NCBI GenBank assembly: GCA_958009085.1
Contig: OY253671.1
Location: 682,001 to 746,000 of the forward strand
Direction of reading: 5' to 3'
DNA: 64,000 nucleotides
Source: Protoeuglena noctilucae
Lineage: Eukaryota
Part shown: positions 1 through 64,000 of the stretch, in pieces
Layout of the letters: every line of letters starts with the position of its first letter
Numbering within the stretch: position 1 is the stretch's first letter
Program-made: the position numbers and the translations under genes
The notes under the pieces: model-generated
What the model saw: the letters and a program-made list of their open reading frames with translations, nothing else
The model's database searches: none
What the model was told of the DNA's origin: nothing

Positions 1-1930
1 TCGCTCCCTGAGCCCCTCCTCTCCGCCTTCCTTTCCCGGGCAGTCCCCCGGCGCTCGTGAACGCCCTCCGCCTCCTCTGCGCTCTGCCTCTCGAGCAGCG
101 ACAGCGCCCCCAGGTGCTCCAGGACAGCTGGGTCGACGTTGGCCGGCAGGCGTGGGCCGACGCCAGGCATCGACGACATCCCCAGGGGCCCATAGACAGT
201 GTCCAGCACCGACTGCAGTTCTCCCTGACTCAGCTGGGCCCCGGCGTCCTGGAGCATGCGGGCCCACTCGCTGTGGTCAGGGTCGATGTCAGTGGCCCGT
301 GTCAGGCACCGCACGGCCTCCCGAGGGTCGCAGTCCTCGTGGCCCGCCTCCGCAAGACAGGCCTTTCCGCACAGAGCCCACGCCTCGCCCAGCAGCGCCG
401 TCTGCCTCTCCCTCTGCGGGCATGGGCCGGCAGCAGCCCAGAGCGTCGCACCACACGCGTCGGGACGGTCGTCCGGCTGACCCGCCCTGCGCTGCCTGAG
501 AGACAGCCGAGTCTCGCGCACACCTGCTCTCGGCTCCCGGACGCCGTCGCGCGTTGGCTCGAGTGCACGGGGCCCTGCATTCCCTCAGCAGTGCCCCCGC
601 TCCTCTCAGGGCCCCTCGCCTCCCGACCCTCGGCGCGACTGAGCACGCTCTCGACCGCCTGTCTGGCATGCTCCCGCGCCTGTAAGAAACACTTGGCGCC
701 GCAGTGCGCGTGGCCCAGCTCCACCAGGGCCTCCTCAGTCGACACGCCTGACAGCAGGTACCGACTCAGGCGCGCGTGGTACTCCAGGTCCGCAGCCTGC
801 ACGGCGGAGGCCAAAACGTGCTGCCTGAGCGGTGTCAGCTCTGCAATGCGCCGCATCCGATCCGCCTGCCAAAGCCGAGAGTCCCCTATGCGGCCGGCAG
901 CGTCACTTAACACCCCGCACAGCCTCGCCTTCCCGTCTGCTTCTGACATCTCCCCCGACAGGACCTTATCCTTGACCACGTCCTTCAACCGGCGGTTCTC
1001 CCGCATGACGTGCTGCGTCAGTCCCTCCACCAACTCCTCATCCGTCGCGACCTCCACCCTGCAACCATGGCACGACCAGTGACTGGTCATCGCAAGCTAA
1101 AAAGGCTCCGGCCGTCTCGACTGACCTGGTGATAACCACGGTGCGTCTCAGCGAGTGCCACCACCCTTACTCACCGGACAGGGACCGTGAGCCCCGTGGC
1201 CTGCCCCGCGACCATCGCCTCCTCCGACAACGCCAGCACCTCCCTCGACACCTCCTCCTGCGTCATCTTCCGCACCGCCTGCTTGAGCTGGAGCTCCGTT
1301 TGCTTCCTGCAGGAGCAAGCAAGCGTTGCTCCGGCACCTGCGTCACCCCCTACACGTCACAGCAGCCTCCTAGGTGCTGGCGGCTTTGGCGCGACTCCCT
1401 CGATGTCCGCACAGTGTCTCGCCTGGACGCATCGTCTGGAGCGAGCCGGTGGCTGACGCCGTAGTGCCGCGCGGCCTTGCCAAACTCCTTGAGGGCCACG
1501 TAAGCGGTCGCCGCGCGGTAGTGCGGCTTGTCCCACGCCGGCAAGAATTCCGCGGCTTCCAGAGCATCCTGGAGAGCCCGGGACGCCTCGCCGCACGAGC
1601 ATAGCGCGAGGGAGCGATTGCTCAAGAGGCGCCCTCGCATGTCACGGCTCTCCACCATCCCGAGCGCCTCCGTGTACCTGTGAGGCGCTCGAGCTCGGAG
1701 GATGTCACTTTGGTATAATGATGTATCTGTGCGCGTCATCGAGGCTCCTTGGCCGCGCACCTGGCCACCGCCCCGCGGTAGTTCCCGCGCTTCATGTCCT
1801 CGTTCCCCCGGTTGCGCAAGTGCTCCACGCGCATGTCCAACAGCTTCATTGACCGCGAAGCCTCGACACATGGCTTCACCGCCTCGGGGACAAGGATTCC
1901 CCGCCTCTGGACGGTGACCCGGCCCTCCAT
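1..1930 (-). CDS. TPR-repeat protein (spliced, runs off the window edge; start uncertain)
   Basis: Exons give TPR-like helices: VEHLRNRGNEDMKRGNYRGAVAR|YTEALGM..LLSNRSLALCSCGEASRALQDALEAAEFLPAWDKPHYRAATAYVALKEFGKAARHY. Further helical exons lie at about 1174-1311 and 302-1090. Confidence 0.7.
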
Positions 1931-2319
1931 CGAAGCCGTCCTTCGTTCCCCTCCCTCCCACTCTCGGTGCGGCCGCCGATCCCGAGACCCGGCCAACCGT
2001 TTCCTTGCTCGCTTCGGGTCGCCTTGATGAAGCGTCCCTTCGCTGAGGCTGTCCCCCAGCGCTGAAGGCCGGGTTTGAGGCAAGAGAGCGTGCTTCCCCT
2101 TCCGCAAGCCCCGCGACCCGGTTGACGACCGCGCCCTCGTCGCAGTCACTTCAAAATAAGCAACATTTGCATCCGGGCGCGCGATTCGGTGCATCGAGCT
2201 CGGGCGACGCCGCGTCACTGGCGTGTCCGTCCGTCTTCCATGGCTTTTCAGCGGCGTAGATAGTTGCTCGGCGTCCTTCCGCCCGGGCAGACTGGCCGCT
2301 GGGGACTCGCGCATCCCCG

Positions 2320-4455
2320 TCACGCCGACGCCTTGTCCAGGGAGATGCTGTTGCCCGAGAACTCCCTGAGTGTGCAAAAGAGTGCGGCTCAACGCTCCCC
2401 TGCACGCCCAGCGCCGCCCGTTCGCCGTCTCTGCCGCGCGCTCACTTGAACATCTTGCCCTCGATCGCCTCGCGGTACTTGGCGTTGTCGTTGACCGCGA
2501 AGTCGCTCAGCGGGCGGTCGAGCAGGCCCTCGATGAAGTTGAAGCGCACCTCGTGCGCATCCGTCGACGCCAGCGTGATGAGCCCCTCCTCCCACGCGCG
2601 GTCGAAGCAGTCCAGCCACAGCGCGCCCTGCGCGCCGGGGAATTCCCTGGCGACGAGACCCGGGCGGGGGACCGGGGTGTCGGACAGCATGCACCGGAGG
2701 GGCTCTCCGGGGGTGAAGTACTTCTGCGCCAGGCGCCTGAAGAGCAGGCGCTGGTTGCTGGGCCGGGCGTCCAGCACCACCTCCGCGACCGCGGCCTTGC
2801 TCGGGAGCGCAATCTCCTTGCCGTCGAAGTCCCTGTGGAGCAGGTAAGGTCGTCATGCCGAGTCATCCAACCAGGCCCGACGGCCTCGGGGGTGGCCAGT
2901 GCCAGCCGCGACGCAGCGGGCCGTCCACGCACCCGAACGTGTGCCCGTTGATGGCGCTCAGGTATGCCTCGTCCTCAGACACTGCCCTCTCTGCCAGGGG
3001 CACTCCCCGGACCTCCGGCTTGAAGACGGAGATTTTGAGACGCCTGTGGGGCTGCTCCGAGTCCCCGCCGTGCTCCTCCTCGATGGCGATCTCGCCGGCC
3101 TCGTAGGCCTTCTCAAAGCAGTCGAGCCACAGGATGGACTCCGGCCCCGCAGCCGCAGCCCCGTCCGCCTCCCTGTCCTGCGCGCAGGCCACGCGGCGCG
3201 GTGAGAGACCGAGAGACAGAGCGTCGCGGCGATGCCAGGGCAGCCGCGGCGCACCTCCGCGTGCGGCAGCGTGTGCTTGACGAGGGCCGAAGCAGGCACC
3301 GACAGGTCCGACACCATGCACTTCGACTTTGCAGCCGCTTTCCGCGGACGGTCCCGGTCCCGCCGGGGCTTCTTCACGGTCGCGGTGGCGACCTTGGCCC
3401 CGTTTGCTGCAAGCGCCCCGGACGCCACCACGCCACGGCCCGCGCGCCTGGGCTCCATCGCCCGAGCCAGAGCCTGCGGCAGCGCTTCGGCGAGCGCCTG
3501 CGGGAGCGTGCGCAGGAGGATGCCCGGAAGGACCTCAGCCAGCGCCTTGGGCAGCGCCTTCAAGACGTCCACGCGGTCCTGGGAGAGCGACGCAGCGATC
3601 GGCTGCGCTGATGCAGGGCCACGCGCCCTGCCCCTCCCCGCCGGAGCCTGCATGTCAGTGGAGAGTCGACCCAATCGCGCATTGCATGGTGCGGCCACGA
3701 CCACGCAGGCGAGCCGTGGAGGTCGGGCGGCGCTGGCGCTCACCACGACCGGAACGGGGGCGACGGACGAGTCCGTGACGCGGGGGGGGGCAGTGCTCCG
3801 CGTCCAGGCCGAGGGCGCGTGCCTGGTCGAGCACAGCGGAGACCGAGTCGTCGGAAGGGCCAAACACCACCGCAGCATCCACGGCGACCTTGGACCTGCG
3901 CGGCAGTAAGCGTCAGTAGGCGGTGAGCAGATGTGGTGAGCAGGCGCAGTGAGCAGGCGCAGCGAGCAGGCGCGGTGAGCAGGTGCGGTGAGCGGGATTT
4001 GGGGTGCACCGTCATGCTCCTCGCGGAGAGGCTCATCGTCGGCCTCGCAGTCGCCCGGCGTGCGCTCACCGAATGGCCTCCAGGCGGTCGGCCACGGAAG
4101 ACTCGGCACTGGACAGCACGAGCAGCGTCCGCAGGTGCCACTTCGCGGGGAACTTCGCAAGCGCCACCTGCGCCTGATCAACCCCTCCGGCGCCGGTGAA
4201 ATCGGCGACCATGGCGTCCCCGCCCATCATCGCAAAGTGATCCCCCGCCTTCCCCCGCAACACGTCGTAGATGTTGCCCGCGCTGCGCTTCCGACTCCAC
4301 GCCACGCCGGCCCTCTTGGCGGCCGTCTGGCATGCTGCCTCGTCCCCGGCCATCGGCATCACCCGCAGCATGGCCAGCGAGGCGCCATCCTGGGCGCAGT
4401 GCGCCGCGTACTGCACCGCCTCAGAGGCACGTTCCTCCTGCGATGAAGAGGGCAT
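2320..4455 (-). CDS. Uncharacterised protein with two tandem degenerate HNH-like (Crinkler/HNH_2-type) domains
   Basis: Spliced model from MPSSSQEE (4455) to ..KEFSGNSISLDKASA* (2320). Internal repeat: CMVSDLSVP..LWLDCFEKAYEAGEI..YLSAINGHTFGDFDG versus CMLSDTPVP..LWLDCFDRAWEEGLI..YREAIEGKMFKEFSG. Confidence 0.55.
3923..3996 (+). repeat. Imperfect 13-bp tandem repeat (about 5.5 copies, GTGAGCAGGCGCA-like), intronic
   Basis: gtgagcagatgtg gtgagcaggcgca gtgagcaggcgca gcgagcaggcgcg gtgagcaggtgcg gtgagcggg. Confidence 0.85.
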
Positions 4456-4931
4456 GCGCGGGCGGGGTCCGACGCGGAAGGAGGCTTGAAAAGCTCCGCA
4501 CATGCAAAGCAAAGGAAGTTTCCCTCCTCGCCGACTAGCGCGAAGACCACGGGCTTCCCGGCCTCCTGTGCGGCCTTCAGCCAGTCATCTGCTCCTGTTG
4601 AGGGAAAGAGACAGCCTCCTGTTCGCTATCGGCTTCAAACCAGCACTGGAACACACTGGGCCAGGATCTGGCGCGCTGCGGCCGACTCAAGCTGAGATCT
4701 GGGTCCCGGGACAATCAGACTTCATTCAGCGAAGCGGCACACAGCCCGCTTGGATTGGCAGTCGTGGATCGCGGCAGAGCAACCCCCTCGTCACCTGGGC
4801 CCGGCATTCTCCAAACCTGCACGGACTGTCTCGCCCACTAGAAGCTGCAAACGATCGTTCTTAGCGAAATGCTTCAACGACAGAGGACCTCAGGGTCAAA
4901 AAACGACAATCATGCGATAGGGCAAACACAA

Positions 4932-5819
4932 TCATGCGCTGGTGCGCTTGCGCGTGACCTCGAGGTTCCCCAAATTGCTCTTGAAAAGCCTCGTGTCCTC
5001 GTCGATGTACCACACGTCCCAGCTGCCCGGCTTGTTAACCGGTACCTCCTTCTTCACCAGGCCGCCGAAAAAGGACATGGTCATCGTCTCGAGGTCCACG
5101 CGGACGCGGCGGGGCCCGACGGCCTGCACCGACCCCGGCGTGCTTACGCTGCGGGCGTGGCCTCGCGATGTCGACGTTACCGCCAGGTCACCGCGTCGCT
5201 CCTGCCCGCGCCAGCGCGCATGCCTCGCCTGAACAGCCACGGCACGATCACGCCCCTCAGGGTCATGCGCCCGGGGTAGCCCTCGATGGTCTGCGAGAGC
5301 TCGGCGGCGAGGATGGGGCCGAAGCGCCCACCCCCTGGCCCCTCGTTCGTGTTATAGAGCATGTCGTGCGTGCCCTGGAGCCAGCTCTCCTCGATCTCGC
5401 GGCCGTCATACCGCGAGCCCGCGGCCACCTCCCGCAGCGCCATCGCCGCGTCCTCGATCTCTTTCATCTGCTCCGGCGTCGCCTTGCGACCGAACGGCCG
5501 CACTGCCTCGCACAGGCCGACCAGCTTGGACTTAGCGTCGCCTGCAGTCCCAGGGGAGCAGACGGGCTCGCCCTTCGACGGCCAGCGCATCTCGCAGTGT
5601 GAATTGACACATGTGATTGCAAATGTCTCAACGAGAGACACTTAAGAGGTTCCTCGACGGCGCTGCGCTCTCACGGATCTGCGCCTGGGAATCGCCCTGC
5701 GCCGCAACGTCGCTGACGCGCGGGGAGCTCGCTCTGACAACTGGCAATGTAGCCCTGCGACGGTCTCCAAGAAGCGGGAAACGGGAAAAGGGCGCAGGCG
5801 CCGAGGCGATCGCGTACAT
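4932..5819 (-). CDS. Plastid lipid-associated protein / fibrillin family
   Basis: Transit-peptide-like N-terminus (MYAIASAPAPFSRFP..VVRASS), then AKSKLVGLCEAVRPFGRKATPEQMKEIEDAAMAL, LQGTHDMLY, and C-terminal GSWDVWYIDEDTRLFKSNLGNL typical of the PAP_fibrillin domain. Confidence 0.75.
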
Positions 5820-6101
5820 CGTTGGCAACCGCTGCTGCGCGCTCCGGGCAGGCAGTGTGGGCCGCTGATGAGCCGCGGAGCTCAAAGACGAAGCCTCTGC
5901 GTCAGTCAAATGGCGAACATTGGCGATGGACGGCCGTGGCAAGGACGCGGTCCTGATATGACACGCAACGCTTCTGTCTTGCGCTGGCAACTGCAAGTCT
6001 CAGTGCTTTTTGACAAGGGGCGCGTCTCTGGATCCGTGCCTCCGCTCCGCAGTGACGCTGACGAGCGTGGGCGTCCCAGGGAAGCGCAGGACGTCCACAC
6101 C

Positions 6102-9100
6102 ATGAGCTCCCCGAGCCCCGCCACGCCATTGGGGCGGTTCAGCTTCTTCCCCGTCGACCTCCTGGCTCGGTAAGTGACGGTGAATAGAGGTTTGACTTCA
6201 TGCGCCTGCTGCCTGCGCAGGCGGCTCACTGCCGTTCAAAAGTGACGCATCCGACGCCGACCGTGCCCCCGCAGGATCGTTGGGAAGCACCTCACACCGG
6301 ACTTCCGCACGCCAGCGACGAAGGCGAGGTTGTTCATTGCACGTGGCATCTGGGTGGCTCTTAGATGGCTGTCACCGCGACGCACGCGGCGTGAGTTCCA
6401 ACAGCCCTTTCGTTCCTGAGGCTGGAGAGGACTCCCCGCGGACTGTGCCATCGCAGTATCTCGAGGGCGAGGATGCAAGCGATGCGGAGCGCGGCGGCGA
6501 TCGGACGGCCCTGGACGACGCCATTTCGGACACGGTCGACGCACAGCGCCTCCTGTTGACGAGCAAGGTGGGCGCAGCTGGGCACAGGGCACCCCCTGTT
6601 CGCCAGGCGCAGCAGTACCTGCTTGCTCACCCATTCCTCGATCACCCGCAGGAGCTGCTGGTGTCCTCGCTCTTCGCGCTGGGCCAGGCAGGCGTAGTGG
6701 TCGTCGACGACGACCGCGGGCCTCTCTTCCGCGCACTGTGGTGCGTCAAGCTCCCTCCTCCGTCCGACACCTCGGTGACGCCGAAGATTGCCATCCGCTC
6801 TCACGACAGGTGCTCATTGCGCCCTCACCAATCTCGCCGGATGGCTCCCAGCTACCCCCTCTAAACTACCCCCCTACTCTGCTGCGTTCCCAGCAACATC
6901 GACATCGACCTGCTCCTCGCGGGGGCGTGCAACGACTGGGTCAACGACGCCGTCTCAGTGCTCAAGCACCCGGACATCGTGCCCTCTCATCTCCCCTGCC
7001 TGGCCGACAAGTACCCTCGCCTGCGCCAGCTTTACCTGTCCGTGCCCGACCGCGCGGCACTCACCACCGTGTGCACGGCTGCGCAGGTGGGCCTGGCCAC
7101 AACCGTTTGCATATGATGCCGCCCACGTCATACGCGCGGGGTCCATGAAGTGCCTGGCGCCCCCCGCAGGGCGGCAAGGCCTGGGCGGACTGGCGGGAGC
7201 GCATGTTTGCATGGCACGCGGGGGAGGGGGTGACGCCGGAGCGCGTGTCGCCCAGAACCACAGAGACCCCAGGCCAGGTGGGCGAGGCGCCGAGGGTGAT
7301 GAGCGTGTACGGGGTGCAGGTGTACCTGGATCGCGACGACTGGTCCTCGAGCGAGTATGGCGAGGGAGAGGGCGGGGCGGCCGAGCAGGAGGCGGAGCCG
7401 TGGGAGCGCGAGGTGGGGGTTGCGGCAAGCGACTTTCCTGTCTGCCCGGACATCCGCGCGGCGCTCGCGCGGCTGCCGGGGCTGCAGCGGCTGCGGCTGG
7501 TCAGCAACGCGGACGCCGTGCAGCCGGAGCTCTCGGACTTCCTGGCGGCCGTGGCGGAGCGCTGCACGCGGCTGCGGGCGCTGGAGATCGTGGCGGAGTG
7601 CAACCACTGGCCTTGGATGTACTGCGAGGCGCTTCGGCACGTCGGGGGCATGCGGGGGCTTCGGCTCCTGTCGCTCGACTTCCAGCTGGTCGTGGATTCC
7701 CTCGCTGACATCGAGGACGACGAGTGAGTTGGGAGTGTCACGGGTGTCATGCTATGGGTGCCGCATGCCACCCTCCCGGTGCTCCGTCCATGCCGCGAGA
7801 TGCACCCACGCACTCTTGCGCCCTCTTTTGCAGTCACCGGCAGCAGCGCACCGATGACCTGGCCCGGAGTTACTCGGAGGCAGCTGCGCACCTGGCCAAC
7901 CTCCGGGAGCTCCGGTCCCTGACCCTGGTGAGTCGCATCAGAGACCGCGGTACCCAGGGCATCAAGTCAGGCAACTGGGCCTAGTTGTGGGCTTGACGCT
8001 CGCTCTGTCCGCCTGTCGTTACTCGCAGAACTCTCCGGTGGAGTTCAACGGCGTGGGGTACGTGCAGCAGGCGGAGTATCGATTCCTGGACTCCATGGTG
8101 AGACGCACACGAGACGCACTTCTGCGGCAACCTCATGTCACACGCATCGAGACGTTTCGCCCTGCACAAGTAGCAACTTCCGCTGAGTGTCACGCGCTGT
8201 TGATGCACACGACGCCGTTCCCTGCCCCCAGGAGAGCTTGGAGGAGCTGAATGCCGACCCGGTCTACCTACGTGACTGCGAGGGCCTCTCGATGCCCCGT
8301 CTGTCAGCCTGCAGCCTTGACCTGGTCCACCGGGCCGTCATGCGCCTCGACGCGACAGGCAACATCGCGAGGAGCATCGCCGCGCACCTCCCGTCGTTCG
8401 CAGCGCTGCAGTCCCTGAGCCTCGAGGCGGGCACCTCGGGCGGGGCGCTGGGGTCGCTGTCCGCCCTCACCTCCCTCACGCGCCTCCAGCTGACCATCAC
8501 CGTGGGCGGCCGCAACGCAGCCGCCGCCAACGCGAGCTCCCAGGCGAGGCGGCGTCCGCGTCGTGGCTCTATGCAAGGCCAGGGGTGTGCATGCCTTTGT
8601 CCTCTTGCGCTTGCCGGAGTCCTTCTCAAGTCGCTGAGATGTCATTTGCAGGAGCTGGAGAGTGCCGGTTCCGCACTGTGCAGTCTCACCTCGCTGCGGG
8701 AGCTCCTGCTGCGCGTCAGCACGGGGCGGCGAGGGGGCGGCAGTGCGAGGCCCCTCAACCACGGCCTGCTCCACTCGCTGGCGGCGCTGCCCGAGGTGCG
8801 GCTTCTCACGATCGAGGGATTCTGGTTCGACTCCACCGCGCACCTGGGTCACGCGCTGTCTGGGAAGCCCCGGCTGCAGCACCTGACCGTGCGTGGCCTG
8901 TCGTCTCGGCAAATGGCCGAGGACCTGGCGGGCCAGGCGGAAGTGGGCGGACCGGATGCCGCGGAGGCTGTCGCTGTGCTCAAGGACGGCTTCAGGTGAA
9001 GACGCACGCACGCACGCGCATGCATGGGTGACGACGTCCATGCCGGCATCGAGTCATCATGGCGGTCCAGCTGACGTTGTTCGCCCCAACGCTGCGCCCC

Positions 9101-10140
9101 TTCGTACTCCTCCCACCCTACCTGCTGCACCTACTCACACTCCTTCCACCCTCCGTCATGCAGGGCCCTCTCGTCCCTCCCCCGGCTGCGTTCCCTGGAG
9201 CTCCTCATGTCGGACGTGCGCACGTTCCCCGACGACGACGCGGCCACGGAGCTGGAGACGGCGCTGCTGCGGGAAGTCTTCTCCCTGACTCAGCTGCAGA
9301 GCCTCACTCTCGAGTCTGCTGCCAAGGCCGGGTACACCGCGCCCTGGATGGTCGGGGCCCCCGGGTGGACCCAGGAGGGGCGGTGCAAGGACTTCCTGGA
9401 TCATTGCCGGTTCACTTCCCGGCACCGGCTGAGGTGCGGCTGCGTGCGCGCGCGGGTGGCGAGTGGGTCGGCGTGCGGGGTGATGTGGCTGGTACAGTGA
9501 AGACGCCCTCCGCCATGACCGCTGTCACAGGGAGGTGGAACTGAGCTTCAAGGGCTACGCCGACGTGGGCCACTGCGCGCTGCTGTGCACGCTGAGCGCC
9601 GTCCCGCTGCTCAAGCGTGTGACGGTCGAGCTGGGGGGGTCTGTCGCTGAGGCAGGGCCCGTGATGCCAATGCCACCTGCGTCGGCGCGGTCCCACGCGT
9701 ACCTCCAAGCGGAGCAGTCGGGTCGCAGGGCGCGCAGGGGCAAGGCCGGGGAGGCAGCGAGGAGCGCGCATGGGGTGTTGACCTCCCCCGAGTGCCAGAG
9801 CCTGTTGAGGTGAGCACAACACCTGAAGTGACTGTAATCTGCCATGCATCGAACTGCCCTGCATCGAACCATGGGGGCTGTGTGCGGATGGCTGACGCGT
9901 GCTGCGCGGCTTGTCTGCGGAAGGCTGACGAATGAATGCTGTGGGTGCACCCGTGCCCCCAGGATGCTGCGTGAGATGCGCGAGGAGGGCGTGCACGTGG
10001 AGTTCACGAGTCTCGAGTCGCACCTGAACCTCGCGGACGAGACGCCCGTGGAGCAGCGCGCAGCGAGCAGGGTGCAGGTGCTGGGGGGGTCGACGGCCCC
10101 GGTCCCGGCCCGCTTAGAGGACGGCTACCCTCGCGAGTGA
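6102..10140 (+). CDS. F-box-like / leucine-rich-repeat (RNI-like) protein, multi-exon
   Basis: N-terminal FPVDLLAR|IVGKHL..LRWLSPR is F-box-like. Many LRR motifs follow: LPGLQRLRL, CTRLRALEI, LRELRSLTL, LSALTSLTRLQL, LTSLRELLL, LTQLQSLTL. Confidence 0.65.
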
Positions 10141-10431
10141 GCACGCCTCGCAGGCAGCGCATGAGTTGGGGCTGAGACAAAGCGGAACACATGCTCCTAG
10201 GTTCCTTTTCCGTCTCTTGTAAGTGCATGCTCCAAAGCGCACCCGCTGGCAGCTTCCTCGTCTGTTTTCGGCCCTGGCGCATTCAAGCCCGCGTGCTTTC
10301 AACTCGTTTGCCACGACGCATGCATCTCGCCTCTGCGTCCTTGGCGTATGGCAACGCCTCAGGGCATCCTGCGCCACCAGTGCAGCGCCCTATGCAAGGC
10401 CGTCGCGCCCCCCAGCTCTGTGACTGTGACT

Positions 10432-12766
10432 TCAGATGTAGAGTCCCTCGGGGATGCCCTCCTTCTTCTTGTACAGCACCTTCTCCTTGGCTTTCTGGAA
10501 GTCGGCGTGCGTGACGCGCATGCGGCGCTCCCGCAGCGCCAGCAGCCCCGCCTCAGTGCAGACCGCTTTGATGTCGGCGCCGCTGAGCTCGTCCTTGGCC
10601 ATGACGAACTCCTCGATGTTGACGTCCTCGGCCAGGCTCATCTTGCCCGTGTGGATCTGGAAGATGCGGCGCTTGGTCTTGACGTCCGGCAGAGGGAACT
10701 CGATCTTGCGGTCGATGCGCCCGGGGCGGATGAGGGCCGGGTCCAAAGACTCGATGCGGTTGGTCGCCATGATGACCTGCGGAGCGCGCGACAGGGGTGT
10801 CACAGCCCCCGTCCCTGTTGCTATGACACGGCGTGACCCTACTGCCCGTCACCTGACATGGTCTGAGCACACGAGCTGCGTGGCCTTGTGCCGTCCGTCA
10901 CCCCCTCACCTTGACGTCGCCCATGGCATCGAAACCATCCAGCTGATTGAGCAGCTCGAGCATCGTCCGCTGAATCTCCTTCTCGCCGCCCGAGTTGGCG
11001 TCGTAGCGCTGCGGGCAGCGAGGCGGCGGTGGATGTTGCACACGGGGGTCGCTCCCATCGTCCGGCCAGCACCGAGTGCGTCGCATGCCAATGGTCCTGC
11101 TCCCGCGAATGGTGACGCACGTAAGCACAGTCGCGGGCCTCGCCTTGGTGCCAATGGCGTCAATCTCGTCGATGAAGACGATGGACGGGCTCATCTCGTC
11201 AGCGATGCGGAAGAGCTCCCGCACCAGCTTGGGCCCGTCTCCGAGGTACTTCTGGATCAGCTCAGATCCCACGACACGCAGGAAGGTCGCGCTGGTCGAG
11301 TTGGCCACCGCTTTGGCCAGCTGCGGGCGCGCGACGGGCGCAACATGCGCTCATCGCATGGCACGCGGGCCATCACCACCCACCCGGCGCAGGCATGTGA
11401 CATCCACGTGCGCCCCACCGCGGCCTGGCCTCGCCCATCACTTGCGCCCACCACATCACCTCGCCTCAACCCCCACCCTCACCAGCGTCTTGCCCGTCCC
11501 GGGCTCCCCGTATAGAATGACGCCCTTGGGCGGCTTGATGCCGATCTCCTCGTAAAGCTCCGGGTGCAGCAATGGCAGCTCCACCGCCTCTTTCACCTCC
11601 ATGATCTGCTGCTCCAGCCCACCCACGTCCGCGTACGTCTCCAGCGGCGCCTTCTCCACCTTCATGACGGACACCATCGGATCCGCCTCGTCCTGGAGGA
11701 TGCCCACCACCGTGAGAACCTGCGGGGATGCACGGCACGTGAGACCTTGGCATGGGATGGCGAGGTGCGGGAGCGCGGCCCGGTCCGAGGGCCGGTGGGC
11801 CCGCCGCCGGCGCAGTCGAGAGGAATGTAATCTCGCTCGCCTTGTTGTGCATGAGGACGGTGCTCCCCGGCTCGAGCTGCGCTTTGTCCACGAACGACGC
11901 GATGCCCACGTAGTACTCCGGGCCCACGTTCGAGGACACGATCCCGTGGTTCTCGTCGATGATCTCCTCGAGCGTGCCCACCATCAGCGGCGACCCGCGG
12001 AAGTCATCGATCTGCGAGGGGAAGGCGGGGCCACCGGTCAAACGATGGCAGGACGAGCGAGCCCTCCCCCTCGACCCTGGGGAATCGCTGTGCATGAATC
12101 GCGAAAGAAGAATCGATAGACAGTCGCGGCATGACGTTCTCGGTCCGAGAAACCCTGCGACAGCACCCGCACGGGACCCACCTTGCTGCGGTCCTCCTCG
12201 ATCTTCTGGTCCGCGGGCTTCAAGCGCTCCTGGTTGGCCACGAACTCCTCCTCGATCAAGAGATAGTCCTTGATGCGCTCCAGCTTGAGGAGGCGCAGCT
12301 TGCACTTGGCGTTGGGCGTAACGTTCGGGAGCTGCGACGACGCGCGGCCACGGCGTCGCATACCCCTCACTGCCGCCCCCCACAACATCATGTGCAACGA
12401 CAGTCCCTGCTCCTCACCTTGGTTCCGTGCCCTTCGCCCCTCATGCGCCGCTGCTTCTTCCCCACTCGCGGAGGGGGAGCCGGGGGCTCCCACTTCTTCT
12501 TCTTCTGCACGCGAGGCCGGAGGAGGATCGAGAATGAAACCTCGCGCGACTCTGTGACGCAGGCGGTGCAGATCCCCCGTGCGACGCGGCAGAGGACGCC
12601 CCACGAGTCCGAGGCGGGTTACGCTCCGCAAATCCGCGAGCGCGACCGCCCCGTGAGCCAAAAGCGACAGGCTGTGAATCTAGCATTCAAAACGCACCTG
12701 GTCATTGCCACCCTTCCCCGGATCCCCCCGTCCCGGGCCTCCACCCGTGCTCTGGCCCTGGCCCAT
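10432..12766 (-). CDS. RPT2: 26S proteasome AAA-ATPase subunit Rpt2 (regulatory subunit 4)
   Basis: MGQGQSTGG.., [43 protein letters not shown] (Walker A), [11 protein letters not shown] (Walker B), C-terminal [12 protein letters not shown]. Confidence 0.98.
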
Positions 12767-13207
12767 GGGTCCTTCCCACCCCTCCTCGCGGGTTCCCCCA
12801 CCAGAACCCGAGGATCTGACTGTGCGATGCCTAGTCTATGCGGCGGTCCTGTTTGGAGGCCCGTATTGCCTCGAAGGGGTGCTGGGCGCAACACGTTGCA
12901 AAGGACACGTTGTCTCCGTTCACAGAGCCTCGAGTTCCTCCAAACACGGTGCCACCACCTTGAGGAGTGAGCAAGACTGCAGCCCGGACGCGGCGAGCTC
13001 AGCTGGAGATGCGCACACGTCGTGTCGCTGGCACGACGTCCTGCATCGCGCAAACGCCCCCGCTCAGCGCCGGAACCATCGAGACCTCTGAAACAGTCAG
13101 CCGCTGTCGGGGTGGTACGCTCGCTTGCAATAGAAGACGTCCTTTTTTGCATGGGTGCTGCATGCATGCGTTGATGCAGTGCCTAAGTGAGGAACCTAGC
13201 GACACCC

Positions 13208-15710
13208 ATGGCCACCCACGCTTCTAAGAACGCGGCGGCTGCCGTCGAGTGGGCCCGCAACCGTCAGGAGAAGCTGGAAAGGCGAGGCGCCCAAACGGGG
13301 AATGGTTTGGCCTCGCCGAAGCCGCTGCGCTGCTGCCGAGTCATGGAAAGTCGTGCCGTGCGTCGAAAATATGGCGGCGCCAACTCGTCGCTCGCCGTAT
13401 CCTGCAGGGCGCAAGCCCTGCGGCAACAGCGCGCGAAGGCGAACGACGGGCTGGACGAGCCTTTCTCGGGTGAGTTGGCGCGTTCAGCAGGGCTGTTGGG
13501 TTAGAAAGTATTTTGAGGCTTCTTTGGAAGCGCGGGCTCACCCAAGATCCCTCTCTTCGCCATCGCCGGGGGGCCCGCATGGCAGCCTCGGCAACCCAGC
13601 CTGCGCGGCGGGGGAAACCCCGATCATAGCTTGGCGCGCGTCGTGCAGCGAGCGGAGGCCGCCATCGCGCACGCCGAGATCGCTGCCGGGTACCTGCATC
13701 CTCACCCGGCGCCGAGCCAACCCCATGCGCACCCGGACCGTGACGCTGGGCGGGTCGCCGCCGACGCGGACGCAGCCGCGGAGGCCTGGCTGTCGTCGCT
13801 GCGGGACGGGAAAGACATGCCGAAGATGGGCCGGCCGCAGTGGGACGGTGGGGACCCAGGGGGGGCGCCGCCAGGTCCCGCCGGCCGGCGCCGAACGCCG
13901 CCGAGCGGGCGTGAGGGGGACTACGTGCCTCAGCCCGGCCGGCCGAGGCGGCCCGCTGCGGATCTGGCGGCGGACGCGCCGGCCTCGGACCCCTGGGGTG
14001 GGCCCAGTGGGCTTGGCCCCAGCAGCAGGGGGCGGGCGAACGCTCCGAGGTCGGCGAAGGACAGCACGCGGCCAGGTGCGCGCCGGGCCGCTCGCAGCTG
14101 TGCGTTGGCGATGTGTTATATGTGTGCATCGTCCACATGACCGTCACTCGCAGGTTGGAACGCGGATTTCACGGATGCGAGCATCCCAGAGCCCCCGCCC
14201 GCCCCGCGCCTCAACCGCGCTCCGTCCTCTCGCCGCATGGAGAGCATTTCCCGACTGAAGGACCTCCGACAAAGGTGCTCGGCGCGGGAATTCTCCGCGT
14301 GCCGCCCGCCTGGCCACCCCCACCCTGCCCGAGGCATGCACCCATCTCCGCACACACACGCAGGCAAGCAACGGTTCGGCAGCCATCGCCGGGGGTGGGA
14401 CCTGACGAATCCGCGTTCGCCGACGCGGATGCAGTCGTGCAGCACGGGCGCCGCGCCGGTTCGAGTTCCAAGTCGCGCCGGAGCGACAGCGCGGCACCCC
14501 CACGGTGAGACGTGCCAGCGATGGGTGGTTAGGGCAGGGCACAGTGTCCGCGGCGGAGTCGTTTGCGATGGCGGTCTGAGCGGTCTTTGTTACGTGACAT
14601 GGCGAAAGGCATCCACAACAGCCCAGTTGTGCTCAAGGCAGCGCCTGGTCCGTGCGCCTCTGCAGGGGCGCCAAAGCCGCCGACGAGGGCTACGGCGACT
14701 TGGGCGGGGCGGGCGTGGGCAGGGGTCGCCCGGCGCCGATCGGTCCCTCGGCAGCGGTGCAGCCTCCAGAGCAGCCCGAAGACGCCGGGGACGAGGCGCT
14801 GCTTCCGTGCTCCTCCTGCGGCCGCACCTTCAACGCCCGGGCACTGGAGCGGCACGCCAAGATCTGCAAGGGCGTGTTCCAGCAGAAGCGCAAGGTCTTT
14901 GACATGAAGGCGCAGCGACTGGAGGGAACGGGTGACCGCAGCACTCACAAACGCAGCTGCGACGCGGTTGCTGCTCATGTCAATACTAAGCCCTCAATTG
15001 GCTCGTTGCCTGCGCAGAGGCGGCCAAGGCGCCCTCCGTGGGCGGCAGGGCTGGGGCGCCGGTCCGCGCGGGAGGGTCGCAGAGGTTCCGGGCACCAGAG
15101 GAGAAGTGAGCGTTCATGATTGCAGCACCGCTGCGCTGTGTTGCACATCCATCTTCTGCGGTGTAATTGTGTCATTGTGCTTCTCGTCTCGACCGGGCCT
15201 GAACACTCCTATATTTCTCATCTCTTCGCAGGCCCATCAAGGCCAAGGGACAGAAGAAGGACTGGAAGGCGCAGAGTGAGCAGTTCCGCGCCGCCATCCG
15301 CAACGCTCGGGGGGTCACGGAGGCGATTAAGAATGGCGTCAAGGCGGCGGACATCCCCTACGTCCCCTCAGGTGAGCCTGGGTGGGGGTCAGGTCAGCTG
15401 CGTTCGTGCCGCGACAGGCCAGCGCTCCAGTCCTCTGCCAAGGCCGCAAGCAGGGACTTGGCCACTTGACACCACGACGTGGATCCCCGTGCTTTCCTGC
15501 CACGCAGCGCCCGACCCGAGCCTGGTGCAGTGCCCCCACTGCGGCCGTCGCTTCAATGAGAACGCGGCCGAGCGGCACATCCCCAAGTGCAAGGACATCA
15601 TCGCCAAGCCGAACTTCCTCAAACGCGGGAACGGCCTCGCGGGGGGCAACTACGGCAAGCCGGAGCCGCAGCGGGCGGCCAAGGGAGTGCCGCGGGCGGG
15701 GAAGTGGTGA
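13208..15710 (+). CDS. C2HC-type zinc finger protein (ZC2HC1/FAM164-like)
   Basis: Two zf-C2HC_2 fingers: LLPCSSCGRTFNARALERHAKICKGVFQQKRKVFD and LVQCPHCGRRFNENAAERHIPKC, with the WKAQSEQFRAAIR motif between them. Confidence 0.85.
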
Positions 15711-15892
15711 AGGGCGGACCGGGCGGGGCTTGAAGGACAATCGCGCGTCGCACGTGTCGCGTCGTGGCTAGCTCATATGCAGTTGACTAGTGTAGCACGT
15801 GGGCGAGCGTCCTGTCATGGACTGGTGGTAAGGTCATAATGACTGGCGACCTGGGTCGCTGGGCACATGACTGGGCGCATGAGGGAAGGAGG

Positions 15893-18800
15893 TCAGGGGC
15901 AAGTACGGCGGAGTGCGTCGACGGTGGCGCCCTCGATGACCACGTCAGGGCTGACCTGCAGCTCTGCGGCAGACATGGCGACTTCGGTGCCATCAGGGAA
16001 GGCCACGACCCACTTGCCCTCGCAGCAGGCGCCGTCCAGCAGGCCCTCCATCCACATCTCGCCCCTGAAGAGCCACACTGCAGTGGGGACGAAGACACGG
16101 GTCCTTGCACCACGCACTATGGTCCTGCAGGGGACACCGCGCTTGGCTGCCCACTTCGGCACCGCCCGTCTGTCGGGGTGCATGCTGCGGGACTCCCAAG
16201 CGCACCAGAGTGTCCCGTCACGCTCGGGAGGTCCTCTGAGTCAATGTCGTCGCCCACGGAGAGGGCGAGGCGGCTGATGGCCCACAGCGCGTCCACTCCT
16301 CCTCCCAACTTCCTCTTGGGGAAGTTGGCGGCGGCGACGCCTGCCCCACGCTGCCGCATGGCCGCTGCGGGCTCAAAGTGGCAAAGAGATTCTGAGCACA
16401 GCATCAAGCGCCCCACTTTGTAGTGCAGCTACGGCACCCTACCCTGCCGCGTATCTGCCCTCTATCTGCCCATAGCTGTCGGCCAGCGCAGCGCTTGCCT
16501 TGGTCAAAGGCCCGTGCAGCCTCCTTGGCCACCGGGAACGACCCCAGGACTCTGTCGGCCGTGTCCAGCGGCAGCTTGATGCGCGCACGCCACGTCACCA
16601 CGTCGCCCTTCAGCTCTCGGGACACCCCCAGGTACGCCGACGTCTTGAGCCGGCTGTCACTCTGCGGGGCATGCAAGTGCAGGCGACAACCGATCATCAC
16701 CGACTCGCGCCTCGTCACGGTCACGGCCGCGAGACTTGAGGGGTCCATGCATTTCTTGGCAAAGCAGAGCCGCCACTCCAGCTTGACCTCCGCATTCCTA
16801 CCAGGTTGGCCCGCTAGGCTCACCTCCCTGGCAGGGAAGTTGAGCTGGGCGTGCTTGCCGAGCTTCTGGAGGGCGGCATAGTCCCGCACCCGGGCGCAGT
16901 CCTCTGCATCGGCACAGAAACCCGTGGACACGCGCCGGCCAGCTTTGTCGATGAAATGGCCGCCCCACAGCTGCCGGTCCTCGTCCCACTCGACGCCCAT
17001 GAAACCATGACTGGCGTCGCCGTGACCGTCTGCGACCGGTGCCCGGACCTGAGAGAAGGCGCCACCGCAGGCGATGCCCTCTGCGTCAGGCAGACCACGC
17101 CCCACCGCCGGCGCCAGCGTGCTGTTCCGCAGGGCGACCCTGACGTCGGCGGCTGGGCCGACGGACCAGTGACCGAGCGGTGTGAGTACCGGGTCTGCCG
17201 GGGTGGCAGTCCCTCCGCGGCCGGTCCCGATGACTGCCTCCGGCGACAGATCGTATACTTGAAGTGCCGCGTCGGACGCGTCGCTGCCACTCGTCGCAGC
17301 CGTCACAGTGGCGCTGGCACTGCGCAGGCGCCTCCCGTCGCTGGGTGGCCGGAAGAGCGGGAGGGCAGGCAGAGGCGGAGCGTCCCCGCCGCCTCGCTTG
17401 CCATCCGCCCGCCGGCCTGCCCCAAGCACCGCCCGACCCCGGCCGGATGCGCCCTGCAGCGCAACGTGTACGTGAACAAGGGGTCAGACAAGGCGCACCG
17501 CGTGCCTGCCCATTTAGCACAAGAGGTCTCCTCGGCAGCCGGACTCGCCCTGGGCGCCAGGCCTCGTCGCGCCACGCTGGCGGCCTGGGTGCCGGTGTTG
17601 CGCGCACGGACCTGCGCCTTGCGTCCCCTCTGGCGGCCGCGCCCGCCCCTGGCCACAACCTGGTTCATCCCCTCGTCGTCGCTGTCGTCCTTCACATCTG
17701 CCAGCTCGCCGTCCCCCGCGATGTCTAAAGCCTCCAGTCGGCCCTGCACCCGGAGACGCCACAGTCTCGCCCAGCAGCACGCATCACGCAGGCAGCGCCC
17801 CCCTGTTCAGCTCGTGCAGGGCAGCAGCAGTTCCCCCAGCCAGCGCACCTTCATGCCCATCTTCTCAATGACGCTGTAGGCCAGCCGCAGGGTCTCAGGG
17901 CTCTCGTCGTCGCCCGAGCCGTCCTCTCCAGGGGGCCCGCAGGGCGCCCCTTCCAGCGCGAGGGTGCCCCCGCTGCAGGCAGCCCTCACGTAGAGTGCCA
18001 GGGGCAGGTTGAGGTCCTCGTTACGCACGGAGCCGGGCGGCTGCAGGGTGGGTGCGGGCCATGCGCGGTCATGCGTGCGCAGCTGGCAGGACAGCACCAG
18101 CGCGGGGCTGTGACCATGGCACCGCATCTCGCCTTAAGGTCTATCAGCTTGAGGTCGCGCGTCATGGCAGCCTGCACCTCGACTCGGTGGTCCCCCAGGT
18201 AAAACACCTTCCCCTGCAGGCTCGTGCGAGAGGTCCAGGGCTCCTGAGCGCATGCCGCCGATGAAAAGCGGTCTCAACCGCATTTCCGCCGGGCGCTGCG
18301 AGAGTGGCGCGCACCTTGAAGCCCAGCTTTGCGCGCCATGCCTTGTAGACGCGGTTCCACGACACACCCCTGTACTTGCTGCTCTTCTTCGGGGGCGCCG
18401 AGACATCTTCTGCTGTGTCCGCCCTCGTGCCCGAGCTGCGGGCGGGTCTCGGGGACGCGTGAGGGAGTTGCCCGGCAGGGTACGCGTCCCCCTGGGGTGC
18501 TGGGCCGCGCGGCGGCACCTTTCGGCGGAACCGGGCTCCTCTCCTTCGTCGACTTGGTCAGCGTCCGACTCTTTCGCAGTTCCCTGCGCTGCAGCCGCGC
18601 CCGGCCCCTCCTTCCGCTTGCTCGGGGGCCGGTTGTCGTCCGCGAGCCAGGCCGGCATGCGCTGCGAGCGAGGCGGCCCCTGCGCTTCTTTCCCCTGCGC
18701 GTCAGTAAGTCGCATGCGAGGTCGAGGTCCACGCCGCGGGTCGCCTCGGCCTCGCCTTGCGACGCTTCGGCAGCAGCAACCCCTCCGTCCAGCGACGTTC

Positions 18801-18965
18801 AAACTCCGCGGCGGACAGGTGCACCCGCGCTGCCCCGTCGTCCCCCAGTAAGATGATGGAATCGGCATCGAGGTCAACAGCACCAACGGTGAGGGCAGCG
18901 GGGCTCCCGGCCTCCATCAACCGGGTCCCCACTTCGAGGGGGGGGCCGGCCCCGACGGGAGACAT
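15893..18965 (-). CDS. AP2-domain transcription factor with three AP2 domains (ends approximate)
   Basis: SSKYRGVSWNRVYKAWRAKL..FYLG..AAMTRD..LNLP; FMGVEWDEDRQLWGGHF..ARVRDYAALQKLGKHAQLNFP; SAYLGVSRE..WRARI..LGSFPVAKEAARAFDQ|AAMRQRG..ANFP. Confidence 0.85.
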
Positions 18966-19745
18966 GGCTCCTCGGTCACGATCAGGGCCGCAAGCAGCAA
19001 AGAAAGCTTTCTCGCAAAGTCAGCGTCAACAGCAGCCAGTATAAGCTATTCTTTGGCCGGGGCGGTCGCAGCGACACCTAACCCAGCCTTGCTCCGGAAC
19101 ATTCAGACCCGGGGATCAGCAGAAAGCAATTATTTTATCGCTGGCTGAGCCAGCCCGTGCAAAAACAGAGTCGCGTGGCCGTTTCCGCATTGAGTCAGGT
19201 CGCCCTGCAAGGGATGCAGAGTTCGGAGCTGAGCGCGACCCACCATCGCTAGGTAGCGTGACGCTCGCACCCTCTGCACCGCTGCGGGGAGGCCGTTTGC
19301 ACTCGGGGACCGTAGACACACTAACGGCCGTGAATCGCAAATCTGGACGGCCCGTGGCGGAAGTAGCTCCAGCTCGCAAGCCGCGCTGACCCGCCTCTGT
19401 CAAGCTCCCATCCTATGCAAGCGGGGTACCCTGCGGCCCCTCAGGGGGCCCCGCCTGCGGGCGGTATGGTGCGTGGATGCATGGCCTTGCACACGCTTCG
19501 CCGCTCCTCCACGGAACTGGCGTATCGTCCCGTCGACGCGGGCGTAATAGCTGTTTTAGCTTCCTGGCCCCGCGCGGGGGCATCCGGCCCCCGCGTCGTC
19601 GTTGCTCCTGCGTCCGGCACAAACAGCCCGCTCGCGCTGTATCTGCCCACCGCGCGACCGCTCTTCGCCTGCTGCTTCTACCGAGAATCCGTTCCGGCGG
19701 CCGTCGTGGGCGCAGGGGGAGGGAGACCACGGACCCGGCCCTAGC

Positions 19746-20630
19746 ATGGCCTTCCCCGGGATGCCCCAGTATGGCATGCCGCAGCCTCCCAACCCGCAGC
19801 TCCAAGCGGCGCTCCAGTCTTTCTGGGCCCAGCAGTTGCAGGAGACCGAGTCCATGACGTCGTCGCCGAACGAGTTCAAGTCGAACAACCTGCCCCTGGC
19901 GCGCATCAAGAAGATCATGAAGTCAGGTGATCACGACTGGGCTTCTTCTCTTTTGCTCCACGCACCCTACCCTCCCCAGGTCCGTTCAGCGCGCAAGCCC
20001 GTATCAGCGGCCCTCTGCCCTCCCCGCAGACGAGGACGTGCGGATGATTGCCGCGGAGGCGCCCGTCCTCTTCGCCAAGGCTTGCGAGATGTTCATCTTC
20101 GAGCTCACCAGCCGCGCGTGGTTCTCGTCCGATGAAGCCAAGAGGCGCACGCTGCAGCGGGCGGACATCGCCGCTGCCATCGCCAAGGTGTGCCTCGCCC
20201 GCTGACCGAGGGGCCTCGGTCCTCGCCCTCCGCTGCCTCTCCGCGCCCTCGACGGCGCCCTCTGCCCCCTTTCTCCTCCGTGCAGACGGATATCTTTGAC
20301 TTTCTTCTAGACATCGTGCCCTGCAACGACCCCAACATCCAGCCGGTCGCTGCCGGGGCGGGCCCTCCGGGCTCTGTCCCCTACCTGCCCAACTTCATGC
20401 CGGGGAGTGCGCCGCCGGGGCCGGCACCGCCGGGCCCCATGACCCAGGGGGGTTTCCACCCGCCGACAGGGGCCCAGCCCTACTCGGGGCACGCGGGGGC
20501 GGTTGCAGGGATGGGCCCTGGGGCCCCGTCGCAGGTGCAGGGGACCCTGGGCGAGCAGGCGGACCTCCATGCGCTTGGCATGCTGGAGGGCCTGGATGGG
20601 CAGGGCCTGTCTGACGGCGGGTTCGGCTGA
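19746..20630 (+). CDS. NF-YC: CCAAT-binding factor subunit C (NF-YC/HAP5)
   Basis: [76 protein letters not shown]; 3 exons. Confidence 0.96.
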
Positions 20631-21011
20631 TTGGTGCCGACCCTGCGCTCATAACTGGCGGGTAGGGTTCCAAGGTCCAGCGCCCAGCGCCTTCTTGAAC
20701 CCTCGCTGGCCAACGTGGACGTGGAAAGATGCATGGAGCTGGACCATCTTCTGCTGCTCTGTGAGACCTGCTGTTTCCTCGCATGGCTCGAACGATACGC
20801 GCAAAATCCAGTGAATTCCCTCGGCGAACAGCACTCTCTTGCAATCTGATAGCGTCGCACGGCGATGGACAGCCGTGGGGATCCTGCAAGGAGCCTCCAG
20901 GCTCCTCAGGCGTCTGTGCGCGGGCCCGTCACCATGTGAGAGCCTCGCGCTGCGCGTCTGAGTCGTCTCTGTGTCTTTTTAAGTGTTCCTCTGCCGAATG
21001 GAGCGAGTCGT

Positions 21012-21990
21012 GTGGCGGCGATCGCGTCGCCCGCGCGTCATCGCCTCAGGTCTGCGCGCGAGGAGCTGGCCAGGGAGTTTGGGCAGGGTGGGGGAGCGCC
21101 GAGGGGGGCGCCGCTGGAAGTTCAAGGAGAGCTGGCGACTGATGTGCCGTGCATCATCAAGGGGGTGCTGTCCGCGGTCAGCGGGGGTGTTCTGGGCATC
21201 ATGTTCGGCCTCTTCACCGGTTTCGTGAGCAAGACGGAGGTGAGGCCGCGTTTGTCAAGACATGGGGTGATGATCGAGTGCGTGAGGCCAAATTCGTCGG
21301 GAATCGGTCCGAGAACGTCGAGCTTTGGTCGTTGGAAGGGGTGGACATGTGCAAGCGGGGAGAGAGCCCGGATCGCAGCGCCCGCTTTCCCGAGATGCGC
21401 AGGGAATGACAAGGTTGGCATCTGCGGGCTCTCGCGGCATGGCGTCGGGCAAGAGCTTCGCGTTGCTGGGTGGAGTATACACGGCGAGCTCGTGCTACGC
21501 CAAGCGTCTGATGCAGAGGGATGATGCGGTCACAAACATCGTGGCCGGATGCTCCACGGGACTCGTTACTGGCTGGAGCGGCGGTCCAGTGGTGAGGGTG
21601 GAGAGGAAGGGGCATGTTGCGCCTGCCCCTGCCATCCATGTGCCCCTGAGAGCTGAGAGGTTGGTGCCCACGTGCCCGCAGTCCGCGCTCCAAGGTTGCG
21701 CCTCGTTCGCGGCGTTCTCCTGGCTCATGGAGAAGGTGCTGTCACCCTCACCTGCTCAGGCGTGCTGCTCCGTGTCGCTGGGGAGGCCGCGGCAGCGGGG
21801 TGGGTGGAGCGCGGCGTGCCAGGGCACGCCGGATTGGGACGCTGGTCTCGCAGTGGCCTTGCTGTTGCCCGGGGCACACGAGGAGCAACGCGTCGTGCTG
21901 GGGGCAGCAGTGGCAGGGCTGCGGCTTGCAGAGGCAGGGTGGGCGGGCCTGCACGACAGGCGCCGAGTCACATCGCCTGTCCTGTCCTGA
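21012..21990 (+). CDS. Tim17/Tim22/Tim23 (PRAT) family translocase subunit (start approximate)
   Basis: PCIIKGVLSAVSGGVLGIMFGLF..SGKSFALLGGVYTASSCYAKRLMQRDDAVTNIVAGCSTG..GGP|SALQGCASFAAFS. Confidence 0.85.
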
Positions 21991-22410
21991 GGGCGACAGA
22001 GTCAAGCCGGCTCCTCGGTCGCCCCTCCCCTGTTCTCTCTGTCCTGATCCAGGGAGCCCCTCTGGTCAACTCGGCCAAGGGGACCCGTTTCGTACGGCTG
22101 GACCCAGCTGGGCAGCGGATGCTCTAATCCCTGGCCACGCCCTTCTCGGATCTGATGGTTGTTAGGGTTGCTGTGTAGCGCGGGTGGGCTGCAGCTTCGC
22201 TGCAGTTCGCTGCACCTGTTTCTGTCAGTTTGTGGGGTCGTTTGCCTCTCCTACGCCGCCCTGGGATTGAAAGCGGAATGTTTCTTCAGGAACGACGCGC
22301 TGGTGCTTGGCTGCGCTCGCATAGGTCCCAGATCGAACCGGCATCCACACCAACGGCGGCCAGCGAGCTCGCCTGCACCCGATAGGGACACCCGGAGACG
22401 ACAATCGCGA

Positions 22411-24975
22411 ATGTCGGAGGTGAACGCGCCGTCGGATCGAGCGCAGATCCCTGCTCTGCTCGTGGCGGCTCCGGGGCGTCCACTTGGGTCTCCGCCCCGA
22501 TTGCGAAGGAAGGCGCTCATGCGAGAGGCGTCTTCATGCCGCAGGCTGCCGGAGGGGCGGTTCCCGCGGAGGCGGCGCTCTCGGACGGGTTGTCGGGCGT
22601 TGCGGTGAGCGAAGAGAAGAAGGTGGGTCCAGTCGCAGGGCGTGTTGCGCCGCGCGCCTTCGCCGGCGACTCCAACGGCCGCGCTCCTGTGGATCGTCAC
22701 GCTGCCTCGTGCTCCTCGCGTCCTTGCTGGCACTCTGCGGAGCTCCTTCGCCGATGGCCAGGCTCCGGCTGCGTGCAGGGCAAGCCCAGGGCAGAGAAGA
22801 AGCCTAAGGAGGCGAAGGAGAAGCCCGCGGCGTCGGAGAAGGACAAGGTGAAGGCGTGCATGGTCCTCACCGGCGCCGGCCTCGCGCTGCGCCGCGTTTA
22901 TGGCCGTGCTGTGAGGAGGTCCCCCGATCCGTGCCAAGCAGAAGAAGACCACCAAGCTGGGCCTCGTCGCCAAGAAGAACGAGGACTTCGGCGAGTGGTA
23001 CGCGCAAGTGTGCACGGAGGCGGAGCTCATCTCGTACTACAATGTCTCGGGGTGCTACATCCTCCGGCCCTGGGCGTACCGCATGTGGGAGGAGTGCCAG
23101 AGGCGAGGGCGGGCGGGCGAGGCGGTGCCGAGAAGCTTGCGGAACTCACGCGCTTGCAGCAGGGCAAGATAGTAGCTACCCTGCCATGGCAGCATTCTCG
23201 GCAGCTCATGCGCGCCTGGCCGGGCTCCGTGCAGGTGGTTTGATGCGGAGATCAAGAAGCTGGGGGTGGACAACGCCTACTTCCCGCTGTTCGTGACGCC
23301 CGACGCGCTGGAGCGGGAGAAGGACCACGTGGAGGGCTTTGCGGCCGAGGTGGCATGGGTGACGAGGTCGGGCAAGACGGGTGCGTGCGAGGGCCGGCGG
23401 CACCCGGGTCTACCGGCGATCGGCGCCGGAGCTGCTGCAGCACGCACGGGGCGAGGCGGGAGAACAGCTGGCGACGCTGCTGCGCGCAGACCTCGAGGTG
23501 CCCCTGGCCATCCGCCCCACCTCCGAGACGGTCATGTACCCGTACTTTGCGCAATGGATCCGGTCGCACCGGGACCTGCCCTTGAAGGTCAACCAGTGGA
23601 CGAACGTGGTGCGGTGGGAGTTCAAGCACCCCACGCCCTTCATCCGCACCCGGGAGTTCCTCTGGCAGGAGGGCCACACGGCGTTCGCCACCAAGGCAGA
23701 GGCGGACGAGGAGGTCATGGCCATCCTCAACCTCTATCGCCAGGTCTACGAGGACATGCTCGCCGTCCCGGTCATGTGAGGGCACTGCTGCCACGCTCGC
23801 AGGCCGTTGCATGGCATAGGGACCGCACGGCCCACGCGGTTGGTGCGCTCGATCAAGGGATGGGCTCCACCTCCCTCTCGCTCCGCAGCATGGGTCGCAA
23901 GTCCGAGAACGAGAAGTTCGCCGGCGGCCTGTACACGACGACGGTGGAGGCCTTCATCCCAGCGACGGGCCGCGGCATCCAGGGCGCGACCTCGCACTGC
24001 CTCGGCCAGAACTTCGCCAAAATGTTTGGGCACGAGTTCCTCGACGACGACGGCAACAAGCAGATCCCCTGGCAGAACTCATGGGGCTTCACGACCCGCA
24101 CCCTGGGTGTCATGATCATGGTGCACGGGGACGACAAGGGCCTGGTGCTGCCCCCGCGCGTCGCGCCGCGGCAGGCGGTGGTCATCCCCATCCCGAACAA
24201 GAGCATGTCGGAGGAGGCCACCGCCACCATGTTCGCCAAGGTGGGGCCGAGGGCCGCCCGGGGCGTGCGCAGTGTGTGCGGTTGCGTGGTGCATGATGAG
24301 GGTGAGATCCGCGTCTCCTTCCGCCGCAGGTCCGGGAGATCGAGGCCATGCTGGCGCAGGAGGGCTTGCGGAGCACGTCGGACTGCCGCACCAACTACAC
24401 GCCGGGCTGGAAGTACAACCACTGGGAGGTCAAGGGCGTGCCGCTGCGGGTCGAGCTGGGCCCGAGGGACCTGGAGAACGGGACGGTAGTGTTCGTCCGG
24501 CGGGACACGGGGGCCAAGGAAGTCTCGACGTGGGCCGACCTGCCGCGCCGCACCAAGGAGCTGCTGGACACCATGCAGGCGGAGATGTACGCCAAGGTGC
24601 GGGCGCTTCGCCTTGCTGCACGCGACGCGGCCGTTTCGGCGCGCGGCAGCGCGGGGGTCGCACGGGGGGGTGGACGAACGCCGCGCCGGTCGGCCCGTGC
24701 CGCAGGCGAAGCAGGAGTTCGACGGCAGCCTCGAGAGGTGCACGACCTGGGAGGACGCCATGGCCGCGCTGGGCCGGGGCCACATGGTGCTGGCTCCCTG
24801 GTGCGAGGAGGTGGAGGTGGAGGAGGGCATCCGCAAGCGCTCCACCACGGCCGACGCCATGGGCGCCAAGTCGCTCTGCATCCCCTTCGAGCAGCCCGAG
24901 CTCCCCGCCGGCGCCACGTGCTTCGCTTCCGGCAAGCCCGCCAAGTCCTGGGGGCTCTTCGGCCGGTCCTACTGA
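22411..24975 (+). CDS. ProRS: Prolyl-tRNA synthetase, eukaryote/archaeal type (start uncertain)
   Basis: [80 protein letters not shown]-terminal [15 protein letters not shown]. Confidence 0.98.
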
Positions 24976-25226
24976 GCCCTACTGAGCCGCCAGATGTCGC
25001 CAGTGCAGCTGCTAGTGCCGAGCGTTTCGGCCGCGAGCGCCCCTCCGGCCGGCTGACCCGCGCTCCCTCCTCTTGTTGAAGGCGTCGGCACGCCCGCCCG
25101 CGAACGGGGTCGATAGCGACGGGAGGGGTCCGTCGCATCTCGGGGGACGAGCACGAGCGCGGTTGACTCGGGCGGCGTCTCGGGGACGTTTCAGGGCGTG
25201 GCCTCGGGGTGCTTGCGGGGACCAGG

Positions 25227-26274
<1,048 letters not shown>

Positions 26275-26583
26275 CGTGGTCACGTCGATCGGCTCCGCGC
26301 CGGTTCGAACTGGCGCTCTCGCTGGCGATTCCAAAGTTCTAGGCAGCACCTCGTGTCCACAGCTGCGCTTGTTCGATGAGCGCTGTGCGCACGATTTAAG
26401 CCCAGGTGGCCTCATGGTGGGCTTCTCGGCCGACACCTTGGCCCGGTCGTCGGGGGTATCCATTCAGATCGGCGTCCATGCAGGGGCTACGACGAGAGCT
26501 TTCACTTATACCGTCCCCTTCGCTGACGCCGACGTGGCGCACAGTCCAGTCAGGGACAGGCACACATGCACGCGCCCACGGCA

Positions 26584-28002
26584 TCATGGCGTGCTCGCAA
26601 GGGCCGCCTTGACCTGGTGACGGGCCACGGCCAGGGATGACCTGTTCTTCTCAGCTGCCTGCAACAGCGGCTCCGCGTTGATCCCCGGGCCTCTGGGCAG
26701 GCTCCGCACCCGCACCAGCAAGCCCGCGTTCTTCTCGATGTCGTAAGCCAGGCGCGTGTCCACCTGCGTGGCGATGCCGAGCGGCTTGTTTTGTCGCAGG
26801 GCACAATCGGTGCTGCCCAGCGCACCGCGCTCCCGACACAGCTGCGCCCTCACCCGCCGCAGCTCCGCCACCGCCCCCTGCAGCCGCCTCTGGCTGCGCT
26901 TGAAGTCATCCGCGGCGGGTTTGATGCGCAGCAGCAGCTTCTGCACCTCCTTGCCGTGCTGATCCGCCTCCTCCGCCATGACCTCTAAATCCCGCCGAAC
27001 GCTGTTCACCAGTTGCGTCGCCGACCGGAACCGACCCAGGACGCGGGACAGGAGGAACCCACGCGTCACGGGGCTCACGAAGAGCGCCCCGGCAAGCAGG
27101 CAGGGCACTGCAGGGAGACGGGAACGCGGCGGTGTCTGGATGGGGCGACAAGCATGCTTCCTCGCGCAACCAGCCACCCGCCGATCGCGTGCCTGTCAGG
27201 GTTGTGTGCTCCATGCTCCAGTATATGGGCTGCTTCAGGACGTCCACCAACATCTGCTCTCCCATCTGCGCTTGCAAAGGTGTCGGTCCGGTCATGACCC
27301 ATCCTTGCATCCCAGCGCCCCCGTTCACGCCCCGGCGATGGCGATGTCCGCACCTGAGTATGAGCCACTCCGGTGTTCGCCACGCGGCGCGCCCTTTCCC
27401 ACATTTGCTCCGCCTGCGACCCCGCCAGAGCCTGCATCGTCGCCACGCTGGCGTCTGCGGCCTCCTTGACCACCCCGAAGCTGGCCTTGAACGCCGCGAC
27501 GACGACGGCCTCGGCTGCCGCTACGGAAGCTATCACGGCGCTCTCGGCGCGCTCCAGGAGCTTGCCCCCCTCGACCAGCCCCCTTCGAGCCCCTCGCTCC
27601 GTCGTCTCTGCGCAGAAAGCCCAGCGCGCATGCGTCACAGGCGTGAGACTGCGCCGTCGCTGCGCCCATCCAGCTCGCTCGCCGCAGATCCGACGCACCC
27701 ACGGCCGAGCTCGTCGAGGAGCTGAGGTCTTCGCCCAGATTTCCCAGCTTCTCCAACAGCCCGTCCGCCTTTCGTCCCAAGTAGCCAAAGAGCGTGTCCT
27801 CGGGCTGAGGGAGCCGGGGGAGGCCAGATTGGTGTGGATGAGCACAACACAGCCCAGTGGCGATGGACCCACCATCCGCGGCTAAATATACCTCATCATC
27901 CCCATCTGTCGCAGCAGTGCTTTGTGGGCCCGCAGCGGCGACCTCCTCCCCCCCATCAGGAGCGGGAGGAGCGTCCGTAGCGGCGTCACGCTCCTCCCCC
28001 AT
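26584..28002 (-). CDS. Coiled-coil protein resembling plant RGS1-HXK1-interacting protein (RHIP1-like)
   Basis: TRGFLLSRVLGRFRSATQLV followed by a long helical region and LRSLPRG resembles the RRFLFRHTLGRFQSEEA region of the plant family as recalled; 3' end uncertain. Confidence 0.55.
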
Positions 28003-28596
28003 CCTCGTCGACACGCAACTGCGGACCGGCCGCCCACGCCACGCGCAGGCCGAGGACTGGTCCGCGCGAGGCATCCAGGGCCGCCCCAGCAGGGCCTCGT
28101 CAGCGTCGGTTTCTGGCATGCAACGAACACTGGTCTTGCCCCGACGCCGCGACGAAGCACTTCGTCGCTGGCGTGCACCATCGATCGCACTAGCTGTTCA
28201 CACATTGCCATCCGCCGCCGTCCCGGACTTATCGACCCAGCGACCGAGCCAGGCCTCGCTGCGCGCAGACAGGTGAGCCGAAGGCGAGGCCAGCGACTCC
28301 TCACACTCCTGAGGGCTCGAGTGCGCCCCGCCTAGCTCGGGGCGCTCGGGCCTCGGCCCTCCTGGCCGGCGCGAACAGGGCGGCCTGCCCCGGGCTAGGA
28401 ATCGCTGATTTCTAGCGTTTCCGGCCCGTGTCCATGTCCCTCGTAGTTTCGTCTGTACCATATGTCTGAAATCAATCGAGCGGATTCCCGGGACCGCGCC
28501 CTATTCACATATCACATTGTGTTGCACATCCTCACGGGCGGAAGGCTTCGCTGCCCCCCCCCCCCCTACGTCTCCAGAGAGACCTCCAGCGTCACG

Positions 28597-30040
28597 ATGA
28601 ACTCGTTGAACGAGGAGCGACAACAGGAGGCGAGTTTCCCGCGCATCGCCGCGGTGCGGACCATGTGAAGTGTGTTTTTCCCTCAATCCCTGCTCGCGCC
28701 CCCTCGCAGCAAGGCTCCATGCGCAGGAAATTGAAGGGGTCCCTGAGCTCCGTTTTCCGGCGCCGAACTCCAGCAGAGGTGCGCAGGAACGGATTGCTCG
28801 TGCCGCTGGATGGCCATCTTCCTGCCCCGGCGTCATTTGCGCCGCCGTCTACTCGCAGGATACTGCTCCTGACGCGGCTGGAGGGAATTTGCACACGGCA
28901 GTGAGCGGTGAGGCCGCTCGAGCGCGAACGTGTTCGGAGCCCTTTCCTCCCATCGCCTGAATTTCGCCCCCGCCATCCGCGCCGCAGCCCCGTCCCCTCG
29001 CTGGACGCGCAACATATGGCGTCGTTCCGAGCCCGTTCCTGCCGTCGAGCACCACGCGGCAGCCCTCGGCCCTCCGAGGCCCGTCCCTGGCCATTCGGAG
29101 CAGGCGCGACTCCTCGACCTGGCTCTCGCGTCCGCCGTGGAGTGAGTCCGCAAAGCAGCAGCCGCCCGCGGAGCCACCCGAACGCGCGCTGCGGGCCGCA
29201 TGCGACGCCCAGTGACCGCCTTGTTCGCAGGGGCACTGGCGGCCCGACGCACCCGGGCCGGAGCGCCTTAGTCCCTTCGCGCAGCATGCGGTGGCCTGAG
29301 GTGAGTCCCAGCCGACGCCTGAGTTGGCTTCCAAAACTGCGCTTCCCTTGCGGTGCTCGACGCGGACGCTCGTTCGCCTCCTCAGGCGCCCCCGCCGCAC
29401 GCGGAGGCGGACCGCAGCTACCATGGCGTGCACACCAGCGCAGGCTCGCCCGTCAAGATAGGCTCCGAGGACGCGGGGAGCCTCAGCACTTCGGCAGGTG
29501 GGCGGTGCGCCTCGCGTTATGCCCCACGGCCTGCCACCCTCGCGGTCAGCCCTGTGGGCATCCAATGCGTGTCCACACCCACACCCGCCTTGACCCCTTG
29601 TGCCCTCAGAGGAGCGCCTGCGCGCCGTGTCCCAGGACGACGACCTGGCCTCCAAGCTGATCGAGCAGGTCGCGCTGCAGGCCGAGAGGGCTATGCACAT
29701 GTCCAAGAGCGCGGCCGTGGCGTCCGGCTACCTCCACGTCGACATCGACCGCGACTTCCAGGATTTCGTCGCGTCGGCGCGCGGCCCCGGCCCCGGCCGC
29801 GGCCAGGCCAAGTTCTCCGACGGCTCGGCCCCGAGCGCCCTCATGTCGCCCGACCCGGCTGCCGCGTATGGCCCGAGGGACCGCGTCGACGACCCCTCGC
29901 TGGTGCACGAGGGGCTGCCCGTGCGTCACGACGGCTGGGGCTATGTCTCGGACCGCGTGGACGACGAGGGGGCTTTCCCGATCGAGGAAGAGGAGGATGA
30001 GGACGAGCACGACACGTCGGTGTTCCACAGGCGCATGTGA
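28597..30040 (+). CDS. Hypothetical low-complexity protein, multi-exon
   Basis: Series of short exons flanked by GT/GC-AG sites. The last exon 29610-30040 looks coding (EERLRAVSQDDDLASKLIEQVALQAE..EEEEDEDEHDTSVFHRRM*). Confidence 0.45.
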
Positions 30041-31089
30041 TGGGGATCGAGGGAGCCCGACCGTGGCGGCATCGCCTGGAGAGGGGTTGTCATTCAGATA
30101 AGGAGGTCATGCCCCAAGCACACGGGGCGGCAGAGAGTCGACCACAGCTGCGATTGGCATGTCTCGATCGTCGCACAGATGCCCTGCACACCCAGCCGCA
30201 AGGCCCGCACGACATGACGGTGGGGCCGTAAATGCCTGGCCGACCGGCAGCGCCAGGCCTCTCGCATGAGAGCGAATGGGGAGTGGAGTCACTTGGCGCC
30301 TGTTCCGGTGCCTGCCTCTGCGTGACAGAGCAATCCAGGCACTTGAGGGCACCCTCCTAGCAATACTGCTGTCCTGGCGACAGAGCCTCTGCTCGCGACG
30401 TCGCTGGGCATAGATGCAGAGTTCGATGTTCCTATCCGTTGTGCGCAATGCCGACGAGAGGTCTTTGAGAGTCTTCCTCGACGGGTCGTGTGGATAGATT
30501 GGGCTCCTCTCCAACAGCCACTGAGATGCGCCCTTTGCGCCACGCGCCTCTTTCCCAGCGGCAAGGCCGCCCTAGCGGCCATGCCGCCCTAGCAGCGTGC
30601 ATTGTGCAAGTGTGCCTGAGCGTGGGCGTGGCATGCAGCACCCCTAGCTCCAACACACGTCGTGTGTCTAGGCCCTCCGTGGCCCTCTAACGCTGGCCTT
30701 CTATCGCCTTAGAGGCGCACCTAAGTTATGCGCTGACGGGCACACTTGTCCCTCCGTTGCCTTTTTCCTACTTTCTCCGCTGCTCCGGCACACCATGCTA
30801 TCTTTCTCCTACCGCAGCGCAACCTGTGCTGTGCAGTCGCGTTTGCCATGGTCTCTTGAAGAGCCGTTTCCTCTTCCTATGCTGACCCTATCATGCCCCG
30901 AGAGGGGCCATGTCAGTTACAAGCCTAGGCGCGGGGCAGGCCTGGATGCGACCTGAGCCTCCCCGCACGCTGTGCTGCAGGTGACGTGCAAGCGCAGCGA
31001 GTGGCCAAAGTGCAAGTGCTGGGCTTGCGTGTCGCGGCACGGGACCCGAAGGCCGAGACGAAGCAAAGAGCCGGGTACAGGGGCCAGGG

Positions 31090-34000
31090 ATGGAGCCTCG
31101 AGTGCAGGGTGAGAGCAGAGATGTCCATGCATTCCCTGATGCTGACGCTGGCATGCGGACACCCAGGGCACGCGGACAGAGGCATTGTGGCGCTCAACAT
31201 GGCATCGACTCCGCTCTTCGTGCCTGCTGCAGGGGCACTGACGCCCCCCCTGGCCTGAGACGACTCCCCTGTGGCCAACCACTGTTTGTGGCCGGGATGC
31301 GGGGTGCGGTGCGCCCAGCTTCGAGTCCCGGCCAAGCGGGGCTAGGCAGGGGTGCAGGGTTGCGAGGCGGACTCACACAAGCATCGGTGGTCGGGAGCGC
31401 GCAGCCAAGCATCCCGGCACCTTCGCTCCGTCCACCCGCGAGTGTTTATCATGAGCAGAGGGCCAGGGTCAGCCTCGCAGGCGGGGCGGGGCCGGGCCCC
31501 TCGCCGCTCTGTGCGGGGCAGGTGCTGGCGCGCTCTCCGCTCTGGCTGCCCGGTCGGAGGCGCAGGCGAGCCGGGGACATGCGCCCCGGGCCGCTGGGCG
31601 GGAGCACTGGGGACGGGAGCGCAGGGGGCGAGGGCGCATCGGAGGCGTCGGAGGGTGGAGGGGCCTTTGGTGGTGCCCCGGGCGCACAGGGGGCGCCCGG
31701 GAGGGGCAGCGGTCCAGAGCATCGCAGCGCTGGCCCGGAACAAGCAGGGGCAGGTGTCGGGGGGTCGTCAGGGACCGCGGGGGGTTACGTGAATGGCGCA
31801 GCGGGGGCGGCCGGGTATGCGGCTGCAGTGGAGGAGGGCCCCCAGTACGTGTACGCGGGTTTCCGTGACGGAGACGTGGTGTACCGCCCGCAAGACGAGC
31901 AACTGTGGCAGTGGCTCATCAGCACGTTCCGCATGAGTGCGCTGGCGGCGGGGCGGTACTGGTCAATGCTTCAGCTCGTCGCCTCCGTGGTCTACGTCGT
32001 CCTCTACATCTACAGCACCTACGTGCCCGTGGTGAGAATCCCGCTCTGCGCCTGACCTCGGCAGCGCCTCGCTTCCTTGCCTTGCATGGAGATGCGCACC
32101 CGCGCCTGTGCTCCTGCGTACGACCCTCCCTGCGCGGCTGCCACCCTGGCGTGCACCCTGACTACCTTAGCTCTCTCCTGTACTTCCAGGTGCCGTGGGG
32201 GACCCGCTACGTGGTTGAGTTATGCCTGTGCGGCCTCTTCGCCGTGGACTTCCTCAGCCGCACGCTCGGGGCCAGCTCGCCCTTACGCAAGGCCCTGCAG
32301 CCCGGCAGCATCCTGGAGCTGGTGGTGAGTGCCGAAGCACGAGTACCGTATTGCTGTCCCTACGCACTCTCTGCGCTATTCCAGTGCAGAGGCTGCAGAC
32401 ACCTCTCCAACCGGTGACCCCCAACCCTCACCCGCTTCCCACCTCCCACCCCATGACAGACGTTCCTGCCCCAACTCCTGGACGCCTCGCTCCCTTTACT
32501 CGTCCCCGCGGCCCAGCTGCCCTGGATCACCTCCCTCCGGGTGTCCTGGTTCAAGCTCTTCCGCATCCTCGCCGTCACCCGGCGGGTGCTGCTGGCGGGA
32601 CAGATGCGGGGGCTGCACTTGTCATCATCCACCGAGTTCCTCAACTCAGGTGAGTGGATGAGCAGCTATAGACGTCCCGTCATGTTGTATCATTCATGTG
32701 CTTGTTTCCTTAACTCGCATTGCCTGCAATTTCCGCCAATCCCATCCTTCTCTTGCCACCCTTACCCCCCTCTGCGCCCATCGCTTGCATCTATATCCCC
32801 TTCCTGACACCCGTCACCCTCTCCCAAGCCCCCCACATCCCAGGATTCCTCACTGCGAACACACCACCTACCCACACGCCCTCGCCCCCGCCCCCGCAGT
32901 GTCGGTGGCCCGCGTCTTTACTCTCGTCTCCTCCGTGCTGGCCCTGATCCTGACGTCCTCCTGTGTCATCCAGATCGTCGAGCGCATACCCTGGCACGAC
33001 GCCCTGTACCTCAGCAGCACCACGCTCACCACCGTCGGACTGGGGGACGTTTCGCCTGCGTCCGTGCTGGGCAAGATGGCGGTCATCGTCATCGTGCTCA
33101 TATCCGTCGTCACCATCCCCGTCCAGGCGTCGCAGGTCTACCAATTCCTCCAGGTGCGTGACTCCTGGGTAGGAAGGAGTGCTGTCGTTGGTCGATCCAG
33201 GCAAATGCTGTGAGCAGTGCTCGACTGAGCCAGTTCATGCACATCAGGCCACGTGTGATGCAAGAGCGCGATGAGCGTGATCTCCTATGCGCACGCCGCC
33301 AGCTCCCCTGCACCTCCCCTGCACCTCCTACCCCCGCAGATGCGCCGGCGTCGGTGCGGCAACCTCCCCTCGCCCTTCCAGGCCGTGGTGCTCGTGGCCA
33401 CGCGACTCAGCGACATGCGCGCCTTCGGGGACTTCTTCTCTGAGTTCTGGCACGAGCTGGAGAGCCAGGCGCAGTGGAACACCGCCATGGGAAGGTCCCT
33501 GTGAGTGACAGACGCGTGGGGATGATGCTTGAGAACATGGGGCTGATCGTGCATGCGCGAGACGCAGAGCGGCCCAGGGCGGCACCACAGCGATGCGATG
33601 CAGCCGAATGCGGGCCATGGCATGTCTTGGAGACTCTCTTTGCTTGTGTGTCTCGGTCTACATAACACGCTGCCTACCGAAGTTGCATGCGTCACCCCTA
33701 CCACCCCCCCAGGCCCCTGGGCAAGACCAAGATGGTGTGCTTGACGAACCGCCCGTCGTTCGAGTTCCAAGCCTTCCAAGAGCTCAACTTCCGGCGCCTG
33801 ACGCTCTTGGAAGGGTCGGTGCTGAGCGAGTCGGACCTGGAGGCGGTGGCAGCGCCGAGGTGAGGCGCTGTTGAGACTGCAGTGATGAAGAAGGTTGCTT
33901 GGTTGTTGTTGGGGTGAGGTCGGTGCTGAGTGGGTGTGTGGTTGCTGTGTTGTTGGCGAGCCCAGCAAGAGTGGGCGTGGTGTACTTGGGCTTTCCTCGT

Positions 34001-36914
34001 CACAGGCCACTTCATGGCTTCCAATCATTCCATTTCATGCCTCTCACTCATGTTCCGCCTCATCTACAATGCGCACGCAGGGCCAAGGCAGCGCTGCTCA
34101 TTGCGGACCGCTTCTCGCCAAAGCCCGACGAGGAGGACAAGGCCCTCATCTTCCAGGCAAGGTTGCACACAGTAGAGAAGAGGGTGCTCAAGTGTTGTGC
34201 ATTCGGCGCAAAGGTCGCCGCATGGGCGCTGCATCGACCGGCGCATCTCGTGGCCCCATGAAGGGGCGCGACATCCGCCTTTCCCGCCCCGCGTCCCCAG
34301 GTCTGGTCGATGCGGTCCTACACGTCGACGGTGCCGCTGTTCGTGCAAACGCTGAGCAAGGAGGCCATGGTGCAGATCAAGCCCTTCCTCGACCCCGCAA
34401 AGGACATGGTCATCAGCTTAGAGGACGTGCGCTTCTCCCTCCTGGCCATCTCCGTCGTCTGCCCCGGCGCCAGCACTCTCATCGGCAATATCCTGCGCTC
34501 GACCGTCCCGCCGCGCCCGACCTTCCTCTCCCAGGACACCATGGCGGGCATGCGGGTGCGGACTATGAGTGGGTACTATGAGCGTTGCCTGCATGCACAC
34601 AGAGCCCCGTTCCAAGCCCCTTGCCTTTCTCGCTGCTCCCTGTGCTCTGCTGTGCGACATGTTTAGTAGCAGACACTTACACGCCGTTCTCACCATCTCC
34701 GTTGCCCCGCTGCGCGCAGTGGCTCCGGGAGTACGTCGACGGCACCTTCTACAAGATCCGCCTCGTCCCATGCGACCCAACCTTCCAGGGCCTGTCCTTC
34801 ACAGAGGCGGCTGAGTGTCTGTACCGCCGTGTGGGTGCTGTCCTCATCGGGGTTCGGACCCCAGAGCCCCTCCCCACCGTCCTCGTCAACCCCGCCAGGA
34901 TGTCCCTCCGGTGCGATGCCTGCTGATGCCAGTCGACCCCTGCACAGCCTGGCACGCGCTGCTCAGCCTCGCATGGCGCAATTGAGCTTTAGACCCCCCC
35001 AGCCCTTGGCGCTGCGATAGGCTTCCTTGCTTCATAACAGTTGCTCGGGTCACGTCACGTGTCCAGCAGCCGTCTCTGGTCTCCGCAGATCCACCGAGGC
35101 GCTCATCGTTTTGGTGCGGTCCGAGACTCAGGCACAGAAGTGCGCGTCGGTCACCTACACCCCACCCCTCATGGCGAGGGTTTCAAAATCCAAGCCAAGC
35201 AAGGATGAGGTCACCCCCGCCGACGCCCCGCCGAGCCGCGGCACCCTCCTGGGCCTCTTACGGTCGCCGCTGACGGGCGCGCTGTCGGCCCCGCACGCGG
35301 CCACGACCTCCTCGGACGGCTCCGGCCCGGAGCGTCCGGCGTCGGACGCGGAAGTCGCGGAGCACAATCGCCTCCTGGAGGGCTCTGACCTGCGCGTGAC
35401 GTCCATGTCCGACTCGTCGGTCCGCATGCACCGGGGACGGGGCAGCTCCCGGTCGGGGGCGCTGGCGCGGTCGAGCATCGACTTCGAGGTGGACCCGATC
35501 GTGCTGCGTGCGATCGAGGACGACATCGAGAAGGCCCGGCGTGCCGAGGAGGAGGCGGCGGCGGAGGGCGGGGAGGACTTGTCCGGACACGTGGTGGTTT
35601 GCGGAGACCCCCACTCGTTTCTGCCCTTCTGCCAGGCGCTGCGCCAGATCGACTGCAGCAGCGCGGCCATCGTCATCCTGCACCCCCAGGTGAGGGCAGG
35701 GCGCTCTGGCACGATTGCTGGGTGAGGGTACCCTGAACGCTGCGTGGGCGAGAGGCGGATGAGGCGACACCCCCTGCGCTGCAGCCACTGGACGAGTCGT
35801 TAATGGCCAAGCTGGTGCAGCTGGGCAACCTGAGGCACGTGCGGGGCACGCCGACGGACCCCGCGGGGCTGCATGCGGCCCAGGTCCGCACGGCGCAGTC
35901 GTTCGTCTTCCTGGCTGCGCGGGCACGGCCGCCGTCCGCATCCCGGAGGCCCGCGGCGCCCGGGGAGGCGGGCAATGGGCACAACGCGTCCGACGCGACG
36001 GCGGGTCCCCTGCACAACGCGTTCGGCAACACGGCGTGGCGCGCGTCCGTGCTCGCGGATGCAGAGGCGAGGGCGGCTGGACTGCGCGCCGCATTATAGA
36101 GGCAACGAGCACGGCTCAGACTGCGCTTAGCGCATGGTGTTACACATGATGTCGACGCTCATGTGCCGTGTCCTGCGCAGGCGCTGCTGACGTGCTACTC
36201 GGTCGGGGAGGGCCTGACGGATGTGAACGCCCTGGTGGAGCTGACGCACACGAGCTCCATCCGCTTCATCCAGCCGGGGCTGCTACTGCCTGGGGTCGAG
36301 GAGACGTACCGGATCCTGAACGAGGGCGCGGAGGGGTCCCGGAACAAGGGGCAGGCGTCCCCGCGGCCGGCCTACTTACAGACGCGCCGGCAGGAACGTG
36401 CCGCGGCGGATGAGGGCTTGGCCGGGTGGCAGGTCAACAGCTTCTTCGCGAGCGGGCGCGTGACGGTCCCGGCGCTGATGGACACGCTCACCTGCCAGGC
36501 CTTCTTCTCCGGCGGGCTGCTGCCCGGTGAGGCGCTGCGCCTGACGCAGGCTGCTTGGCGCAGCTGTGTCGGTGGTTGGCCCCCGACGTGTGTCTGTTAT
36601 CCGCCTCCCCCGCAGACCTGTTCAAGGAGCTCCAAGGCAGTCGGCAAGGGGGAACGCCCCTCCGCCTGCTTCGGGTGCCGAAAGAGTTCGTGGGTCGGAC
36701 GTACCAAGACTGTGCTGCGCATCTTATTCTCCACAGGAGGGTCGTACCCATGGGCCTGTACCGGTTCAAGGAGGAGAACGCTTTGTGGAGGCTGCCCTAC
36801 GTGCACACCAACCCGCCTGGCAGCACGGTCCTGCGCGAAACGGACCGGGTGTACGTGCTGCGCGAGCGGGGCGGCGAGTGGCTCGTGGAGGACTCCAAGG
36901 AGGCGGCCTCTTGA
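31090..36914 (+). CDS. BK/Slo-like potassium channel alpha subunit with two RCK domains (start uncertain)
   Basis: TM helices, S4-like WFKLFRILAVTRR, pore WHDALYLSSTTLTTVGLGDVSP, RCK1 (ALLIADRFSPKPDEED; LLAISVVCPGASTLIGNILRS; WLREYVDG), RCK2 (LSGHVVVCG; FFASGRV; LYR..PYVHTNP..DRVYVL). Confidence 0.9.
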
Positions 36915-37159
36915 ACTTTGAAGGAACACTGGAAACCCCTCGTACACCGCGAAATGAGCACAGCAGCCTTTCCAGCGGTAGGGTTTTGAGGGTTTCCCCA
37001 CCATGCCCAGCTCTCTTGACAGATCATCGTTCGTTTCTACGAAATAATCGATGAGACGCGGCGAGGTGCAGAGACGATTGGCGCGCTGCGAAGTTCTTGC
37101 CGTAACGACCCTGCCGTCCCTCGCCGCCTGGGGGCGCGCAGACAGGCTTAGGGTGGGCG

Positions 37160-40100
37160 ATGGAGGAGGAGGCCGTGGAGAAGGCCGGCACGGTGCCGGA
37201 CCCGGCCACGGTTTGGTGCATCTCGTGCCGAGCGTCTGCAAACACGGTGCACCCTGTGAGCCCTGCAGGGATCGAATTGCGCCTCGATCCTCGCCCTGCG
37301 CTCGCCCCATGCAACGAGCACCTTGGTCGCTGTCTCGACTGTCTGCTGCAAGCGTCTCGCATTATTTGGGCTCCGCTCCGGGCCTGGCGCCAAGGGGCGC
37401 GCGAACGGCGCTGGGCGCCCGGCCTGCTCCGATCTGCGCCGCTTTGATGGATGTTCTCACGCGCCACTCGACCTTTTCGCCGCGTAGCATGCAGATTTCG
37501 CTGCGGCGTCGCAACGATGCTCGGAATCGCAACGATGCTCGGAATCGCACCCGCTGCATCCCGCAGCCTCTTGGGTTCGAGCCATCGCTCATCGCGGCAC
37601 ACTCCTACCCGATGCTCCGCAGAGAAACGATGTCCTGGCCGCCTTTGGCCTCCCGTTCGTGCGCCCTGGGCGGGATGTCGCGTGCATCCCGGGCGACGGG
37701 CCCACGCTCGAGTTTGCCGAGTTCTGTCGAGAGATGCTTGGCCTGCAGAAGCACCAGATCGTGCAGCTGCCTCAGGCGAGACGCAGCTCAAGACAGCGCT
37801 GAGCAGCTCTCCAAGTTAGGCGCAGGAGTGGCCAGCAACCGCCTGCCCGATCCTGCTGCGCAGCCCTCGGCTTACATCGAGGCAGCCAACCTGACGGGCG
37901 AGATGCTGGCGCCCGTCGGGACGGCCCTCGCCAAGTGCCACGGCTCCGTCGACCCGAGGATCTTCTCCATGGTCACCTCGCCCCGCCTGGCCCGCGTCTT
38001 CAAAACCTTGCCGGGGCAGCCCACGATCCTGGCGGACAGCGCCAAGGAGATCAAGACCTTCTGCTCTCGTCCCATCCTGCACCGGCGCGTCAAGGACGTC
38101 GACTCCGGTGAGCGCCCACAGTCTACGCTGCCACACTCTCACCGAATGCCCTACCCACATCCACGCTGCCCCGCCCATGCCTTCCTTCCCGCCGCATCGA
38201 GTGCAAACCCTTGCATCCGACGCGTGCTTACCCGCTCGCGCCAGCCTGCCCGACGCATCGAGCGCGGGCGCCCTGGATGGGAAGTGCCCCACCCCCTGCC
38301 TGCAGTCCCTGCGCTCGTGGAGAGCTTGGATCTGAAGGTGCCCGTGTGCCGGGGGATGCTCTGCGAGGACTCCGACGACCTCCTCGTCGCCTACCGCCTC
38401 ATGGGTCTCTCCGAGGCCACCCTCCGGCCCATGCGCGCCAACCACCGCGGGGGCGAGGGCGCCGCCATCGTGTCCAGCGCCGAGGAGTTGCGCCAGTACG
38501 ACTTCCCCCACGGCCCCGTGGTCCTCGGCGAGGGGCTCTCCCTGGACCGCAGCTCCCAGGGCACCGACGTGACGGCCGTGTACTTTTTCGAGGGGTCCGA
38601 CTACGCCGGCGCGGCCCAGCGCGTGGCTGTCGGCCCCGCCTTCTTCGGATGCCAGTCCCTGGCGGTCCCGGAGGACTTCCACCGCCGCGCCATGGGTGAG
38701 GGTCGCGTTCGCGGTGGACGGAGTCCCGGACCCGGCTTAGTGGGGTTGACATCGACACGTCCAACGGGTCGGCGGCCGCCCAAGGGCACCGTCGTTGACT
38801 GGTAGCGCTCACGACGCGCGCCGTTCCGCTTGCCACCCGCAGAGGCTGCGACCCTGCTGGTGGGCGCGATCCGTCCCAAGGGCGTGGCGTCTGTGGTCTT
38901 CGGCATGGTCAACGCCGAGCCCGTCCTCATGTCCTGCCACCTGGATGCCGCGGGCATTGAGTACTTCGCGGCGCTTTTCATGTCCCGGTTCATCGAGCCC
39001 CGCTCCGAGCGGCCCATGTCCATCTTCGCCTGGCCGACGCAAGCCAACAGCGTCAAGGTCGACATCTGGACCTTCTGGGCGCGCCTGGCCGAGCACGGCA
39101 TCGCCCTCAACCCCCGCACGGACAAGACGGGCGTCTTCCCGCTCGTGCTCCTCAAGGACTCGATGGCCCTGCTCATTGCGGTCGGCGAGTCGGGTGAGAC
39201 GAGCCTCGCACACTCGCACATGCATCCCAGTACCCACCGGCAGCGGCCGGAGACATGAAAGGGCCCGGCGCTTGCACTGTGCAATGGTCGACAGCTGCTA
39301 CCTCCCTCGCCTTACGCTCTGTGTGTCTTCTGTTGCTGCAGATGACCGCATCATGGCCATGAAGGACCAGGCGGACCAGTACCTCCACGACAGCGTGGAG
39401 GACGCCCCCCTGGCACTCGTGTCCTGGGTCGACTCGAACCGGCGCATCTGGTGCAACGGGTGACTGACGACGTACCACGCATGTTTGCTGAAAAAGGAAG
39501 CCTCCGTGTGACAGGTCCCCGGGCAGCCACTTGCACCTCACCTGTCCTCCTCTCCCCGGCAAACTGACATGGCACTAACCTGGATGCGAGCACTGCCCGT
39601 GCTCTGTCGCGATCTCGCGTGGAATGCGAGACGTCTGGGTCCCCGCAGGCCTCGGCCCGAGTACTCCCGACTCACGCAGCGGTACAACATGCCGGCGCGC
39701 AACATCCCGCTCATGCGCAAGGGCAAGGACTACATCGTCCTGCCCGGCGACTTCGAGCCCATCCGCGAGTTCGCCGAGTTCGTGCAGGCCGTCATGGACC
39801 TCGACGAGGACCAGGTGAGGTGCCAGGGACTGCGCTGTGCTTTGCTATGGGTGTCGTCGAGGGTTCCGTCGTACAGAGGGAGCCCAGCGGTGGTGCGCCG
39901 ACAACTGTGTGCTTTGTTCAAGAAGCCTGGCACTGGGATGCGTGTTTGAGGACGCATGTGACGAGTGCGGAGCCCGAGGGTACTTTATTGCCGCTTGACG
40001 CTTGCAGATCATCTGGACGTCCGGGAAGAACTACCTGCTGGACGACGATATCGCGAGCGAGCCGACCGTGCTCGGCCGCATCAAGTCCGTGGTCGTGACC

Positions 40101-43100
40101 CACCCGAACGACAAGTTCACGCTGCTGCCCTACGCAGTCACGCCCAACTTCGAGCGCTGGGCCAACCAGCTCTCGGAGCTGGGGGTGTCGGTGTTCGGGG
40201 AGACCCTCGAGTGGATCGAGAAGTACGGCCACAAGGGCATCCTGCACAGGTGCGTCGTGTTGGCGGGAGGTGGAGAGAGTCTGGTGCGGACCTGAATTTA
40301 GCCTGGGAAGATGCTTGGGGCGTTCGGTGCGCGTGGTCTGCCGGTATCACGGTGCTAGACGGAGTGGACAGGCACGCTTTGGATGGTAAGTAGCCCTAAG
40401 AGTAACGCACCTGAGTGGCAAAGGGCGCCGTGCCTCCCCGTGGCCCTTGCAGGTGCCCCGCGCACGCCGACCAGCCCTCGGTGCTCGAGACGATGCAGGT
40501 CAACGCGCTGGTGCCCCGGGGATGGTTCTGGTGAGCAGCGCCGGCTGAGAGGGGGACCAGGTGGGAGCGGCGCATGGGTATGTGCTGCGACGGACACGAT
40601 GTAATCACTGGCCACACAACAGGGGTGGCCAGTGACGCGAGCCTTCGTGATTGCATCGGAACCGATCTGCGGATATCGACAGACCTTGCCAAGCATCGTG
40701 CTGTGCGTCCCGTGCCCTCGCAGCCGCAACCACGACGAGCTGATGATGGCCTACTCGATGATGAAGCAGGAGGGCATCCACCGGGTGGTCATCAAGCCCG
40801 TCTTTGGTGCCGCCGGTACGCTGCCATCGACCTTGCCATGCCCCCGTGACCGCACATGTGTTGCGCTGCGCCACATGGCTGGTGAGACACCGACGGTCCG
40901 TCCGCCCCCTGCCCCCAGGCGAGGGCATCCTGTTCCCTTCCACGGACGACGAGATCGAGAACTATCACTTCCCCATGGGCGCCGTCAACCTGGAGGTGCG
41001 GAGCTCTATCCGTAGCGCCATCCCCGTATCTGTCACGCTCGCCACGCATGTAACCCTCGCACTCGCACGCACATGCATCCCACCCCATCCCCTGCCCCCC
41101 ACCCCAGGAGTTCCTCGACCTGGACGTGGCCGAGGACGGCGTGGTGCTGAGCCCGGCCGTCCACTACATGGAGTCCAAGCTGATTGGCAAGGGCATGGTG
41201 GACCAGATCATGATCGGGACGGGCTACGCGGGTTGGAGGAGGTCGCAAGTGCCCAAGACGTACCAGATCGCGGCCAAGAAGACCATCGAGAGCATCTTAA
41301 AGAAGATCCAGCCGAGGTGACGCGTGACATCGTCCTGAATGGGGACTGCGACGCGAGACGTGATGTGTGGGAGACCGACGGCAGACGTGCTGTGGCAGAT
41401 GCGCATGCGGCGAGGCCCCTCGCCCGACTGCAGTAAGAATGAGCTGTCCCTGGCCATGAGAGTCGCCATCCCTCCACCTTGCCCTCGATCAACGGCCCCC
41501 GTCGCCCAGGTTGCCCACGCGCAGTTCGTGATCCTTGTCGCCGCCCGCTCGCTCGCAGGGGCCCCGGCGGCTTCGACTTCCTCTCCGTGGAGGGCAAGCC
41601 GGTGCTGGTGGACGTCAATACGGGCCGCTTCAACGGCGCCCACTCCCCGAAGCTCTTCATCGACATCCACGCCCCGGGCCAGGCCTTCTATTGCTGGAAG
41701 AGCAAGCCCGCCATCGACACAGACATCTGGACCTTCTGGAAGCTGCTCAAGTGAGTGCATGTGCCGGCTGCCACTGGCACTTCACCTCTTCCCTCACCTG
41801 TCGCCTCACCTCTCCCTCACCACATTTCGCCCCACCTCTCCCTTACCACCTCTCGCCTCGCCTGTCGCCCGCAGTGAGAGGGGCATCGCGTTCGACAAGG
41901 ACCGCCCCGGCGGCCCCGTGGGCGTGTTCCCGCTCATCTTCATGCGGGGCCTCTCCGGGCAGTACATCGCCGTCGCGGCCACGGACGAGGAGGCAAAGGC
42001 CCTGGCGGACGTGGCCAACCAGTGCCTGGCCGCCTGCCACCCCCGCAAGGCCGACGGCACCGTGCGGCGCGTGCGGGGCACCGTGTCGGTCTTCAAGTGC
42101 GCGGACATCCTCAAGCAGCGCTGGCGGCGCGTGTGGGTGCAGTCGCCGCAGCCGGAGATGATGGGCAACCGGGTGGACCACTTTGTCGACGCCCTGCCCA
42201 TGTACGCCGCCCCCGTCCTGCGCCCCCACCTTGACCTCGTCGTCCTCCCTGGCACCGAGGCGGCCCGCGAGCACTGGGGCTTTCTCAAGGGCGTGCTGGG
42301 CCTCGACGAGCAGCAGGCGCTCTTCGTGCCCGTCAAGGCGGGCGGCTACGGCGTGCACAGCCGGGGCCAGGCGCTGGACGCGCTCATCGACCCGGAGTTC
42401 GTCGAGTCGCTGCAGCAGCGGCTCCGGCAGGTCTCGGACCGCACTACCAGCTCCCCGCTCTTCATCGCCGCCGCCGCCATCGCCTCCGCCGCCGTCGCTG
42501 CCGGAGCCGTCACGGTCCCACCCCAGGCCGGGGGCGACGCAGAGACCCGCTCGGGGGGCTCCAGCACCGTGGGCCTCAACGCCGGGTCGCCGCCCGCGTC
42601 CGGCTCCGGCTTCCTGGCCCTGGAGCAGCACATGATCAACGCAGCGGCCCAGGCGGCCCAGGCGCAGGGCCGGGCCGACTCCCCCGCCCCGGCCACGCAG
42701 TCCGCCCCGCCGACCGCCGTGATGCCCCCCGTGCGGCCCAAGGGCCCCGGCATCTCCGGGTTCACCCTCGTGCCGTCGTCGCCCGGGGCCGCGTTCCACC
42801 ACTGGGCCGCCCTGCTGGTGCAGCAGGGCATGCGCGTGTTCGGCGACGACCCCGACTACCTGTCCAAGTACGGCACGCGCGCCGCTCTCCACCGCAACAT
42901 CGACAAACCCGGTGAGACAGCGGCGAGGGCAACGTTGCCGACGCGCTCGGCCGCCTTGTTACACACCCACACCCACACCCACACCCACACCCACACCCAC
43001 ACCCACACCCACACCCACACCTACGCCCGCACCCTCACCCACACCCACACCCTCACCCACACCCGCAGATGAGCCCTCTGCTTTGGAGTCCATGGGCATC

Positions 43101-46100
43101 GGCCTCCGCTCCGTCCCCGGCTTCGTCTGCCGCAGCCGCTCGGCCCTCCTCAAGGCCTGGGAGGCCCTGGGCCGGCGCCCCGCCATCATCCGCCCCTGCC
43201 GCGCCTTCTCAGTCGCATGGGAGGGCTCCCTGCCCATCACCACCGAGGCCCAGCTCCACCTCTACGACTTCCCCCAGGGCCCCGTGGTCCTCGAGGACCA
43301 CTCCTCCGTCGGCGGCGGCCCCGGGACCGTGGGCTTCCCCAGCTCCGTCTCCATGGTGCCCTGCCTGGGCCACGACGTGCTGGGCGTGGGTGTCGTGGAC
43401 CCTCTCATGGTCGGCACGCAGCTCACGGGCATCCGCACCTCGCTCGCCGACCAGGCCGCCCAGGAGGCCTACCTGGCCGCCGCCAAGCGCATCCTCGCCG
43501 CCGCCAAGCCCCGGGGCCCCACCACGCTCTGCTTCACGCTCCAGGACGGCGACCCCCAGCGCCCCGTGCTCCTCGACGTGCAGGCGGGGTTTTTCGGCCG
43601 CGAGCACTTCGTGGCGCTGTTCCTGGAAGAGCACGCACCCCCGGACGCCCACTTCCTGGCGTTTCAGGCGCCCATCCCGGAGGGGCTGGACGTGTGGTCC
43701 TTCTGGTCAAGGCTGGCGGAGGAAGGCATGTGCTTGACGCCGGAGGGGAGCGGCAAGGGGCTCTTCCCGCTCGTCTACGAGCGGGGCTCCACGTCGCTCC
43801 TCATGGCAGGTGCGCGGTTGCTGCGGGTATGTGGTGGGAACTGGGGCTGCGGTGACTGCGGTGGCAAGTGCTGTGGCACGCAGGCTAGCGACCAGGGTGG
43901 CGTATGAGTCAACAGCAGGAGTGCTGGCAGGCGGGCTGGTGGTGGGGATAGCAGCCGTGATGGCGTGGGGTTCACTCAACGCTCTCCTCCCTTCGCTCGC
44001 AGTGGGGGAGACGGGCGAGGACGTGCAGCACATCCGCGACAAGGCGATCGAAATCATGCGGCGCCCCGTGCAGGGCGCCCCGCTCCCCTGGGGCCCCTGG
44101 ACGGGCGACAAGGTCCGCCGGGTCGTCGCGCTGGGCAGCTCCGCCCCCTCGTCCGACTGCTGTGCCGCCATGTCCCTCGTTCGCCCCGGCAAGGACATCT
44201 GCCTCGTCCCGGAGGACCCCACGGGTGCGAATTGCAGCGCACAGCAGCACTTGCCCCACGTGACGCACGCGCCGTCCATCGCTCATGTCTTGCATGCCCC
44301 ACGCAAAGCCTGACCTGTATTCCCCTGCGCTCCCCCCGCAGGCGCCTTACAGGAGTACCGGGAGCTGGTCTCGAAGCTCCTGTCCCTCGGCCCGGCCCAG
44401 ATCCAGCACAGCATCGTGCTGTCAGGACGCACGGCGCACTTCCCGCCCACGGAGGACGGCCTCGACGCGGCCGTGGTGGCCATCAAGGGGGCCGTCATCA
44501 TGTCAGACCTGGGGCCCGAAGTGAGGGGCGGCTGCCGCACCGCAGGGGACCCCAGGGTCAAACCATGCAAGGTTCCTCATGTGCCCTTCCCTTGTCTCTG
44601 TCGCTTGAGTCAAGTGTCACTTTACGCACACCCTGGCCTGGCTTACCGGCAGTCTCCCCTGCCCTTCTCTTACCCACCCATTTACCCACTCACCCACAGC
44701 AGCCTCGCTCCCACCCCGCTACCCTTAAGCCTCCAGCATGCCCAATGCCCGCCCCACCCCCACCCTCCCACAGGAGCGCTTCACTCTGGTCCCCGGCCCC
44801 GGCAAGGGCACCCCCGACTCGTGGGCGGCGCAGCTGTCCGAGCTCCCCATCGGCATTTACACCGAGGACCCGGCTCTGTGGGCCAAGTACGGCGGCAAGC
44901 GGATGCTGTACCGTAACGTGGGGTCCACGCTGCCGGCCATGGTGGAGGAGATCGCCAGCCGGGAGGGCTTCCAGATCCCCGTGGCTCGGGGCTATGCGTG
45001 CCGCAGTCTCGAGGATCTCTTAGCGGCCTTTGAGCTCCTGGGGGGGGTCAAGTGCGTGGTGCGCCCCCTCGGGTGCCACACCATGGGTCGCGGCCTGGTC
45101 ATGATCGACTCCTCCGAGCAGCTGAGCCTTCTGGATACGACGCTCTACAATGGGGAGTTTGTGCTGGAGGAGTTCATGGCTCTGGACAAGGCCCGGGTGA
45201 GGCATGGGGTTGGGTAACGGGGTGCGATCGGTGGCCAGACAGCATAGCATGGTGCGCGAGCGGGGCTTGTGAAGCACAAGCGGATGCAGAGGGCCGTGCC
45301 TATCGCTCACCGCCCCCCCCGCGATCGCAGAACGGCCTGGCGCGCTCGTTCCTGCTCCCCTTCGTGGGGACGCACGTGCGCAAGGACGACGCGCAGGACA
45401 AGGTGACGGTGGGCACGACCGTGACGGGCCTGAAGCCCTCCAGCGCGACCAAGAAGCTCCTGGACAGGGCCGTGCGCATCGCCGTGGCCGTGCTGGCCCA
45501 CGTGAAGCCCAAGACCATCGGGGCCCTGCACTTCCACAGCTTCGAGAACCGCCCCATCCTCTCCGGCCTCACCGTTGGCCCCCTCGACCCCTACCACGTC
45601 GGCCAGGTCTTCTGCGACGAGCACGCGCCCCCGGGGTCCAAGAACTACCTCTGGAAGTTCACGCTTCCAGCAGAGATACCCGGTGAGTTAGTGCTGTGAG
45701 CGTCCTCCATGCTTAGCGAAGTCCCCTCATCAGGATTGCTTGTTGCCAACATCGGACTGACCCAGCGGCCTTTCCTCCCCGCACTCTCGCACGCTGCTTT
45801 CATCAGCACCCCTGCTGCCCCCTCACCGCACTACCCCCCCGGCGCCCGCAGTGAAGCGATACTACGCCGCGCTCGAGCAGAAGGGCCTGGCGTTCGTTCC
45901 CGGCCGCACCCAGCGCGGCGTCTTCCCGGTCTCCTTTGTGCGTGGGCTGCGGGGGTACCTGGTGGCCGTGGCGCAGTCACCCCTGGACGTAATGATGCTC
46001 CAGGAGCGCGCCGCGAGCCTCCACGAGGCCGTTATCAAGGGCAAGGCGACCCCTCCGCCCCCCGCGGCGGGTGACTCCTTCCGCCTGACCTCTGCCGAGG

Positions 46101-47895
46101 CGATCGACCTGCTCCTCATCCGCAACGCCGACGGCATCTACACGCCCGAGCCCTCCGCGCACCGCAACATGCTCCTGGGCGGCGGCAAGATTTTGGGCAT
46201 TTTTGGTGATGAGCAGGCGGCTGTTTTCTCGGCCATCCAGCACGTCCGCACCCTGGACGCATCGGGCATGGTCGTGTGCCCCGGCATCGTTGACATGCAC
46301 GTCCACGCCCAGGGAGGCGGCGGAGAGGTGCGTGGGGCGCCGCCGCTTGTTGATAGAGCCTCACTTGCCCCTGCGACAGTCGTTCGTGACCCTCGCCGCT
46401 TGCCCACGTCTCCCACCTCTCCTGGCGCACGTACCCCTGCCAGCACCCTTGCCCTCCCTGACCCCTGGGCCGCCCTTGGCCCATGGAAGGAGTAGCCACC
46501 TGAACTTCATAGTCTGCTTGAGCATGACTACCCCTGAGCTAACAGAATCACCCCTTGCTTCGATCTCAGGCCGGCCCCGCGACCCGTACCCCCGAGGCCC
46601 GCCTCTCGGAGCTGATCAACGGCGGCTTCACGATGATCGTGGGCATCCTGGGGACCGACGGGTACTCCCGGTCCCTCGAGGGGCTGCTGGCCAAGTGCCG
46701 CGGGCTGACAGAGGAGGGCGTGACCGCGTACATGTGGACCGGGTGCTACCGCGTGCCGCCCCCGACCATCACCGGCAGCATCACTAAGGACATCATGACG
46801 GTCGAGCAGGTCATCGGCGTCGGGGAGATCGCCGTGTCGGACCACCGGGGCTCGCAGCCCTCCCGCACGGACCTGGTGGCGGTGGCGTCCGAGTGCCGCG
46901 TGGCGGGGATGCTGTCGGGCAAGTGTGGCCTGGTGCACGTGCACATCGGCCCCGGGAAGGGCCTCCTGGGGCCGCTCTTCGACGTCGTGCAGAACACGGA
47001 CATCCCCATCACCCAGTTCCTGCCCACCCACATGGACCGGTCCGAGGAGCTCATCGCCGACGGGGCGCGGTGGCTTGCCGAGGGCGGGAACCTCGACTTC
47101 ACCGGGCGCAGCGTCCGGTGCCGCATCGCCCTCAAGGACTACGACGCCAAGGGACTCCTGAGGGACAACGGTGAGGGGGACTGAGACATGGGGACCTGTG
47201 CATGACCACCCACGCGCCAGGCAGCGCGGGCTGTGATGGGAGGCGCTCTCACATCGAGACTGAGTGCCCGAGGGCGGGCTTGCTTCGTTCGGCGCCCTGC
47301 GAGACTGTCGTGCCAGCTGACCTGTCCCGTGATGCCTCCCCCACTCGCAGTGAGCGTGTCCAGCGATGCGTGCGGCTCCCTGCCCTCCTTCGACACCAAT
47401 GGGCGCCTCGTGCGCTACCAGAGCGCCGACGCCAAGGCCCTCCTGCGCCTGCTGCGGCAGATGTACTTCACTGACCGATGGTGACGCGCGCGGGCCCCGC
47501 AGAGACGTGCTGCGAGCGTGCGTGCTGCGCCGGGGCGGCCTCGGCACGTTTTGGCCCGTCCCACCCCGCAGGCCTTTGGAGAAGATCCTGCCGCTGATGA
47601 CGAGCAATCCCGCCAAGATCCTAAAGCTTCGCAGCAAGGGCATGCTCGCCGTCGGCAAGGACGCCGACATCATCATGCTTTCGTCCACCAACCTCAAGCT
47701 GCGCTCCGTCATCACGCGGGTGAGGCTCGGCGGGCTCACTTGACTGACCAAAGAGCTGCCGCGGCCAGCCATCTGCATGACCGGGGACCGCGCCCACCCC
47801 CGCAGGGCAAGGTGCGGAAGGGGGAGGGCTGGGTCGCCCGGGGGGTGTTCGAGAAGGGGCTGGTGGTCAAGCCCCACATCCCGCGCATGGACTGA
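37160..47895 (+). CDS. Giant fusion protein: four tandem ATP-grasp peptide-ligase-like modules plus C-terminal isoaspartyl dipeptidase (5' end uncertain)
   Basis: About 20+ exons joined at GT-AG sites. Repeated module motifs (KYGxK/RxxLHR; RG..C.S..DL..A; YDFP.GPVVLE; D.W.FW..L...G.....G(V/L)FP..) occur four times, followed by an IadA domain in the same exon as the end of module 4. Confidence 0.85.
37509..37549 (+). repeat. 18-bp perfect tandem duplication TCGCAACGATGCTCGGAA
   Basis: Two full copies plus a partial third, read directly from the sequence. Confidence 0.85.
42961..43064 (+). repeat. (ACACCC)n microsatellite inside intron 42912-43068
   Basis: About 10 perfect copies then degenerate copies immediately before the cag acceptor at 43066-43068. 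Confidence 0.95.
46100..47895 (+). other. iadA: Isoaspartyl dipeptidase (IadA, amidohydrolase family M38) domain of the fusion protein
   Basis: CPGIVDMHVHAQGGGGE|AGPATRTPE, GILGTDGYSR, WTGCYRVP, VIGVGEIAVSDHRGS, VHVHIG, LPTHMDR, SSDACGSLP, TSNPA..KG.LAVGKDAD match the E. coli IadA motif order. Confidence 0.95.
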
Positions 47896-48170
47896 GCGAC
47901 GCTGTTGATTGTGACGCGCGCCGCTTGACCTCTGATCGCGTAGCCGGCTCGTCAGCTGCTGACACTCGCCAGACTGGCGGAAGTGGGACGCGTCCCCCGA
48001 GCAGCGCTAGCATAGCTGCGGGGTTTCGCCGCGCTGATTAAACCGTTGTGGTCTTGCCAGCGGGACATTGGAGGCTGGTCGGCTGCAGGAGCTCCCAGCT
48101 GAGCGAGCCCAGTCTGGGAAGCCCGGAGGGAAGCAGAGGGCGACAGGTCGGGGGGTAGTGGCGAGCAAAG

Positions 48171-51100
48171 ATGGCGAGGTTCTCGCGTAGGTTCATGCCT
48201 GCTCGGCGACGGTCGACGGACAGAAGCAAGGAGGGGCGCGAGGAAGCGCAGGTGCTCCCGGAGCCCCCCGGGACTGTGGTTCAGGAGAAGGACCGTCAAA
48301 ATGTCGATCCTGAAAAGGGAGAGAACGACAACGCGAGCGTCGTGGAGTCCGAGCTGGGAGGTGAGACGCAAGGGCCACAAAGCTTCCGTAAAACCCAGCT
48401 TACGCACATTTATCCCGTCTTGGACGCGCTGGTGCTGCCGGGCAACCGTTTGCGATGCCCGGCGGCCGAGGGGACGGGGCGCGGGGCGGAAGTTTGGGCG
48501 CTGCACGGCCGCGCCGGTTCGACGCCTCCGCGACGCCCCCTGCATCACTGCCGCAAACATCATACCATCACGCGGTCCTTGACACCCCGTCCTTACCACG
48601 CACGGCCACAGCGGCGCTGGTTGATGCCTAACATGTCGGCCCTGTCAGGCCGAGCGGGCTGCGGCGCTGCGCCGCCGTCTGCCGGCCTGCAGCTTCAGAG
48701 CAGCGAGTGTAGTACATGGGCCCTTCTTCCGCCAGGCGAACCAAGCAAGCCCACGCCCTTTCCCTGCTCTCCACGCAGTCAACCTGCACAGGCGCAGGAA
48801 CTCGGCCCAGATGCGCGACTTCATTCTGTATATCGTCTTCGTGGTCGTCTTCTCGCTCGCTGCCTTCTTCGGTGCGTGCCCGAGCCCTTCTTGCCCCGCC
48901 CTGCTGCTTCGCCCCGCCTGCCGCCCCTGCGCACACAGCCCCAGCGTTCCCGCGCCTGCTTTTCCCTCGCAGGCCGTCCCGGGCCGATCCAGCAGATTCT
49001 CACGGGCATCCACACGCAAGGCTTCTCCAACCTGGGCAACATCAACACCTTCGAGGATGTCTACGGGTGGATCACGGGCACGTACGGGCCCCAGGTCTTC
49101 CCCACCGTGGACCAGGCGGCCGCCAGCAGCGACCCGTCCGCTCCGACGGCATATCTCGGGATGCCCGACCGGCTGTACGTCAGCGGGCACTCCCGCGTGC
49201 TCTCCGCCCTCCGCATCCGGCAGGCGAGGCCTGGGTGGGACCCACTATGGCACACAGTACAAGCAGACTGGCAAGCCTTCTGCAGTCGCTTGTTTTGGAT
49301 CCAGCTGTCAGCTGCGCGAGCGGCGCCGAGCACGGGATGGCAGGCACGTGCGCAATGCACTCCTGCTCAACACCTCCCCAACTCTCCCGGCGCAGGTGCG
49401 GTCGGACGAGATCACCTGCAAGGTCATCGGGTTCATGAAGGACGTGGCCGGGTACCCCATCACGTGCCTGGGCAGCTACGGCTCCCACGCCAGCACGACC
49501 GACATCTACGACTCCAAGAGCTCCGACTACGCGGCCCTGGGTGACTTCACGCTGCCCTTCACGTACCAGACGGCCGAGGAGCTCGACTCCAGCCACATCC
49601 TCAAGCTCAAGGGCGTCTACGGCAAGTACAAGCAGGACGGGTATAACCTGGACGTGGTGCCCAACGTCTCGCCGCGGCTCCTGGCCCAGCAGTTCCAGGC
49701 CTGCGAGGACTTCTACCAGCAGTCGATCGACAAGTGCGCCGAGCAGCAGGGGTATGCGGCCGTCCCCGCCAACAAGACGCACGACGGCCAGGCCGGGTGC
49801 CCCAGCGACGCCCGGCCCATCACGCAGGTGCGACGCGGGGGCGCGCCGATCGACCTGCGCGCTGCTGGCACCCGCCATTTGTTACAACCAGCTCCTCGCT
49901 CCCGCCACAGCTCGCCTACAACATCGGCCTGGACCTGTCCAAGTGCAAAAGGCTCCCGAACCCGCCCGCCTCGTGCAAGCTCAAGTACGTGCCGCTCGAC
50001 ATGGCCCAGCAGTACATGCAGCCCAGCAAGTGCGGCAACTGCACGTGCGCCTCGGACGACGATGCGACGTGCAACCAGAACTGCAGCCCATTGTGAGTGC
50101 ACGCGTCTGTTTCCATGCCCTCCCGTGCATATAAAATCACAAGCTAAGCGAGCGTCGCCACGCGTCGGGCCGCACGTCGTGCCCCGCCGCACCTTGTCGT
50201 GCCTTCCGCGCCCAGGGGACTGATGACGGACCAGGTCAACCTGCTCCAGAGCAACTCGTGGCTGTCGGAGGACACGCGCGCCCTCATCGTCGACACGGCC
50301 CTCTTCGACCAGGAGTCGAACCTCTTTAGCTCCATCCGGCAGGCGAGGCTTGGCCTGGGCATTCCCACAACCGTGCATGCGTCCTCCAGCGCCCCCCACG
50401 CATGTGCCTGCGCCCCCGCTCCCTCACTCCCCGCTCATCTGCGCTCCGCCCCGCCCGCAGCTGCTGGAGTTCCCGCCCGTGGGCGCGGGCAACGTGGAGG
50501 CCTCCCTGGTGTCGGTCAATACGGTCCGCCTCTTCCAGTACGTGACCAAGGGCGACATGGCCGTCCTGGGCCTGGAGGTCGTCGTCATGGTCTTCGTGCT
50601 CTACTACACCGTCGTCGAGCTGATCGAGATGCGGAACAAGGGGTTCAAGTGAGAAGCCCTCCGTGGCCGCGCGGACGCACCGCCGAAGTCATTGTCAAGG
50701 ACGGTGCTCGCTCGGACAGCGAACGTCACTCGGGGCTCACTTGCGCGTCTGAGCCTCTATGTCGCCCGTGCGTCGCAGGAACTTCCGCGAGCTGTGGAAC
50801 TGGGTCGACTGGGCCAACCTCGCTCTCCTGTACGCCGTCATCATCCTCCGCGGCCTGAGCTGGAAGGTCATCCGCGACTCCAACTTCAGCTCCCTGCAAG
50901 TCACGTACGTGGACTTCCCGACCCTGGTCGACTGGTCCAACAACGAGGTCAACCTCATTGCATTCAACTTCTTCCTCATCTACTTCAAGATCTTCAAGTA
51001 CCTCAGGTGAAATGCCATGCAGACGCTGCCATCGGCACGGCCTGACCGGGACCCGCCCGCACTTGCCTGCTTCCCAACACGCCCGTGCCCTGACGCCAGC

Positions 51101-52536
51101 GCTCTCGCCTCCCGCGGCGCGCCCGCGACCTGCGGTCCGCGTCGCCACCCGCAGCCACGTGCCCCGCATGGATGCGATCCTGGTCACGGTGTCGTCGTGC
51201 GCGTTCGACCTCGCCCTCTTCATGGTCATGGCCGTCATCTTCCTCCTCGGCTTCGTCGCCTCCTTCACCTACTGCTTCGGGCCGTACCTCAGCGACTACG
51301 CCACGGCCGGGGCCACGCTCTCGTGAGGGGCACATGTGCATGAGCACACACGCATGAATGTCACACGCATGAGAGCGCATGGGGCCGCCAGCGGCAGCCG
51401 GGGCCGCAACACGGAACCCATGACTCCCTTCTCTCCTCAGGATGCTCATGAGGATGCTCCTGGGAGACTTCAACTACCCAGAACTCCAGGGCGCCAACCC
51501 TATCATGGCCCCCATCCTCTTCTACCTGTACATCTGCTACATCTTCTTCATCCTCCTCAACATGTTCCTCGCCATCATCAACGGTGAGCGGCGGGCACGG
51601 CACTGGGCGGACCGACCCTCGCCGTCGCCCCAGCGTCTGCCCTCACGCGCACTGCCACCCCAGGCCCTCGTCGCCCACCACCGCTCTCATCACCGACATC
51701 ACCCTATCCGCCGCCTCATCACGGCGTCCTCCAGCCCCATCCCACCCCTCTCATCGCTTCGTCACACCGACGTGCCCCACGCAGACTCGTACGCGGAGGT
51801 GAAGGCCAACCAGACGGAGGAGGACCTCCTGTACTACGTCAGGCTCAAGAACACTCTCGTGGAGCGCCTCAACATCCTCCTGGGACGCAAGAGGGCCATC
51901 AATAAGCTCGCCAAGGACCTCATGAGGTGACTTGCGCGGGGCCTACGCCGGTGTGTTCCTGTGACATCCCCGCCGTCTTGCGATGCGGGAGCAGACCAGA
52001 CGCTTCAAGATTGCGCATGTACATCGCTTGTCTGACGCGCTTGGCCGGAGCACTTGGCATGTGCTGGACGCGCCGCTTGTGCCATGCGCCCTCGCAGAGA
52101 CGTGGAGGACGACAAGGTGACGATGGACGAGCTGCGGACGATGCTCCGGGAGAACCCCCAGGCTCTACACGTGCTCGAGACGACGACGGTGGAGGAGCTG
52201 ATGGCCAAGTACGACATCAACAACGACGGGTCGCTCTCTCGCGCGGAGGTGCGGGAGATCATCAAGGAGCTCGCGCTGAAGGAGGCGGCGGTGCAGGCGC
52301 GCATCGACGACGCGCAAGAGCACGGGGGCATGGCGCGGCCCACGACGGCGCACCGCCGGGCGCGGGGGATGACGGGCGTGGGCGACATGGGCATGAGCGG
52401 TGCGGCGATGGAGTCGATTGAGGAGCGGCTGGGCGGGCTGGACGAGGCCGTCAAGGACCTGTCGAGGAATGTGGCCAAGAAAATGGCCCTCATGATTGAG
52501 CTCATGATGTCCCTGTCGGAGCAGGTGGGGCGGTGA
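48171..52536 (+). CDS. PKD2: Polycystin-2 / TRPP cation channel with C-terminal EF-hand and coiled coil
   Basis: MRDFILYIVFVVVFS (S1), LRIRQ|VR, SWLSEDTRALIV, LLEFPPVG, LWNWVD, RMLLGDFNY, FFILLNMFLAIIN|DSYAEVK, EF-hand DINNDGSLSRAE. Confidence 0.93.
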
Positions 52537-53053
52537 GGGCGGAGCTCGACCCGACACCGCCCGTGGGCGCCGGCACGCGCCCTGTGCGGCCCTGATGTGC
52601 CCAGGTCAGTTAAAGGATCCAACGAGATGCTGGACGCAAGGGCTGCCCTTGTTTGTCAAATGGGCCTTTTTGCAAGGTGGCGGTGGGTGCTGTGATGATA
52701 GTACCAGTGCGGCGTAGTTGCGGTGGCCGTCGGGTTGGCGGGACGGGGGAGGCTTATGATCTTATGTAGAAATAGTATCGGGGCGTCTTTTTCCAGCTGG
52801 CAGAGGCCGGCTTGCCCCACAAGTGCCACGTGTGGTGTGGTGCGATGCAGTGCGGTCCGCGTGGGCCCTGGAGGCTAGCTAGCGTGGGGGGGGCCTTGAA
52901 CGCGCCGCGCCAGGAATCGGTTCAAACGGCGCCCGTCGCCGCGCGCAAGCCCCAGCGGCGGCTTTCATGCCATGCCCCGACGATGTCCTGCTGCAGCGAC
53001 GGCAGCGTCACGCTGACCCACCCGTTGTGCATGGCCCACGCGTCGGAGCTGTG

Positions 53054-53745
53054 TCACCAAGACCCATCCACTTTTGGAATATCGTGGTGCTCTGAGAGGC
53101 TGCCCAGGTATTCGTTGAACTGCCGGACCTTCTCCACGTGTGTTGGAAGCGACTTGCCCTTCTTGATGTCCTGTTTGTGGCGCTTCAGTAACTTCTCCTC
53201 GAACCTGCACGCACCGTAGCAGTGGTTGACTGTAATTGCCATTTCCGGCACACTCAAACCACTGCTCCGTGCGCCACGGGACAAAGCCGCACAAAGCCGC
53301 AGGGCTTGACGCCCTCTCTGCGCTGCCGTGGATCGCAGAATGCTCTACGATGCCGCACCTTTTCTGCGCATCCGTCCGCGTGTCCGCTGGGGGCCCCGCC
53401 CTCCCAGAACTCTCGCCCTTGTCCTCTCCGGCCTTGGAGTCGGCTGCAGGCACGCCGGGGAGAGCTTCTACGACCCCGCAGGCAAAGTGATGCATGCATA
53501 TCGTCGATTGCTTGCTCTGCTAGCCCTCACATGCGACCGCGCTGGCGTCCCCGGCCTCCGCTGAGGCCTCCTTCCCCTCCTCGGCCTTCTCCTTCGCCGC
53601 CTTCTTCTTCTTCTTGATGGGCAGTCCACCCTTGAGCTTCAGCGCTCCCCCTGCAAGCGATTGGCCGCCCATCGTCGGCCGCAGGGCGTCTGCTGCCCAA
53701 CAGTTGAGGCCCCGCGGGTGCGCACTCACCGATGAACGTCGACAT
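53054..53745 (-). CDS. FAM32A: FAM32A-like (DUF1754) small nuclear protein
   Basis: MSTFIG|GALKLKGGLPIKKKKK..DTRTDAQKR|FEEK..THVEKVRQFNEYLGSLSEHHDIPKV. Confidence 0.88.
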
Positions 53746-54255
53746 GCCACCCGCTTGTCCCCCCTCGCTCCGTCCTTGAAATTCAGGGCCCTCCAACCGC
53801 CCTACAGTGAGTCGCGGCCTGGCCCGCGCTCAGTCGCCCTTGGCCTTGCCCGCGTCCCCCGGGTCGGCGCGGGGACCTCCACCACGAGCAGGTGGTACGC
53901 GAAGATGCACGCGATGGTGAGGAAGCCACACCAGGTCACTAGTTTCCCCAGCGTCTCCACGGCGATCATGACGCGGGGAGGCTCTGGAAGGCGACCGACG
54001 CGGCGCTCTCCTGCTTGGCACGTGGGAAGGGTCCCTCGCGCACCGTGAACAGGGATCGGCGGGCTCTGGATGATGCAAACACGGCGACGTGGCGCATTCC
54101 GCCCCTAATGTGGCGTCCCGGCCGCGACACCCTACTGGCGGGTATGACCCGGGTCGTCCAGCGCGGCCGGCGTATGCGCCCGGGGCCTTCGCCCGGCGCT
54201 CCCTCTTTCAGCGCCCACGCCTGTCGGCACCGTGACGTGAGCGAGGGGGGTCAAG

Positions 54256-55441
54256 ATGGGGCGCATGCACTCGAACGGGAAGGGTATCTCCAGGTCGGCG
54301 ATTCCCTACAAGCGCACCGCGCCGGCTTGGCTCAAGTCGACGTCGGAGGATGAGGTGAGGCCGCGGGGCCTTTCGGACGACTCGGCGCGACGCTGTGCCC
54401 CGGGGCGGGCAGACTCGGGCGAAAGGAGGGCGTGGTTGCCGGGCGAAAACGCCCGCGACCATTTTGCCGGCTGCTGGGGCCATTGGGGAGGCGCGGGGAC
54501 GGGGCTCGGGCGGGGAAGGCCCCGGTTCGCCGCCTGGGCGGCATCCCCGCGCACGTCGCGTGCGCCGAAGCGCGTTTGGTGGATTCTTGGGGGCTGTACC
54601 GCGGCCAGAGGTGGCTGCCGACCCCTCCCGCGCACGCGGGGGCGGGGCTCGCCGGCAGGGCCTCATTCGCCGAGCTGGGACCGTCATGCGCCGGGCGCAC
54701 TCGCGCCCAGAATGATTTGCTCAGTGCGGCCTCCCGGCGATGCCTGCGCTTTCCTGGGGCCGCACGCGCGCTGCTCGGGGGGCTGTCCGAGTGCTGGTCC
54801 GGCTCTTGCCGCCGCTGGCAGCCGCGTTCTACCCAGCTGCCCCCCTCCTCTGCCACAGGTGGTGGAGCTGATCTGCCGGCTGGCGAAGAAGGGCATGACG
54901 CCCTCCCAGATTGGCGTGGTGCTGCGTGACTCGCACGGCATCCCGCTGGTCAAGAACGTCACGGGGAACAAGATCCTCCGTATCCTGAGGGTGATTGCTT
55001 GCGCCTGCCGGGCCCCTCTCCTCGGCCCGAAGCCTCGGAGACCGGGCAGCCGCAGATGGCACGGGTGGAGGGCGTGCCCGAAGGCCTCCCCGACGCCGCC
55101 TGCTGTTTTGCCTTCGCAGGGGAAGGGGCTGGCGCCGGAGATCCCGGAAGACCTGTACTGCATGATCAAGAAGGCCGTGTCGATGCGCAAGGCGAGTCGG
55201 GGAAAGCACGGAGAGCGCCTGCACCACCCTGTGTCGGCCGCACGGCGAGCCCGGAGCGAGCTGCGCCGTCCCATCTTGACCGCAGCACCTGGAGCGCAAC
55301 CGCCGCGACAAGGACACCAAGTTCCGCCTCATTCTGGTCGAGTCCCGCATCCACCGCCTGGCCCGCTACTACAAGACGTCCAAGAAGCTGCCGCCCACGT
55401 GGAAGTACGAGTCTGCCACCGCCTCGGCCATGGTCGCATGA
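54256..55441 (+). CDS. RPS13: 40S ribosomal protein S13 (uS15)
   Basis: [20 protein letters not shown]..|[28 protein letters not shown]..|[11 protein letters not shown]..|[30 protein letters not shown]; 4 exons. Confidence 0.99.
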
Positions 55442-55759
55442 GCTCGCGTCCCCCAGCACTGCGGCCTTTGCTCCGCCGGATGCCTGGGCCGTTGAAGCCG
55501 AAGCTCTCGCGCGCCAGTCGAAGGCCGATGGCCCTTGCCAACGCGACAGCATGAAACTGGTGGGATGCTGATGGTGTCATCCAACGCAGCCGCCAGCGGC
55601 TGGGAGCGGGGCAAATACCCGCAGGTGTGCACTGGCGGCTCGTGATTGCCGGTTTACGCTTCGTCCGGTGCGGGAGCATCCCCTGCCAGACAGAAAGGAG
55701 CTCCAAGCTGGTTGCCACTGCCTCATTACTTGAGAGGCGCCTGCAATGGGAGCGCAGCC

Positions 55760-57983
55760 ATGAAGCCGGTTGCTGGGTCCGAGGAGGGCAACAAGTTGCT
55801 CGAGGAGCGGCAGAAGCAGATCCAGCGCAACAAAGAGCGGCTTCGTGAGCTGGGTTTGGAGGACCCTTGGGCCATCGCGCAGGACGAGGGCTTCGACCAG
55901 GTCGTGCAGGACAAAGAAGAGCGGGAACGCGAGGTGCGAAGAGAGACGCTCTTGCCCGACGAGCAGGCGGGCTGTTTCCCTTTTCCCGCCCTGGCCCACC
56001 CTGGTTTCCGCGCAGGAGAGGCAGAAGAGGCGCCGGGCGGAGGAGAGAAGGGCGCAGAAGCGCGAGAAAAAAGATGTGGAACCAGTGCGGAGGTCCACGC
56101 GGAACCAGGGGAAGCAGGTGGACTACACGGGCGGAGCTGCGGGGGACGTCGAGGCGGGGACGCGCAAGGTGCGCGCCTCGCTGCGCGAGACAGCGGCGCC
56201 AACGCATGCGAAGTGCATCGTCTCAAGACGCCACGATACCGGCCGCAGAAGGCTCCCAAGCCCCGGGGCGAGCGAAAGAGGGCTGCTGCACCCAAGGCAG
56301 CCAACCAGGAGGACCACACTGACTCGAAGGCGGTGACGGAAGCGAAGCACAGGGCCATAGATTGGATCCGTGATCACGCGCGCGGTGTGGAGACTGAAAA
56401 AAAGAAGATGCTCGGGGTGAGGACACGCCGTGTCACCCCAGGGGCTCAGGGGTCGCTCAACTGTCGCGCTGGCCTCCATCCGTGATTCCATCACGCACGC
56501 AGTCCATGGTCTCTGGGGGGTTTTGGTGCCAAGGGCCCCCGTCCTTTACCTCGTACTTGCCGCAAGACGAGGGCCCTGTGATGCTGAAGTACGGAAGGGG
56601 GACTTGGCCTTGCAACTGGCTGGGCCTCAAGAGGCGCGGGACTGGAGGGGGATTTTCAGCAGGGTGGCGCGGGTTCGCAATCGAGAATGAGCTGAGCGTG
56701 GGGGACTATGTTGTCTACGATCTCCTGGAGGTGAGGAGGGACAGGCGCACGGCCGGCAGGCGTCAACTCCACGCAGGCCCTTGCAAAGCCCGCCGCCACC
56801 ATTCCTCTGCAGGTCAAGACAGGCGAGGTGCCCATCATTGAAGTGCAAATCTTTCGGTGGCGGGACTACGCCACGGGTGAGGTGGGCGCCGGCATTCAGG
56901 GCCATGCTTCCACCAGCGGGGTGGGCGGCGGGGCCGGCAAGGGCAAGAGGGAGGGCAGCAGCAGCGGGGGCAGCAGTAGCAGCGAGAGCAGCAGCAGCGA
57001 GGAGTCGTCGGAGTCATCTGAGAGCGAGGAGAGCAGCAGCGGGATCAGTGACGGCGACCAAGGCGAGCCCGATGAGGGCTCCGGGCGGGGCGAGGATGTG
57101 TGGAACCGGGACGGGCCCGCGAGCGGGACGGACAGGCGCAACGGGCGCGGCGACGCCGCCCGCGCGGCTCCGCGAGCGACCCGTCGCATCGTAAGCACCC
57201 GCAACGTCCCCGCCCGGGAGAGGCCGCCCCGGACCCGGCCAGGATCCCCGCGTCGTGCGAAGCAGCGGAAGGCGAGGGAGGTGGCGTACGAGGAGGAGGA
57301 CTCTGGTCTGCACAACACGTGGGAGGACACGCTGGGGACGTGCAGCGGCGACGGTCTGCTCAGCGGCAGCGGCGTCGGCGCCACAGGCGAGGGCTTGCAT
57401 GAGCGCGGCGAGTGACGGCGGTGTTTGCGGACGATCCTTTCACTGCATGCTGCCTCCACCCTTCCCCGCAGCGGAGCTGGACGAGGGCAAGGGCCAGGAG
57501 CACAGCAGTGCCGCCGACGATGGCGGTCGCGACTCGGGAGAGACGAGCGATGACAGCGACGTCGTGCTGATCCCCAGCAGGTCAAGGTTCGTGCGCCAGG
57601 CCCCCGCCGTGCCTGCGACCGCCGTGGAGCGCATGGGCCGCGCGCTGGGACGGCCCGCGTCCTCGGATGCGCGCCCGGGGTCGACCTCTGGGCGTGGCCA
57701 AGGGCGCAAGAGGGCGCGAAGTGCGGTCCCGCCGAGCATCCTGTTCTCGAGGGGCCGCGTCCTGGGCCCCGCGCTGACGAGCGGTGTGGATCAGGAGAGA
57801 ATCGAGAGCATCACCTTCAGCCGCACCGGGCGCGCGGGGCGCGAGTACCTCGTGCTCTGGGAGGACAGCCCCAAGCTCTGGGACGCCTCCTGGGTCACCG
57901 AGCAGGTGCTGGGGGATTTGGCAGGAATCAAGTGTCGCAGACTGCCAGAGAGGGCGAAGCAGGCGCTTTTGGAGCACATGTAA
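55760..57983 (+). CDS. B3 DNA-binding domain protein with C-terminal chromodomain-like segment
   Basis: N-terminal EERQKQIQRNKERLRELGL, B3 domain SMVSGGFW..FSAGWRGFAIENELSVGDYVVYDL, Ser/Glu-rich linker, then IESITFSR..EYLVLWE..ASWVTE. Confidence 0.8.
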
Positions 57984-58100
57984 TGGCTGACCCCGCGATG
58001 CGTTTGCTGGTTGTCTTGGAGCGCAGGTGGTGTTGCATCTTCTAGGTTGGAACCGGTCTCGGCTCTAGCGGGTGGCCCGTACCCATAGCGGCTCTAGCGC

Positions 58101-59689
58101 ATGGCCAGCTCGGCGGCTTTCGTGAACTGCGGACAGGGACACTCCTGCCAGCCGCACCCGCGCAGCCGCGCTTCAGAATGGGTTGCGTGGGGACGCTCAG
58201 CGGGCCTCCCGGCCCGCACTCGACGGTGACGAGCCTGGCATGGCATACCGTGTCGCGCGAACGCGAGTCTCCATGTGCTTGAGCTCACTTTGGCACGCGT
58301 GCGTTTCGATTCGGCCTTTTTTGGCGCTGCTGGAGTGGATCGAGAATATGCATTTGCAGGCACTGGTGCGGGGCGAAGGAGGAGGACATCGACGTCACCA
58401 CGTTTCGCTTTACGCTCGGAAATGAAGACTGGGACAACGCCGTGCCCCGGGTCGTGGGTCTTCTGGCTGGAGCAGGTGCATGGCCGCGCCCGACGCCTCC
58501 GAGGCCCGCCCCACGGCTTCCGAGGCCCGAAGTTGCATGGTTCCCGCGTTCGCGATTGCAGGTATGATAACAAACCACCTGTCAGCACCTTTCCTCGGGG
58601 GAGCTCAGTGGCGGTCGGAGGCCCTGGGCGCCGTTCTCTGCGCCCTCTGCATCGCCATGCCCTCCGTCGAGTTGCGCATCAGGTGCGTCGGCGTCGCCCA
58701 GCGATCGCATTTCAAAGCACAGCTCACCGTCGTAGTCGTAGCTCTCCTGTTCGGCCAGCCGTGCCGGGAGCGCCGAGCTGCCGATGCGATGCAGGGAGCT
58801 GACGCCTGGGAAGGGACGCAGGGCGATGCAGGAAGACATCGCGGGGTCCAGGCAGGTCTTCAAGGTCGCGGAGGGCATCAAGGATTCTTTGAAGAACGAC
58901 CTGGCATGGGTGAGGCGTGGTGGGGACCCTGGTGCGCATCGCGCGAGGGGTGTGCTTTCAGCGGGGCAACACTCCTTTGTCTAGTCTTGCCTGTTCTGTG
59001 CGTCGCCCTCCAGGCATCCTTCACGCTAATCAAGTCGACGAACGCGTGCACCGTGGTCGTCACTGAGAGTCCTGGCGGGCGAGCGCTGGTCTGCCGGTGA
59101 GCCTGCTAGCAGCACCCTTGCTTACGCACCGTGTCGTGGGCCGCTTCAGCCCGCCGCACGACTGCCCTGGAAAGCGTGGGCGCAGGGGAGCGGTGGGGGC
59201 GACCGCGATGGGGACACTGAACCAGGCGTCGCCGAGCGAGGACGTGCTGGCGGCCCTCGGGGCGGCCGCCAAGACGGTCCAGGAGGCAGCACCGGACAGC
59301 GCCGCGCTCTACCTTCCCGACAAGATCTCCCTGGCTGCTGTGAGTTCGGTCTTCCCGCGGCACCCCGTGCAGCTCAAGCAGCTGTTCCAATTGTACCACC
59401 CGGCCTTGGCATCCCTGGCGCCCGCAGAAGTCTCAGTCGTCGTGGACTCTGGTGCCAGCCGGGTGCTCCTCGCTGCTGGTAACCCCCCTGGCAAACAAGG
59501 GGCACCTCATCCTGATGTCCGAGCAAGAGAGGGCCTTCAGGCAAGGAAGCTAAAATCTTGGTGCATTGTCCCAGTAGCCTGCGTTTGGAGACGGGGTCTG
59601 ATCCGGGTCCCCCCCCCTCGCATGGCCGCAGCGTGAAGGAGCGCGCGTGGGTCGAGAGCGTCGCGCGGAAGCTCGCTGGGGCCCTGTGA
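58101..59689 (+). CDS. CCB2: Cofactor assembly of complex C subunit B, CCB2-like (cytochrome b6 heme ci attachment)
   Basis: IDVTTFRFTLG, RSEALGAVL, KNDLAW|ASFTLIKSTNA..LVCR|G, SVKERAWVESVARKL* are motifs of the CCB2/CCB4 family. Confidence 0.8.
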
Positions 59690-60022
59690 TGCGACGAGAG
59701 CGAACAGGGTAGCGACTCTCCACTTCAGGGTGCGCGTCACAGCGCGTAGCGGTCCGGGCGGTCCGGGCACGTGCAATGACCTACAGCGAGAACTCATCGT
59801 TTCGTGCGCTGATGGCCAAGCAGGCTCGCCAGCGCATCAATGCTGACGGGATGCGATGGGATTAGGTGTTTTTCGCGCTTGAGGGTGACCACAGACGCTG
59901 CAAATCGGTGTCGGAGCTTGCTGTGAAATCTGCAGAATCGGCGACATCTGTGCGGTTGCGTCACTTCCGCGCATTCAATCGGGGCGGAAGAAGTCCAGAG
60001 GTCACGGGAACCTCTCGAGAGG

Positions 60023-63000
60023 ATGCGAGTTTTGTCCCTGCTAGGGTGCCCGCCATTGGCAGCGGCCCGGGAGCCAGCGCGCGGTCGCGCTCGAGCGAGG
60101 CTCGTTCATCGCGCCTCTTCTGAGGTCTCCGGGGCTTCCGGGCCCGCAAAGACCATGAGCCCGCTGTGGGAGCCACCTTTTGAGCAGCAGGAGCTGCCGT
60201 CCGTCATACACGATCACGACATGGACAGTAGATGGGACTGGCAGACGGCAGCGAGGTGACGGCGCTCTCGGCGACACGGTGTGGAGAGGCGCTGCTGCGG
60301 CTCAGCTCATTGTGCCCTCCCGCGACGCGCGAGGGCAGCATGCGGCGTCAACTCCTCTCATCGCACGCGACTTTGTCGGTTTCGCTCGATGGACGCCCTG
60401 CAGGGTGATTGCCGCGTTCGAACGCTGCAGCCACGGCCGCTGACCGCGCGGTGTCTTTGTGCGAGCCTGCAGGCCCGGGGAGGTGGTATACGAGGACATC
60501 ACGCCCGAGGAGTGTGACGGTTACTTCGGATACTCCAGTAAGCTGGACGACAAGTACGAACTGGGCCCTCGCATCGGCCGAGGGGCGTTTGGTACTGTGC
60601 GGCTGGCTCGACACCGGGAGGAGGGCCTGTGGTACGCCATTAAGGCCATACCTAAGGTGCGGAGAGAGTCGCTATTCTCCTTGGCGTCCCGCACCTCGAG
60701 CGCGGGCCACCATGGGCCTCACCTCGCCCGCAGGTGCCGCGGTCGGGCGTGTGCTCTCGCGTGTACCTGGAGCGCCTGCGCAACGAGGTCCTCTGCATGC
60801 GTCAGCTGGGCGGCAGCTTTGACACGGTGCTCCTGAAGGACGTCTTCGAGGACAAGGTGCGTATTCGCCATGCGTTTGCTTGAGCTCTGCTTGAGCAACT
60901 GCGCTGGGCGCCACCATACCCATGCACTGCTCTTGCCCCTGCTCGCGACGAGGCCTCTCTGACGCTGTCTTGGTCGTGGCCCGCAGGCCCGCCTGTACCT
61001 CGTGCAAGACGCGTGCGCGGGGGGCTCGGTGCTGGACCGTATGCGCCAGCAGCAGGGCGGCAGTCTCCCGGAGGACGAGGCGCGGCACATCATTCGAGGA
61101 GTGCTGCGCTTCCTGCACCAGTGCCACAGCAAGGGGATCGTGTACCGGGACGTCAAGCCTGCCAACTTCCTCTTCCTCACGCGCGACAGGTGGAGTCCCG
61201 TCAAGGCGTCCGACCTCGGCCTGGCCGTGCGGTGGCGCCCGGGGGACAAGCCTCTGCGTGGTGAGAGCGGGACGCTGGTTTTCATGGCCCCCGAGGTCTT
61301 CATCAAGCGCTACGGGCAGGAGGTGGACCTGTGGAGCGCCGGATGCACGCTGCACCAGATGCTGACGGGGGAGACGCTCTTCTATGACGAGAAGGTCAAG
61401 ACGGACAAGGAGTCCATCATCCAGCGCATCATGATGGAAGTGAGTCCAGGCAGCAGCAACAGGAACAGTACCACCACCACCACAAGCTACCCAAGTGGTC
61501 CATGTGGACAAACAACGCCGTGACGGAGGCCAGGGCGCAACGCCGCGGCTGCGGCTGGCAACGAGTCCTGGGTGCCGGGAAGGGTGCCTAGTCCGTGCGA
61601 CACGCCCCACTCCCTATGCTTGATGCTCGCAGAAGCTCGACTTTGGGGAGGAGTGGCAGGCCAAGCACAACGTGTCGCCCGAGGCGGCGGACCTCCTGTC
61701 CCGTCTGCTGCTGAGGGACCCCGAGAAGCGGGCCACAGCGGCAGACGCGCTCAAACACCCCTGGCTCTCCCTCAACGCAACCGTGGAGGAGCCGGTGAGG
61801 CGCCGTGGCCTGGGCGCCCCGTGAGAGCCGCTCGCATTGCCAGCGAGCTGACTTGAGAGTCGTCCTCGTGCGATGCAGGACACCCAGAGGTCGAGGGCGA
61901 GCGAGGCCCTGGACGGCACGCTCCTGCAGCGCATGCAGCGCTTCGCCACGCACTCCCGGCTGATGCAGCTGGTGCTGTCGTTAATCGCGCAGGACGAGTC
62001 CATCAAGCGCGAGGGGCTGGGCCTGTCTAAGTGAGAGGCTCGAGGCGCGCCACGCCTGACGTGCGCCGAGCATGCGGTCGAGTACATCACGCGAACCCAC
62101 CTGCTCCTTGGTCGCACTGCAGGCTCGACGTGAGCTTCGGGGACGACTTTGCCCCGGCAGCCCTCTCGGGCATGGACGTCAAGGCCCTCCATGTCTTCCT
62201 CTCCAAGCTGGGATACAAGCTGACGTTTGGGGAGTGCCAGGTTAGACGACAGTACCCTTGCCGATGTGATTTGCCGCCCCCCCATTCACGCCGTTGATCG
62301 CCTTGCCGCCTGGTCCCCGCCACGCAGCAGCTCTTTTCGCGTCTGGACGTCAACGAGGACGGAGCGCTGTCGGAAATGGAGGTCCGCCTGAGTCTCTTTC
62401 CATGGGACCGGGTGAGACCCTCGTGACCCTCCGCCACGACGTCCCGTGCCACGTGTCTTGGCCAAGTGCTGTCAGGTCAGCGTGCTTCCCTGCTACCCGC
62501 AGGTGTTCCGATCGGAGCTCTGGGAAGTCTACGTGGACCGTGCGTTCGACATCCTCGACGAGAACCGTAACGGGACCGTCAGCATCGACAAGGTGGTCTC
62601 GGTCATGGCCAGCATGCTGCAGCGGACGGGGGCGGGCAACTCGCACTTTGACGAGTTTGGATGGGAGCATGAGGGGGAGGGCGGGGAGAGGTCGCTGGTG
62701 GAGCGGGCAAGAGACATGCTGCGGTGAGGAGGGTAGCGTTGGACGGGTAGGGGACCCTTGAGACCCTACCCGATCGCCAGAGGCACCCACACGTGCTCTG
62801 CCGCCCGCAGGGAGGTGGGGTCCGACGCGTCTGGCAACTGGCGCCTGACGCGGCACGACTTCCACCGGGCACTGACGCCCGTGGACATGGTCGACGACCT
62901 CGTGGGCTACGACCACCGCAAGGCCATCGCCATGCCAGGCGCGGGCGTCCTGGCGACCCCCGACGCAGCGCCGATGGCCACACGGGACGTGGCGCCCTCA

Positions 63001-63120
63001 GGCGACGAAAGCGACAGCACCCAGGAAGCGGGACCCGACTGGCCCATGTGGTCGTCTTTTGACTACACCGGGGACGCCGACTACCTCCTCACGCAGACGA
63101 ATGTGGCCCGCGGCGACTGA
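60023..63120 (+). CDS. Calcium-dependent protein kinase (CDPK)-like
   Basis: IGRGAFGTV, AIKAIPK, IVYRDVKPANFL, DLGLA, GTLVFMAPEV, DLWSAG, LKHPWL, junction TLLQRMQRFATHSRL, EF-hands DVNEDGALSEME and DENRNGTVSIDK. Confidence 0.9.
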
Positions 63121-63293
63121 AGGCCAGCCCAGGGGTGCGCGCCTCCCAGTCCCACTTTTCCGTTCGTTCGTTTCAGTGCCGGCGGCCAGTTGATCGCCGC
63201 GACAGTCATCGCACCTTCAGGCCCCAGAACCGGCCAGTAAGTCTTAGCTGTAGCGCCTGCCCATGTCTAGCCCTCCCTCTTTGGCCAATCTGC

Positions 63294-63963
63294 CTAGGCC
63301 TGGATCAATCCCTCCAGCTTCCGCATATGAGCGATGCGGTCCTGGATGCCGGCGACCAACGCGTGTCCCTCCAGCACGCTCGTCACCCTGTTGGTACAAC
63401 AATAGTGCATGAGAGTGCTGTGACGTCGGCCACGTCACGCGGGATGCTCCAAGCTAATGGCTCACCAGTCGCGGAAGGCCCTTGCAGCCGGGGACACGGC
63501 GGACACGGACGGGCTCTTAAACTCGTCCAGGTCGGCGTATTTGGCCGCCTTGGCAACCTGTTTGGGTTTGAGCTGCGCGATGTCGAACTCTCTGCACTGC
63601 TTTAGGAACGTCCAGTCACTGAGCGCCATCATCGCCGTCTTCCAGTCCTCCTTGCGCCCATGCAGCGCCATGACCGCGTTCAGCACAGCGCGGAGGGCTG
63701 CGCTGGGGTTCGCGTAGGACTTCATCTCGCTGATCTCCGCCTTGGTCAGGTTCTGGAGCGCCTCGGCTGCCTTCGATTGCATCTCAGCGACACGACTCAT
63801 GACGGGCTCGATCTCCGCACGGATGGCGTCGCGCTCCGCCACCAGCGCGGCCTTCTGCGCACAGGTGACATGCGTTGGGCCTGAGGGACCCAGGCAGAGG
63901 GCAGAGCGGGAGGAAAGCATTGCCATTGCAGAGATCTCGAGTATTGGCACTCACGTCCGCCAT
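63294..63963 (-). CDS. Small protein (163 aa if ATG at 63963 is the start) consisting of a dynein stalk-head / microtubule-binding domain
   Basis: Exons 63963-63955, 63854-63466 and 63387-63294 join in frame. AAEALQNLTKAEISEMKSYANPSAALRAVLNAV..DWKTAMMALSDWTFL..FD..VSPAARAFRDW|VTSV matches the dynein MTBD pattern. Confidence 0.8.
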
Positions 63964-64000
63964 CGCGACCGCTGTTTCACTCGTCCCTCCAAGGGGGCGT

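What the first reader, a model, noticed from the sequence alone, without database searches (positions are those of the whole stretch)
37160..47895. Giant eukaryotic ligase-hydrolase fusion: four tandem peptide-ligase (ATP-grasp) modules joined to an isoaspartyl dipeptidase
Seen in sequence: a ~10.7 kb spliced gene whose product repeats one ~450-500 aa unit four times (about 37.8-39.4, 39.4-42.0, 42.1-44.06 and 44.1-46.03 kb) and ends in an IadA domain. Every domain junction lies inside a single exon or ORF, so the fusion does not depend on splice guesses at the junctions. The junctions are module 1/2 in exon ~39341-39460, 2/3 in ORF 41339-43072, 3/4 in exon ~44002-44224, and 4/IadA in ORF 45851-46495 (..GVFPVSFVRG..LLLIRNADGIYTPEP..DMHVH). 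Established: ATP-grasp enzymes form amide bonds via acyl-phosphates, and IadA hydrolyses beta-Asp-X dipeptides, including the cyanophycin breakdown product beta-Asp-Arg. Inference: the unit's three-part layout resembles the Pgm1-type peptide-ligase family (pre-ATP-grasp RNIPLMRKGKDYIVLP..TLLPYAVT; ATP-grasp; C-terminal L..GIAFD..GVFP..YIAVAATDEEA). The protein may make and break iso-peptide (beta-aspartyl) bonds, for a nitrogen-storage polymer or dipeptide, an osmolyte, or a non-ribosomal peptide in a green alga. I know of no description of this architecture.
Basis: partly seen in the sequence, partly recalled or inferred. Interest (0 to 1): 0.92.

Follow-up and report, generated by a model that had tools for sequence, protein, structure and literature searches.

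The report
One-ligase, three-decoy ATP-grasp–IadA fusion enzyme
A real, expressed 2263-residue algal-type protein joins four ATP-grasp ligase-like units, only one of which still looks catalytic, to an intact beta-aspartyl dipeptidase, and the same unstudied design recurs in several distant groups of eukaryotes.

Summary
A + strand gene (CDS 37160-47895, 24 exons, 2263 aa in my model) carries four diverged repeats and a C-terminal IadA domain. One spliced 6.2-kb metatranscriptome contig runs from the second half of module 1 to the 3' UTR with GT..AG introns removed.

The modules are ATP-grasp domains. Their family profile hits ATP-grasp structures, and AlphaFold models match Streptomyces ATP-grasp peptide ligases, 3WVQ and BesA best.

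"Four tandem ligases" is not supported. Only module 2 keeps the family-invariant Lys/Lys/Glu/Asp/Asp/Asn/Arg set; modules 1, 3 and 4 have lost most of it. Of 62 modules scored in the window protein and relatives, 25 are canonical, one per protein except one protein with two.

The IadA domain keeps the metal ligands and dipeptide-binding residues of E. coli IadA.

The architecture is not unique. Of 29 long relatives (cryptophytes, choanoflagellates, Mantamonas, environmental eukaryotes), 26 carry the IadA domain. Seven full-text searches found no description of it.

Most likely it is a bifunctional amide synthetase/hydrolase with pseudo-ligase scaffolds. The substrate is unknown.

The parts
37160..47895 (+). 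Coding region of the fusion gene. It has 24 exons, a 6792-nt CDS including the stop codon, and encodes 2263 aa. Exons: 37160-37255, 37623-37760, 37864-38107, 38306-38695, 38843-39193, 39342-39459, 39649-39814, 40008-40249, 40453-40530, 40724-40815, 40919-40995, 41108-41316, 41559-41750, 41875-42911, 43069-43809, 44003-44224, 44342-44520, 44774-45196, 45331-45682, 45852-46327, 46570-47170, 47351-47480, 47572-47719, 47806-47895.
   Evidence: The joined exons give an open frame. All 16 introns checked start with GT and end with AG. The joints from 39192 onward are seen in RNA-library contigs. The first four exons are inferred, and so are exons 9-10.
37208..39385 (+). Module 1 (aa 17-421): a degenerate ATP-grasp-like module. 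The family key positions read R R . . G Q R V S H A where the family has K K . . E D Q D D N R.
   Evidence: It scores 208 bits against the family HMM. In the tree it groups with module 1 of P0104 and of Guillardia P0112, SH-aLRT 97.
39434..42031 (+). Module 2 (aa 438-850): the canonical, presumably active pre-ATP-grasp + ATP-grasp ligase module. It has K577, K632, E664, D696, Q697, D740, D752, N754 and R757.
   Evidence: It scores 498 bits against the family HMM over profile positions 6-413. All invariant residues are kept. Single exons are 56-63% identical to the canonical module of choanoflagellate relatives.
42113..44058 (+). Module 3 (aa 878-1409): a degenerate module. A roughly 107-aa Ala/Gly/Pro/Ser-rich insert (42434-42754) separates its pre-ATP-grasp part from its ATP-grasp part.
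   Evidence: It scores 41 + 190 bits against the family HMM. Key positions read R R W G E D P C D Q F. The AF2 model of exon 43071-43808 has pLDDT 89.4 and an ATP-grasp fold, with best Foldseek hits 8YNQ/8YND at TM 0.66-0.68.
44167..46021 (+). Module 4 (aa 1446-1839): a degenerate module.
   Evidence: It scores 200 bits against the family HMM. Key positions read K R G G E D K H G T P.
46100..47892 (+). IadA (metallo beta-aspartyl dipeptidase) domain, aa 1866-2263. Active-site residues: H1932, H1934, E1941, Y2001, E2027, R2034, H2066, H2095, R2098, D2147, S2151.
   Evidence: TIGR01975 matches four exons at 41.4 + 241.4 + 17.7 + 36.5 bits. Exon 46570-47170 matches solved IadA 7CDH at E 6e-57. 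The residue map against E. coli IadA is.
42912..43068 (+). Intron 14, which holds a CA/TG-type microsatellite.
   Evidence: The RNA contig skips it. The aligner's one 'other letter' in piece 41875-42915 is explained by GT at 42912 and AG at 43067-43068. The read-laying tool flagged 42956-43072 as a repeat.
47896..48048 (+). Approximate 3' UTR.
   Evidence: By length bookkeeping, record 1 of run X1 (6204 nt) extends about 244 nt beyond the acceptor at 47806. The end point was not shown directly.

Best explanation
One mRNA encodes a single polypeptide of about 2263 aa.

Shown: the layout is pseudo-ligase (m1), active ATP-grasp amide ligase (m2), pseudo-ligase (m3), pseudo-ligase (m4), then an intact binuclear-metal beta-aspartyl dipeptidase (IadA).

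Inferred from the conserved residues and from established ATP-grasp chemistry: m2 binds ATP-Mg, activates a carboxylate as an acyl-phosphate and joins it to an amine. Modules m1, m3 and m4 keep the fold but lack the Mg ligands, the catalytic Arg and one ATP-binding Lys. They therefore cannot ligate, and they probably act as structural or regulatory partners.

Inferred from the conserved IadA pocket: the C-terminal domain hydrolyses small beta-Asp-X dipeptides that have a free alpha-amino and alpha-carboxyl group.

Most likely overall function (inference by fusion logic and by analogy with trypanothione/glutathionylspermidine synthetase-amidase): it is a bifunctional synthetase/hydrolase that sets the level of a beta-aspartyl (omega-linked) dipeptide or closely related conjugate. 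The ligase makes it at the cost of ATP, and the IadA domain releases its parts again. The substrate and the physiological role (nitrogen buffer, osmolyte, or protecting group) are unknown.
For: Single transcript:
- In run X1, a 6204-nt RNA-library contig lies on 38842 to about 48048 with every intron removed at GT..AG. The same joints occur in X2 and X4, all from one study and at least two samples.
- The frame stays open across all 24 exons.
- Environmental contig L024, from a relative, carries residues 628-2260 (m2 second half, m3, m4, IadA) in one uninterrupted 4.9-kb frame at 51% identity.
- Contig L011 has a 2183-aa open frame collinear with the whole protein.

ATP-grasp identity:
- Of 46 relatives scanned, 15 hit PF02655 (9 at or above its cut-off) and 8 hit PF18604 (4 above).
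- The family profile hits 3DF7 at 3.6e-8, BesA 8YI6 at 1.7e-5 and cyanophycin synthase at 5e-4.
- The AF2 model of relative P0036 has pLDDT 94.9. Its best Foldseek hits are 8YND (TM 0.73), 3WVQ (0.73) and 8YI6 (0.71), above PurK/PurT at 0.55-0.61.
- The window's own exon 15 gives the same result.

One active module:
- Only m2 keeps the K135, K188, E220, D250, Q251, D295, D307, N309, R311 pattern (P0036 numbering).
- Across 62 scored modules, 25 are canonical and 37 are not. No protein has more than one canonical module except P0106, which has two.

IadA:
- Fused orthologues pass the TIGR01975 equivalog cut-off, scoring 354-384 bits against 331.25 in 4 of 4 tested.
- At the 12 E. coli positions I checked, 11 are identical. 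The exception is K162 to E, which solved IadA 7CDH also shows.

The fusion is conserved: 26 of 29 long relatives match the window's IadA region by blastp, and 20 of 29 carry amidohydrolase Pfam domains.

Precedent for ligase plus hydrolase of the same bond: trypanothione synthetase-amidase (PMC2427367; search listing and start of abstract only).
Against: - No substrate evidence of any kind was obtained. The ligase could act on something the IadA domain never sees.
- The nearest characterised ligases share only 14-16% identity. As I recall their chemistry, they make gamma-glutamyl or peptide bonds, not beta-aspartyl bonds.
- In 7 bacterial (candidate phyla radiation) loci with single-module relatives, no IadA is adjacent.
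- A ligase and a hydrolase of the same bond in one protein would be a futile cycle unless regulated, and I found no regulatory feature.
- 'Catalytically dead' rests on sequence only. K188 to R could still bind nucleotide.
- Exons 1-4 and the start codon lack direct RNA support in the tables I could see.
- All RNA evidence comes from assembled contigs of one study.
Confidence: 0.5

Rival explanations
1. Sequential salvage enzyme rather than an opposing pair. The IadA domain frees L-Asp and X from beta-Asp-X dipeptides, which arise from damaged proteins, digested prey or cyanophycin-type material. The ligase then uses one of those products at once to build a normal alpha-linked dipeptide or another conjugate.
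For: - The IadA pocket is intact.
- The language-model look-alike search places the module near clusters that carry LdmS_N. As I recall, LdmS is an L-Asp-L-Met ligase; I saw only the search listing for PMC9486568. Other nearby clusters are BtrJ-like ligases.
- Many named carriers are bacterivores or mixotrophs: choanoflagellates, Mantamonas, Picozoa and cryptophytes.
Against: - There is no evidence for channelling or for the ligase's substrates.
- The look-alike search gives leads only and no alignment.
- The taxon list is small and depends on what happens to be in the databases.
Confidence: 0.2
2. Protecting-group logic, as recalled for BtrJ and BesA. The ligase caps an amine metabolite with an acidic aminoacyl group, separate enzymes modify the capped intermediate, and the IadA domain removes the cap.
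For: - BesA (8YI6, named 'L-propargylglycine--L-glutamate ligase') is among the best sequence-profile and fold matches.
- BtrJ-named clusters top the look-alike search.
- In 3 of 6 bacterial loci whose flanks I scanned (of 7 found), the gene directly downstream on the same strand encodes an amide hydrolase: an M20/M42 peptidase in L003 and L004, and GATase_4 in L002.
Against: - No modifying enzyme is fused, and none is adjacent in the window. The neighbours are ion channels and a ribosomal protein.
- The IadA pocket residues that hold a plain dipeptide are unchanged.
- The bacterial sample is tiny.
Confidence: 0.15
3. One reading: four active ligase modules work in series, like a non-ribosomal assembly line, to make an oligomer or polymer that the IadA domain trims.
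For: - All four modules retain the fold and many structural residues, including D37, P42, Q64, G161, P189, F296, G364 and P367.
- They are kept as open frames in several lineages.
- Module 4 of P0104-type relatives keeps both Lys, E220 and D250.
Against: - Modules 1, 3 and 4 of the window lack K188, D295 (V, C or H instead), N309 and R311. Modules 1 and 4 also lack D307.
- The same one-canonical-module pattern holds across relatives: 25 canonical of 62 modules.
- No carrier or condensation domains were found.
Confidence: 0.07
4. Annotation or assembly artefact: two or more neighbouring genes, or a pseudogene, merged by reading through.
For: - The RNA evidence consists of assembled contigs from one study.
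- The first four exons are not directly supported.
Against: - Every domain junction lies inside an exon present in the spliced contig.
- The frame is open for 2263 codons.
- Independent contigs L011 and L024, and transcriptome proteins of Mantamonas and three choanoflagellates, show the same fusion in one frame.
Confidence: 0.02

Closest known systems
Streptomyces ATP-grasp peptide ligases (PDB 8YND/8YNQ; 3WVQ/3WVR, which I recall as PGM1 of pheganomycin biosynthesis)
   Same: These are the best structural matches over the whole module, covering the pre-ATP-grasp, ATP-grasp and C-terminal parts. TM is 0.73 for the family model and 0.66-0.68 for the window's module 3 core. Some relatives carry the PF18604 pre-ATP-grasp domain.
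   Different: Identity is only 14-16%. The family profile gave no match to them at E<=10. PGM1_C (PF18105) was found in 0 of 46 relatives. They are stand-alone bacterial enzymes, whereas here the module is in tandem with degenerate copies and fused to IadA.
BesA, L-propargylglycine--L-glutamate ligase (PDB 8YI6), and BtrJ-type ligases
   Same: The family profile hits 8YI6 at E 1.7e-5 and the fold match has TM 0.71. BtrJ-named clusters are the nearest neighbours in the look-alike search. As I recall, these enzymes ligate through a side-chain carboxylate of an acidic amino acid, which is the chemistry needed to make an IadA substrate analogue.
   Different: Sequence identity is low, they are bacterial pathway enzymes, and they have no fused hydrolase. 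Their products are gamma-glutamyl rather than beta-aspartyl (recalled).
Isoaspartyl dipeptidase IadA (E. coli b4328; PDB 1ONW, 7CDH and others)
   Same: The domain is 38% identical to E. coli IadA over 386 aligned positions. At the 12 positions I checked, 11 are identical, including H68, H70, H201, H230, D285, E77, Y137, R169, R233 and S289. Fused orthologues pass the TIGR01975 equivalog cut-off.
   Different: K162 (recalled as the carboxylated bridging lysine of E. coli) is Glu here, as in solved 7CDH. The domain forms the C-terminus of a 2263-aa eukaryotic protein instead of a free protein of about 390 aa.
Trypanothione / glutathionylspermidine synthetase-amidase
   Same: It has the same logic: an ATP-grasp synthetase and a hydrolase of the amide it makes, in one polypeptide (PMC2427367; search listing and start of abstract only).
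   Different: Its amidase is, as I recall, an N-terminal cysteine (CHAP-type) domain, not a metallo amidohydrolase. It has no pseudo-ligase repeats and uses unrelated substrates. This is an analogy only, not homology of the hydrolase.
Cyanophycin synthetase CphA1/CphA2 plus IadA-type dipeptidases
   Same: It combines ATP-grasp chemistry with beta-Asp-Arg and IadA-type hydrolysis in one pathway. There is a weak local profile hit to cyanophycin synthase at E about 5e-4, covering roughly 50-70 residues.
   Different: No Mur-ligase-like domain or other CphA domains were detected. The fold matches rank PGM1/BesA-type ligases first, not CphA.

Membership tests
ATP-grasp superfamily | ATP-grasp fold | tested here: met
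   The AF2 model of window exon 43071-43808 has pLDDT 89.4. All listed Foldseek PDB hits are ATP-grasp enzymes, with a best E of 2.8e-8. The family model P0036 has pLDDT 94.9 and gives the same result.
ATP-grasp superfamily | ATP-binding lysines, Mg-binding acidic/Asn residues and catalytic Arg | tested here: met
   Met in module 2 only: K577, K632, E664, D740, D752, N754, R757. Not met in modules 1, 3 and 4. The roles of these residues are assigned from general ATP-grasp knowledge (recalled).
ATP-grasp superfamily | Curated Pfam ATP-grasp model matches the window's own sequence | tested here: not met
   None of the 20 window ORF pieces matched an ATP-grasp model at E<=0.01. The link is transitive, through relatives and the family profile. 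The spliced protein could not be submitted to the Pfam tool.
PGM1/BesA/BtrJ-like ligases (pre-ATP-grasp + ATP-grasp) | PF18604 pre-ATP-grasp domain | tested here: inconclusive
   The window pieces gave no hit; in module 2 this domain is split over exons 7-8. Of 46 relatives, 8 hit it, 4 above the cut-off. The L011 open frame scores 51.8 bits. Window module 2 aligns to family profile positions 6-413.
PGM1/BesA/BtrJ-like ligases (pre-ATP-grasp + ATP-grasp) | PGM1_C (PF18105) C-terminal domain | tested here: not met
   It was found in 0 of 46 relatives at E<=1e-3. Structurally, however, the full-length model aligns with 3WVQ over 464 columns.
PGM1/BesA/BtrJ-like ligases (pre-ATP-grasp + ATP-grasp) | Known substrate chemistry (peptide or gamma-glutamyl ligation) | not testable with these tools
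   This needs an enzyme assay.
IadA, beta-aspartyl dipeptidase (TIGR01975 equivalog) | Score at or above the curated cut-off of 331.25 bits | tested here: inconclusive
   The window exons score 41.4 + 241.4 + 17.7 + 36.5 = 337 bits, but this is only a rough sum of separate exon scores. The contiguous fused orthologues P0001, P0104, P0005 and P0004 score 371.9, 384, 354.4 and 355.5 bits.
IadA, beta-aspartyl dipeptidase (TIGR01975 equivalog) | Binuclear metal ligands and dipeptide-binding residues of E. coli IadA | tested here: met
   At 12 checked positions 11 are identical. K162 is replaced by E, as in solved 7CDH. The roles of these residues are recalled from the E. coli literature.
Cyanophycin synthetase | ATP-grasp G domain together with a Mur-ligase-like M domain | tested here: not met
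   There is only a local hit of roughly 50-70 residues at E about 5e-4. No Mur-ligase family was found in the window pieces or in relatives.
Glutathionylspermidine/trypanothione synthetase-amidase | CHAP-type cysteine amidase fused to the synthetase | tested here: not met
   The hydrolase here belongs to the amidohydrolase superfamily, PF01979/PF07969 and TIGR01975. The resemblance is in logic only.

The most novel reading that the evidence does not exclude
A widespread but unrecognised eukaryotic enzyme makes and breaks a free beta-aspartyl dipeptide. This would be a polymer-free counterpart of cyanophycin metabolism, serving as a nitrogen or osmotic buffer. The three pseudo-ligase modules would act as ligand-sensing regulators that decide between synthesis and hydrolysis.
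Probability: 0.2. Interest if true: 0.8.

Novelty: new variant of a known kind. Interest (0 to 1): 0.6.

Why it matters
Both catalytic parts belong to known families. The combination does not appear in the literature I could search: one live ATP-grasp ligase, one to three conserved dead copies, and an intact metallo beta-aspartyl dipeptidase. Yet it is conserved in cryptophytes, choanoflagellates, Mantamonas and marine algal-type eukaryotes. It therefore points to an undescribed small-molecule (probably isopeptide) metabolism in eukaryotes. It is also a clear natural example of pseudoenzyme domains retained beside their active paralogue. Finally, it corrects the tempting assembly-line reading and tells experimenters which module to assay.

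Tried and rejected
- Pfam and NCBIfam scans of the window's own ORF pieces gave no ATP-grasp family. I had to go through relatives instead.
- phmmer of single relative P0036 against PDB sequences found nothing. The profile search did find matches.
- The search for related loci with the 31-sequence alignment A1 failed because it had no conserved stretch. I repeated it with the 6-sequence alignment A2.
- Complex prediction on the pseudo-module against the canonical module of Guillardia P0112 scored 0.00, which is no verdict. The alignment was not used by the tool. The idea of an internal pseudo-dimer therefore stays untested.
- Whether window modules 3 and 4 are orthologous to modules 3 and 4 of P0104-type proteins is unresolved. 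The quick tree puts the window's copies on long branches, although the whole proteins are collinear.
- A search for a bacterial origin of the fusion found none. All environmental loci I inspected look eukaryotic (MYND and VWA neighbours, introns), and the 7 bacterial loci have no IadA.
Bins with zero depth in X3 and X4 say nothing.
- Earlier notes of this scan held nothing.
- Seven literature searches found no description of the fusion. One paper (PMC9974463) was searched for terms only and mentions no fusion. Subscription-only papers and supplements were not seen.

Full report
**Setting**

The window is GC-rich throughout: 0.63-0.72 in 2-kb steps. It reads as eukaryotic DNA with short introns. 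On the + strand between about 37.1 and 48.0 kb, many stop-to-stop pieces read as good protein.

**Is the repeat real?**

I ran an all-against-all blastp of the 95 + strand pieces of 30 aa or more in this region. It gave 13 pairs at E<=1e-3. These are 31-40% identical, with a best E of 5.7e-15, and they tie four successive units together.

A profile built from 31 single-module relatives finds four modules in my spliced model:

| Module | Residues | Score (bits) |
|---|---|---|
| m1 | 17-421 | 208 |
| m2 | 438-850 | 498 |
| m3 | 878-951 plus 1092-1409 | 41 + 190 |
| m4 | 1446-1839 | 200 |

In window coordinates these are 37208-39385, 39434-42031, 42113-44058 and 44167-46021. The repeat is far beyond chance.

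**Is it one gene and one transcript?**

- Four marine metatranscriptome runs from one study hold 25-57% of the sampled words of 38000-47900, as expected for spliced RNA.
- When laid on the window, one 6204-nt contig of run X1 covers 38842 to about 48048 with the introns removed. The listed joints all fit GT..AG. The same joints are seen in X2 (same sample) and partly in X4 (another sample).
- The one joint that did not fit, 42915/43073, resolves to an intron at 42912-43068 and explains the single mismatch the aligner reported.
- Two small exons, 40453-40530 and 40724-40815, are not in the printed tables. I placed them using the contig's length bookkeeping (651 nt to fill) and by homology to choanoflagellate proteins.
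- The four 5' exons (37160-37255, 37623-37760, 37864-38107, 38306-38695) are inferred only from GT..AG sites, frame and module homology.
- The resulting 24-exon CDS, 37160-47895, is open for 2263 codons.
- The upstream gene ends with a poly(A) tail at 36935, so the gene is bounded on that side.

Caveats: these are assembled contigs from one study, and the first 1.7 kb has only low, unlisted cover.

**Independent support for the fusion**

- A close relative (P0001, 48-74% identical per exon) is a 1525-aa open frame that carries the end of m2, then m3, m4 and IadA.
- Environmental contig L024 carries residues 628-2260 of my model in one uninterrupted frame at 51% identity. It has three short gaps with frame changes further upstream, as expected of genomic DNA with introns.
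- Contig L011 has a 2183-aa open frame collinear with the whole protein.
- Transcriptome-derived proteins of Mantamonas plastica (2009 aa), Salpingoeca urceolata (1272 aa) and Hartaetosiga gracilis (1308 aa) show modules plus amidohydrolase in one frame. The last two are marked 'complete' by their source.

**What are the modules?**

- The window's own pieces hit no ATP-grasp model in Pfam or NCBIfam.
- An exhaustive phmmer search with the module 3 core found 83 relatives at E<=1e-3.
- Of the 46 I scanned, 15 hit ATP-grasp_3 (9 at or above its cut-off) and 8 hit PreAtp-grasp PF18604 (4 above). None hit PGM1_C.
- The family profile matches solved ATP-grasp proteins: 3DF7 at 3.6e-8, BesA 8YI6 at 1.7e-5 and cyanophycin synthase at about 5e-4.
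- An AlphaFold model of single-module relative P0036 (pLDDT 94.9) is closest to 'ATP-grasp peptide ligase from Streptomyces' 8YND (TM 0.73), 3WVQ (0.73) and BesA (0.71). These rank ahead of PurK/PurT-type enzymes at 0.55-0.61.
- The window's own exon 43071-43808 (module 3 core; pLDDT 89.4) gives the same ranking.
- I recall 3WVQ as PGM1; its PDB title says only 'ATP grasp protein'.

So the fold and the resemblance to PGM1/BesA-type ligases are supported. Membership of the PGM1 orthologous group is not: identity is 14-16% and there is no PGM1_C.

**Are all four modules ligases?**

No. The 31 single-module relatives share invariant K135, K188, G195, G197, G260, D295 and D307, and nearly invariant E220, Q251, N309 and R311, in P0036 numbering. 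By general ATP-grasp knowledge these are the ATP-binding lysines, the Mg ligands and the catalytic arginine.

Aligned to the profile, the modules compare as follows:

| Module | Key positions (135, 188, 195, 197, 220, 250, 251, 295, 307, 309, 311) |
|---|---|
| Family | K K G G E D Q D D N R |
| m2 | all kept, as K577, K632, E664, D696, Q697, D740, D752, N754, R757 |
| m1 | R R G G G Q R V S H A |
| m3 | R R W G E D P C D Q F |
| m4 | K R G G E D K H G T P |

The pattern is general. A search restricted to proteins of 699-2226 aa found 29 relatives. In these and the window protein, 62 modules could be scored. Of those, 25 are canonical and 37 are not. No protein has more than one canonical module except P0106, whose two are near-identical copies.

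The degenerate modules still keep the fold-defining residues and stay open in several lineages, so they are maintained. They are pseudo-ligase domains, not decayed sequence.

**Layouts in relatives and the tree**

- Two layouts occur. One is degenerate-canonical-IadA, seen in choanoflagellates and Guillardia theta GUITHDRAFT_74499. The other is degenerate-canonical-degenerate-degenerate-IadA, seen in the window, P0104 (2137 aa), Hanusia phi and several environmental proteins.
- In a quick tree, the eukaryotic canonical modules form one group (SH-aLRT 98) beside a group of nine of the eleven single-module proteins (the other two, P0014 and P0011, fall inside the canonical group).
- Window module 1 groups with module 1 of P0104 and Guillardia (97).
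- Window modules 3 and 4 sit on long branches, and their orthology to P0104's modules 3 and 4 is unresolved.

**The IadA domain**

- TIGR01975 matches four exons collinearly.
- The central exon matches solved isoaspartyl dipeptidases at E 6e-57 for 7CDH and 8e-50 for E. coli 1ONW.
- Fused orthologues pass the equivalog cut-off in 4 of 4 tested.
- I aligned the domain to E. coli IadA taken from the K-12 record. The window domain keeps H68, H70, E77, T106, Y137, R169, H201, H230, R233, D285 and S289. K162 is Glu, as in 7CDH.
- I recall these residues as the metal ligands and the residues that hold the free amino and carboxyl groups of a beta-Asp dipeptide.
- The domain therefore looks like an active dipeptidase for small beta-Asp-X substrates.

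**Context**

- The neighbouring genes are a BK-type potassium channel (upstream), a polycystin-type channel and ribosomal protein S13 (downstream). None is informative.
- Single-module relatives occur in bacteria. Seven loci were found in candidate-phyla-radiation genomes, and none has an adjacent IadA.
- In 3 of the 6 loci whose flanks I scanned, the next gene on the same strand is another amide hydrolase: an M20/M42 peptidase twice and GATase_4 once. This is a weak hint that ligase-hydrolase pairing is older than the fusion.
- The environmental loci with the fusion that I inspected look eukaryotic.
- A look-alike search places the canonical module near clusters named BtrJ-type ligase, PGM1-like and LdmS_N. 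These are leads only.

**How it most likely works**

Shown: one polypeptide with one intact ATP-grasp site and one intact IadA site.

Inferred: module 2 activates a carboxylate with ATP and forms an amide. The IadA domain hydrolyses beta-Asp-X.

Because 26 of 29 long relatives keep the two together, they probably act on the same small molecule. The best precedent is trypanothione/glutathionylspermidine synthetase-amidase, an ATP-grasp synthetase fused to a hydrolase of its own product (PMC2427367; listing and start of abstract only). Another eukaryotic fusion of an amidohydrolase with an amide ligase-like domain, FluG, turned up in the same way (PMC6478659; listing only).

I therefore favour a regulated make-and-break enzyme for a beta-aspartyl or similar omega-linked dipeptide, with the pseudo-modules as scaffold or sensor. 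I put the architecture and one-active-module parts at about 0.8-0.95, and the beta-aspartyl make-and-break function at about 0.3.

The rivals are:
- sequential salvage;
- protecting-group logic as in BesA and BtrJ;
- the four-ligase assembly line, which is disfavoured by the lost residues;
- an assembly or annotation artefact, which is disfavoured by the RNA and the independent contigs.

**Novelty**

Seven full-text searches found no description of an ATP-grasp-IadA fusion or of the named locus tags. Subscription-only papers and supplements were not seen. Public records call the proteins 'hypothetical protein', 'ATP-grasp domain-containing protein', 'dihydropyrimidinase' or 'beta-aspartyl-dipeptidase'.

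It is a new variant built from known kinds. It is not unique to this organism, and it is less exotic than four tandem ligases. It is still a conserved, unstudied eukaryotic enzyme with a clear experimental handle.

Noticed in passing
window 42956-43072 (inside intron 42912-43068): A CA/TG-type dinucleotide microsatellite. It reads as His-Thr repeats in the long ORF 41339-43072 and was flagged as a repeat by the read-laying tool.
   Followed up: partly
window 42114-42514: There is a depth spike in runs X3 and X4 (102.5 and 632.8, against single digits elsewhere). Of the 409 X4 contigs laid on the stretch, 374 were only 95-99% alike. Possible causes are related strains, or a conserved or low-complexity stretch shared with other organisms. 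It remains unexplained.
   Followed up: no
window 42434-42754: A roughly 107-aa Ala/Gly/Pro/Ser-rich insert splits module 3 between its pre-ATP-grasp part and its ATP-grasp part.
   Followed up: partly
window about 32.7-36.9 kb, + strand: The upstream gene has Ion_trans_2 and BK_channel_a domains, so it is a BK-type potassium channel. An RNA contig ends in a poly(A) run at 36935.
   Followed up: partly
window 51424-51927 and 54241-55551, + strand: Downstream pieces match a polycystin cation channel (PKD_channel) and ribosomal protein S13/S15.
   Followed up: no
P0014 (Picozoa sp., 570 aa): A single canonical module is fused to a C-terminal RING finger instead of IadA. This hints that the ligase may meet protein partners in some lineages.
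   Followed up: no
L003 2948-4027, L004 8288-9361, L002 8286-9050: In candidate-phyla-radiation bacteria, the single-module ligase gene is followed on the same strand by an M20/M42 peptidase (two loci) or a GATase_4 amidohydrolase-like gene (one locus).
   Followed up: partly
P0106 (1627 aa, environmental): This is the only relative with two canonical modules. The two are near-identical to each other (branch lengths 0.06-0.07), suggesting a recent duplication or an assembly artefact.
   Followed up: no
P0009/P0089 (Salpingoeca rosetta PTSG_04013, 890/912 aa): P0009 gave no blastp match to the IadA region, unlike the other choanoflagellate proteins; its variant P0089 was not put through that test (it did go through the module HMM). 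The cause could be a truncated gene model or a real loss.
   Followed up: no
window 47231 to 44040 and 42484 to 43490 (run X4): Two odd joints with extra letters between the sides, one of them going backwards. They are probably chimeric contigs (table 5c).
   Followed up: no
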